From: the human T2T-CHM13v2.0 reference genome, Homo sapiens | DNA: 64,000 nucleotides | NCBI RefSeq assembly: GCF_009914755.1 | Contig: NC_060932.1 | Direction: 5' to 3' (one strand) | Shown: positions 1 through 64,000 of the stretch, one piece after another | Position numbering within the stretch: the first letter of the stretch is position 1 | How the letters are laid out: every line of letters begins with the position of its first letter | Position numbers and translations under genes: made by a program | The notes under the pieces: generated by a model | What the model saw: only the letters and a program-made list of their open reading frames with translations | Told to the model about the DNA's origin: nothing | Database searches by the model: none

Positions 1-552
1 CCAGAAATATGTATCATCCATATGCATATTCACATACTTTGGAGGGGGGAGTATAGGTGTGTTCCTCAAGTACGTATATATTATTTTGTGCACGTATTAA
101 GGGTTTATCCACTTTGCTTCTCCATGTACAGACTTCTATTGGATTCAGTAAGGAATCAGAATGATTAATTTCACAAATAAAAAAGAAACTATTTTTTATA
201 AGCTAAGATATGCTGTAAAGTTATTCTTACAGAGCTATATTTAGTTGAAATCAGATCTAGCAGAGATGGAGATATTTTGCTACACATATTCTACTTCCAA
301 ATACTTTTTAATTACTTTCTCCTATAAACCATTCTTGGGATTTCTCAACTCTCAATGTAGATAAGGTATTTATATCATACTAAGGATCACACAAATTAAA
401 ATATGAATATTATTTCAAACCTCTTATTTTCAATAATAAAAATTGGATTGTCTAAGCATTCCAGTTTAATTTACTTTGCTTCAGTTATAATTCACATACA
501 TAAGAGGATAACAATAATTTTTTAAATTATAATTTTATTATCAAAATAGATG

Positions 553-1094
553 CAGTGCAGAAAAGAGTTAACACAGTAGGCCTGAGACTGCTATCCTTAG
601 AAAGCCCTGCTTGTAAGGTTGGCCCTTAGCTGGCATCTAGAAATTTAGATTTGGGGAGAATTCCCATCATTCCCTAACTGGTAAGAGTGGCTTATTATGT
701 ATAAATTGTTTGTGTAAACAGTATGGTTTATGCTAAACATAAATTCCATTCAAACAGGAATTTGGAATTTTGGTGTGTGCTAGGTAGGATGTGCCTGTGT
801 AACCAGCTCCAGTAGAAACCTTGGGTACTAAGTCTCTAATGAGCCTCCTGGTAGACAACATGGTACATGCATGGTAATAATTCACTGCTGGGGTACTTCA
901 CTGGGAGGGGCCCCTTGGAATCTTGTCCCTAGTTTCCTCCAGACTTTGCTCCATCTGCCTTTTCCTTTTGCTGATTCTGCTTTGCATACTTTTGCTATAA
1001 TAAATCATACCTGTGAGTACAACTATATATTAATTTCTATGAGTCCCTGTAGAAAACCAAGGAACCCTGGTGTAGTCTTGGGACCCCCAACACA
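553..1094 (+). mobile_element. Solo ERV LTR (ERV1-class, MER39/MER34/MER21-like; subfamily uncertain)
   Basis: Starts tgcagaaaagagttaacacagtaggcctgagactgctatccttagaaag; AATAAA near 999; ends gtcttgggacccccaacaca; gatgc on both flanks. Confidence 0.7.
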
Positions 1095-1656
1095 GATGCT
1101 ATAAAATGTCTTTAATCAAAATATCTTCTATTATTTTTCATTTTATATTGTCATTATTTTCATTAGGTGCATCATTTAGGAATAGAGAGAAATAGGCTAA
1201 ATAATTAAGATAAACAAATAATTATATAAATGCTGCTATCAGTAATAATCTTATTAGGCAGGAGATGAAAAAGGCCAACAATCACCTAATTATGAAGTCC
1301 AGAACAATTTGAGTTTTCTCCTAGATTACAGCCCATTTTATAAATGTAAATTTTAGATTATTTGTAACAGATTATAATATCCTAACCAGGTTACTGATAA
1401 TTTTTAGCAATTTCACTTTCTTATAATAGAAATTGATTTCCCTTTAGATGATGATAATCAAGCCTAATCATTTTAATTTCAAAATGGGATATATTTGTTT
1501 TAGGATATCTTTTTAGTCTTAAAAAGCATAAATACATTGGCATGGATTCACTCCACAGCATGTTTTAAAATCAAAATCTACTTAAGTGAAAATTCTGAAC
1601 TCTTCAAATTTGTCTCAAGTATTTCTCAATAATATTTCCAATGGTAGGGAACTTAC

Positions 1657-1709
1657 ATTTTTTTGCAGTGTGGGCATTTTGCCAGAGTGTTGAACCTCAG
1701 TTCCATCCA
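1657..1709 (-). CDS. PIP4P2: PIP4P2 coding exon 5 (WMELRFNTLAKCPHCKKI); gene continues beyond the left edge
   Basis: Acceptor TTTTACAG|TGG and donor AT|GTAAGT; 53 nt, in frame after 486 coding nt; CPHC motif. Confidence 0.95.
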
Positions 1710-3934
1710 CTGTAAAATAAACAAAGAGAGGAATTGAAAAGAAAACAACTGAAAACTATCCAATCTGATAAGACATTTCTTTTACTTTAAATGTCATCAG
1801 GGATCACAACAGAAGCAATCACCTTCTCACGGTTACATGAGTTTTTCCCTCCAATACTTCTCTCCCTCTCTTAAAATACAATATGAGATCCTCCTCTGAA
1901 ATAGTTCCCATGACTTTTCCAATGCTCTGACGCAATCTAGGTTTGCTTTACATGAATACTGAATGTAATACCATAATTGGGGTCATCTTGTTCAGTAAGT
2001 CTCAGTTCACTTCCAACGAATACAATCATATTTCATATACCATCAAAGTTATTTTTCTTTTAAGTCTTGAGGGCTGGCCTTTTAAATACTTGAATATTTA
2101 GATTCATTACTAAAATTAAACTATTTATTCTACTTATGTGAGAAAGTCACCAAGTACATAAACTAAAAAGTCGGGAACTGTTTCCTGTTCTGTCATTGCT
2201 TATACAATATAACAAAAACACACTGCTTAGTACAATTTTCTTCCCTGTAAATCTAAGTAATAAATGTGCTACCTTCCTCACATGAATGTTATTCAGATAC
2301 TTGAAATGACTTACTGGTTGTAGATAGTCTTTGAAGGAATATGCAATATAAATTTAAAGTAAATCTTTATCCCATGAAATATATTTTGTTAAATGACTTT
2401 CTAACAATCTTCTTCTATCTTGTTTGCTTTTCTATATACTTCCTTATAAAGGGTATATTTCCTTGATAGTTTTGGGAAAATTTCTTTAAGTACTTTGGCA
2501 GTTTATCATCAAAACAACATATTTTTATTAAAATTGTTTCATTTGGAAATCTAGGCCAACAATTTTTCTTTTCAGAAGGCTCAAATTCTAGATACGGGGG
2601 TTTCAATAACTTATGGATATTCAAACGTTTTCCACACAATAGAAGATACCTTTTAGAAAATATCTGATGCATACTTTTTTCTTTTATGATTAGAGTTAAG
2701 AAAAGAAAATATAAATTTGGGTTTCCTAAACTCCTTTCTCTTCATTTTTATTTCAAATCTCATGAAATTTAGTTAACCTTGTTATGATCTCGCTTAGTCA
2801 CAACAGGAACATATAGTCCCAAGATAAATAAAAGAGAAATAAAACTTTACATGAATGTTCACTCTCTTTACAAAATGATTATTTTTAAACATCTGCAAAT
2901 GTCAAACCAAGGGCACTTATTTTTCAAGCTAGAGTGAATATTTCTCTCATTAATTATGAGAGAATTACTTATAATATCAATTTGCAACAAGTTAATTTAT
3001 TTTAAAACTGCTCTTAAAGTAAAAATTCTTGAGTTAATGTGCTAAACAGATATTAATATAGATTTCTACAGAAATTGGTATAGAACATTAAGCAGTGGAA
3101 GAATATAGAACTATTATTAAGTGCTTTTTTATGTTTCTGTTACAGGCTTAGGATAGTTACTGAACTTGTAATGTCATTTCAAATGTTATTTATAAATAAA
3201 AAATTTAAGTTTTTCATAGTTAAAAGAAGCAAACTGGTTTGAGAAGGTAATTATGAAACCTTTGAGTCAAGAGTAACTCAAAATCCAAGACTTAAGGCTA
3301 ACAGACTGACATAGGAATTTCAGTATTTTAGATGATGCCTAAGGAGATTGTTTAGTCCAATGTTATCATTTTATAGTGTTCTTCATTTTAGCACAAATTA
3401 TGCATGATAAAATCAATGATAACTGACAAACAGTAGGGACTTTATTCTGTAATTAATGTATTACATTGCCAGCAACCTACCACATCTGGTTTTGTTGTTA
3501 TCTGCAAGTACTCACTTAAACGGAGCAAACTAATAACAAAAAGCATCTATTATTAGAATAATTTTCTTATAATTTATTCAAATGAATCCCAAACCTATGC
3601 TTTGGAAAAGAAGTTGACTTAGTACTGTTCTCTCATCTAAAATCTGGCCTCTGGATTCTTAAAATTTTATTGCCAGACCTTGAAGTCTCATTATACCAAA
3701 AAGAAAAAAATCTTAATTATATCAGCAAGATTAAAAGCAACTTCTCTAAAACCCAATCATTTTTAGTAGAGATCTTCTAAAATTTGACTTATTTCTAACT
3801 ATTCTATAACATGTAATGGATAAATTGAGTTTCCCCAAGATATATTTTGCAACTAATCTTAGAAGATTTGTAAAAAAAAAAAAAAAAAGCTATATTGCTT
3901 AAAACTAATAATTTAATTTTATAGTATCTTACTG

Positions 3935-3985
<51 letters not shown>

Positions 3986-3996
3986 CAGATAGATAC
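3935..3996. repeat. (AGAT)n tetranucleotide STR
   Basis: About 15 AGAT units with one AGAC variant near the end. Confidence 0.97.
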
Positions 3997-6455
3997 AATA
4001 GGCAACTGGTAACACTTTGAAATATGTTCAAGTTAAAACTATTATCCCTCTCTGCTATGGCACCCATTTGTCCCTAGATACAAATGAAAAAAATCTGGCC
4101 CTGCCTGAAGGTACTAAATTGGCCCACTTCAGGGCAAAGTTAGAACTAAGTTGTGTTCACTTTTATTAAAGAACAACAACCCTCAGTCAATGTTGATTAA
4201 CAAAGTATCTGGATATGCCTTTTACCAGCAACAGAGACCATGGGCCCTACAGAAATGTAATAGTAAACTCTGCTGTTCAGTTGTGTTAAGAAACTTCTTT
4301 GCATTTATGGAGAACTAGCTAAAGGCTTTATAAGTCAATTCATTCTTCTGGGAAATTATTTTTCAAACAATGCCCTTCAAATCACCACTCAGGCTAGATG
4401 ATCTCAAAATGGTTTGGAGGGTAAAAAATGTTTGGACATACAACATAAAAACTCCCTCTTAAATATATACAATGGTATATGCTAAAACTGCTAAAGAATA
4501 TCCTATTTTAAATTCTGTTTAATTTTTTAATCCTAGCAATTCCCAACGAACATGGAACTCTTTACTCACAAACACCTGTTATTAACCTATAAAATAAATG
4601 TGCCATTGAATACACTTTGGAAAACGCAAATCTGGCTTTTCTACATTTATCCATGGTCCCAGCTAGGCTGTGGTATGAATAGTGTAAATATTGTGAATTC
4701 CTAGAAAATTTAACCTTACCATTATAGCACTGGTATATTAAACAATGTTATTATAAACAGAAGGATGCTGTGAGAATATGGAGAAGCTAGTCTCTAGCTT
4801 GCATATTACTTTAGCAATTGTGTTTTTTTCTGGGGGTAAAATATCAAAATTAAATTATTTTTAAGTATAAATTTTTTAAATAATAAAAGCCTTGTCACAT
4901 ATAATAGTTCTTTTATCTTAATCCTTGAGAGAATTCTCTCTCAGGAGAGAGAGCTCATTATTTCAGGAAAAGCATTTCCTATGTGATCTTTCCAATAAAA
5001 TATCTTGAGTATTTTGTCACAGGTCATATTTTCTTTTCTTTGACTCTAGAAAACTCAGAGCTAAGATTCAGCCTGATTTTATCAACTGTATTAGACTAAA
5101 TATTAGCATACTCATATTATGCATGACTTCAGGTTGTTTTTTTCTGCCCTAATTATTATTTTTCCTGATTTTTTTTCACATTTGATTTTCAATCATATTG
5201 AACTTAGTGTATCTTTGTAACTTATCTCAATTGCTTTTAGCCTTGCAAGCTAAGTCTAAAACAAAGTAGGAAATGAGTAAATGAATTAACCTAATAATTA
5301 ACAGTGTGAAGGGCAAATAACATATTATGAAGAATATAAGATTAGTCAAGATCAGCATAATAATAAGGATAAGGCTGTAAGAACTTTGTAGTCAGTGTAT
5401 TCTTCATAATACTGAGCATCTCTCATTAATCCAAAACTCTCAAAAGTAACCAATACCTCTCCTATAGGTGTATACAGTGTTCCCCTAATCAACAAAAACT
5501 TCCTATAAAATTTTGAAATCATCTTTAAATACTGTATTTTAATCCAAAACATCTTTTCTTGCTAAAGAATTAAAGTTTTAAATAATAGTTACTCTGCTAA
5601 TATGATAATATGATTCACTTGCCTGCACTGAATGTTAAGTAAGGAAGAGCCAGCTTTAGAAGTTAGTCTCTGAAAGAGCCAGCTTTAGAAGTAAGTCTCT
5701 GGCTTGCACATTACTTTAGTAATTTTCTTCTTGGGGAAAAATATCTAAATGTACAAATTACTTTTTAATATAATAGAAACCATGGCACATACATATCTAC
5801 CTAAACTCTCAATTTAGATCATTCTCTAGAATTCATTGCCAGATGATTCTAAAAATTAAATATAAACCTTTATAACAACTGTCTTTTTGATTGTTCTTTT
5901 CTCCTCATTCCCTTTTCTACCCTATTAGTACAGTCAATTCTCTCTCAAATTCTTTATGCTATTCTTGACTATCATCATCACTTTGCTGAAAAATAAAAGC
6001 CAAAATTCTAGCCTTGTGCTTTTTCAGGCTTGTCTCTTTGCTATCCATTCCTCTCCTATTAGGTTAGAAAATTTCATGAAAGCAGAGACTGTGCTTCCTG
6101 TTCACCACTGTTTCCCTAGCACCTAGCTCAGTGCCTGGTACACACACTCAATATATATAATTGAAAAAATAAAATCATTCCTTTTGTAATGTGGCTACAA
6201 GGATTATCCATGGCAAATATTTGGAAGATAAAACGTAACAAGAAAGAATGCAAGGTAGCTGTAGAAGGGAGATCTCCAGAAGTAGGTTGAAACAAATCTA
6301 TATTGAAGATTTTAAAATTGTGTTACTGTCAAAAGTTTGTTCACATATGAAAAAGAAAATAACAAATATGCTTTATATATTTAATTTAGTTAATTCATTT
6401 AATATCTATTGGTAACTATAGAGTACGTTAGTTTATATTAAATCAGTATATACTG

Positions 6456-6753
6456 ATTTTTATTTATTTTAAAGATAGGGTCTCATTCTATCACCCAGGC
6501 TGGAATGCAGTGGTATGAACATAGCTCGCTGCAACCTCCAACTCCTGGGCTCAGGTAATCCTCCCACCTCAATCTCCTGAGTAGCTAGGACTATAGGTGC
6601 ATGCCACTACCCCTGGCTAATTTTTAAATGTTTTTGTAGAGGTGAGGTCTCTATGTTGCCCAGGCTAGTCTCAAACTCCTGGCCTCAAGTGAGCCTCCCA
6701 TGTTGGTCTCTCAAAGCACTGGAATATCAGGGCATGAGCCACCATGCCCAGCC
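6456..6753 (-). mobile_element. Alu (old, AluJ-like)
   Basis: Poly-T then agatagggtctcattctatcacccaggctgg ... catgagccaccatgcccagcc. Confidence 0.92.
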
Positions 6754-7204
6754 TATAGTGACTTTTTAAAAAGAAAGTTGTTACCTATCCCCACCAAGTA
6801 TATTTTCTAATTTACGTACTTAGTCACTGATTTAATCAATAAAATATAAATGTAACAAAGGAGACATATCCTACTAAATCAGAAAAATCCTAGCAATTCT
6901 GGTTAAATACAGTAAATTGAATAAATGCATGCATTTCCATTTTTTTCCAAACCTGACTAAAATAATAGTAATTGAATTTTGAAATGTATAATACCATAAG
7001 GATAAAAAAAGAGGGACTATGACTTCAAATTTTTGGACAATGGAAAGCAGATGGACTTTGCAACTCACTTAGCGAAAGGGATGTTGAAACTTAACTACCT
7101 ACAGAGAGATAAGCCAATAATGGCAGGCTGCTTCACACTGAAAGACCCAGAATAGACCCTATACTTTTAAAGGTGGAGGCTGGGGTAAGGATAAAGCAGG
7201 AGTA

Positions 7205-7676
7205 TCACAATCCCAAGCTCATTGCAGCATTATTCATAAAAACCAAGATATGGAAACAACCCAAATCTCCATCGACAGATGAACGGATAAAGAAATTGTG
7301 GTATATGCATACAATGAAATATTATTTAGCCTTAAAAAGAAGGGAATTTTGCCATTTGTAACAACATGTATTAACCTGGAAGATATTATGTTAAGTGAAA
7401 TAAGCCTGACACAGGAAGACAAACACTGCACGATCACGCCTGTATGTGGAATGTAAAATAGTTTAATTCATAGAAGCAGAGAGTAGAATGGTGGTTGCCA
7501 GGCATTGAGGTGGGTGAGGAAAGGGGAGATTTTAGTCAAAGAGTACAAAGTCTCAGTTAGGCAGGCTGAATAATTTCTGAAGATCTAATGTACAGTATAG
7601 TGACTATAGTTACCAATATTGTATTATATACTTGAAATTTATTAAGAAGGTAGATCTTTAGTATTCTTACCACAAA

Positions 7677-7721
<45 letters not shown>

Positions 7722-7866
7722 TAACTATATGAGGTAATCAAAATGTTAATTAACTTGATTGTGGTAATCATTTCACAGTATAGACGTATATCAAAACATT
7801 AGGCTGTACACCTCAAATATACAATTTCTGTTGGTCAAATATAACCCAATAAAGCTGGGAAAAAAA
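7205..7866 (+). mobile_element. L1M(A/B)-type 3' end fragment containing (CA)n at 7678-7719
   Basis: ORF2 C-terminal remnant IAALFIKTKIWKQPKSPSTDERIKKLWYMHTMKYY, typical 3'UTR and AATAAA at 7848. Confidence 0.88.
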
Positions 7867-7869
7867 CAG

Positions 7870-10070
7870 AAGTATTGATTGCAAATTCTCACAAAACCAG
7901 AAAACCACCCTTCCCCAATATATTAAGAGAAGAATGATTTATTCTGTAGAGAAATTGGACTATAGAGCTTGTGGACCAGGAACACCAGGCACAGAAGACG
8001 GCACGAATAAAAAGTCACTCTAAAAACAAAGGATTTAAATTAATGTCTATTGTTTGAAAAGCGTGTAAGAGCTTCACCCCTATTACCTCTCTTAGCTCCT
8101 AAAAGGCTGTCTCTCGGGCATATCTCCTACAAGAGATTAGAGGATCTTTCCCCAGAGAAATCTGCCCTAAAGAAAAAAAGACCAATTGATACTAATAGCT
8201 GACAGCTTTACAAAGAAAGAAGAGGAGGAGGAGCAGGAAGAGGATAAGGAAGAGTGGAAGGAGGGGGAGAAGGAGGGAGAGGACGAGGAGGAGACAGTTT
8301 TCACCTATCCCCTGCCTGCATACATAGAGACTCCAATCAGTGACTTGCTCTCAAATATAAACTTCTGCATAAAACTTCTATCAAAAGAAATACCAATAGA
8401 AAAAGTAGTGAGAAAACAGAGATAAGGCATAAAGAAGAAGAATACCTCAGAAAAAATGTAATTAATGGCTTCAGAAAGATGTTTGAAATGCTTGTTCTTT
8501 GGTGCCATAAAGAAATAGCACTTGGACATAAATTTAATTTTCTCAGCAAGGCCATTTTTATACTTTCTGCAGAAAGGGTACACTCGCCAGCAGTTTTGCC
8601 ACAAGAGTACACTGAACAAAAGAGACAGGGTCATTTATAACCTGATGCATCGACCTTACTGCTGTGTCTGGTTTCTATTGGCTGGAACAGGACTTCGCAT
8701 TCTGTATTTGTCTTGATTGGCTAACACCTTAGAACTTTCTAAAAGAGGCAAAGGCAGAGGAGAACAAAGGAAGGAGGAAGTAACTTGTGGAATGCTGAGA
8801 AAGGTAAAAACACCTTCAAATAAGAAGAGGAACAGGCTATGACCAAATGCTTGCTTGGACCAGTATAAACATGCCAGGGCAAATATTTAGGCTAAATTGT
8901 GGGAGCTAAGAACATAAAGTACATTGATTTCTTTATTACAGCTAGCAGATATTTAATAATGTTAGCACAGGTCTTTGAATAAATTTTGCTTCTAAGAAAA
9001 GTTACTATTTACTCCTAATTAGACGGAGACGAAAGTCTTTGAAGAGGAACCTCTACTTTACTTTTTACAAAGATGTCATGAAAAAGGAATGCTATTAAAA
9101 AATCGGAGACAAACAAAGGCTCCTAGAAATTAAAAATTAAGTTAGATCATCTGAAATTAAAATTTTAAATTAAGATGAGGAGATATAATGAAGTTTCCCA
9201 CTAAATAATATGAAAAAACAAAATTAAAAACCAAAAAAATGGAATGGACAATAACAGGGCCCACTGAATATCCAAATGATGAGTTCAAAAAGACCCTCAC
9301 GAAGACATAGACTCATGAAATTTCAGAACACTGAAGAAAATGAAAGAGGAAAAAGAAAAAGAAGAAAAAATATGTCATATCAAAAGGATCAGGTATCACA
9401 ATAGCTGTTGATCTTCTCATCAACAATGGAACAAAGACTTTAAATTTCTGAAAGGTGACAACTGGCAACCTAGAATTGCACATCTAGACAAATTATAAAG
9501 TGAATGTAAGATCAGATTAAAAACCACTTAAGAGAAAAAGAGCTCAAATATAATATTTCCCTGCATCTTTTCTCAGAAAGCAAAGAGTAGATGTGCTCCA
9601 CCAAAATGAAGGAATAAACTAAGAACTCTGAGGATGGCATGGGATCCAACACAGGAAAGAGGTAAAAGGAATTTTCATGATGATGGTGAAGGGAAGGATG
9701 ACAACTATGTAGCAGGAAGCCTAAATAAGAGATTCCTTGATGCAATTAATTATAGTAATAGGTATTTTATAGTTCTACACAAGAATATGAGAAGAATGAA
9801 TGATTTACACATAGAAAATTAAATCCAAAGGAGGGGGCAATTATTTGTAAGTCCAAGAAAATGTTAAAATGCATGCACAAGAAAAATGTACCACATTGCT
9901 TGGTTCAGCTGTGAACAAAATTTACCTAATCATAAAAATTGTAAACACTAAGTATTAATTAAACAAAATGTTGCAATTTGACTGGGAGTATGAAAGCAAG
10001 GAAAGGAATATGAGTGGGAGGGCAGTATAAGTGCTAAGTTCTCATTTTGCAGTTTACTATTTAGTGGGTA
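7870..10070 (+). mobile_element. Ancient HAL1/L1M ORF1-region remnant, interrupted by an LTR
   Basis: Degenerate motifs catgaaatttcagaacactg, caacctagaatt and gatgtgctccaccaaaatgaagga. Confidence 0.6.
8480..9069 (-). mobile_element. Solo LTR10C-like (HERV-I/ERV1) LTR
   Basis: Minus strand begins TGTAAAAAGTAAAGTAGAGGTTCCTCTTCAAAGAC; TG...CA termini; 590 bp; AAGA target-site duplication at 8476-8479 and 9070-9073. Confidence 0.85.
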
Positions 10071-10077
10071 ATGTCTA

Positions 10078-10367
<290 letters not shown>

Positions 10368-11312
10368 TAAACACATAGAAGTGACTATCAATAAAGTAGC
10401 TGAAAGAGTTGAAAGCATTTTGGGAACAGTAACTAGGGGTCAGCTAGATGAGAAGATTGCAGTCCCATTTGACATTTAGAACTATATACATAAAGTTCTT
10501 TAATAAAAGTAAAATTACAAATAAAAAAAAGCAAACCACTTATATTTTCTTAAGCTCATTCATGTCTTAGTGACAGCAGGTTTTGTTTAGACTCCCATGT
10601 GTATACTCTGATAAATATTTTTCATATTCAAGTTCTAAAGAAAATGTTTGTCTCCTATATGGGCTGAACAATAAAAGAAAACCTGTCCTTATCCTTCCTG
10701 ACAGGGTAAGTTAATTATGAATTTAACTTTAAAAAAAATCAAACTAAGTTTAAGTTAGAAGTAGTAAAACAAAAACTTTTATAACTTTTGCTCATATCAA
10801 ATTACTTATACTTTCTTATTCTTTATCTAATGGTTTTATCTAATTATGGGTAACAGTGTTAATTCCCTTTGCTCCAAGAATAATTTATAAAAGTCAGAAA
10901 ATTTTTGATAAATTATTATTCAAATTTTTCCTCAATCTAGAAGCCATGAAGCAAATCTACTGCATGAGATTGTGCACTTTGACCTCTGCTGAGCAGGTGA
11001 GAGCAGGGCTAAGACTCAGCTGCTCCCCAAGCCAAGATACTCATGGAACTAAGCCTGGGCACGATTTCTCATTGGCCTACATAGAGAGGATCCTTTTTGC
11101 AACTGGACTTATCAGAGGACGTACCTTTTATCTAGTTCACAGAAGATGCTCTATATCCTAGTTGCACTTCTGATTGTCTGCCTAAATAAGTCTCTATTTT
11201 AATATTTTGATTAATTTGCATTTGGACAAAACTATAAGACTATGAGCAGTGCTCTAATCTGTAAGATCATGACCTATATTTACAGATTAATGACAAATGT
11301 CCAGTGACTTAC

Positions 11313-11436
11313 CAGGAATGTGTTTCCACAGTGCCCACACACGACCCTTGTACCTTCTGGTTGGATTGGCAATGCAGGCTGAGCTGGTTGTTCTTCAGAA
11401 ATAAGCATTACTGGGCCAAGGTTAATTATCCGTCTA
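11313..11436 (-). CDS. PIP4P2: PIP4P2 coding exon 4 (CRRIINLGPVMLISEEQPAQPALPIQPEGTRVVCGHCGNTFL)
   Basis: Acceptor TTTTCACAG|TAG and donor CTG|GTAAGT; 124 nt; overlaps ORF-track 11280..11510. Confidence 0.96.
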
Positions 11437-12216
11437 CTGTGAAAAGAGAAAGGAAACAACTTCACTATCCCACAAATGGACTGAGAGCAAAACCTGCAAC
11501 ATATGGCCAAAAATATGAAATGTGCTATACTTGTTTCATAAATTAAGTGAATTAAATGTCAAGCTGGAGGCAAAACTACAAAGAGTAGCAACAGTCAGTT
11601 TTTCAAAAGCAAAATATGAGTCTGTACTTGGGATAGAAACAATATATTATAGCATTGGTCCTAATCAATGGCAACCATTTAACTGTCATTTCCAAGTTTT
11701 TGTAAGTTCAAATCAGAAAACAGTTGTTACCCTTCCTTATCTAGGAAGCCAACTTGAGTTTGGTAGAAGACTAAGTTAAAAATATTCTATACCAACAAAA
11801 ATCTCTGTGCCATGAAGGCACCGAAGGGCTGGGTTACAACCAAATTTCTCTGAGCAGTGTGATATTCCTTGATGCGTATTTAATCAGAGATGAAAAGAAA
11901 GCAAACAGGATCCTGCTTTCATTTCTATTCTCTAGTCTATCATTGGATAGGGCTGTACATGATTCATGTAATGGTCAAAAAGCTAGAGAGATCACAGAAA
12001 AAAAACACAAGTAAGGCCTTTATATACTTGTATCTGGGGACATCCATAATGGTACTGGGCATGAGCGAATAATTCCAGAATTTATTGCACATATACATTC
12101 AGCAGAGATTAGTATAATATACAGTGAGATACACAAAAATAACTAAAACACTTGCAGGTGAAGATTAATTATATCAAAAGTAAACTAAGTGATTACTTTT
12201 TTTTTTTTAAGAGATG

Positions 12217-12318
12217 GGCCAGGCATGGTGGCTCATGCCTGTAATCCCAGCACTTTGGGATCACTTGAACCCAGGAGTTCAAGACAGCCCGGGCAATATG
12301 GTGAAACCCTGTCTCTAC

Positions 12319-12351
<33 letters not shown>

Positions 12352-12503
12352 TTAGCTGGGAGTGGTGGTGTGTGCTTGTAGTCCCAGCTACTCAGGAGGA
12401 GGCTATAGTGGGAAGGCTTTCAGGGCAGAAGGTAGAGGTCACAGTGAGCCAACTCTTTTGAGACTCTTCCCGTTGAGACTCTGTCTCAAAAAAAAAAAAA
12501 AAG
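12217..12503 (+). mobile_element. Alu (AluJ-like) with a long middle A-tract
   Basis: ggccaggcatggtggctcatgcctgtaatcccagc ... gagactctgtctcaaaa. Confidence 0.9.
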
Positions 12504-12514
12504 AGAGAGACTAA

Positions 12515-12786
12515 CAGATGGGGTCTCACTCTGTTGCCCAGGCTGGAGTGCAGAGGCACAGTCATAGCTCATTGAAGGCTTTAATCCCTAGGCCCAAATG
12601 ATACTCCTGCCTCAGTCTCCCAAGTAACTGGGAATATAGGTGCATGCTGTCACACCTGGCTAATTTTTTGTAGAGATGGGGTCTCACTATGTTGCTCAGT
12701 TTGGTCTCAAACTACCAGCTTCAGGCAATCCTCCCACCTCAGCCTCCCAAATTGCTAGGAATACAGGCATGAACCACTGGCCTGAC
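12515..12786 (-). mobile_element. Alu (AluJ-like), inverted relative to the adjacent Alu
   Basis: agatggggtctcactctgttgcccaggctggagtgca ... aggcatgaaccactggcctgacc. Confidence 0.9.
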
Positions 12787-13079
12787 CTCATTATTTTTAA
12801 ATACGTTCAATGTGTCATTGATTTATTACAGTGCATTAAGTACTTACATAACACAAAGAAAACATTCATTGCTCATTTAAGAATATTATATCCTACAAAT
12901 ATCTATGACTAAGTTCAAACTAAGCTTATCATTCCTTTAACAAAAAAATAATCTAGATTCTGGAATGACTTTGAAAACAAAAACTCTTTCTAGAACAAAG
13001 CCTGGCACTGAAGAACCTTTAGTAAATACTTGTTGAATGAACAAATGAATGAATCAATGAATTAATCTTTATCTCTTAC

Positions 13080-13186
13080 CAGTTGGGTCTTGGGCATCCT
13101 ATTCGCCGAGATGTGTCCTTACAAATGAGAAGACAATTACAAGGGCATCTAACATATTTCTTGCCTGTTGGGGGGTTTTTGATTGG
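13080..13186 (-). CDS. PIP4P2: PIP4P2 coding exon 3 ([35 protein letters not shown])
   Basis: Acceptor CTTATCCAG|CCA and donor TG|GTAAGA; 107 nt; contains the CX5R-type motif CKDTSRR. Confidence 0.96.
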
Positions 13187-14178
13187 CTGGATAAGGGAAG
13201 AAAATGCAAACACAGCAATTAACCAAAGTACAGATTGTCAAAGTTTGTTTGTGTTTAAAAAGGAAAGGATTCCATTAAAACTAATGAAATATATTGCTTT
13301 TGTAACTTAAGGTTTTATTTTATGATTTTTCTATAAAACATATGAAGTCAAGTATTCATGTTTTGTGGTCCTTCAAGACACAATAATCACTGGCTGACTT
13401 TTTTTAGTCTTTTCTAAAGAGAAAAAAATAAAACATCAAAGATAAAATTAATATTTAATTGCAGATTTTGAGAGATCAAAATGTAATATATAAAGCCTAA
13501 CTATGAAAGAAATATATTTCATCTAAACCAGTGTATGCTTTACCAGTTTATTACTTGAAGCTATAAAAATACTGCTGAAAATTTAGTTGCTCCCCAAAGC
13601 TCAATTTTTAAAAAAGGAAAGGTGTTATTCAATATTTTAAACATTCCTAAATTACTATCAACTAAATTGAATAAAATGTCAAACTATTTGTAAACACTTT
13701 GGCACAGATGCTAATAATAAATGCATAATCACAAAAGCCCAGAAAAACAATAGTGACATCCTACAGACATAAAATAACTTCAAATAATTTTCCACATAAA
13801 TAGGGCAAAGTTTACATCTGTAATGAAGTTTAGTACACAATATTTTCATTTTAATGAAAACAAGAATGAATGTAGTTGTGATGTGGATAGATATTGAAAG
13901 TATTTATACGTAACTGCCATGCTCAGTCTAGTTTTTGAAAGTAAAAAGCCAAAAGGCATTATATTTAAATTCACCATGAAATTCTCTTAATGGGGTTAGC
14001 TTTAAACACAGTGAGGTATCCTATGATGAAAGAGAGACAGAAGAAAAGACAGGAAAAAAGATTACCATATTTGTATCCAGCCCACATATACTTTTAAGTA
14101 ACATTATTGAAGTACTTCCTTTAGGAATAAAATGTCAAATAACAATTTATATTTTTTCTAATGGAAATCTCCACTTAC

Positions 14179-14327
14179 CGTAGCTTCATTGCAAACTGTG
14201 CACTTAACCACATGCTGGTGAAGCTTGCCATCCAAATTGATTAGTGATTGGCACACACGGCAGTTTATTACTGGAATACCACTGGCGTCTGGACTGGCAA
14301 TGGCTGTATATGGAGGTGGGAGCTCCG
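14179..14327 (-). CDS. PIP4P2: PIP4P2 coding exon 2 ([50 protein letters not shown])
   Basis: Acceptor TTTTCAG|CG and donor ACG|GTAAGT; 149 nt keeps frame with exon 1; PPPY motif and two CxxC pairs; overlaps ORF-track 14158..14346. Confidence 0.97.
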
Positions 14328-16797
14328 CTGAAAAGATATTAGTCACTGAATCAGAGTCTTGGAGAAATTACTATGGCTGGTTTGAGTATAGAGGCAATAT
14401 AAGTAAAGAAGAAACAATCAAGATTTTCCCACGTTCTTTTATTTATTTTTCAAAGCTAGCCAATTTATCTTACTTTTAGAGCACAAACATCCATGAGACT
14501 CTTATCAAGTAAAATAATTCTTAACTCTGATAAAATCTAAATCATGTTTGCCTAGGTCTATCCCAATAACCCAGTTTCCTTTTACTAATCTATACTCAAA
14601 ATGTCACTCCATTCCTATTAGTAAATTCATACAGTCTCTAACAGGAGAGTGGTAATTTATGCCTACAATAAAAATTTTACACAAGTGATCTGATTCCCAG
14701 GAAATAAAAATGGTCGATGAAAGCAAAGTTTTAAAATTGCTTATCCATACATATAAATTATGTAGCTGTCATGCTCTGTCTTTATATTGGAACCAGTATA
14801 ATGACTGCTGGCTATGACAAGAATAAAACAAGGTGTTGGAGGAAGTCAAGAAGAAACAAAAATGAACCTAAGAAAACTAAACTTCTCAGCATGGAACAAA
14901 AATGGGAACCATGCTAATTTCAGACACAAAACAAAAATAAAGTAAATATAACAATTTTTAGTCTCAAAATTTACCTACCATTAAAAATGTAAGAAATGCA
15001 CCAAAGTGTTTATGAGTAAAAAAATGTAGTATGTGGGATTAAAAACTTCAAAAACCATAACAACAACCACCACAAAAAGAATGGGGAACCAGATGAAACA
15101 AGTAGCAAAATGTTGATAACTGATGAATATAATGACATGGAAGGTCATAGTTTCACACTACTTTTGTGTATGTTTGAAAATTCCCATAATACAAAGACAC
15201 ACACACAGTGTTTTTTTTGAGAGTCCTAAGGTTGACTCAGTGAGTGAGTGAAGGGTGGAGGCCCACTTTCAAAATCAAGTATCTACCAGAAGTGTATATT
15301 TGTTACAAAAGTCTGAGAAAAGGAATCCTGATATACTACTCTGGAATGGGATTTCTAAAGGAGACTGCCTAACCCCTTTCTGTAACTATCTCAACTACAG
15401 GAATAGAAGACTTTTCCAAGGTAAAGTTTTGTCTTGGGACATTTAGAAAGGGCCACACTCTAACATATGATTGAAGCACGAAAGAGAACTGGTATCTCAA
15501 GAGGCTTCTGTAACACTATAAAATATAATCACAATAGCTAAGCATAATAAGAGCTATTTTTGAAATAAAGGTTTTCTATCCACTGTATTAGGTCCTAAAC
15601 TTTGTGATATTTTAAAAAGAATTAGAGCATAAAACATTTTGGTATGTTTAAAATACACATATTTCTACCTGATCCTTGGGTTATAATATAGGATTTTTTT
15701 CAGACTGCTAAGGATTAGCAACAAGTGGTATTCGTTCAAATGATTCATAAGACAAATTTCTGCAGCAGCCAAGGCTCTGAAAGAGGCCACTTTGAAATGA
15801 CGATATGCTTATGTTTCTGGGAGGCTTATAACAGAACACTGCCAAACACTGAAATTCAAAAGAAGCTGTACATGTCTTAAATTATAAAAATAATTTTAAA
15901 TCCATGAAAAGAATTTGAGCGTGATCCAGAGTGACCTGTAATGTATTAATCAAGAAGAAAAAAACATGTTAAAGAAACAATGAGTCAACAATATACTTAA
16001 GGTCTTGCAATTTGCAGATTACTTTGTCAGATCTCAATAAAGACATTATTCTTGGGGAAAGAATATGTACCTCACTAGAAATTCAAGACACACTGCCTGG
16101 TATATGATAATGAATATTATTTTAATAATTATTTGCAGTAGCATTATTAACAAAAGTTGCTTCCTCTCTGGCCTTTTCCTTGAGTTGTACAGTAACATTA
16201 CATAGTTCTCTCGTAATCCCAGGTCTCTATCTTACACAGTATGATAGAAAGGAAACTTAAATGCAAGACAGTTTTATAAAGAAAACAAGGGCATTAGGGG
16301 GAGAGGAGGAAGTGACATATTGCTACACTACATAAAAGGACACCAACCCATACACTCCTCAGCTTTGCTCAAAGAAATCTCCTAAGAAAATTTCAGAGGG
16401 TGATCTTAACAATCATTAAAAGGGCATTAGAGCCAGTAAAACCCTGTGAATTTTTCTTCTAAGATTTGTACTATATAATTTTTAATCTGCCAAAAAAAAA
16501 ACGCCTTCAATGACAGAAATATGCTCAAATCTACTCTTTTGGAGGCTTGGGAAGTGGAGGGACATGGACAGAACAAGCAGTGAAGATTATAAATCTAATA
16601 TAAGAGAGACCATAAGCTCCACGAGGCCAGGGGCACATCTGGTTTGTCCACAGCTACTTCACCAGCGCTTGTCATAATGCCTGGTCTATGATGATGCTTA
16701 CTAAATGTTTATTCAATGGTTGAATTAATTAATAAATCAGCGAGTCACTAAAATTTATTAGACATATCTATTTGTCTTGGAAAAATAACACCAAGTA

Positions 16798-16878
16798 TTA
16801 GGTTGCTGCAAAAGTAACTGCGGTTTTTGCTACGACTTTCAAATAGCAAAAACCGCAATTACTTTTGCACCAACCTAA
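16798..16878. mobile_element. MADE1 (Hsmar1-derived MITE)
   Basis: 35-bp inverted arms TTAGGTTG(C/G)TGCAAAAGTAA(C/T)TGCGGTTTTTGCTA; TA TSD at 16796-16797 and 16879-16880. Confidence 0.95.
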
Positions 16879-17402
16879 TACATTAACCCTACTCTCCTTG
16901 CAGAGGAGCTAAGGTTCTAGCAGGGGAGTGCAGCTTGATGGAAAACAAGGGCTTCTTTTATATAGAAGACAACTCTCTCCAAATAATGCACTGAGAGAGG
17001 TGAAGTAGTCAGGGGACACTGGCCTGGCCCACCAGATAAATGGAATCAATCCAAGAGATCAATAGAATGACAGATGCTGCAGCCTAATTGCCACAATAAA
17101 CAGTGCTTCCTGGCCTTTCATTTCAATGTTCTATCCATTACTTCAGCCTTAAACTGATTTAGACAGATTATTTCTTGTACTTTTGGCCTTTCCCTTTCTC
17201 TCAGATTTTACCTCAAGGAAACATTTACTTGTAGCTCCATCTCCTCTTATATGGGACTTGTAATTCTGGAGATTCCACAGTTAGTAAACCTACAATAATT
17301 AGAATAAGATTATTAATTTAAATGATTAATAATTGGATTATTATAGATTAAACCTATAATAATTAAATTAACTTAGATTTATTCATTTTGTCTCTTTTCA
17401 CT

Positions 17403-17508
17403 TTGGCATAATCATAGCTCAATACAGTCTTGAACTCCTGGGCTTAAGTGATCTTCTCACCTCAGCTTCCTCGGTAGCTGGGAATACAGGCATGCACCAC
17501 CATGCCTA
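17403..17508 (-). mobile_element. Alu monomer fragment
   Basis: atcatagctc ... gaactcctgggcttaagtgatc ... aggcatgcaccaccatgcct. Confidence 0.8.
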
Positions 17509-18979
17509 TATTTTCACTTTAAAACAACCGATCACCAGTATCCTACCTATTTTAAATTTCTGCACTACATTTAAAAAGTCCACTGTAATCTCAGAACTTA
17601 GGATCATTAGATGTTGAAAGTCACAAAAATTCCTCATTTTGGAAAAGTCTTACTTGTTATCTAAACAATGGTCATTTTTCTCCATGGGGTTTTTCTAAAT
17701 TAAAAAGCTTTTTTCCTCCATGTGAGCAGTATTTGTTAGGCCAGTAGTCCTTAATCCTAAAAAAAAACTCCCTCAAAGCTCCAGAATAGAACAATGTTAG
17801 AAATTCAAACAATCTTTGGAATTATGAAGTCTAATTTCTTTATTTTACAAAGGAGAAAACAAACCCAGAAATTCTGACTTTTTAAGGGTTATACACAACT
17901 TCAGCAAAGCCAAGAGCTGACTCCTGTTCTGGAGATCGCTCCACAATAACAGCTGTCTCCTTTAATAAATAATGACTTAATACAGGGAAAATATTTAAGG
18001 ACCAATGGGGGGATTTTTCTAGGAACAAGCAAACATCTGATAATGTAGATTTCTGGAGAATGAAATCTTGGTTAAAGAGAATTAAGAGGAAGAGGAGAAG
18101 GAAGAATCGGGGTGGGGGGGAATTAGAATATATTTTAAAAAGAAGAATCATTTCACAGTAAAAACTTCAGAGAAAAACGGACTCATAAAAGGGAGAGAAT
18201 GATAGTTTATGGATCACAAGGCATACATAATGATCTTTCTAAAACACTCAAAAGGAAGCATTATATCCTGTAAACCCACAAGTGATCAGATTACATTTCT
18301 CATCACATTTACCTAATTTATCTATTTTATGCCAAACAGCCCCTCTGTCTTGCTAATTCATCCTGGTGTATTAATCCATATTTCATCTTTTCTCAGATAT
18401 ATCCTCCAGTATTTTAAAGATTTAAATTGTTTTGTTGGATTGCTCTGACCTTTATTATCTCAATTATTCCTTTATACGTCTCCTCAATGACAATATTTGG
18501 CAGTTTAATTCACTTACTACATTAGCATCCTCTATATGCAGCCCTTCAGGCTCTTGACAAAGATGTTATATCAAAACTGAAAATGACGTCAGCTTAAAAT
18601 GAGAGATATTTTACGATTATAAGAGGAGCAAGAAAAGTATAAAAGAGCAGCCTTTGAGGAAAGCCTGGCTTTTTTCTCCTCTAATTTTCATTGCAAGTAT
18701 TCATTTTCCCTAGTATCTTTGTGCAGAATGTAGGTTAGGGACAGACTTAGCTTGGCCACTATGGGTTAGCTGCTTTTAGTGTCACACTTCTCCAGTTCAG
18801 TTCAATACAGAGCAAACGAAGACCACTTTCTGCTCCTCCCCACCTTTGAAACCAAAGAAAACTATTTTAGGAGACTCAAGTTCTCCCAGAACAATGACAT
18901 TCTTGGAAAAATTCATCTGGCTGAAGACAGGTTGAAAAGGAAATATGCTAGTTATCAGGTTACTGACCCTCAGTTCCAA

Positions 18980-19624
18980 ATCCACCTTTACTCTCTTTCG
19001 TGATGCTGGAGCAGGAACTCTGCAAACCACATTTTGGTTTTGTCAGCCGGCTCCAGGATATGTTCTTAATAGGAGGTGATATTGGGAGGCTGCAAGGCTG
19101 GAGGAGAAATAAGGGACTTATTCCTTCTATTTGTTACCTGTTTGCTCCCAATCTGCTTGCTGTTTCTCTGAACATCACCCTAGGAGTATTACTTCACCCT
19201 GGCAGTGGTAGTTCTTTCCCCTGGGAACACTGAAGTCAGTTTATAGTTTTCAACATTCGCCAGAACCAGCTTCCTTGTGTAGACCCCCACACCAAATAGC
19301 CAGTGCTCCTTCCCAAGGAAGGAGTTCAGAGAGTTTCTCTAGAGTTCAGAGACACCAGCACAAGCTAGCCAGTGCTTCTTCAGAAGTCATATTTCAGTTC
19401 TGCAGGACCCCTCCTCTAAGTTACTAGGTTTTAGTAAGTCCAATCTCTTCCCTTTTTTCCCGTAGCCCTAGTGGTGGCAGTTGCTTCTTGCTACCTCCTT
19501 GATACCTTAGAGTAATATGTTTACCTTACAGTTACCTAGTTAGTAACTTTATACTTGGTTAATGATTCTTTATATTAAACTCCATTTTGTGGTTTCTATC
19601 TTCTGACCAATCCTGACTGATATA
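18980..19624 (+). mobile_element. ERVL LTR (LTR33-like)
   Basis: Ends attaaac...ggtttctatcttctgaccaatcctgactgatata, directly followed by ERVL-like internal sequence. Confidence 0.6.
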
Positions 19625-21725
19625 GAAATTCATATCAGAAGTGATCTCAGGAAACAATTCCTCAAAGATGGAATTGGAGAAGTGGTTTGGTGAACTTGAG
19701 CTTAAATGCTATGCCAAACTCCTTACCAATGGGAAATGGGATGGTAGTAATCTGTGACACATGGTGCCATCCTGATGAATCAGATTATCCCCAGTAGTTG
19801 ATTGTGATGTTTGTGGCTCCTTCACTTGAGCATTATGGTAGTAATAATTATTATATGGACTATGATGTGGATGGATCCTTATGAATGCATTGGGCCTCTA
19901 CAGACAGAAAATGAGAAGCTCCGGTCTTTAAATTCTCAGCTCAAGTCATGGTTAGAGAACCAGGGAATGTCTATCTTAACCTTAAAAGTATCACTTATTT
20001 CTAATAAACAAAGAATTTATTGCTGGAAATCAAACAGAAATATTAATTGTGCAAATTGCAAAATTATAACATCAAGTAATTCCACAGCCTTACTAGGTAA
20101 ATCCACAGCCTTATCAAGTTTCTCATTGAAAGTTGGGGCATTGATTGCAAATAAGTGGAACTCTAAAACTTGGAATGAGACCAACTGATTGTACCCAAAC
20201 AGAGCTGAAAATGTTAAACTCCTGAGTCACTCTGAACCTCCACTGCAAGTGGAAAATATCTTTCCTTCTTGTACCTAAGCCTTCCCTTGCTGGAAAACTC
20301 TGTAATGCCCTTGCCTGAGGCAGTTGCCTTACAAGGGGATGACCATTCTTCTTAAAATCCACCATCAAGCCCTTTGTCTCAAGATCCATAACTAAGGTCA
20401 AATCTCAACATGTTTCAGAAGGGCAAATACAAAGTCTAATTCAGTAAGAGGCAGCTTCTACATAAAATAATTGCAACATTTTGATAATATGTATTTCCAG
20501 AAACCTGGAGAGTACTTGTGAAGTGGATCCTAAGGGTGTTAAACCAAAGAGAATAAAACACAATAATGAATTTAGCGAGATTTTCTGGATTCAATCTTTG
20601 TTTTAAAGCTAGAAGTAGCTTTAAACATTTAGTTAATTGGTTGATGAAGACTTGGTCTTACATTTAGTGAGGCTGAGATGCTAGAATATCCCTAGAATAA
20701 TGCAGAAAACGCAATCAAAGGTATACAGAGTTAGGAATGTTGAAGTGGATTTATCATATGAAACCTGCATATTCATACCTCACTACCTCCCCTGGGAAGG
20801 GCCAGAGCATACTCCCTTCACTAAGGCATCAATAAATACATTATTTAGAGGAGCACATGCATCCTGCTGTGGTTTCCCTCCAATGCAGACCAGACATTAC
20901 AGTATGAGATGACTCCATTGAGATGTGCTGCCTGATTTCAATGAGGATGATGAAATCCTGGAGTAACAGGCCAAATAGCAGCAATTAAACACTGAATACA
21001 GGTGGGTGCATTTATTGCAAGAAGAAGTAGTGGATATTACAATATTTTGAGCCACAGGACTTTTGGCAGTGGCTAATTGAAATTAGCCTAGGATTGAAAT
21101 GGATGGGTTACCTGCAAAGATGTTGCTTGGTTGTATATCTTAGAAAAAACTCTAAGTATTTTAACCAGCAACCCAACTTTGGTAGCCACAAGAAAGAGAG
21201 AGTCACAATCTTTCAACCAGTTTCCAACAAAAGTAGGTTCAACGTGTACTGTAAATCTTCCTTCAAACTTTCTGCAAAGAGACCTGAGGCTATTTACAAG
21301 GCTATTTACAAGACTGTGTACTGGGGAAAAGAGAATACCCAGATGGTTCAGGAATTACTAGAAACTGGTGGTTAAACAGTGCTAATTCCAGAGGGACTCA
21401 AAGCGGCTATCAAGTGATAGATGATGTCTTAGCCCAGATCCAACTCACAGTGGTCCCAGTAGATATGGGGATCCACTCTGAGGTTATTTTATTAGTTATG
21501 AATATACAATTGGAACAAATATTCTTGGCAACCAGTAAAATTGCCAACTTTGTTCCCTGGCCCATAGGTTAATATAGGAATGGCCAAGTGGCAGTCCCCG
21601 GAACTGATACCAAAAGCAACACCACATCCCTGGGGAAATTTCAGAGATTGGTGCCACTAGGAAAGACCTGTTAAGATGCAAGGATGGTGATACCCATCAC
21701 ATCTTCATTCCACTTGCTTATTATC
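19625..21725 (+). mobile_element. ERVL internal remnant (gag to start of pol)
   Basis: gag-like ENEKLRSLNSQLK; pol-like QKQHHIPGEISEIGATRKDL near 21611, resembling ERVL QKQYRIPGGIAEISATIKDL; many stops. Confidence 0.75.
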
Positions 21726-21932
21726 TAAATTTGACGGCTGCTTCATAACTGAAGTGATGTGATAAGGCCGCTGTATGAGCTCTAGTGCCAGAGAAAGTCA
21801 AGAGTCTTTAGAATCAATATTTATTTTTTTAGGTAGGTGTTGAGAGAATATCCAGTGAATAAATCCCTTAAATTCTACTGTTTATCTGTAGCCCATGGAT
21901 TAATCGAATTTTATTTTAAAATACAGAAATTA

Positions 21933-22232
<300 letters not shown>

Positions 22233-22648
22233 GAAATTACTAAAGAAATCTAGGAATTAAACCATTAAAATGGCACCCCCACTGTAGCAAGCAGGGGTTA
22301 CAGCCATGGAGTTCTTCCCTTTGTCATGTGGATGTTTCTAATGAGGACAAAGATCTGACCACATGCTCTGCTGGATCACTTCTGTCTTTTGTTCCCACAT
22401 TCCTCCAGCAACCTGTAAAACTTTCAGTTCCTAAGTGACTTCATCATCACCATCATGACATCCTTCCTTATTTTCTCAGGCTATCATTCATTCATACAAT
22501 CAATATTTGTTAAGTGCCTAAATGTAGAAGTTCATAGGCAAGGGACTATAGTAGAGCTCCCTGATGAGACAGGAATCCTGTCTCCCTCCTTGTCTCTCCT
22601 TATGGGATCATATGCATAGATAAGTATTAAGATATGTAGTGCAAATGC

Positions 22649-23059
<411 letters not shown>

Positions 23060-23092
23060 CTACCTATAGGAAGAAAAAGTAGATCTCATTTG

Positions 23093-23149
23093 TGCCATTG
23101 CACAACAGACTGGGCGACAGAGCAAGACTCCATCTCAAAAAAAAAAAAA
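23093..23149 (+). mobile_element. Extremely 5'-truncated Alu (about 44 bp plus poly-A)
   Basis: tgccattgcacaacagactgggcgacagagcaagactccatctc(A)n flanked by TSD aaaaagtagatctcatttg. Confidence 0.9.
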
Positions 23150-23822
23150 AAAAAGTAGATCTCATTTGGAAAAGACTATAAATGGCTAATAAGTGTATGA
23201 GGCAATGAGTATGGTCTTAGGGAAAAGTGTATAGATAGTAATAGATCTTCCATCTCAAAACAGGATTCTTCCTATTAATATCTTTATAGGCTGGAGTAAT
23301 CAAGCAGGATGAAATAACATATGCAACTGCAAGGACCTATACAGAGATGTGGGGACACAGCCTAAAAAAATGGCTTTGTTAACATGTTTGAGGTACTAAT
23401 CCAAGACAAACTTCACAAATACCAATAATATAATGTAGCCAAAGTTTAATGTATTTATTACATATTAAATTTTTATTAGTAATATATTGGCATGGCTCAA
23501 AAATGAAAATCATGTAAAAAGGCATATGCTCAGAATTGTTACTCCAACCCTTATGCCCATTCGCCAAGTCTTACTTCAGAGATTTCCACTTATGTTATTA
23601 TTATGTATCCTTTAAGTATTCCTTGAGTGTAGCACAGGTAATATACACATATACATATTCTCATTTATTCCATCATTCTTACAAAAGAGAGTATGACTTA
23701 TAAACTATTCTTCATCTCATTGTTTTTTCATTTTACAGTGTATCTTTCCATAACTGTATATAGAGTTTAATAATTTCTTTTCCAGCATCATGTTGTTTCA
23801 TTCTATGGATATGACATGGCTT

Positions 23823-24000
23823 ATTATGGTGGTTTTACAAAAAAGCCACAACTTCTTTGGCACTGCTCCCATTGAGAGGTAAGGTCTTGAATCTGGGTAT
23901 TTGTAACTGCTTTGACAAATAGAGGATGGCAGAAATGACATTATATTTGACTTTTGAAGCTGGGTCATAAAAGACCACATGGCTTCCACTTAGGTCATCT
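23823..24000 (+). mobile_element. MaLR MLT1-type LTR fragment
   Basis: tatggtggttttacaaaaaagccacaacttctttggcactgctcccattgagagg ... ctgggtcataaaag. Confidence 0.6.
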
Positions 24001-24773
24001 TGTATTCAGGCATGTCTGATAGTTTTAATAATGACCTATGTCCTCATTAAGGGATGGTAGCAAATCCAAATACGACTTTTGCTGAGCCTGGCAAGGTATT
24101 TTATATAGAGAACTAGAACATGACAACCAAATTCTATAAACTTGGAAAATGCTTTTGTTACAAAACTTTAAAATAACTTTATATTAGTTTGTAAAATCCA
24201 TACAGCTAATAGAAATCAATGTTTATTTGGATATGTCCAATGGTCTAAAAGGTGTCTGAAAATCTCACTTTAAGTCTACTCACTATCATTTCTCTATATT
24301 GTTTCTCCTCTGGATTGTCAGTCTTAGCACTTAATCTCTCAAACAATAAAATGTCATATTGTAACATGCCGTCTTCCAAATTCTCCCCCTGTGGAAATCA
24401 CATGTTAAAAATGTCAAAAAATTCGGGGCTTTCTTGTACACTGTTTTAAAATCCTTACTACAGATTGACCAAGCCTAAATATCTCAATATGAGAGGAAGA
24501 AAAATTTTGCCATTGCCTTTAGAAGTAAATGCTTAGAATAAAATGCCCTAATCAATCATGCAGCACACACATGCAAATATATTCTACAGAGAAATAAAAC
24601 AGTGCATGCTAGTTGGGCTTCTAATTTTTACAAGAGTCATGTAACATCCTTAATCTTCAATATATTATCTTTCTCATTTCTAAAAGCATACTGGAAGGAA
24701 TAGCTATTTAGGTGAAAGAGGGACATTGGAAGTAAAAGAGTGAGATAAGAAAGGATAACAAGCATCTACATTT

Positions 24774-24927
24774 TAAATTTATAGATATATTTTCCTAAGT
24801 GTGTCCAGCTTCCTAAGAACAACTGTGTCATAAAATATAAAAGCCAAAGGTAAATTTATAGATATATTTTCCTAAGTGTGTCCAGCTTCCTAAGAACAAC
24901 TGTGTCATAAAATATAAAAGCCAAAGG
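24774..24927. repeat. Perfect 77-bp tandem duplication
   Basis: 24774-24850 is identical to 24851-24927. Confidence 0.95.
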
Positions 24928-25408
24928 AAACATAATGCACCACTCCTTGGATAAATGTGGGAAACTGAGGCCCTGAGATGTAAAGTAACGATTCCAAGGC
25001 CAAACAGGTAGTAACTGGCGGAGATAAAAAGCCTCAGGTCTCCCAAGCCAAACACTACCTGGTGGCAGACCTTCTCTGGACTCTAAAGGGAGTTAGTTAC
25101 ACAATACTTGCACAATGCACCTGAAGTCCAGAAAAAGGAACCATGCTTTTTGCTTTTTTCACATTTGGTTGTTGTGGTTTTTACAGAAGAAAAGGAACTC
25201 ACTTTACAACAGCAACTGGAAAAGAAAAAATCTAGAAAAGTTCAAAAGCAACATAAACTCCTTTGCACACCCCCATTACCACCAAAAATTTTTCTAAAAA
25301 AGCATAGAAACCCTCATAAAATAACAGAAACAGCAGGAAGAATGTATTCCTTTTCAGGAGCTACTATGGAATGCCATTCCCAATTTATTGAATACCTCTT
25401 ACTCATTA

Positions 25409-25847
<439 letters not shown>

Positions 25848-26084
25848 TTATGAACATCCCTCCTGTTAACTTTCTTCTCCAATATCTATATCCATCTAGC
25901 TAACATTTGTATGCATTTGGCAAACCTTCCAAAATTTTAACAGAATGCTCTACCCTACAAGTTTTACATTCTTGAAGAGTCTGCATAGTCCTTGGAAACA
26001 AACAGGAAATTGAGAGCATCGTCTCCCTCTCCAGGAAAATGCTACTGTACATTTAATAAATAATTGTTGAATGAAATTTGCTCT

Positions 26085-27190
<1,106 letters not shown>

Positions 27191-28669
27191 ATTTCTTAAT
27201 ATTTTAAAGATGCTCAGTATAGACAGAAGGAAATGTGGGCATTATAAAACAGAATATAAGAATCCTGGAGCCTGATGCCTACAGAATAATGACAAAAAGA
27301 CTACAACAGCAAATGAGCTCACCACCATACTGGAAAGCTAGAAGCCGATCTATTTCACCAATGTGTGGGCTCTATTTTTCCTTGAAGAGGATGTGGCCTC
27401 AGTGAAGCAAATTTTGATTCAAGAACCATTTTGAAAAAAATTCCCTTAAATGGAGCATTAGCATTAGCATAGCACAATAGGCTTCTCATATTTGCCAAGG
27501 CCCTGCTTGCTCAGTATCACAGCAGGTGAACACTCTACTGGGGCTTGGGGGAGCTTCAGGAAGCTGCTCTCAAATATCCTGCATCCTTTTCTCCTCATTG
27601 TGACAATCTGGCTTCCAGTGGGTTTCCGAATCCTTGGCAAGTAAAGTGAGAATTTAATCTAGTCTTACAATGGGTTGTGCATGTGGTAAGAGTCCCTGGA
27701 TCTGTGTCATCTCTTCCTGCCAATCCACAGACAACCTTATACTCTGCAAGTACGCAGGGAGACTCAGCAATTTAAAAGACTGCCAAAATGTATTCAATCT
27801 CTTTAATTCAGTAAAAGTCTAGCCTAGTGTAGAACATAGTTAAAAATGAACTAAGACCTTACCTAACTTTAAACTAAGACACTATCTCTAACCTTAGATT
27901 TCTCCAGGTATAGGACATGAGAGTCACTAAAAATAAACCTATTTACTGTAGGATTTCTAAGAAAGCATAAGAGTACATATTAAATGATATGTCTCAAAAC
28001 CAGGAGTCAATTTATTTTATTTTTCTACTCACTGAAAACATTTTCTCAAGCAATTTCAAGATTACATGTTTTTTAAAGGTGAAAAGGATATGGCAATGTC
28101 TTCTAAAACACAATTATGACAATTACGCTTCATAGAAAACCTAAATGAGCTTCAGAGTAAAGGAATATTAACCTTTTCATTTATGTTAAGCTGCTTTGAG
28201 GTCAGTTTACAATTAAAATAAAGGTACATTGGAATATTACATTAGATGGAAATAGATAATTCTTCAATTCTTTAAAAAGAGCTTGAATATAAACAAATAT
28301 AAACAACTGTCACTAAAGTCCCTAATGATCTCCATGACACTAACTTCAAAAGACATTTTTGGTCCTTACCATCTTTGCTCTTTCTTAAACTTTTGCATGA
28401 AGACTCCTTTCTTGAAGTATTTTCTTGCTCTTGACTCTGTGATATTATCATCTCCTGGTTTTTGTCACCTTGCCGGCAGCTACATTCACCTTCCTCTCCC
28501 TAGTCATTAAATGTGAAGGTTTTTCAAAGCTTTGTCCAGGCTTTCTCCTTTTCTTAGATTACTCTTTCTCCCTAGGTTATCTCATATGGAGCGCCTCAAA
28601 GTTTTTCACACTGTGGTACACAGAGAAAATGACAATATGTGTATGACATCTTAGAACTGGAGGTCGCTG

Positions 28670-28960
28670 GGCCTGGTGTGGTGGCTCATGCCTGTAATCC
28701 TGGCACTTTGGGAGGCCAAGGCAGGCAAATTGCTTGAGCCCAGGAGTTTGACACCAGCCTGGGCAAGCTGGTGAAACCTCATCTCTATAAAAAATACAAC
28801 AAAATTAGACGAGTGTGGTGGCTACTCAGGAGACTGAGGTGGGAGGATTAGTTGGGCCTGAGAGGTCAAGACTGCAGTGAGCTATGAGTATACCACTGCA
28901 CTCCGGCCTGAGCAACAGAGTAAGAACCTGTCTCAAGAAAAAAAAAACAAAACCAAAAAA
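28670..28960 (+). mobile_element. AluJ-like element
   Basis: Dimer with an internal deletion; aactggagg on both flanks. Confidence 0.88.
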
Positions 28961-29199
28961 ACTGGAGGCCTCTGGCCTGAAGGCTTTAATCACTACCTTA
29001 GCACATGTATGTTCCATCACAGCACATCTTATGGTAGGGCCCTGGGAAGTTCTGAATCAACATCCATGTATTTAGCTATCACCAATATGCAAATAACACA
29101 CAATTTTATATATTCAGCCCAGGCCCCGTTTCTTAGTCCTAAGAAACGAGGACTAAGAAGAGATATGACAACCGGATCTACACTACAGGTCCCATTTTG

Positions 29200-30595
29200 C
29201 CAGAAATGGGATCTGTAGATCCAATTGTCACATCTCTTCTTGGATATTTGAAAGCATCTGAAATACATCATGTCTAAAACTAAGTTCATTATCCGTGTTC
29301 CCCAAAACTCGGTCCTCTTCTGGTGTTCTCCGTCTTCTGGTGTTCTGGTAATCACACCATGACGTTGCATAGCCAGAATTCTAGGAGATACCCTTGACAC
29401 TTCTCCCTCACTTCCATGTGCAATCCATCATCAAGCCCTGTTCAATCCACCTCCTTAACATCATCCTTCATCTCTCCATCTCTACCACCACCTGAGTCCA
29501 AGCTACTGAAATAGTTCAGTTAAATTGCCCGAATTATTACAATAATCAAGGAAGTCATCTATTCTTGTCTACTCTAGCCAATCCTCTAATTCATTCTCTA
29601 ATCTATAGAGTGGTTTAAAAACTAATAATAAAGATTTAATCCAGTCATCCCTTTGCTTATGGCAATATTCCTTAACATGACCAACAATATCCTGGATGGG
29701 CTGATTCATATTCATTATTCTGGTCATCTGTTGCTGCAGAACAAGTTGGCCACATGTGGTTGTAGTAAGAATTTGGCTAAGGCTGGAGTCATGTGAAGGC
29801 TCAATTGAGCTTGGCATCCAAGATGGCATCTCCCTTCACATGTCTGAGGGCTGGTCAGGCATCTTTCTCTCTACCAGGCTAGTTTCAGGTTCCATAAAGC
29901 ATGGCAGTCTCAGAGTGTTCCACTTCTTACATGACAAGTTACTTTCCCCAGAGTGTACTTTACAAAAGACCAAGATAAAAGCTGTAAAACCTCTTCTGAC
30001 CTACCCTCCAAAGTCATTCAGCATATTTTCTACCTTATTCTAGAGGTCAAAATCAAGTCATGGCATCAGCCCAGATTCAAGGGGAGGAAACTGAATATCA
30101 GAAGACATAGTTCTTTGAAGGGGAAAGAGAGTCTTCGGAGAATATCCACCATACCTATCTCTCCAGTCCCATTTTGCAGTGCATTTCCTACTGCTGTTTC
30201 CATTTTAGCCACGTTGGCCTTCCTTAAGTTCCTTGTATTTGTCATACTCCACCCTGCTGATCACTTTGCCAATACTGCTTTCTTTGCCTATAATGGTCTT
30301 CCAGTCCACCTTTTGCCAAGTTAACTCTTGCTCAACTTTCAGATCTCATTCAAGCATCAAGAAAGCCTTCCCCGACTCCCTCAACAAAATTAAATCTTAA
30401 TTTATACTCTCAAGGTATTGCATATATTTCCAGCACTGTCTTCATCACCATTGCATTTTGCATCTGTTTGTGTGATTACATAATTTATTTCTCAATACCC
30501 CCACTACACTGGAAGAGGAGCCATGACTATTTTTCTTCTCCTACCACAGATTTGGCTGGTACTCAAATATTTATTTGCTGAATAATAAACTAAGT
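29200..30595. mobile_element. L2 fragments interrupted by an MLT1-like LTR (about 29640-30150)
   Basis: L2-like catgtctaaaactaagttc, tcagatctca and tactcaaatatttatttgctgaat; MLT-like cagcccagattcaaggggag. Confidence 0.55.
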
Positions 30596-33313
30596 AAATC
30601 AAACTGTCTGCCTCTGTATAACAAATTATTATTTTCCCTTTATGAATTATAGTGAAGTATATAATCCCATTTCCATATTGAATACATAATGAGACAACCC
30701 CAGATATAAACAATTTTCACAGAAAAAATCTTATAAATTCAAAGGTCATATTCTTTTGTTATATCCTAACTACAAAATTAGCAGATGTATAAAGGAATCA
30801 ATTAATACATCAAAACTGTGTAAATTTTGTGGTATTTCTTCCAATCTCCTTTCAGATGAGCCTAAAACTCTCTTTAATTTTAATTTCTATACCTAAACAA
30901 AAACTGGCAAGTATATTAAACGAAGCACTGCAAGCAGGAGAGAAGCAATTTCCTATGCATGAATCCAATACTGACAGTAGAGAACACTAGACATGCTCCA
31001 CTTAGAAACCAACATGGATTGTTACACAGACCACACATGATTTTTCTTGTGCTAAAACCAAACACACAATACTAACTGCTCCCTGCTACATTATTAATAA
31101 TCTGTCTAGAAATAAACACTCCACCGACTTTCAACCTGAAATGGACTATTTCATCTTGGAGGTGGGAACTAACATTCCTGTACTTTAGAAGGTAAAAGAA
31201 AGAGAAAGGGGTCAGATTGGAGAAAATATTCACTAGTTATAGCTTTTAACTTCTTTTTTTAAAAAAATAAAAGTCTGAATAATTGTAAATGGGATCATTA
31301 ACTAAAATTCATTATCAGAAAGTGCATTCTGTTTCTGATTGAATTCCAACTGTCAACCCTAACGGTTTTCAACTACCAAAAACATCTGATCTAGTGATAG
31401 AATTTTTTTTACAATCTGAAATAATTCAGCCATGTATTTATTTATTCTTTCTCCCTAATACAATATAGTCTTCATGAGGGTATGGGATTGATCACTCTTG
31501 TTCCCCTAGAGCAGTGTATGGCACATTGTGCTTCCCAATAAATTAATAAATGAATGAATAGTGGTGGTCTTCCAGATCTTGTGTATTACTCATAATATTT
31601 ATTACAATGTTTGTTACTTATGAAGAAAAATATTCTGTCAAAATGCAAATAAAATGCTTTTACCTCTCATTTATGCTTCTTCCTTAGTAGGTGTTATGTC
31701 ATATGAAATTAAGAGTTTCTCTAATCATCTAACCTGTCTCATTCACCAATTAAGAAAAAATGTATTCTACCATAAGGCAGAAGCAGCTTTTTGCTAAGTC
31801 ATTGAATTTCTCTGGTTGTTAAAAGTTTTCTACAATGACACTACTTTTTCTCAGTGGCTGAACTGGAACTTATACTTGTGTAGTTTGAGGAATCTTATTA
31901 GGTTAAACAAATATATGGAAAATAATAAAGATGTCTATAAGCTGATCCCTGAGTGTAGCCATTTTTAAAAAATAACTTATCCACTAGTTGAGGGCATGAA
32001 AATAGGTTATAGGACAAATACTTAAATTGAAACTTTGTCTCCTAATAAACCGCCAAACATTTTGCCATAAAAGGCTGACTTGATGAAGTTGAAACATTCA
32101 TTAGTGAGTGTTTAAGTCTATTCTACATAATACGATTTAGATAACAGTAAAATATTCATATCAAATTGGCCCATTAGAGGAAATTCTCTTGCCTGGTGTC
32201 CTCTGATACAAGTTTAATGCTGACCAACAAAAATGACCTGTAGGTTTTCTGTGGGCAAGTCTCTCTCTGTGCCTTATTTCTCAAGCCATGGCTCACACTG
32301 AATTATTTACAGCTAAGCATCTTTTTCCTTTGTTTTTCTTCTTGTTAAGTATGGATTAAGATCTAGATAGTTTATTTTGAAGTTACAAAATGTTAAATAG
32401 AAATTTTAAATACTAAGCAAGTTCAACCTGCTCTACATCAGCTCTAATTCCAGACTTGAACTTAAAAACTTGTATTACAAGAAACATTACCTACTTATAT
32501 TTTCAAAATCATTAACTTTTGCTTCCTTGGGTTTTTAAACTTTGCTCATATTTAGCCAAAAAAAGAGAGAGATGCACTTAAGGAACATTTGCAAGTGCCA
32601 TTTTGACCAATCTTTTCACTAACCTAAGTGGGTTTTTTTAAGTCTTGCCTTCCATTTTCTTGTAACGCCTGACTCCACCTTATTTATTTACTATAGTAAT
32701 CAACTAAAAGGCTTAGAACAACGATCGATTTTTAAATAAATCGAATAGTATGGTAAATAGATTCCATATTTCTCCAGATCCCATTGCATTTAATCTTTTT
32801 TTATTCTTCTTGAGAAAAAAATAGAAATATATGTATTATTAATTTGGGTTACTTTTTACAAGTTAATTTCAATCTCACCCAGATATGTGTTAAAAATATC
32901 CCATCTTCCCTTCTATGAGAAGTAAGGTCCTTCCTTCTCATTCACAATTAAATCTAACACATACTCCTTGAAAGTAGGAGTAAAAAGGAGGGGCAGGAAT
33001 TTCAGACATATTAGGAATATTGATTAACTGTATTCATTTTGGATATGGCAATTCACTGAGTGAACAGAGCACTGTTGGGTGAATGGTAGCAGAAGCATAT
33101 TGTTCAAGCTAAAGCCCTTTCAAGGACAGATGCCAAGGTGAGCAATACTCCTGGTTTCTCAGCAACGGAAAAAGATTTGTGAATGATTGTGAAAGATTTG
33201 CACCACCTCCTAGCTGCGCTTAGGGGCTGTTCTGAAAACAGCTAAGCAGAGCTTGGGAAATTCATGTCACATACTGTAGCCCTGGGTAAGAAGTGGTGAA
33301 ATACACACACACA

Positions 33314-33379
33314 CCATCACCACCACCACCACCACCACCATCACCACCACCACCACCACCACCATCACCACCACCACCA
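33314..33379. repeat. (CCA)n/(TGG)n microsatellite with TCA interruptions every 24 bp, PIP4P2 intron 1
   Basis: T interruptions at 33317, 33341 and 33365. Confidence 0.92.
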
Positions 33380-33566
33380 GAAAAACCCTGCGGAGAAGCT
33401 ATCAGGCAGGCGGGCTTGCCTGGGAAGGCACAGTCAGCATCCTTCCTCAGCCCAAGCGAGAGGCTCACCTCCACCTCCAAGCTAGAGCTCCCAGGTCTTT
33501 ATCCTTCTGGGCGTTTCCTTGCAAATCTACTTCCTTGCAAAGTAGAGGGATCTACGCTGGCCTTAC

Positions 33567-33672
33567 CTCTGGGGCTGCTTTCTTGCAAGTACGGTGGGGC
33601 GGTGGGAGTGACATTTCCGGAGTGGGATGCTGACAGCAGAGGCGAGCGTTCGTCCACCCCATCAGCAGCCAT
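33567..33672 (-). CDS. PIP4P2: PIP4P2/TMEM55A coding exon 1 ([35 protein letters not shown])
   Basis: Minus-strand ATG at 33672 in context GTCATGG; translation matches the recalled TMEM55A N-terminus; donor AG|GTAAGG after 33567; 106 nt, phase 1; contains the ERSPLL dileucine-type lysosomal sorting motif. Confidence 0.97.
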
Positions 33673-33734
33673 GACTGCGGCAGCGGCGGGGCCTGGGGAG
33701 GCCGAGCCGGGGTTGCGGCCTCGGCGGAGTGGTG

Positions 33735-33792
33735 GCTACTGCTGCTGCCTCTGCTGCCGCTGCTGCCGCTGCAGCTGCTGCTGCTGCCGCCT
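33735..33792 (-). repeat. Interrupted (GCA/GCG)n trinucleotide tract in the PIP4P2 5'UTR
   Basis: Plus strand gctactgctgctgcctctgctgccgctgctgccgctgcagctgctgctgctgccgc. Confidence 0.9.
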
Positions 33793-34656
33793 CCGGGAGG
33801 GCCCGGGATGTGTCACAAGGCAGGAAGCGGGGGGAGGGGAGGGGAGGGTGCAGGACCAGGAGGCGGGGGAAGGGAAGCGCGCTGGGAGGCATGGCTGGGG
33901 GAGGGGAGGGGAGGGAGAAAGAAAGAACCCGCAGAGTGGGAGGAGCAGCAGTGGAGGAGCGGGAGCCCAGCCAGCCAGAGAAAAGGGGAACAAATTAGGA
34001 CCAACTGGGAAACGCGAGGAAAAGAAGATGCCAAGTAACTGAAAGGGGGTCGAGAGTAAATGGGATGGAGGGGGACAAGTCCTTTGCTCTAGGAAAGACG
34101 GATAAAAAGCAGCCTGAAAGGGGCTAGCGAAGAGGAAAGGCCTGTGACTTGATTACAAGAAAACTGGAGCAAAAGCAGATTATCAAGTTTATCTCCCCTA
34201 AGGAGGAGGAGGGACTGACTCTTTGCTGTCAAACTTTGCAGCAGTTATATAAAGAAAACATCTTCCTGGGGTTATCAATTCCTCTAGGGTTTTTTTGTGG
34301 GAAATCAGTTTTCAACATCTGTTATCTAAGAGAAAGTAGATCTTTGCGGAAGTGTCAGCATTCCCTACTTTTCCTGATTGATTTTTTTTAACAACAGGAA
34401 TGTTGGCCTGACCGGTTTGGAACTCTGGTAACAGTACCTTTTTGGAACTATGCAGTGTGTTGCCTTTTACAAGTTTCATTTTACAAAATAGGTTGTCATC
34501 TTAGTTTTGGTTTTGTAGCCTATTGTCCCTGACACATATACAGTAAGTAGGTTTATGAATAACGTCAAACAACGAAAAACAAGTTTCTTGAGACAAAAGT
34601 TTTAAAATAATCGTTTACTTGTAAAACAGAGTTAAAACACAAAAAACCCTAAGCAC

Positions 34657-35127
34657 TGACAAAGATTCTTTGCTTGGTCAAACAAGTAAGGTTTCTGAAT
34701 CTTATGCTGGGCCCATCTGCACTTCCTTATAAAATCCAGTTTTAGCAAAGAACCCTACTAACTTAATTTAGCAAGAAGCCCCATTCTCAATATTGATATT
34801 TGATCAGGTTCCTCATCCTCCAGCATCCCCCATGTGAGGCCTGAACTCCTGTTCTGTCTTCAGCAAGAATCCCGTTTGCTTGGTTTAGTCAGAATCCCCC
34901 TTATCCCTGATATTTCCTTGGTAATTTTCCATCTACTGCCCCTGTCCTGCATGCTCCTAGGCTATAAATTCCCACTTGTCCATGCTGCATTCAGAATTGA
35001 GCCTAATCTCTTCTTCAACATGGCAAGACCCTGCTGCCATGGTCCCTATACCTATCACTATAGCCCTAAATACAGTCTTCCTTACCATGCTTTGACAAGA
35101 ATCACTGAATAACTTTTTTCTTTAAAA
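34657..35127 (+). mobile_element. ERV1 solo LTR (MER31/MER67-like) about 1 kb upstream of the PIP4P2 ATG
   Basis: tgacaaagattctttgcttggtcaaac ... aaaatccagttttagcaaagaaccct ... ggctataaattcccactt ... tttttctttaa. Confidence 0.7.
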
Positions 35128-35236
35128 ACACAGTTCTTGCCATGTTTTATATGTTTTTCTTTTCTTTTTTATTTGGTGGTTTGTCATATTATCCAAAAGT
35201 AGTTTACATGAATATGAAAACAAATTAAAGTTTTGA

Positions 35237-35620
<384 letters not shown>

Positions 35621-36879
35621 TCACTCAAAAGAAACATTTATTACTCATTTACTAAGTCTAAAAGATAACTACGACATGATCTCAATCCTCAAGATGCCTG
35701 AGAGAGTCAAAAACAAGTGGAAAATGAGGCTAGCTGTAGATTTCAGTGAGCATGAGGCAAAGCAGAAGTTAGACATACGAAACTATGTTTCAAATTACAT
35801 TAGGAAGGATCCTCACTCTGCTTTCTAAAGATACATTCTTTCTTCCAGAAAAATCCACTTAGGCATCAGCTGGAAATCCTAAGGGGAAATCAAATAATGA
35901 TGTTTGCACTCACGCAGCATCTTTTGTGGATCAGTAGCATCAGGATACAATACAATATAAGGATCCCTATATGATATAAGGGCATTTCTAGGTCTCCAGG
36001 AACCTGGAAAGTACAGAATCAAGATGTAGCACTTCCTGCAAAAGTGCCTGTAATTTACAAAAATGAACAGCAGTGTTTTTATAACTGCAGCCTGGAGACT
36101 ATTGAGTTAAAGAAAATTATGAGAAAAATCAACAAAATCTTACTACTATAGTATTCTGTCGTGTTACCTGTCACACTCCATTGTGACAACTCCAGCCCCA
36201 ACCAAATTTCTGAGGTCAGAAACCTATCTATCTTATTTATAACTAGATCTCCAGTATCTAGCACAATGCTTGGCACATTAGTAAACACTCGATATTTGTC
36301 AAATAAACAATTGAGTGAATGAACAAATATACACAGTCCCAGAATCTTACTAAAACAAAATGTTTGGCACAAAAAGATTAAGAACATTTCTTGGCATTTT
36401 GATGAAGATGACAGTTTTGCCATCTGACTGATCAATTTTTTTATTCCATCATACCTCTACAACTGTCTTCTTTTTTGCCCATGTAGTGATCAGTATAAAG
36501 GTTTTTTTTTTGTTGTTGTTTGTTTTTTTCTTTACTTCATTATATGGTTTCTCTACTGCAGAACTCATTTGAGGCTCATGACAGTTACTCTTCTTACACT
36601 ACAAAAGGTAGTAGATATACTGAGATTATATTTGCAGCAATCTCAACTTCCACAAAAAGCAAAAGGCTTTTATGAGATGAGTACTACTTCATTCTAGGTT
36701 AAAGATCATACTATGGTTTATGGTTTCTCAATAGTTGTTAAATAATACTCATCAATCCAAGGTATTTTTATGATTATGATTATGATACTTTGCCATCTCT
36801 ATTCATGAGATGAGCTAATGTGTCTATTGGAATAAAAATACTCTATAAACAGATAATATGTGAGATCTAATGTACTTAA

Positions 36880-39875
36880 GCTGTTGTTTCAGCGATCTAC
36901 TGCTAACAAACCATACCAATACTCAGTGGCTTAAAACAACATGAGTTGTTATTTTCTATGATTCTGTAGTTGACTGGGTGGCCATTCTGTCAGACTTGCC
37001 TGAACATTCAGGCAGCAGCATTCAGCTGGCAGGTTTGCTGGGGGCTAGGCTCAGCTGGGAAATTTGGGCTCACTGGGCAATTCTCTTCATGTAGTCTTTA
37101 TTCCAGACTTCCTCATATACCTCGTATTCTCAGAACACTATTCTAAGAGGATGATGGTGGAAGGTAAGGGATCCCTAAGATCTAGGCTCTGGTTCTCAAA
37201 CATCGCTTCTTATCACATTCTCCCACCATCAATGGCTTTCTCAGCCTGCCTCCTGCTTGGAAAAAAACAAGCACCTAGAGGCCTCGTCATGATCAAAGGA
37301 AGTCACAAGGCTGGTGGAGGAACAGATTCCATCACTTCAAGTGAAGAGTAGCAATGTCACAATGCAAAGGGGTGTGGAACACAACAAGGCATGATCCACT
37401 GGATGCTATTATATAACAGTCTACCATAGTCTGCCCACTGGTCACTGTGGTTCACATCCCCCTCACAGGCAAACTACACTTATCCACTCCCAACACCCCA
37501 AAGTCTAGTTTAATCACTAAAGTCAACTTTATGTATCTTTCACCTAAATCCAATCCAGGTGCAGTCAAAATTCCTGGGGGATAATTCCACAGGTCCAGCT
37601 CCTTGGGTACAGCATCTGTTGATCCAGAGACCTGTGAACTAAAAGGACGAAGCATGTGCCCTTCTTCTCTCCCAGCCGTCTCAACCCCCAACATTTAACA
37701 GTGGAACAAGAACAGGATAACAACTGACAGAAGAAGGGGGAGGGGGCATTCTGAATAGAAGGTACATAGAACACACGGGACCACAGAATTCTGAAATCCA
37801 CTTGGGCCCATGTCACCAGCTCTTTTGACCCCAGAGGCATGTAATGCTTCCTTATTAGGGCACAGTCTGCCTCTGTTGCTACTCCTTTTCCTCATCTGTT
37901 CCTATATTTGGCTCTTGGCCCTTCCCACTAAGTCTGGTCTTTTTCATAAGAAATGGCTCCTGTTTGCAGCTGCATACCTTTCTCAGCCTGCCTCCCCGCA
38001 AAGAAAGTTGGGAACCCAGAGGGCTCTTTCCATTTTGAACTGCCTCTGTCCCTTTTAATCCAAATTGATACAACTTCCTTAGAAATGTGTAGGCCTTTCC
38101 AATGAATCTGAATGGGGTTTACCTCATGCCCACAAAGCCACAAACATAATATTTTTTTTGAGACAGGTATTTCTCTATGTTTGGGTCACATTTGAGGCCC
38201 TTCAAATTCTTAGATGCTCCCTTGTCTATTTAAGGAAGTCTCCAAGTCACTGCTTGAGTCTTTCAGAGGTCTTCAGGGAGGGTTTTACAGCCATATCCCT
38301 GATTTGAACTTTATTCTGAGGCCATTTCTTACATCAAGAATCTGTTGCTGGATGAAAGACTGTCTTAAGCCCCCTATATTTCCTCTAAATTCAGTTGCAA
38401 ACTGGAAGTTCCTACTTTAGTTCATTTCTGTGGTTGGCAAAATAATGCCTCTCCAAAGATGTCCATGCTCTTATTCCCGGAACCAGTGAATATTTTACCT
38501 TACTTAGCAAAACGGATGTTGCAGATATGATTACAGGGTGCAGACCTTCAGATGGGAAGATTATCCTGGATGATCCTTGTGAGCCAAACCTAATTATGAG
38601 TCTTTAAAAGCTGAGAACCTTTCTCAGCTGTAGTCAGAGATATTCACAGGAGAGATTTAAAGTGAGAAAAGGACTCAGCCTACCATTGCTGGCCTGAGGA
38701 TGGAGGAAGAGATCAAGGAGTATGGGTGTGCTCAAGAAGGTGGGAAAGACTTTCAGCTAACAGCAGCAAGGACGTACAAATGTTAGTCCTAGACCACAAG
38801 GAAATGGATTCTGCAAACAACCCAAAAGAGCAAAGATATAGATCTTCCCCTAGAACTTCTAGAAAGGGACATAGCCCTGCTGACACCTCGATTTTAGCAC
38901 TATAAGAGCCATGATAAACTTCTGACTTGCAGAACTATAAAATATAAAATTTGTATTAAGCTGCAAAATTTGTGGTAATTTTTATGGCATCAACAGAAAA
39001 TGAAAACTTTCTCTTAAAATACCTTATTTAACACAGCTAAAAGAAGCTAGTTGTCGCTTTTAATTTTCTACATGGAAATTAGTGAAATCAACAAGTTCAT
39101 TAGGAACATTTTCTATTTTCTAAGTTACTACAGGCAACAGTTAATTGGTGCACCTCTGTTTTTCTAGTCTCCAATAGCAATTTCCTCCCTACTCTTCTAG
39201 TTTCACATACTCCTCCTTAGTATTGTTCTGTGCCTGGCCCTTAAGACAATGCCATATACTTGGGGTTTTGTTACAGCAATATCAATTTGCTACATTTATC
39301 TATTGCTTTGTACTTTCAGTGCCAACTTCTAGTGGATTTATCTGTTGCTTTCTATTTTTAGTACAATATTCTGTTTTATTTATCTATTGCTTTATAAGAA
39401 TCCACCATCCTAAAACTTAGTGGATCAATTGTCAATGTACTGTATTTTTTTTTTAATAATCATTAGGGTTAATCAGGTAGTTTTCTGCCAAGTCTCACCT
39501 GCACCCACTTAGGCCAATGCATTCAGCTGGTGGATCAGCTGGGGACTGATCTCAGCCAAGAAATCTGGTTGGCTGAAACTCTCTTTCCAAATGCAGTTTC
39601 ATTGTGAGTTTCTTCATTGCATGACAGTCTCGGGGTAGGGTCCTTGGAGGCCAAAGGCAGTTGCTGCAAGCCCTCATAAGTCCAAGGTTTTGGAACACAC
39701 ATGGCTGCATCTGCCACATTCTATTGGTCAGAGAAAGTGACATGGACAGAGTATATTGAAGCAGTCAGGGGGATAAATTCAGTCTCTTGATGGAAGATGT
39801 GGCTATGTCACATGCAAAAGGGCACGGATGCAGAAAGGTGTGATTCCTTGGGGGCCTTATATAGTGATCTAGTCC
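36880..39875. mobile_element. MaLR MLT1 provirus remnant (two related LTRs at about 36880-37427 and 39365-39875, plus internal sequence) with a nested MLT1 LTR at about 38428-39005
   Basis: Both LTRs share gcattcagctgg, tgtcaca..tgcaaa.ggg and tctaccata-like motifs; the nested LTR begins tgtggttggcaaaataatgcctctccaaagatgtcca. Confidence 0.65.
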
Positions 39876-41824
39876 AGCTACAAACATGTCATTTAAGAAA
39901 AACATAGAGAATGACAGAGGAGAGATCTGTACGGAACACTATGCTTTTGGAAGGAAGTTTAATATGAAATTCTAAAGTCAATATGAGAAGTATATTTTCC
40001 AGCAGACAGAGTAATAATCCTGAGAGAATAAGGCCATATTCAGGAATTTAAAAGGGCACAACATTTTGCAGGAATAATAGAGGAAGGTTGAAGGCTTAAC
40101 TGTAGTCACAGAAGAGTCCAGGGAGGAAGACAAAGGGCTAGAGCCAGTCAACAGCCCAGAGCAGCAGTAGAGAAGCCTAGTGAAAGTTAAGGTATAGGTG
40201 TGGAATAGAACTAGAAGAGATCCTGTTTCCCTGTATTATTTCCAAACACTTCGAGGAAAAGGCAAGACCACATGGTTTCCTCCCAGGTGAGCAGTTCTTC
40301 AGTAAGAGGCATCATGGGAGTTCTGTTAGTGTTGATGTTGCAAGAAAACTTAAGAGGTCAAACCTACGGACTTTGTGGTCCTGAGTTCCAACCGTTTGTG
40401 TTCTTGCCAATCCTTTAAATATCCATTCAAATGCCAGAGTTGAAATTATGTTCTCCCCTACTATAGTTGCATGACTTTTTTTTTTACCATGATAACAGCA
40501 TTTTAAAATAGCTTTATTCTATTTGACACATATACATGAGCAGAGACTACTTGTTTCTTTGTAGCATCTAGCACAGCACCACACACATATGTGGTGCTCA
40601 GTAAAGGTTTTTTTTTTTTTCAAGTAATTAGTCCTAGGTTGCCTCTTATTGTCTCAGTTTCATCAGCAAAATTGAAGTAGCTGTCCTGCATCTCACAGGA
40701 TGCTAATAAGAGTAAAATAAAATAAAAGCTCTGCAAACAATTCCAAAAAAGAAAAGAATGGAATACAAAAGAGTGAAATGCAAAGTTCAATAGAGGACAT
40801 GTAACTTGAAGTTGTATGAAACTTTCCCTGTTATACAAAACATAGCTAGGATCCAAAAATGAGGATGGAACCCCATATACTAAATCAGCAGAACTAGCCC
40901 CTCAATAACCACAATTACCTCAGTCCATATAAACAGGAGAATAGGAAGGAGGTAAACGGGAATTATTGGAGTCATGACTTTTGGCTTGGGAGGCACTGCT
41001 ATGGCTTGCTCCTGCCCCTCCCCAAAAAGCCAAGTGAGACAGACTCTAAGGGAGTCACTGGCAAAGTCTGGGGGTGTCTGAAAAAAAGGAAAATCAGCAC
41101 CTAATTTTCTAGTTATACATTAGGTTAGGACATAGGCTAGTCAATCTTCTGAAAGTCTATGTGAATAGAAAAAAAAACAACTCGAGAATGATGGCAGGGC
41201 ACACAGAGGCCGGTGGTTCAGCTCAGCTATCACTTCTGCTTTGATGAGAGCATATAAGTTTCCGGTAGGCAAAGTGAGCACCACAAAAAATAGCTGCACT
41301 TATGCCATCATGCTGACACCAACAAAAAAAGCTAACTCTTGGGTGAAATAACCAGCAACAAGAGCCCATGGAGTATACCAGTAAATGCAAGGGCCTTGGA
41401 GGGTTAGATGAGGTGAAGCAGGACGCTGTGGATTGGGAAGGCTTTGAAATAACTCACCTTTGTGTCTCCTCTATAAATCCAGTATTTGAGTGCCTGCCAT
41501 TGAGAGGGCATTGCCAATGGACAGTCATTATTGGCCCAGCAATTAATGTCAAACACAGGAAAGAAGACTTCACTAATGGCCCAATGAATCTTTCTGATTC
41601 ATCCTTGTGTCCGCTCACTGGAGAAGCTAGAATATCCAAGAGGGAAGAAGAAGCTGAGAACCAGAGGCAAAATATATTGTCCCCAATGTAGGTAATAGGA
41701 AAGAAATAAAAAGAAAATCATATCCTCCTTCCCTGTGTTAGGTCCCTCAAGCCACAATGCTAGAAGTTAGCCACAAAGAGAAAATCTTCCATTTGCACAG
41801 GAAATTTGATTTTTAGACAAAGTG

Positions 41825-42134
41825 TTTGTTTTGTTTTGCTTTTGTTTTCAGCAGGGTCTCACTCTGTCACACAGGTTGCAGTGCAGTGGCATGATCTCAG
41901 CTCACTGCAACCTCCCCCACCCTACCCCTGGGTTCAAGTGATCTACCCACCTCAGCTCCTGAATAGCTGGGACTACAGCCTGTGTGACACCACACCTGGC
42001 TAACTATTTTTGTATTTTTAGTAGAGATGGGGGTCTCACCACGTTGCCCAGGCTGGTCTGGAACTCCTAAGCAATCCACCTGCCTTAGCCTCCCAAAGGG
42101 CTGGGATTACAGGTGTGAGCCACTTCACCTGGCC
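41825..42134 (-). mobile_element. AluJ-like element
   Basis: cagggtctcactctgtcacacagg ... aggtgtgagccacttcacctggcc. Confidence 0.9.
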
Positions 42135-42702
42135 AACAAAGTGGGTTTTTAATCACTGAAATGCACTGGGAAATTATAGAATTTTTCCAAGATGTGATAA
42201 TGTGATAAGATATCTGCTACAGGAGGTAAGGGGAATTTAAAATGGTCTTGTTAGTGGCAGTATTTGGAGAAAACTATAAACATTTCTGATTTATACTTCT
42301 ACAAGTTCGGCTTATTTAATAACCTGCAGAGAGAGGGAAAAAGAGAGAGAGAGAGATGACTGTTACCTTAAATTCATGTTCCCCTTGATTTAAACATTTT
42401 TAACTAACATAAGTATTTGGTGCTAAATGCTGGGGTTACAAGTTGGGACAATATTGAGACAAACCATTCCTTCCTACCATGGAGATAAACACAAGTGTAA
42501 GAAGAAGTTGGGAAGATTACCAACATACATTGAAAATGTGACCACTTATCACCATTGTAACAAATTATTTTGGTCAAAAATACTTTTTGATGTTTCCAGA
42601 CCCTACACAGCTAGCTTGGTGTGTAATTAAGCATTATCATTGCTGCCTTGAAGGAGCACTGTCAGGTACATTTCACTGTCTCAAACAAGTTTCTCTGAAA
42701 AA

Positions 42703-42733
42703 TGTGTGTGTGTGTGTGTGTGTATGTGTGTGT
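42703..42733. repeat. (TG)n microsatellite
   Basis: tgtgtg... with one ta interruption. Confidence 0.9.
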
Positions 42734-42749
42734 CTTAGGGTTAAAACAG

Positions 42750-43336
<587 letters not shown>

Positions 43337-43649
43337 ACAAAACAGTTTTTAAAAAGTGAGTTCTTTTTCTTCATTAAAACATTTATTTAACCTTTGAACA
43401 GTGTATTTTTCCTACTAACAAAATTTGGTTTTGATGTATTATTCTTATCACTTAATCGCTTTGCTAGTGTTTCCAAATTAATGATCTCAACTAGAATAGT
43501 ATTCCAAAAGGTTATTAGTTTAACTCAGTATATTCTCAGGATCTTTGGATAAATCTTAAAAAGAAAGCCTAGGAAAAAGCAATATTAGTTGAGGTGATGC
43601 AAAATAGGTTTAGTGACTGTTTGCTTTTTTAATAAACAGGGTAAATATA

Positions 43650-44025
43650 CCTGAGACTGAATTGTGTGCCCCTCCCCTTGCCATTCACACGTTAAAGCCT
43701 AATCTGCAATGTGACTATATTTGGAGACAGGACATTTAGGAGGTAATTAAGGTTAATGAGGTTATAAGAATAGGGCCCTAATCTGGTAGAATGAATGTTC
43801 TTAGAAGAAGAGACACAAAAAGCTTGTTCACTCGCTCGCTGTCTGCACAAGCATGCATCATGGAAAGGCCACCAGCAACTTGGGAAGAAAACTGTCACCA
43901 AAAACCAAACCCTGCTGGACATAGATCTTGGGCTTGGAGCCTCCAGAACTGTGGGAAAATTAATTTCTGATCTTTAAACTATGCAGTCTGTGGTATTATT
44001 TTGTAGCAGCCCTAGCTGACCAATG
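43650..44025 (+). mobile_element. MLT1A/B-like LTR
   Basis: gactgaattgtgtgcccc, tgtgactatatttggagacagg, ctccagaactgtggga and tttgtagcagcccta. Confidence 0.75.
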
Positions 44026-44080
44026 ACCAATGTAATCTGCAAATAATAAGATTACTTTAAAAAAAATCCATTTAGCCCTT

Positions 44081-44082
<2 letters not shown>

Positions 44083-44118
<36 letters not shown>
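44083..44118. repeat. (AC)n microsatellite
   Basis: About 18 uninterrupted AC units. Confidence 0.95.
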
Positions 44119-44120
<2 letters not shown>

Positions 44121-44419
44121 ACTTCACAGAGAAATCTATTTGAGACCATAGAATTAGTTGATACATGTAAAAGTAACTTTAGGATGAGAAACTTCCCTTT
44201 CCGATGGTTTCAGAAACCAATTGGGTAAGAAACGTAACTATTATCTGTTTGGAAATTGGTATTTCCAGCACTTCCTCCAGTGAGATACAGAATCACATTC
44301 TCATTTATTTTATGCTTTTGATTCCATCTTGTCTGACTGTATGGCCTTTAAGTCAACCATCCCAGTTTATTTAACCAGTCTCCTATTTTTCAATGTTTCA
44401 GAATTTTTATAATATTTTA

Positions 44420-45060
44420 CTATTCATTCATTTGGCAAATGTTTACTGAGCACCTTCTAGGTGCCTGGCACTATTTTAAGGGACACAAAATTCCTGACAT
44501 CACAACACAGGAAGATAAGCAAAATTCAATTTACCAAGGATGTATATCAGATGGAGATAAATATTATTGAAGGAAATAGGAAAGGTGGGTGGAGGGAGCA
44601 CATTGCTTTTTACATGGAGGGAATAGGATCAGCTTCACAGACAGTGAAGCAGAAATGTGGACGGTCAACAGCAAAGCCCTGAAGAGGAAGCATGCTTGGT
44701 TCGTGTAGGAACAGCAATGAAGTCTGTGTAGCCCGATGAAAGGGAGCAAGGAGAGAAGGGGTAGAAAGTAGATATTAGACCAGAGAAGTTTGTCATGGAC
44801 TGCGATGGGGTAGATCACATGGGGCCAGTTGGGCTTTTCCTCTGAGATGAGAAAACTATAGAGCTCTTAAAGGCTTTTGAAGAGTGACCTTATTTGACAT
44901 AAGTTTTAAAAGGATTACAATGACTACTATGTGAAAATCGGATTATAGGTAACAAAGGAGTGGAGGTTGAAAGAGGGATCAGATTCTGGACATATTATGA
45001 AGCTAGATCTAACATGATTTGCTCATCGATGTGATGTAGAATATGAAAGACAGAAATCTT
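44420..45060. mobile_element. L2 fragment
   Basis: attcattcatttggcaaatgtttactgagcacc ... agattctggacatatt. Confidence 0.65.
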
Positions 45061-46899
45061 TGAATACTTTTCTGATTATTTATTCTTGATAATTTTTTTG
45101 AATTGGAAGCCTAGATCAAAGACTATACCCATTTAAAAGTCTTTCAGATATATACTGTCAAATTGTCCTCTGAAACCTGAAAAAACATTTTTACACATTT
45201 TTTTTTGAAACAGCGTCTGAGACTATTTCTCAGCAGCATAGGAAAATAACATGGTATTATCATTATTTTTAATATTGACAGTTTAATAGGGAAATATGTT
45301 TTTGTATCTTAGTTTTATCCTTAATGATTCTGAATATTTAATATTTTTATTGGTCAATGGTATTGGCCATTTTTTTTCCACTAGGGAGTTCATCTATTTA
45401 TCATTTAATATTTTTAATTATAATTCTTATTTAAAATTTTACTTACTTATTTATAAAATCCATTCTCTTTTCCTCCTGGAAACCCAGATAAGCTACATTT
45501 CTCAGCCATTCTTGCACTTAGGGGTAGTCATATGTCCAAATTCTGGGTAGTGGAACATCAGTGGAAGTGATGTAGACTACTTGTAGACCATGTAGGCCAT
45601 GAAAACCTTCCTTGTATGATCCTCCACACTCTTTTCTACTCAAAGCTAAGTGGAAAGAAAGAACCCCAAAGGAGCCCACAGGAGTCACATGGTGAAAATG
45701 GCACAAGAAGGGAGGATCTTGGCAAACTAAATCACTACTTATAGGAGAGTTGCCCACTAAGAACACCGGTTTTGAAGTGTTGTAAGAAATATACTTTATT
45801 GTGTTAAGTCACTGAGATTTCAGGGTTTATCAATTACAGCAGCAGGTGTATTTCCTAACTATTAAAGAAATATATAGAAAGAATTGTAAGAATTTCTTTA
45901 CCTTCATTAATTAAATATGTGGACCTTTTGCTCCATGGAGAAATGTAAAACTTTCTTCTTTGACTGGACACTGATCTATGTTTCCTGGTACTGAGAGACT
46001 GACCCACTCCTTTTACTTCCTTCTTTAAGCGAACAGTTCCAAGAACAGAAGGTAATGGAGTCAAACAGGTCAAATCACTCTGACTCTCACTCTCATGTTC
46101 TCTCTCACAGATACCTCTTGTCTAAAGGATTGCAATACCTTCTGACCAAAGCAGACAAACTGGCAACATTGTTAATTTGTCATAGAAAGCCTCTTTGTTT
46201 CCTGTTTTCCAGAAAATACTCTCTTTGGATATTCTCCCTGCTGCAACACCCTGTATGAAGTGCCCAACACCTGCAGTCTCAGACAACTTTTGAAAGTTAT
46301 AAACCTGTAATAAATAAGGCGAATATTTTTTCCTAGTTTGTAGTTTCTCTTTCAATGTTTGCTGTGTTTAAAACATTCTTACTGTCTATGTGGTGTCTCT
46401 GTATATAATCTTTCTTTAGATTCTCTGTGATTTACAGCCCATGAAATGTCAAACTGTCTTCTTTTCTGATAGAATTCCTGTCCTCATTCTTTCTTGCTTC
46501 ATGTTAAGCCCAGAGTACATGATACTCTTAAATTAAATGGCATTCAGATGTGTGCCATTCTACTCATTGTTCTTTCACCTTTAGTGAAAGTGTGGGTAGA
46601 GTGTTGTTTCCCACTTGGTTCCTCTCACACCTATTGAACATTCACGCTGAAGGCCGCTCTCCCTCTTTGGTCATCTGACACTTGATATGCCTCATGTCAC
46701 TCAGTCTTTCTGAGGGATACCGCCTTGTTTGCCTGGACAGTTTGTTACCAGCCTCACTTGTCACATATTCTCACTGATCTCACCGATCACCCTAGCCACA
46801 TTAGTCAACACTAACTAGTCAGACTAGCTAAACTGATCCTACTCAGCTGTCTCTAACAGTGGCCTGCATAATGGGTGGGGATTTTAATTTACCAATTAC

Positions 46900-46923
46900 A
46901 TATATATATATATATATATATAT
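46900..46923. repeat. (AT)n microsatellite
   Basis: About 12 AT units. Confidence 0.9.
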
Positions 46924-46944
46924 GTATTATATACATTAGGAAGA

Positions 46945-47820
46945 TGTAGTAGTTGCCGATGGCTGCCATAACGACTTACCCACAAACTTAGTGTCTTAAA
47001 ACAATGCAAATTTGTCTTATAATTCTGAAGGTCAGAAGTCCAAAATGGTTAACCTTGGTCACTGGGTTAAAATCAAGCAGTCAGGAATTCTGCATTCCTT
47101 TGTGGGATATCTAGTGGGGAATCCATTTTCTTACTTTTTCTGGCCTCAAGAGACCATTAGCATTCCTTACCTCCTGGCTGACTCCCTCCTCCATCTTCAA
47201 AGCCAACAATGAAGCATCTTCAAATCTCTGACTCTGACTCTCTTGCTTTCTCATTTCACTTATAAGGACCCTTGTGATTATTTACATGGATAATCCAAGA
47301 AAACCTTTTCATCTCAGTATCTTTAACTTAATCTCATCTGCAAAGTCCCTTTTGCCACATGCTGTGGTTTGAATGTGTCCCCCAAAATTCATATGCTAAA
47401 ATTTAATCACCAATGTGATGGTATTTCAGAGGTGACTCAGTCATGGGGGCAGAGTCCTCATGAATGGGATTAGGGCCCTTATAAAAGGGTTAGAGAGAGT
47501 GGGTTCATCCCTTTTTTGCCCTTTGGTTCCATCTGCCACATAAGGACATAGCATCCATTCCCTTCAGAGGATGCTGTAACAGGGCGCTATCTTGCAAGCA
47601 GAGAATGACCCTCACTGGGCACCGATTTGGCTGGCACCTTGATCTTGGACTTTACAGCATCCAAAACTGTGAGAAATAAATTTGTTTGTAAATAACACGG
47701 TCACAAATATTTTGTTATAGCAGCACAAATGAACTAAGACACTATGTAAGGTAGCATATTCACAGGTTCTGGGGTTTAGAATGTGGACATCTTTGGTAGG
47801 CCTTTATTCTACTTACCACA
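46945..47820. mobile_element. MLT1C/D-like LTR (minus) with a nested MST-like LTR at about 47360-47742
   Basis: ggctgccataac...cacaaacttagtgtcttaaaacaa; nested tgctgtggtttgaatgtgtcccccaaaattcat ... atagcagcacaaatgaactaagaca. Confidence 0.75.
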
Positions 47821-48017
47821 GAAGGATATATCGACACAATAACACAAAGGCAAGCCCCTTCCATGGTTTTTCTATGACTCTTAAATTTAGTCTAGTCATG
47901 AACTATTCAGTGCATATATTTTCTCAGAGAAAAATCTCAACTCTTCTTAATTTTTTGCTTAGTTAATATGAGTTGGTTAATATAAAGCTTTAAAATTTTA
48001 GAAGAAAGTAAAATATA

Positions 48018-48202
48018 GGCCAGGCATGAGGGCTCATGCCTGTAATCCCAGTACTTTGGGAGGCCAAGGTGGGAGGACCACTTGAGGCCAGAGGTTTGAG
48101 ACCAGCCCAGACAACATAGAAGACAAAAAACTTAAAAGATTAAGCCAAGCGCAATGGCTCACGCCAGTAATCCCAGCACCTTGGAAGGCCGGGGTGGGCG
48201 GC
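48018..48202 (+). mobile_element. Alu left-monomer-like fragment followed by a second truncated Alu 5' end
   Basis: Two successive ggctca(t/c)gcc(t/a)gtaatcccag starts. Confidence 0.8.
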
Positions 48203-48207
48203 ACACA

Positions 48208-48259
48208 TGTGTCCATGTGTTCTTATTGTTCAATTCCCACCTATGAGTGAGAACATGCG
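48208..48259 (-). mobile_element. 52-bp internal L1PA 3'UTR fragment
   Basis: tgtgtccatgtgttcttattgttcaattcccacctatgagtgagaacatgcg matches the recalled primate L1PA 3'UTR. Confidence 0.8.
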
Positions 48260-48825
48260 TACACCTACTAGGTCTTAAGCCTTGATTGTTCAGTCCTATC
48301 ATGTGCACCAGGGAGAGGAAGAGAGCTAGTGTAAAAGCTGGACTCAGAGAAGAGCTGACCTTTCATATAGAAATGGGAACCTATTGGATGACAAAAGTAA
48401 AATGTAAGGGACATAGGGGATGGGGGGTAGAAGATAAGAAAGAAGAGAAATAAGAAAGTGAGGGAGAACAATATAATTAGATATTCATACCAGGGAAACA
48501 AAGGCATGACTAGAAAGGCAGAGGAAGGGTGAGCCAGAAATGAAATGTCGTATGTATGTGCATACAATTTATAATGCAAAAGATGCTTTGTATATAGATT
48601 CTCACTTCAGAGTAAACCTGTGTAATAAATAAGTGGGACAGATAATACTATTGAGCCATATATATCCAACCCTCAATTTCTTATCTCATGAAACATCTCC
48701 ACAGGTTTATACCCAATTATACCACAATTGAGACTGGTTTTGCTAGAGGTATCCTAGGAAATAATAATTGGTTTGAAAGGGAAAGGTGGGGTATCAAAAG
48801 TAAGCAGAATACGTAGAATTTATTT

Positions 48826-50669
48826 AAGTATAGGGCAGGCTGTTACAGGGGTTGGTTAGCACTGTCCAAATGGTCAGGAAAAACTGTAGTGTGTTCCAGA
48901 TCAAATCCGTACCCAAGGGCACCTAATCTAGCTGTGGAGGTACAGTGGCAAGGTTATCTAGGAAGAACTGAAATTCAAATCAGAAGAGCACTGAACCAGC
49001 TGATGAAGAATTAGAAGCCAATAATTAGAGGCCCAGGTCTAACCTGTGGAGAAAGGGTTAGCTTGGGCTCCACAGGTTGTTGGGTATTAGTGAAGTAGGT
49101 TTAAATTCAAGGAAGAGCATAAGAGTTAGCAGCAGAAATCAGAGCTGGGGGTGGGTGTGGCAGACACCCAGGCACATGTAGACTGGGAAAATATGGGGGA
49201 AAGCTGTGGCTTGGAGGACACAAGTTGATAAGCTCAGAATTCCTAAGCAGAGGCCAGATGATATCCTGACCATGGCCCTGGTGGATACGTTTTTTGTTTT
49301 GTTTTGTTTTGTTTTTTTAAAAAATGTATTTTGTCTTACTTATTTTTTTACACAGGTTTACAGGTTAGCCCTGGTCAAAAATGGGAGAGATGCAAAGCTG
49401 AGCCAATTGGGGAAGCCAAGGATTTTCATACTTTATTTATATCTCAAGTGAAAAAGTTTCTGACAATAAATTGGGTTATCTTTGATATTAACACTAGCTA
49501 ACACATTTTAATGAGGGCTTACTACATTTTGTGAATCATCCCAATTTATCCTCAAAGCAATCCTTGAAACAGACACTACTAGTATATACATTTTACTGAG
49601 ATAGACACTGAAACACTCATTATGTTACTAGCCTTAAGTATTGAAATTGGAAACCCAATCCAAAACATCTGGTCCCAAATCCTTTCTTTTAAAACATGTC
49701 TGCCTCTCATATAGAGATTGCTTATGTTGAGAAGTATGAAGCCATACACAGATGGTGGTAGCTATGATAATCCTTTAATAATTAGTTTTTAGTCAGAGTC
49801 TGCAAAAATGTATCTTGTTCAATTCTATTAGGATGCTCTCCTCTTGAATTTGAAAATTAGGCTGTTCACTTTTATCATTTCCTCAATTCTACACTATTCC
49901 TCTTCCTCCTTATCTTTCCACCAAGGCTATTTGCAGCTGGTCATTTATCTTAGCTGCCTTCCATGTCTTTGTTCTATTCTCCCAAAGGTTTTTACCTATT
50001 ATTTGAATTATTTATTCCAATCCCTTCATATGAGCCATTAACATAATGAGATTCTTATCTTCACTGAAGACACAACTTTAAAAAAACCTCATAATTAAAT
50101 TGGAGTAGATATAATACAATTAATATTTTTTTCCTTTCTAGGGTAAATTATACATATGTTGTATTTTGGTAGTCTGCATTATAATCTCTATTTTTATACA
50201 ATAAAGAATTTTACTTTTGGTTTTAAAATTTGAAAAGGAAAATAGTCACTGTTCTAATAATTTCATGCACTACTATAATAGTTGTCAAGAGTAAACATAA
50301 AAATTTTAGTTACTGTTGCCTTACAATAACCTTTTAACTTGATAGTAATGTTTCACATTTTCCTTTGCTATGGTCTCTGATCAAATACTTGTAAATTTTC
50401 TGATGCAGTTTTTCTAGTCAAAACTATCTCTTTTTTTTTGTCAAAACTATCTTTTAAAGATTTTTTAGGAATATAGAATTTCTGTCAGAAATCGATGTTT
50501 GGGGAATCACTTTGATTAGCCCACTAATGATGGGCTGATAACCTTGCCACTGTACCTCCACAGCTAGATTAGGTGCCCTTGGGTACGGATTTGATCTAGA
50601 ACACAGTACAGTTTTTCCTGACCATTTGGACAGTGCTAACTAACCCCTGTAACAGCCTGCCCTATACTT
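48826..50669. repeat. 133-bp inverted repeat pair (48826-48958 and 50537-50669)
   Basis: Reverse complement of the second copy matches the first at 130 of 133 positions. Confidence 0.93.
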
Positions 50670-51314
50670 TCTGGGCACTGATATTAGAAGGTGGGGAAAC
50701 AGAAGTCAGAAAATTATTCATCATGAGTAAAGGAAAAATACATTTTTTTTCCTCTGACAAGGAGATAAGACTGAGAAAGAAAGAAACAAGAATTGAAGAG
50801 AGAGCAACCAAAAAGAAAGAAAAAAAGCAGCTAGAAAGACCAGTAATTTGTGTGAAGCAGCAGTAACAAGATAGAAAATAGAATAGAAAAACATCCCTTT
50901 CATTATCCACAAAGCAAAAACTACACAAAAATTAACATAATAAAACAGTGTACTAGCTAAGACTCTCCTAACAAAATATTCAAACTATAAAAGAACATTT
51001 AAAAGGGCCAGAACAACTGCATAGATGAGGAAGTAAGTTTAAGGATGATAAGAAGGTTGGAAGAAGTTGGAGTTCTGATGAGGGTATGACCATAAAGAGG
51101 CAGTACAAGGGAGTTTCTTCAAGGTGATGGAACATTTTTGTGCCCTGATTTTGGGGTGGTTACACAAATCTATACATGCAGTAAAATTGTACAGAACACA
51201 CAAAAAGAATGCTTGTAAAACTGGTGAAATCCAAATAGTCTATGGCTAATAGTATTGCATCAGGGGCAGTTTCCTCTGTGTGCGTGTGTGTGCGCATGCG
51301 CGCATGCACACGTG

Positions 51315-51670
51315 TTTTAATTTTCAATTCAGGGGGTACATGTGCAGGTTTGTTAGATGAGTATATTGTGTAATGCTGAGGTTTGGGTTTCTAGTGAACC
51401 CATCACTCAAATAGTGAACATAGTACTCAATAGACAGTCTCTTATCCCTTGCTCCCTTCTTCTCCCCTTTTTGGAGTCCCCAAAAAGGGTCAATTGTTTC
51501 CATCTTTATATCCAAGCATACCTATTGTTAAGCTCACATTTGTAAGTGAGAACATGGGTATTTAATTTTCTGTTTCTATATTAATTCACTCAGGATAATG
51601 GCTTTCAGCTGCATCCATGTTGTTGCAAAGGACATAATTTTATTTTATTTTTTTTTACGGCAGCATAGCT
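51315..51670 (-). mobile_element. L1PB/old L1PA 3' end, inserted in an older plus-strand L1M 3' fragment (about 50990-52020)
   Basis: gggtacatgtgcaggtttgttag, gtaagtgagaacatg and cagctgcatccatgttgttgcaaaggacat. Confidence 0.8.
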
Positions 51671-52799
51671 GGTTGAAGAGTATAAAGGAACTCTATTTTT
51701 TTGGCAACTTCTAAGTGAGCCTAAAATAAATCAAAACATAAAGTTTTCCAAAAAAGGCACATGCTAAATGACTCATGTATCAACGAAGAAATCAAAAGAG
51801 AAATTAGTACTTTGAATTGGAAAAAAAAACACAACAAACCAAAATTTGTGGAATGCTCTAAAGCAATCCTCAAATAAAAAATTATCCCATGAAACTGTCT
51901 GTATTAGAAAGAAAAAAAATTTCAAGTCAACAGCCTCAGCTTCCACTTTAAAAAACTAGGCACAAAGGAGCAAATAAAACCTAAATTTAGCAAAGGAAAG
52001 GAAATAATAAATCTGAGAGAACTGATGTGTTCAGAGGGAGCATGGCTTTGACATCTTAACTTCAAACTTTAGCCTTCAGAATTATAAAATAATACATTTC
52101 TATTGTTTTAAGCCACCCATATTTTGATACTTTGTTACTGCAGGCCAAGGAAACTAACACAGCTTGTAAGGATCACGCAGCTGCTGTTTGTATTATGATA
52201 TTTATATTAAGTGGATTTATTAACAGTGGTCACATTTGAGGACTGGAGTTAGAGAAAGGAATTCTTAAATTCACATACATATTTTATTTAAAAGTAATGT
52301 TATTTTAAGAATATTTAAGTAAATTATATATGGTAAAATAGCTTCATGTTGTATTTTAAGGATAACTTAAATACTAAAAAATTAAAGTAACTTCTATACA
52401 AGGATAAAAGAGTGTACCTGTCTGTAGAATAAGTAAATAAGAGCTGTACTAACTAGTCAAATGAGTATAACTAAGATTTTAACACTGTTAAAAATGACAT
52501 ATCTTTTCCCAATTTCTATTCGATAATTTATAACTTTTGCTGAAAAAGTAAATCAAATATTTTAATTTGTAGCTTGTGATTAGATAATACATTTAATTTT
52601 TCTTTAAAAAAACTAAGGAAGTAAAGGTGGAAATCTTTGATGTGTTTTTGTTTTCCCTTTCCCAGTGCTTTCCATTCTTAATTCTACTCACCATGTTACT
52701 CAAAACAGGCACCACTAATTACCCAATTTCAGTATAATCAAAATGCTAGAAGGAAATAAAGTACCTTAATGACATGTCTTAAGCCTTCCAAACCTTGAT

Positions 52800-53261
52800 A
52801 GCGTAAACCAAAAAGCATCCGAGACAGGACTCAATCAATTTAGAATTTTATTTTGCCAAGCTTAAGGATATGCCCGGAAGAAAGAAACACAAATCCACAG
52901 GAACAATCTATGGTTCATACCTTTTTAGAAAGATGATTTTGAGGGCTTCAGTATTTAAAGGGGGAAAGCAGGCTGGAGGGGAAAGAGAGAGGATATGGTC
53001 CCATTGCTGACTCCATGTGTTGCAAGAGAAAAGGAGCAGGCTGGGGAATAGTCAATTAGGTAATCCTCTTACGCTCAATAAATTGGCACTTTACATAAGG
53101 TGAACATAGAGTACCTACCTATGGAGATATCTGACCTTTTATCTGTAGCTATTAGCTTAGGAACAAAAGCGAGCAGTTTCTTGCATGACTCAGCGTTCAG
53201 CTTACTTTCTTCCTTTTGGCTTTGTGAATTGGGGTACCGAGATTTTGTTTTTTTTTCCACA
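52800..53261 (-). mobile_element. ERV1 solo LTR (MER4-like)
   Basis: gtaaaccaaaaagcatccgagacagg..tcaatcaatttaga...tattttgccaag ... tttttccaca. Confidence 0.7.
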
Positions 53262-56200
53262 ATGGGAGAATCATAATGACAAATTTATAAATATAATATA
53301 TAATTTTTCTTACCCTTTGTGAAATTCTTCATTTAAATTCCTAAAATTTTATGAGATTAAAATACATTTAGTAACAATCAACTTTTTTAATACAAAGATT
53401 CTAGAAAAGCTTAAGGTACATTATTAGCTATGGTCATTCATTCTGTCTTGAAGTTTAATAGAAATGCTTTTTTCAGCACCGAACTGTGATCTTCAGGACC
53501 ATCCTTCCCTCCTTTCCTCTCTCCCTCTCTTCCTTCCTTTTCTCTTGTTCATTCTTTCATTCTTCCTCTTTTTTTGAGGGGTTGGAGTAGAAGGGTAGGC
53601 ATATACAATTGTGAGGTCTGGAATCTACTTCATATAAGGACAAGGAGCAACTCTGGATAAAAAGAGAGTAATATACATGCTTTATTTGCCTGCAACTTGT
53701 GGGAAAGAGCATCAGAAGGCAGGAGAGGCACTTGGAAGGGGAAGTGAGAGAACATTGAAGATAAATCCCACTTCTTCTGTGGTTTTTTACTAGGGTGGAT
53801 ACTCATGTACTGACAAGCAAGTATCATCTTTAGCAGACTCTACCTGAGATAATGATCTGCTTTTATTTGTCACTGATTTTACTTTCCACAGGGTATCAGG
53901 ATGAGGAACCTTCAAATCATGCATCACATTGAATCTCTTGGTGGCAAAGGTAGCATGGAGGTGGCACATAGCATCTGTGGTACAGGTAGGAGATTGCTAA
54001 CCCTTGTTCAAGATGACATTGATAGGCAAATAGCCAGGAATATGCTTTTCTCTTGGAAGTGCCTACTCCACTTACTCTGAAAGGCTGACTCCTCACGATT
54101 CAGATCTCTGCCTACATGTTACCTTCTCAGGTAGATCATCTCTGAACAGATTCCCACCCCCATCCCATATACCTTATTATTCTGTTACAGTACTCTATTG
54201 GTTTCCTACATAGTACTTAATATAATTTGTGCTTGTCCATTTTTTTGTTTACTTACATATTGACTAATACATTTATTTACTTGTTTGTTACAAGTAAATA
54301 ATGTCTTTATAAGAGGAATATGCCTTTTTAGCTCTCCAACATTTGCCCAGTGTTTATCGCAGTACCTGGAGCATAGCAGTTTCTCAATAAATATCAGTGG
54401 AAAGGAGTAATTTAAAATTTAAATTTAAAAAATCCAAACATGAGGCTGTAATTCTTATTGTGATTCTCAAAGATCCTGATTACTTGGTCGGGATTTTGAT
54501 GGAGAAGCAGGAAGAGAGACAACATGTATTTCTGCCTCCAGATTAAGTAAATATTGTAGAAGAAGGAAAATAATTATTTCATTTATTAATCCTAGCGTGC
54601 ATATTTGATATCTCTTAATATTAAAATAGTTCCTGCTATCTCTTGTATTTGTAATACTCCTCATGTTTATCTATTGCAAGTATATATTAGCACTTATGGT
54701 ATTTCAAGAAATAGGTAGTACCGGAGATCCAATGAGATGCAAGACAACCTGCCTCCTTCCTAAAACTGAAAAGATGTTAGTAAACACTGACTTGGAGTTT
54801 TTTCATAATGGCATCTTAAATTGTATTTTTTTATACATGCTTTTTTTGGCATACTTAGATAAAAAGACTATTCTTCACTTCCATAAAGAATTATGCTTTC
54901 TCTTATTTTTTTTGAAATCTGTGTCTTTTTGGCTTGTGTTTTCTTACCTTTGGTAGAAACATGGATATCAAAACAGTTTACCTTTAATTTCACTATAAAA
55001 AATAACAACTGTTCAAATGCATGTAAGCAGCAACTGACATTTGGCCTCAGTGATGAGGCAACAACAGAGAACAGCAGAACTTGGGAACCTGCAGAAGACA
55101 TGCACCAAATAAAGGGCACACTACCCCTGCTACTCTATAATTTCAATGTTTGTCAGAGCTCACATTTGCAAGAGAACTAGAAGTCTAGATTTCTTTTAAC
55201 ATGAAATGATCTGATTTTTAAAATGTTTGGGGGCTAAATTAAAAAACCAACAAAGCATATGTGGCAACACTGTAGTAACAGGTCAACAAATATTATGTTA
55301 GACCAGATTTAGCCCTCAAGATGGCTGTTTCCTCCATCCTACGGGGTACTTTTCATTTTCAGCAGAGAGAAACTTTGACCACTAACACTTGGGAATATTT
55401 AAGGGGAATAATGACTGTCTTGCCAGTTCCTTTCATAGACCATAACAGGTACTTAATAAATAGTAGTTGAGTGGACACACTGAATGCATAAGTCATTCAC
55501 ACGTTGTTACTGTGGTTCAAGAATTAGAACAATTTAGTGTATATGAAGAGAGAAAATTGGACAATAAAAATTATTTACATATTTTGTAACCATAACAGTT
55601 AACAACTTCAAGCACTTTCTCTGTGCTAGGTACCATGCAAACACTTTATAAGGATCACTCCACCAATTCCTTATAATGATTCTATGTAGTAAGACTATAG
55701 CTGTCCTTTAACTTATCCAGAGCTGGTAAGCTGCAGAGTTAATAAGAAAGATATAAAATAATTCTGACACCAAGGCCCATGTCTTAATTGTTATTATTTT
55801 ATGTAAATTTGTATTGAGGAATAACAAGCCCACAATAAAGACCTAAGAAACAGGCAGTGTTTTGTTTTGAAAGATGACTGTGGTTTTCAAGTAGGTAATA
55901 TAAAAGGACAGAAAATGGAAAATGAGAAATTTTGAAAACCATGGGACCTATGGAGAAATTGTAGGTTCAGAAAGAAAACACAAGGACCCAGAATAAGATG
56001 AAGGACTTGCCCTAGGGAAAATCAATGAAAAGCTGAGTGCTCAGAATCAGGAAAAATGCTGTGTAGGGTAGTTATTTTCAATCCTGGCTGCATATTAGAG
56101 TCATTTTCGGGAGCTTTTTAAAAAGCATCTATGTGCTTGGTCCCAGCAGCAGAGTTTTTTTGAGGGGAGAGAGACCAGGACATCAGTATTAAAAATAAGA

Positions 56201-59200
56201 CTAACCAATACAAACACTTCAGATGATTCTTAAGTGCAGTCAGATTAAAATTTCTGCTTTAAATTACCCAGTAACATACAAACTGAACTCCTAAGGCTCT
56301 ACAAAGTTGCCTCAAATTCTCCGAAGAGTGGGCAGGATTACATGCTACTCATTCCCTTCAATCTCATTGGTTCATTTTTATCTGTTTCATATACCAGACT
56401 TCTGTATAAGATTTCACTTGAAAAAATAGTTCTGCATTAAAAATAATTCAAAACAGGTTTTTAATTTTCCCATTTCTCTCGGTTTATAATAGGTAATTGA
56501 CATAAAGGGGCAAATACAGTGACTTCCACAAAACATGTTGACCTCAAGAACACATTACGGTAGCTTCGATCAGAGACCAGGTAGATACGTATGAGGTTGA
56601 TGGCACTGGAAACTAGAATGCTGCTTCAGTGCTACCCACGTTCTCCATAAGTGTCCTAATCAGTAGTGGCCCTGAGATAACAGAAAAGAGAATATGAAAA
56701 ATGTATTATTTATCTTTCCAATCTTTGAAACTTCTTTCAACTCTGTAAAGTTGCAGTGGATACTGAGTACCAACTTGCCATTAAGTTTCACACATAGGAT
56801 TCTTTCCTGATGCCATGTAAGTTTTCAGAGAAAAGTAAAAGAAAAAAATATATCATGAAAGAAGAAGAAAAATAACTTAGCAAAAAGAATTTGGAAATGG
56901 GAAAATAGAAAACAAAACAGAGATTTTAAAATATTGCAACTGAAAATATTTGAAGAAAGTGTAATACAATATAAATTAAGAGACAGGCTAGAAAATTGAA
57001 AGGCCAAAAGATAAAGTTCTATAAAATAGTTCCTTTCATTTACTGATATCCAGTTAGTGCAGAGGTTGCCATTGGGTAAAACATCATCACAGAGACAAGA
57101 TTTGTCTTCTAATTACCATGAGCTGGTTTGATGCTACAGTTGAAAAATATTGAGCATAAATTATAGGACAATACTTCCATAATTGTATAATTTTAAGGCT
57201 GAAGGTGACTTTAAGTGTTCTTTTATCTGCCTTTATTATCCCTAAGTAGTCATCTAGTTCATGCTTGATTAAAATGTTTATTAAATGGCTTCTATGGGCT
57301 AAGCATAATACTAAGTAATGAGGACCCAAAGGCAAACGAGACAGACCTAGTTATTCTATGTTTCATTATATTCAAGTTCATGAAACAGATAGAAGGCAAG
57401 TAAAAGTATTAAAAGGGGGAATAAATAGGGTGCTTTCAATAGAGAACGAATGGTTAAGAACTGTGAATAATTCTAGACAGGGCGGTCAAGGGGTGACGGT
57501 GGATAAATATTTCCAGTGGTAAGAAAGCTCTATTTCCAGAAGCACTGCATTCCTCGAGGAAAAGAAAGTATGGAAGTTCAAGGCACTGAAGTCCAGAAAG
57601 GCTCAAATAGATTATATCAGGTGTGGTGTGCGATGAGACTGGAATGGGCCTTGAGAAGCATATTAAGAAGTATACATTTTATTGAGAACCCACTTAAGTT
57701 GAAACTCCTAAGTTGACTTGAATTTTATAAAGTTCTTATTGTGTTATAAAGAATAAACTGGAGAGAAGCACGTTTTCATAATACAGGTGAGAAATGATTC
57801 GGGCTTGGACTTAGAGTGGTGCTAGTGGAACTAAAGGTGAGTGGATTGATTTGAAACATATTTAGAAACTAAGACTTAATTATTTGTTGATATTAAAGGG
57901 TAAGGGAAAAAAAGTAGTCAAGAATTACACTAAGGTTCCCAACATGAGCAAGCAAAAGGTCAGTAGTGCCACTTATTGGCTGATTGGTTGTAGTTTATTA
58001 CATGTTAATTATATCTCAGTAAAACTGTTTTTAGAAAGCCAAAAGGAGATTCTGTCAGACAGTAATAAGTGACAGTGATAGAGCAGGCAAAGTGATTGAC
58101 AGTTCCTTGCAATAGATGATATGAATGTGGTGGATACCATTATGTAGGTTGTTACTACATAAGGCATCTCTGATGAAGTGAAACATAAATTTTGACCTTA
58201 ATAACAAAAAGTCAGTTTTACAAAATTTCAGGAATGTTTTTCCCAAGTCAAGGAAGCACCTAGGCAAAACTTTGGTGACAGGAGGAAATCTGATTTTTGT
58301 AAACACAGAAAAAAATAAATATGGCTAAAGCTCTAGGACTCGGAGTAAATGGGATCAGAGATGAATCCAGAATATACGGGGCTGTCTGGGGTGTAGAGTG
58401 GTGTCATGTACTAAGATTTCAAAAAGAATCCTGGAAACACATAAATTTTAGTTTAAAAGAACAAAAGACTAAACAAACCAAAAACCCAGAGAACCAACTT
58501 AATTGTGTGAGCCAATTCCCATAATAAATATCCTCTTACATATCTATTATATTCCTTTAGTTCTGTTTATCCGGAGAATCTTAATACACACTAGAACTTG
58601 AGAGAAAGGTCCAGTTGGCACATAGATGTGGTAATTGAAGAATGGGATGAAGTTGGCAGAAAGTATGTAGAGTGAAAATGAGCCTGGGCCAGAGCCCTAG
58701 GGAACTCAGCAAATTTCAGGAAGAGATAGAAGAGTCAATAAGGAGCATCCAGAACCAAAGGAGATAAAAAGGAAGAGGGTGTATCATAGAAGCCAAGAGA
58801 GGAGACAGGCAACACCCAATTTAACAAGGACATCTCAGATGGCGTTGACTGCTATGGAGAGAAATCAAGCAGGTTAAACAGGAAACTAAGACAGCTGGGT
58901 GGGAAGAGCACATTGGGTTTTTGTAGAAGTGTGGACAGAAGGGAGAGTCAATCATGCCAATATTGCAGTAAATAGTGTCAAATATTGCTGAGAAGTTAAG
59001 CAAGATAAGGGCTAAAAAGTGACAGCTATTTTGTGTGATGGGAAAATATGCAGCGGTTAAAAATGTTTTTGAAAAATAATTGACTTGGCAAAATGTCTAT
59101 AACTGCAAGTGAATGAAGCAGAAATTTATATATAGTATTATTCTAAATTTGAATAGTAATTTAATTGACCAGAAGGAAATATACTGTTTTCAGGGTCTCT

Positions 59201-59220
59201 CTACATGGTGGGATCATAGG

Positions 59221-59567
59221 TGAAACAGTCTGGCTCTTTCTCCCCACCCAAATCTCATCTTCATTGTAATTCAAATTGTAATGCCCACGTGTTGGGGGAA
59301 GAACCTCGTGGGAGGTGATTAGACCATGGGGGTAGTTCCCCCATGCTGTTCTCATGATAGTGAGTGAGTTTTCATGAGATCTGATGGTTTTATAAGGGGC
59401 TTTTCCCCTCTTTGCTTTGCACTCTCTCTCCTGTCACCTTGTGACATAATTTTAAGTTTCCTGAGGCCTTCCCAGCCATGCAGAACTGTGTCAATTAAAC
59501 CTCTTTTCCTTATAAATTACCCAGTCTTGGGTATTTCTTTATAGCAGCATGAGAATGTACTAATACA
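59221..59567 (+). mobile_element. THE1/MSTA-type MaLR solo LTR
   Basis: ccccacccaaatctcatctt, ggaggtgatt, gagatctgatggttttataagggg, attaaacctctttt...tataaattacccagtc and ctaataca. Confidence 0.88.
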
Positions 59568-60239
59568 ACAGGTAACATTTATCATCATCTATATACTTTT
59601 CAAAATTTCTGCGGAAATGTTTAATTTATAAAAGCAAAATAGCTTTTTAATATATGTTAAAAAACATAAAGAAGTAAATAACTATCCAAAAAGCTGCCAC
59701 ACAGATATAAGTACTATTAATGTTTTGGCAACATCCAAATATTTTTTTCTACATATATTCTGGATAGCATTTACTGAGCATTCACAATGTATAATGCACT
59801 GTGCTGAGAAGTCTTGTAAATATGTAAGATTTTATAATCTAATACTATGCTGCTATTGACCTGAGATACTGCATTTCTAACAAGTTTCCAGGTAATGCCA
59901 ATGCTGTTTTTCTGAAGGCCATACTTTTCAATAAAAGTGTTGTACATTAAAATATTGTTATATGGAGGTCTGTGAAGGGGAAACAGTGCAGGGAGGGGAA
60001 AGAAAAAAGGAGACTTGGGCTTTCCTTTCCTTGAGAATCAATTGTCAGATGCTCAGAATTCATTATGCTACATTAAAGCTCAATTGGGAGAAATAAGTAA
60101 ATTGTGGTCTCATAACATATTGGGGATAAATCCACTATGAAGGCAGACTACTTCCTCATTTGAAAGGTAGCAAAATTGAAGAACTTTAGTTACTGAGTCC
60201 TTCCCATGCATATTCCATTCTTCACTTAGTGTTTTAATT

Positions 60240-61450
60240 CCTGTTTCTTGCCTTTTCTACATCCATCCCATAGCATGTAAAGTATAATTATCTTCATTGT
60301 TGTATTTCCTAAATCATCAGTATTTGTTATAATTTCCTCTTTGACCGAAAGATTATTTAAGAACATTAAAAAAATTCCAAGTGTGTGATTTTTCAGGGTT
60401 GAAAATTATTATTTTCTAGGGTTTTTTTTTTTTTGTAATGTGGTCACGAGTGCTTTCTAGAAATATGTTAAAGTTTTCTCTACATTTGAGTATAAAATCA
60501 TTTAGAAATGCTTCAGGATAATTTGAAGAGAATGCAAAAATAAGGTAGAAAAGTAATATATATATTACACACATATTTTAACTATTTAACTACCTTTTAT
60601 CTCTTAACTTCCCATTTACTTGATTTATCAAAAGCTGTAACTGCGCTGGGTTGGTGGCTCACATTTGTAATCTTAGTGCTTTGGGAGGCCGAGGCAGGAG
60701 GATTACTTGAGCCTAGGAGTTGGGAGACTGCAGTGAGCTATGATGTTGCCACTGCATTCCACCCTAGGCTACAAAGCAAGACCCTCTTGTCTCTAAAAAA
60801 AGAAATCATAAATGTTGAAGTCATAGTCCAACATATTTTTTTGCTATATTCTCTTTAATAATACATACAGAAGGATTACTCAATAAATTTTAAATACATA
60901 AAATGCAACAATTTAAATGTACATGTTTTTAAATAGATGTATATCGATGTACATAAGTAAAACTATCACCCACATCAAGATCTGGAACATATATTTTATA
61001 TATTAATGTCATATTATTTACCATATAGTTTGTTAAATGTTACATCCTATATTGTATGTTTTACATAAAATGTCTTATGTTTAGATTTTAAGAAAAATGT
61101 TGCCATTTCTATGATTTATAGTTTCCATTATCTTTAAACTCTTTGATCATTTGTTTTATACAAATGTATCTCAGGTTAGAGATTGATTTTTGACCCAATT
61201 TCAATTGTAATAGGGCTATTTAACCAGTTTATAGGTCATCTGTACTGTCAATCTACTTTTTGCTAATTTTAGTGTCTTTTTGCTATTTTTCTTTTTACCA
61301 CTTCTTTTCCAAACATTGGAATGTATATATTCTATTTTTGTAGTTAACACTTATTTCCATGTCAAATTTACTTGGAACTATATGATTTACTTGGAACTAT
61401 ATGATGCAGTAACTACTGTTTTTCCCCATGCATCATGTACAGAAAATGAG
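60240..61450 (-). mobile_element. Heavily decayed L1M ORF2 5'/inter-ORF remnant with an inserted Alu monomer (about 60645-60802, +)
   Basis: Weak L1 endonuclease-region motifs tttcctctttgacc, tgtggtca.gag, atttgaagagaatg and tgttgaagtc, in the order expected downstream of the ORF1 at 61899-62696. Confidence 0.5.
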
Positions 61451-61898
61451 GATGTATCCACCCCCTCCCAAACCAGTGATTTGGAAGTTTCTTTACAGTA
61501 TCAGTAGTAACATGGACAAACTTGTTATTTTTTTCCTGCTATACTTAAAAATAAGGGAAATAAAACTGTACTGTTTTCCAATTGTCAGATTTGACATTTA
61601 GAATGTTATTTGTCAAATCTACAGTGACAAAGCCCTTTTACTTAGGTTTAGCTTAAGAACATGCGTATTTGTATCTACAATACTACATGCTAAAAATAAA
61701 ACAGTATTTGTCCAATATATTGAACATGTGGTATGCCCTTCCAGTTTAAACGTAAACTGAAATTTTACACCCAGCTTATGTTTCTATTTTTGTATTTAGT
61801 TTTAATGCCCTATACATAACAATTTAAACTTAATGCTCCTTAACTAGTTTTAATGCATACCATCAGTTCTTTCATACAATTGCCTCCCTATTCTTATT

Positions 61899-62696
61899 TT
61901 AATTCAGGTTCTCTGTTAGCTGCAGTAAATCCTTCAGCAAAATTTTCAGGGAAAGTTCTTGGTTGATATACTTTCCTAACCCCTGTATATCTAAGAATGT
62001 CTTCCAGTTTCCTTTGTAAAGAAATGATAACTTGGCAGAGTATATAATTCTTGGCTCAAAATTATTTTCCCTTAACACTCTAGATATTGTTCCACTGTCT
62101 TCTGGCATTTAGAATTGCAGGAGAAAAATCTGAGGTCAGCCTGACTTTTGCCCCTTTGTAAGTAACCTGCTTTCTCTGACTGGATGCTTGTAAAATGTTT
62201 CGTCTTTGAAATTCAAAAACGTCACCCGGATATGTCTAGATGCTGCTTTCTTTTCATTAAACTTTAAAGGTATCCTATGAGCCTTTTCCATTTGTAGATC
62301 TAGTTCGTTCTTCAATTCTGGAAAATTTTTTCAAGTAGATCCTTTATTGTTTCAGCTCCACTTGCTCTGTCCTCAGTTTCAGGTATTCCTATTATGCATA
62401 GATTGTATCTCCTGGACCGGCCCTCTAGATCTCTCTTTTTCTCCTCTTAATTTCTTTTCCCCTTTTCTCTGTATTCTGTGACAATTTGTCGTTTTGCACT
62501 TACTTCAGTAATTCGATTTTGTGGCCAATCCAGCGTGCGCCCTTCTGTTAACTCTCTCAACTTCCTGGTATTTTCCAAGCGCTCTAATAGTACCCTCTTT
62601 ATCATCGCGCATAGGTGTTTAAGCTCCTGTATTATATGATTCTCAATCCTTCTTATATCTTGTTTCCATCTCTATATCCGTTTCAAGAGGAGGCAT
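61899..62696 (-). pseudogene. Disabled LINE-1 ORF1p-like (L1TD1/Transposase_22-like) reading frame
   Basis: Manual translation gives a coiled-coil region, RDLEGRSRRYNLCIIGIPE, NFPELK, EKAHRIP, RHIRVTFLNFKD, QVTYKGAKVRLTSDFS, NARRQWNNI and RVLRENNFEPRIIYSAKLSF, ending at stop 61899-61901; about 4 frameshifts and 1 internal stop. Confidence 0.85.
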
Positions 62697-62899
62697 TTTC
62701 TCGATTATTTAGCGCTGCTCCTTTTTTCTCAGGGGCGGTATTACGACCTTGGAGACAATAAACATAATTTAATTCCACACAGCCCCAAACAGCCCAAAGA
62801 TTCCCATTGATAATTATCGACGGCTTTATTAAAATGCGTTATTTTTCTTTCTTACCTTTTCAGTTGCTTTTCTTAGAAACAGGGACCAAAATCAAAGAT

Positions 62900-63700
62900 T
62901 AAAGAGGTCCTCTGAAGCAGGGAATGAAATAGACGTTGAAAACTATTCCCGTTACGCCATCTCTGCGCGCCTCACGTCAGGGCCAAGAGCCTAGCGCGTA
63001 GCTTTATGGCTGACTCGGCTCTGGCGCTCTAGCCAATTCCGAGGCTGCAAACTCCGCTTCTCCGCTCGCAGTCTGGTTCCTCCCCTGCCGCCCCGCCCAT
63101 CACGGCAGGGTCACGGTAGCGCGCACGCGCAGCACCCCATTTAAGTTTCTCGTCTTTGCAGTGGCTTTGCTTAGATCCGGTGCCGCCTTGAAGGCGGGGC
63201 TGGGTCCCAGCCGTAGCCAATGGAGCCCCGGGTGAGGGTTGAGGGGTGGAAGGTGCCTACTAGCCGGTGCAGGTTTCTTCTAGCGCGTGTGCTGGGGTAC
63301 CTGGTCGTCATGGAGGCGGTATTGACCGAAGAGCTTGATGAGGAAGAGCAGCTGCTGAGAAGGCATCGCAAAGAGAAGAAGGAGTTGCAAGGTGAGGCGG
63401 AAGGAAGTGGGAATCTGGAAGCCGCCGCGACTGGGGGAAGGGCGCGTGGCGGGTCGATTCTGGGGAATCTCAAGGCGTGACTTATCTGGATCACCCTAGA
63501 CTTCCCCTAGTAGCAAGTGGCCTCTTCTCTCTTCACCTACCCCGGCGGCCCTTTAATTCCCCAACCTTCAGAGGCTTCCCCTTCTGAGGCCTGCGGCGTG
63601 CCCCCTACCCCGCGCCGCCGCCGGGGTGCAGGTGTCTGAAAATACCTAGAAGCCGCCGTCTTGGTCCGCTCCCAAACCCACGATGCCTCCCTTTTCTATA
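62900..63700. promoter_or_regulatory. CpG island / bidirectional promoter of OTUD6B and OTUD6B-AS1
   Basis: High CpG density; YY1-like CGCCAT 62955-62960; CRE/E-box-like TCACGTCA 62972-62979; CCAAT at 63033-63037 and 63217-63221; GC box 63088-63098; NRF1-like GCGCGCACGCGCA 63119-63131. Confidence 0.88.
63310..63391 (+). CDS. OTUD6B: OTUD6B coding exon 1 (MEAVLTEELDEEEQLLRRHRKEKKELQ); an in-frame upstream ATG at 63220 would add 30 aa
   Basis: Translation matches the recalled OTUD6B deubiquitinase N-terminus; strong Kozak GTCATGG; donor CAAG|GTGAGG after 63391; lies in a CpG island. Confidence 0.94.
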
Positions 63701-64000
63701 CCTGCCCCAGTTACCGATACTTGTCCCTAATGGGTGTATTTTGAATGGACCCGCCTCAGTTTAGGAGGTTCAGAAAGGATACCGGAAAGATTTAAAACTG
63801 GCTACAGTCAGGTTTTTTTCCTTCTCTTATCTCGCCAAACAACCGAAACATATTCAAGATTTTGTTAATGAAGTTTTTTTTTTTTTTGGTCTCAGCTTTA
63901 TCTGGGATCTTCTCTCTCTGTAGCTGCCTGTTACGTGATGACTCTTTCTTCCATAATTACTTTTTCTGTACCCTTCGCCCGTTACCATCCCCTTATTGGT

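What the first reader, a model, noticed from the sequence alone, without database searches (positions are those of the whole stretch)
61899..62696. OTUD6B-AS1 region hides a near-complete L1 ORF1p-like gene relic: a candidate second L1TD1-type domestication
Seen: manual minus-strand translation reads MPPLETDIEM/KQDIRRIENHIIQELKHLCAMIKRVLLERLENTRKLRELTEGRTLDWPQNRITEVSAKRQIVTEYREKGKRN*EEKKRDLEGRSRRYNLCIIGIPETEDRASGAETIKDLLEK/NFPELKNELDLQMEKAHRIPLKFNEKKAASRHIRVTFLNFKDE/NILQASSQRKQVTYKGAKVRLTSDFSPAILNARRQWNNI/RVLRENNFEPRIIYSAKLSFLYKGNWKTFLDIQGLGKYINQELSLKILLKDLLQLTENLN*. That is about 266 codons with four frameshifts (about 62666, 62327, 62199, 62082) and one stop (62447-62449). Known: these motifs are the coiled-coil, RRM (DLExRSRRxNLxIxGIPE, AHR, RHIxVxF) and CTD (ARRQW, PRIxYxAKLSF) of LINE-1 ORF1p, and L1TD1 is the established domesticated ORF1 gene. 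Inference: the frame is far better preserved than the apparently contiguous ORF2-like remnant (60240-61450) and the HAL1-like ORF1 remnant at 9100-9620. It lies in sense orientation about 0.5 kb from a CpG-island promoter. This pattern suggests long purifying selection followed by recent loss, so the 'lncRNA' may be a unitary pseudogene whose orthologue is intact in other mammals.
Basis: partly seen in the sequence, partly recalled or inferred. Interest (0 to 1): 0.9.

Follow-up and report, generated by a model that had tools for sequence, protein, structure and literature searches.

The report
Dead human copy of ORF1-derived gene
The human lncRNA OTUD6B-AS1 carries the broken remains of a protein-coding gene that was once built from a LINE-1 ORF1 and is still intact in the slow loris, which would make it a second L1TD1-like domesticated gene.

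Summary
The ORF1p-like reading at window 61899-62696 (minus strand) is real. With an intact relative as guide, it aligns end to end, from start codon to stop codon, at 76.7% amino-acid identity. It is broken by six frameshifts, not four frameshifts plus a stop.

It is single-copy in the human genome. No other locus exceeds 50% protein identity, and its N-terminal third matches nothing else.

A 273-aa intact protein of Nycticebus coucang is its orthologue. NCBI files that protein under PIP4P2, the neighbouring gene. Six further intact relatives of 255-317 aa exist in unnamed records, and several broken ones.

The pairwise divergence among intact members would have left an open frame in about 0.2% of neutral simulations. 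Divergence is concentrated in the linker, and known ORF1p RNA-binding motifs are invariant.

This is a unitary pseudogene of an undescribed LINE-1 ORF1-derived host gene, now transcribed as a lncRNA.

Not confirmed: the adjoining "ORF2 remnant". Oligomer state and function are inferred only. Whether it arose independently of L1TD1 is unresolved.

The parts
61899..62696 (-). Whole relic of the ORF1-derived coding sequence. The ATG is at 62696-62694, the last codon at 61904-61902, and the TAA stop at 61901-61899.
   Evidence: It aligns to all 273 residues of the intact loris protein, with 201 of 262 aligned codons identical.
62534..62684 (-). N-terminal long helix (loris residues 5-55). This part is specific to the family and has no other match in the human genome.
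   Evidence: The AlphaFold2 model has a helix at 5-55 with block pLDDT 86-94. The human 74-aa piece and P0016 hit only this locus.
62414..62530 (-). Basic, purine-rich linker (loris 57-99). It is predicted disordered and is the fastest-evolving part. It holds two of the six frameshifts.
   Evidence: One search gives pLDDT below 50 for residues 57-99. One search gives mean pairwise identity 34.5%.
62128..62410 (-). RRM-like domain (Pfam Transposase_22, loris 101-197).
   Evidence: Foldseek to 2w7a gives TM 0.85 and rmsd 2.0 A.
61935..62115 (-). C-terminal domain (Pfam Tnp_22_dsRBD, loris 202-262). In human it carries ARRQW and YSAKLS.
   Evidence: Foldseek to 2jrb gives TM 0.87 and rmsd 1.5 A.
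62660..62660 (-). Frameshift 1. It stops the frame that starts at the ATG after 17 codons. It is not shared by the close relatives P0010-P0012.
62491..62491 (-). Frameshift 2. It is shared with the unnamed close relative P0010, whose shifted reading ends at the same stop.
62447..62448 (-). Frameshift 3.
62328..62329 (-). Frameshift 4.
   Evidence: P0002, P0006 and P0009 read across this site.
62197..62198 (-). Frameshift 5, in an A-rich KDKDK tract. P0006 and P0009 are also shifted here, but into a different frame.
   Evidence: plus reading of the frames.
62082..62082 (-). Frameshift 6.
   Evidence: P0002, P0009 and P0025 read across this site.
62498..62503 (-). GTAAGT splice donor of OTUD6B-AS1 exon 2. 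It is made of old codons Val-Ser inside the former coding sequence.
   Evidence: Sequence. Exon end 62504 comes from the hub's gene table. P0011 and P0012 change sequence after ...RITE, as expected for the same splice.
62856..63114 (-). OTUD6B-AS1 exon 1, the presumed old 5' UTR exon. It starts in the CpG island shared head to head with OTUD6B, whose start is at 63269.
   Evidence: Hub gene table. GC is 0.58-0.63 over 62900-63800.

Best explanation
Window 61899-62696 (minus strand) is the dead human copy (a unitary pseudogene) of a single-copy host gene derived from the ORF1 of an ancient LINE-1, or of an ORF1-only HAL1-type element.

The intact protein, as seen in slow loris and six unnamed records, has four parts:
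- a family-specific N-terminal long helix;
- a disordered basic linker;
- an ORF1p-type RRM;
- an ORF1p-type C-terminal domain.

The motifs that human ORF1p needs for RNP formation are kept. I infer that it is a cytoplasmic single-stranded-RNA-binding or chaperone-type protein. I also infer that it is expressed from the CpG-island promoter it shares head to head with OTUD6B.

In the lineage to humans, constraint was lost and six frameshifts accumulated. At least one of them predates the split from an unnamed close relative. The promoter stayed active. A GTAAGT inside the old coding sequence now serves as a splice donor, and the transcript persists as the lncRNA OTUD6B-AS1.

Shown: the homology, single-copy status, the intact relatives, the breaks, and the signs of constraint. 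Inferred: RNA binding, oligomerisation, expression pattern, biological role and time of loss.
For: 1. Orthologue.
- P0001 is 273 aa, from Nycticebus coucang, and NCBI names it 'PIP4P2 isoform X1' without a low-quality flag.
- It is 76% identical to the human C-terminal piece.
- It is colinear with the relic from start to stop, with 201 of 262 codons identical.
- PIP4P2 is the next gene on the same strand, by the hub's gene table.

2. Discrete family.
- A profile search gave 16 proteins at E<=0.001 among 8000 scored.
- The seven intact members score 381-542 bits. The next unrelated hits, bat L1 ORF1 proteins, score 160-183 bits.
- Only the loris protein comes from NCBI or UniRef.

3. Single copy in the human genome.
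- DNA search: best non-self match about 70% over about 260 nt (40 of 94 candidates scored).
- C-terminal piece: best non-self match 45-50% (150 of 19,384 candidates scored).
- N-terminal piece: self only (8 of 8 scored).
- P0016: only this locus (2 of 2 scored).

4. Constraint.
- Intact members are 46-91% identical to each other.
- In neutral simulation, 58.7% amino-acid identity comes with a mean of 6.5 stops and P(no stop) of 0.002, before counting indels.
- The linker is 34.5% identical against 74-75% for the RRM and C-terminal domain. Fisher p is 2e-7 and 2e-10.
- Replacements are milder than neutral. Mean BLOSUM62 is -0.18 to +0.24, against -0.50 (sd 0.16) in simulation.
- NLR, the RR of ARRQW, and YPA.L are invariant in the six intact members of alignment A2, P0022 not included. 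The first R of the stretch aligned with REKG is also invariant there; the rest of that motif differs (RxRK). They align to human ORF1p. Mutations of those ORF1p motifs abolish retrotransposition and reduce RNP or foci formation (PMC2951350, passages).

5. Relaxation in human.
- 12 of 91 covered columns that are invariant in all seven intact members are changed, including NLR to NLC and YPAKLS to YSAKLS.
- The human end branch is 0.19 against 0.066 for loris.

6. Fold.
- Pfam RRM and C-terminal domains are found in 6 of 6 members scanned and in P0022.
- The PDB profile hit to 2ykp has E 6e-56.
- Foldseek gives TM 0.85 to 2w7a and 0.87 to 2jrb.
Against: - No orthologue DNA was available. There is therefore no dN/dS, no genomic check of synteny beyond NCBI's gene name for the loris model, and no species names for the six other intact proteins.
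- Within the primate-like branch, only the loris sequence is intact. P0006, P0009 and P0025 look broken and P0002 is partial.
- Relative-rate tests for loris against human are mixed: 4 vs 12 changes, p 0.077; 7 vs 22, p 0.008 with P0003 as outgroup; 14 vs 21, p 0.31 with P0005.
- Family monophyly has 88/97 support in one tree. It falls under 80 when two rows are left out, although the constrained tree is then slightly better.
- The BLOSUM test leans on a MAFFT alignment, which favours similar residues.
- A crude heptad test on the N-terminal helix did not beat shuffles. Between 196 and 1582 of 2000 shuffles reached the observed value.
- Pfam Tnp_22_trimer is not matched in 0 of 6 members. The bat L1 ORF1 control also lacks it.
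Confidence: 0.8

Rival explanations
1. An ordinary ancient L1 or HAL1 insertion that decayed neutrally and merely happens to be well preserved. On this view the open frames elsewhere are luck or annotation artefacts.
For: - The sequence is ORF1-derived.
- HAL1 elements encode only ORF1p and arose several times in mammals (PMC5753468, passage). That would fit the missing ORF2.
- The finding was picked because it stood out, which is a selection effect.
Against: - Seven full-length open frames exist at 46-91% mutual identity, where neutral simulation leaves 0.2% or fewer open.
- Divergence is concentrated in the linker (p 2e-7 and 2e-10).
- RNA-binding motifs are invariant.
- The locus is shared by human and a strepsirrhine, yet is open in the loris.
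Confidence: 0.04
2. The unnamed intact proteins are copies of a still-active ORF1-only retrotransposon family in other animals, not orthologues at the OTUD6B locus. Selection would then be acting for the element, not the host.
For: - The species and genomic places of P0003, P0004, P0005, P0007, P0008 and P0022 are unknown.
- All come from short contigs of 912-2415 nt.
- HAL1 families arose repeatedly (PMC5753468, passage).
Against: - Each 90%-identity cluster holds only 1-3 member sequences on 1-7 contigs. An active family should give many.
- Five of the six share the exact start MPPLET with loris and human (P0005 begins nine residues in), and all six share the end of the protein.
- The loris copy is intact at the syntenic gene.
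- No copy of the N-terminal part exists elsewhere in the human genome.
Confidence: 0.08
3. The gene is real but is not an independent domestication. It would be an ancient duplicate of one ORF1-like half of L1TD1, or L1TD1 would descend from it.
For: - The best human match of the loris protein is the L1TD1 C-terminal exon, at 44% identity and 202 bits. L1 ORF1 copies give 38-41% and 187 bits or less.
- AU tests do not reject family plus both L1TD1 halves (p 0.37) or family plus the C-terminal half (p 0.35).
Against: - The same tests do not reject grouping the family with mammalian L1 ORF1 either (p 0.13).
- The free tree leaves the L1TD1 halves unresolved.
- The locus is on another chromosome, and the N-terminal part has no detectable match in the L1TD1 region.
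- Deep nodes of ORF1 trees are reported as poorly resolved (PMC4161310, passage).
Confidence: 0.2
4. The human locus is not only a dead gene. Fragments of the old frame may still be translated into short peptides with a function of their own.
For: - Human transcripts carry ATG-started ORFs of 17, 37, 52, 51 and 69 aa made of relic pieces.
- Two papers list OTUD6B-AS1 among lncRNAs reported to encode microproteins (PMC6735797 and PMC11567935, one passage each).
Against: - It is unknown whether any peptide maps to the relic.
- The first ATG gives only 17 residues.
- The human sequence has changed 12 of 91 otherwise invariant positions.
Confidence: 0.07

Closest known systems
L1TD1 (LINE-1 type transposase domain-containing protein 1)
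   Same: - It is a host gene whose coding sequence comes from L1 ORF1.
- It has the RRM and C-terminal domains.
- It is the best human match of the loris protein, at 44% identity.
- It was repeatedly lost in mammals and evolves fast (PMC4161310, abstract and passages).
   Different: - L1TD1 lies between INADL and KANK4 on chromosome 1 and has two ORF1-like halves (PMC4161310, passages). This gene lies head to head with OTUD6B on chromosome 8 and has one unit of about 270 aa with its own N-terminal helix.
- L1TD1 is intact in human, while this gene is broken.
- Papers call L1TD1 the only known such gene (PMC4161310 and PMC11014241, abstracts).
LINE-1 ORF1p
   Same: - The domain order is the same: helix, linker, RRM, C-terminal domain.
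- The PDB profile hit to 2ykp has E 6e-56. Foldseek TM is 0.85 and 0.87 on the two domains.
- The NLR, RR and YPA.L motifs are kept, and the first R of the REKG-aligned stretch.
   Different: - It is single-copy.
- There is no ORF2 downstream.
- Identity to human L1 ORF1 is only about 40%.
- The helix is short, about 50 residues, and has no Tnp_22_trimer match, whereas a human L1 copy matches at E 4.5e-31.
HAL1 (half-L1) elements
   Same: They encode ORF1p only and arose several times in mammals (PMC5753468, passage). They are a possible source, given that no ORF2 trace is present.
   Different: - HAL1 is a repeat family, whereas this locus has no detectable copy elsewhere in the human genome.
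- No HAL1 reference sequence was available, so derivation from HAL1 was not tested.
ORF1-derived alternative exons (Lyosin/MYL4, L1-RFX5, NUP42-L1, USP4-L1)
   Same: These are L1 ORF1 sequences kept as coding exons at fixed loci. Some show dN/dS of 0.3-0.4 (PMC12129022, passages and section 11).
   Different: - Those are fusions with host protein exons. Here the ORF1-derived frame is the whole protein.
- That paper's main text does not mention PIP4P2, TMEM55A or OTUD6B.
lncRNAs that are fossils of lost protein-coding genes
   Same: In both cases a gene lost its coding capacity while its promoter and transcript survived (PMC5577775 and PMC10195156, abstracts).
   Different: - The lost gene here was itself transposon-derived and unannotated.
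- OTUD6B does not occur in either main text. Their supplementary lists could not be seen.

Membership tests
LINE-1 ORF1p protein family (Pfam) | RRM-like domain PF02994 (Transposase_22) | tested here: met
   6 of 6 members of A2 match, with best E 3.5e-22. P0022 matches at E 2.7e-20. One human piece scores E 1.7e-4, 0.1 bit under the cut-off.
LINE-1 ORF1p protein family (Pfam) | C-terminal domain PF17490 (Tnp_22_dsRBD) | tested here: met
   6 of 6 members match. The human piece scores E 2.3e-12.
LINE-1 ORF1p protein family (Pfam) | Trimerising coiled coil (PF17489, Tnp_22_trimer) | tested here: inconclusive
   0 of 6 members match at E<=0.01. A human L1 copy matches at E 4.5e-31, but the bat L1 ORF1 and L1TD1 controls do not. 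The model shows a helix at 5-55. The heptad test was not better than shuffles.
Active or fossil LINE-1 element | ORF2 (endonuclease and reverse transcriptase) downstream of ORF1 | tested here: not met
   No match in 59900-61898 by genome DNA search, by tblastn with 443-475 aa of ORF2, or by Pfam on 12 ORFs.
Active or fossil LINE-1 element | Many related copies in the genome | tested here: not met
   Best non-self match is 45-50% protein identity. The N-terminal part is unique. Only part of the candidates was scored.
Domesticated transposon gene | Orthologues at the same genomic place in several species | tested here: inconclusive
   The loris model is named by NCBI as an isoform of PIP4P2, the neighbour of the human relic. 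The places of the six unnamed intact proteins are unknown.
Domesticated transposon gene | Open frame kept over long divergence | tested here: met
   Seven intact proteins of 255-317 aa are 46-91% identical to each other. Neutral P(no stop) is 0.002 at 58.7% identity.
Domesticated transposon gene | dN/dS below 1 | not testable with these tools
   No DNA of any orthologue could be fetched. Protein-level proxies point to constraint.
L1TD1 orthologue | Location between INADL and KANK4, with two ORF1-like halves | tested here: not met
   The relic is on contig C8. L1TD1 is at C1:62.08-62.09 Mb and has two ORF1-like frames.
Unitary pseudogene | Disabling mutations, no intact paralogue in the genome, and an intact orthologue elsewhere | tested here: met
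   Six frameshifts are present. The frame from the first ATG ends after 17 codons. The nearest human relative is L1TD1 at 44%. The loris protein is intact.

The most novel reading that the evidence does not exclude
This may be an old, possibly eutherian-wide, second ORF1-derived host gene. It would bind L1 or other RNPs as a restriction factor or cofactor and, like L1TD1, would be lost again and again. Its loss in the anthropoid stem would have left behind a much-studied human lncRNA. On this reading, part of what is ascribed to OTUD6B-AS1 would be the afterlife of a dead gene, and primates with and without the gene would be a natural experiment on L1 control.
Probability: 0.2. Interest if true: 0.9.

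Novelty: new member of a known kind. Interest (0 to 1): 0.78.

Why it matters
Papers seen here describe L1TD1 as the only known host gene made from L1 ORF1 (PMC4161310 and PMC11014241, abstracts). A second one would matter for several reasons.
- It would show that ORF1 domestication is not a one-off.
- Its ORF1p layout is simpler and more complete than that of L1TD1.
- Its loss in the human lineage would give a comparative handle on what such proteins do.
- It would explain the origin, promoter and splice pattern of OTUD6B-AS1.
- It points to a blind spot: repeat masking before gene prediction probably hides such genes. That last point is my inference.

No paper linking OTUD6B-AS1, OTUD6B or PIP4P2 to ORF1 turned up in the searches. 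Supplementary tables could not be read.

Tried and rejected
- **ORF2 remnant at 60240-61450.** Nothing was found by three methods.
- **Young L1 insertion.** Rejected, because there is no close copy in the genome.
- **Heptad periodicity of the N-terminal helix.** Not better than shuffles.
- **Three-copy complex prediction of residues 1-60.** Oligomer state is therefore untested.
- **Profile search of the human genome with alignment A4.** The tool does not take alignments for this genome. The single protein P0016 was used instead.
- **ESM Atlas.** It returned only generic L1 ORF1 clusters.
- **Supplements of PMC6735797.** Closed.
- **Bao and Jurka 2010 on HAL1.** Not held.
- **N-terminal search.** Three of the 13 hits (P0014, P0019, P0021) are 414-1123 aa with 7-13 matched stretches. 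They were not fetched; they look like generic coiled-coil matches.
- **N-terminal-only records.** P0013, P0015-P0018 and P0020 (80-103 aa) were not counted as intact or as broken, because why they end in the linker is unknown.
- **Deciding between independent domestication and kinship with L1TD1.** The AU tests reject neither.
Full report
**What is in the sequence**

Two of the five in-frame pieces hit LINE-1 ORF1 Pfam domains. Transposase_22 scored E 1.7e-4 at 22.3 bits against a cut-off of 22.4. Tnp_22_dsRBD scored E 2.3e-12. Three pieces hit nothing.

**The locus stands alone in the human genome**

- The 798 bases match themselves. Otherwise they match only short stretches at about 70% identity, at most 79% over 75 bases (40 of 94 candidates scored).
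- The 69-aa C-terminal piece has no other match above 50% identity (150 of 19,384 candidates scored).
- The 74-aa N-terminal piece matches only itself (8 of 8 scored).

So this is not a member of any young L1 subfamily.

**The decisive result: intact relatives**

- The C-terminal piece found P0001, a 273-aa protein of Nycticebus coucang at 76% identity. NCBI names it 'type 2 phosphatidylinositol 4,5-bisphosphate 4-phosphatase isoform X1'. That is PIP4P2, the next gene on the same strand as the relic. The loris is a strepsirrhine primate.
- Searching with P0001, and then with an alignment of members, gave six more intact proteins: P0003, P0004, P0005, P0007, P0008 and P0022. They are 255-317 aa long and come from unnamed records.
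- All start MPPLET, except that P0005 starts nine residues in. All end within a few residues of each other.
- In the profile search the seven intact members score 381-542 bits. The next proteins, bat L1 ORF1s, score 160-183 bits.
- Other records are partial or look broken: P0002, P0006, P0009 and P0025.
- An exhaustive search with the human N-terminal piece gave 13 hits.
  - Three are close relatives at 85-89% identity (P0010-P0012).
  - Six are diverged N-terminal fragments (P0013, P0015-P0018, P0020). All start MPPLE, or MAPLE in P0017.
  - P0006 also appeared.
  - Three long repetitive proteins were not examined.
- P0016, one of those fragments, hits only this locus in the human genome.

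**How the human copy is broken**

- A frameshift-aware alignment to P0001 runs from the ATG at 62696 to the last codon at 61902. It has 262 aligned codons, 201 of them identical (76.7%).
- There are six frameshifts, near 62660, 62491, 62448, 62329, 62198 and 62082, and no in-frame stop.
- P0010 reads that same shifted stretch and ends at the same place. The second shift therefore predates the split from that unnamed relative. P0010-P0012 read through the first site.
- From the human ATG the frame closes after 17 codons.
- Of 91 covered columns that are invariant in all seven intact proteins, the human copy has changed 12. These include NLR to NLC and YPAKLS to YSAKLS.
- Its end branch is 0.19, against 0.066 for loris.
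- Relative-rate counts of loris-only against human-only changes are mixed: 4 vs 12 (p 0.077), 7 vs 22 (p 0.008, outgroup P0003) and 14 vs 21 (p 0.31, outgroup P0005).
- Against P0009 and P0006, the loris is clearly slower, with p 0.003 and 0.001.
- Six frameshifts in about 800 bases suggest some tens of millions of years of neutral decay. This rests on recalled primate rates, not on a call.

**Was the gene under selection?**

No orthologue DNA could be fetched, so dN/dS was not computed. Three proxies were used.

- *Open frames.* Intact members are 46-91% identical to each other. Neutral substitution from the human in-frame codons down to 58.7% amino-acid identity gave a mean of 6.5 stops and an open frame in 0.2% of 4000 runs. 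Indels were ignored.
- *Uneven divergence.* The linker is 34.5% identical, against 74.5% for the RRM and 74.0% for the C-terminal domain. Fisher p is 2e-7 for loris against P0003 and 2e-10 for loris against P0022.
- *Mild replacements.* Mean BLOSUM62 of replaced pairs is -0.18 to +0.24, against -0.50 (sd 0.16) in simulation. The aligner may flatter this figure.

The ORF1p motifs NLR, RR(261-262) and YPAKLS abolish retrotransposition and reduce RNP or foci formation when mutated, as does REKG (PMC2951350, passages). NLR, the RR of ARRQW and YPA.L align to invariant residues of the family; of the REKG-aligned stretch only the first R is shared, the family having RxRK.

**Fold**

- The loris model has mean pLDDT 72. 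It shows a helix at 5-55, a disordered stretch at 57-99, then an RRM and a C-terminal domain.
- Foldseek ranks human ORF1p structures first. TM is 0.85 with rmsd 2.0 A to 2w7a, and 0.87 with rmsd 1.5 A to 2jrb.
- The PDB profile search gives 2ykp at E 6e-56.
- Trimerisation is open.
  - There is no Tnp_22_trimer match in 0 of 6 members. The bat L1 ORF1 and L1TD1 controls lack it too.
  - A heptad test was negative.
  - The complex tool never ran.

**Relations**

- The loris protein's best match in the human genome is the C-terminal exon of L1TD1, at 44% identity and 202 bits. L1 ORF1 copies follow at 38-41% (141 of 51,023 candidates scored).
- In a 19-row tree, the family with the human relic is one clade (88/97). 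It is separate from a clade of human and bat L1 ORF1 (93/98). The L1TD1 halves are unresolved.
- Without two rows, the family node drops under 80. The constrained tree is then 0.17 log units better.
- AU tests reject neither family plus L1TD1 (p 0.37 and 0.35) nor family plus mammalian L1 (p 0.13).
- Independent domestication is therefore likely but not shown.

**Surroundings**

- No ORF2 trace lies downstream. The source may have been an ORF1-only HAL1-type element (PMC5753468, passage), or ORF2 may have decayed away.
- By the hub's gene table, OTUD6B-AS1 exon 1 (62856-63114) starts in the CpG island shared with OTUD6B (GC 0.58-0.63).
- Exon 2 (62504-62747) holds the ATG and the first 64 codons.
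- Its GTAAGT donor (62503-62498) is made of the old Val-Ser codons. Loris and the other relatives that cover this site have Asn at the Ser position, apart from Glu in P0003. The strong donor may therefore be a derived change, which is an inference.
- A second annotated transcript keeps the whole relic in one exon (60836-62747).

**Literature**

- L1TD1 is called the only known L1 ORF1-derived gene (PMC4161310, abstract and discussion passage; PMC11014241, abstract).
- A 2025 screen of RefSeq for ORF1p-like isoforms reports MYL4, RFX5, NUP42 and USP4. Its main text has no PIP4P2, TMEM55A or OTUD6B (PMC12129022, section 11 and term search).
- The one paper holding both 'OTUD6B-AS1' and 'LINE-1' was seen only as a listing.
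- Two papers on lncRNAs as relics of lost genes do not mention OTUD6B in their main text.
- Supplements were closed, so lists there may bear on novelty.

**Verdict**

The locus is a unitary pseudogene of an undescribed ORF1-derived host gene. It is a new member of the kind so far represented by L1TD1.

Noticed in passing
It is a 28-aa tblastn match to the C-terminal domain, at 39% identity and E 0.003. It is far more decayed than the relic under study.
   Followed up: partly
window about 60645-60819: An Alu-like repeat lies inside the long alternative exon of OTUD6B-AS1. It has many genomic matches at 78-86% identity. It is the only repeated DNA detected between 59900 and 61898.
   Followed up: partly
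window 62498-62503 (-): The exon-2 splice donor GTAAGT is built from former codons Val-Ser. Human and P0010-P0012 have Ser there, while loris and the other relatives covering the site have Asn (Glu in P0003). The consensus donor may have arisen by that change.
   Followed up: partly
window 61899-62696 (-), in the annotated transcripts: Relic fragments form ATG-started ORFs of 17, 37, 52, 51 and 69 aa. Two papers list OTUD6B-AS1 among lncRNAs said to encode microproteins. The peptide lists were in closed supplements.
   Followed up: partly
proteins P0013, P0015-P0018, P0020: Six diverged N-terminal-only records of 80-103 aa all end in the purine-rich linker. P0013 ends at the same out-of-frame stop context as human. 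The cause could be contig ends, frameshifts in a slippery tract, or splicing; it is unknown.
   Followed up: no
protein P0022: This intact member of 317 aa has a linker expanded by an Ala/Gln/Ser-rich low-complexity insert. P0008 is also very Ala/Gly/Arg-rich, which suggests GC-rich host genomes.
   Followed up: no
protein P0001 (loris): NCBI files this pure ORF1-like protein as isoform X1 of PIP4P2. That suggests a read-through transcript model from the OTUD6B-side promoter into PIP4P2, and a mis-named product.
   Followed up: no
window 61366-61405: A perfect tandem duplication of a 19-base unit (2.1 copies) lies downstream of the relic.
   Followed up: no
A-rich KDKDK tract near window 62197-62210 (-): Human, P0006 and P0009 are all frameshifted in this tract but into different frames. 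It may be a slippage hotspot, or error-prone in assemblies.
   Followed up: partly
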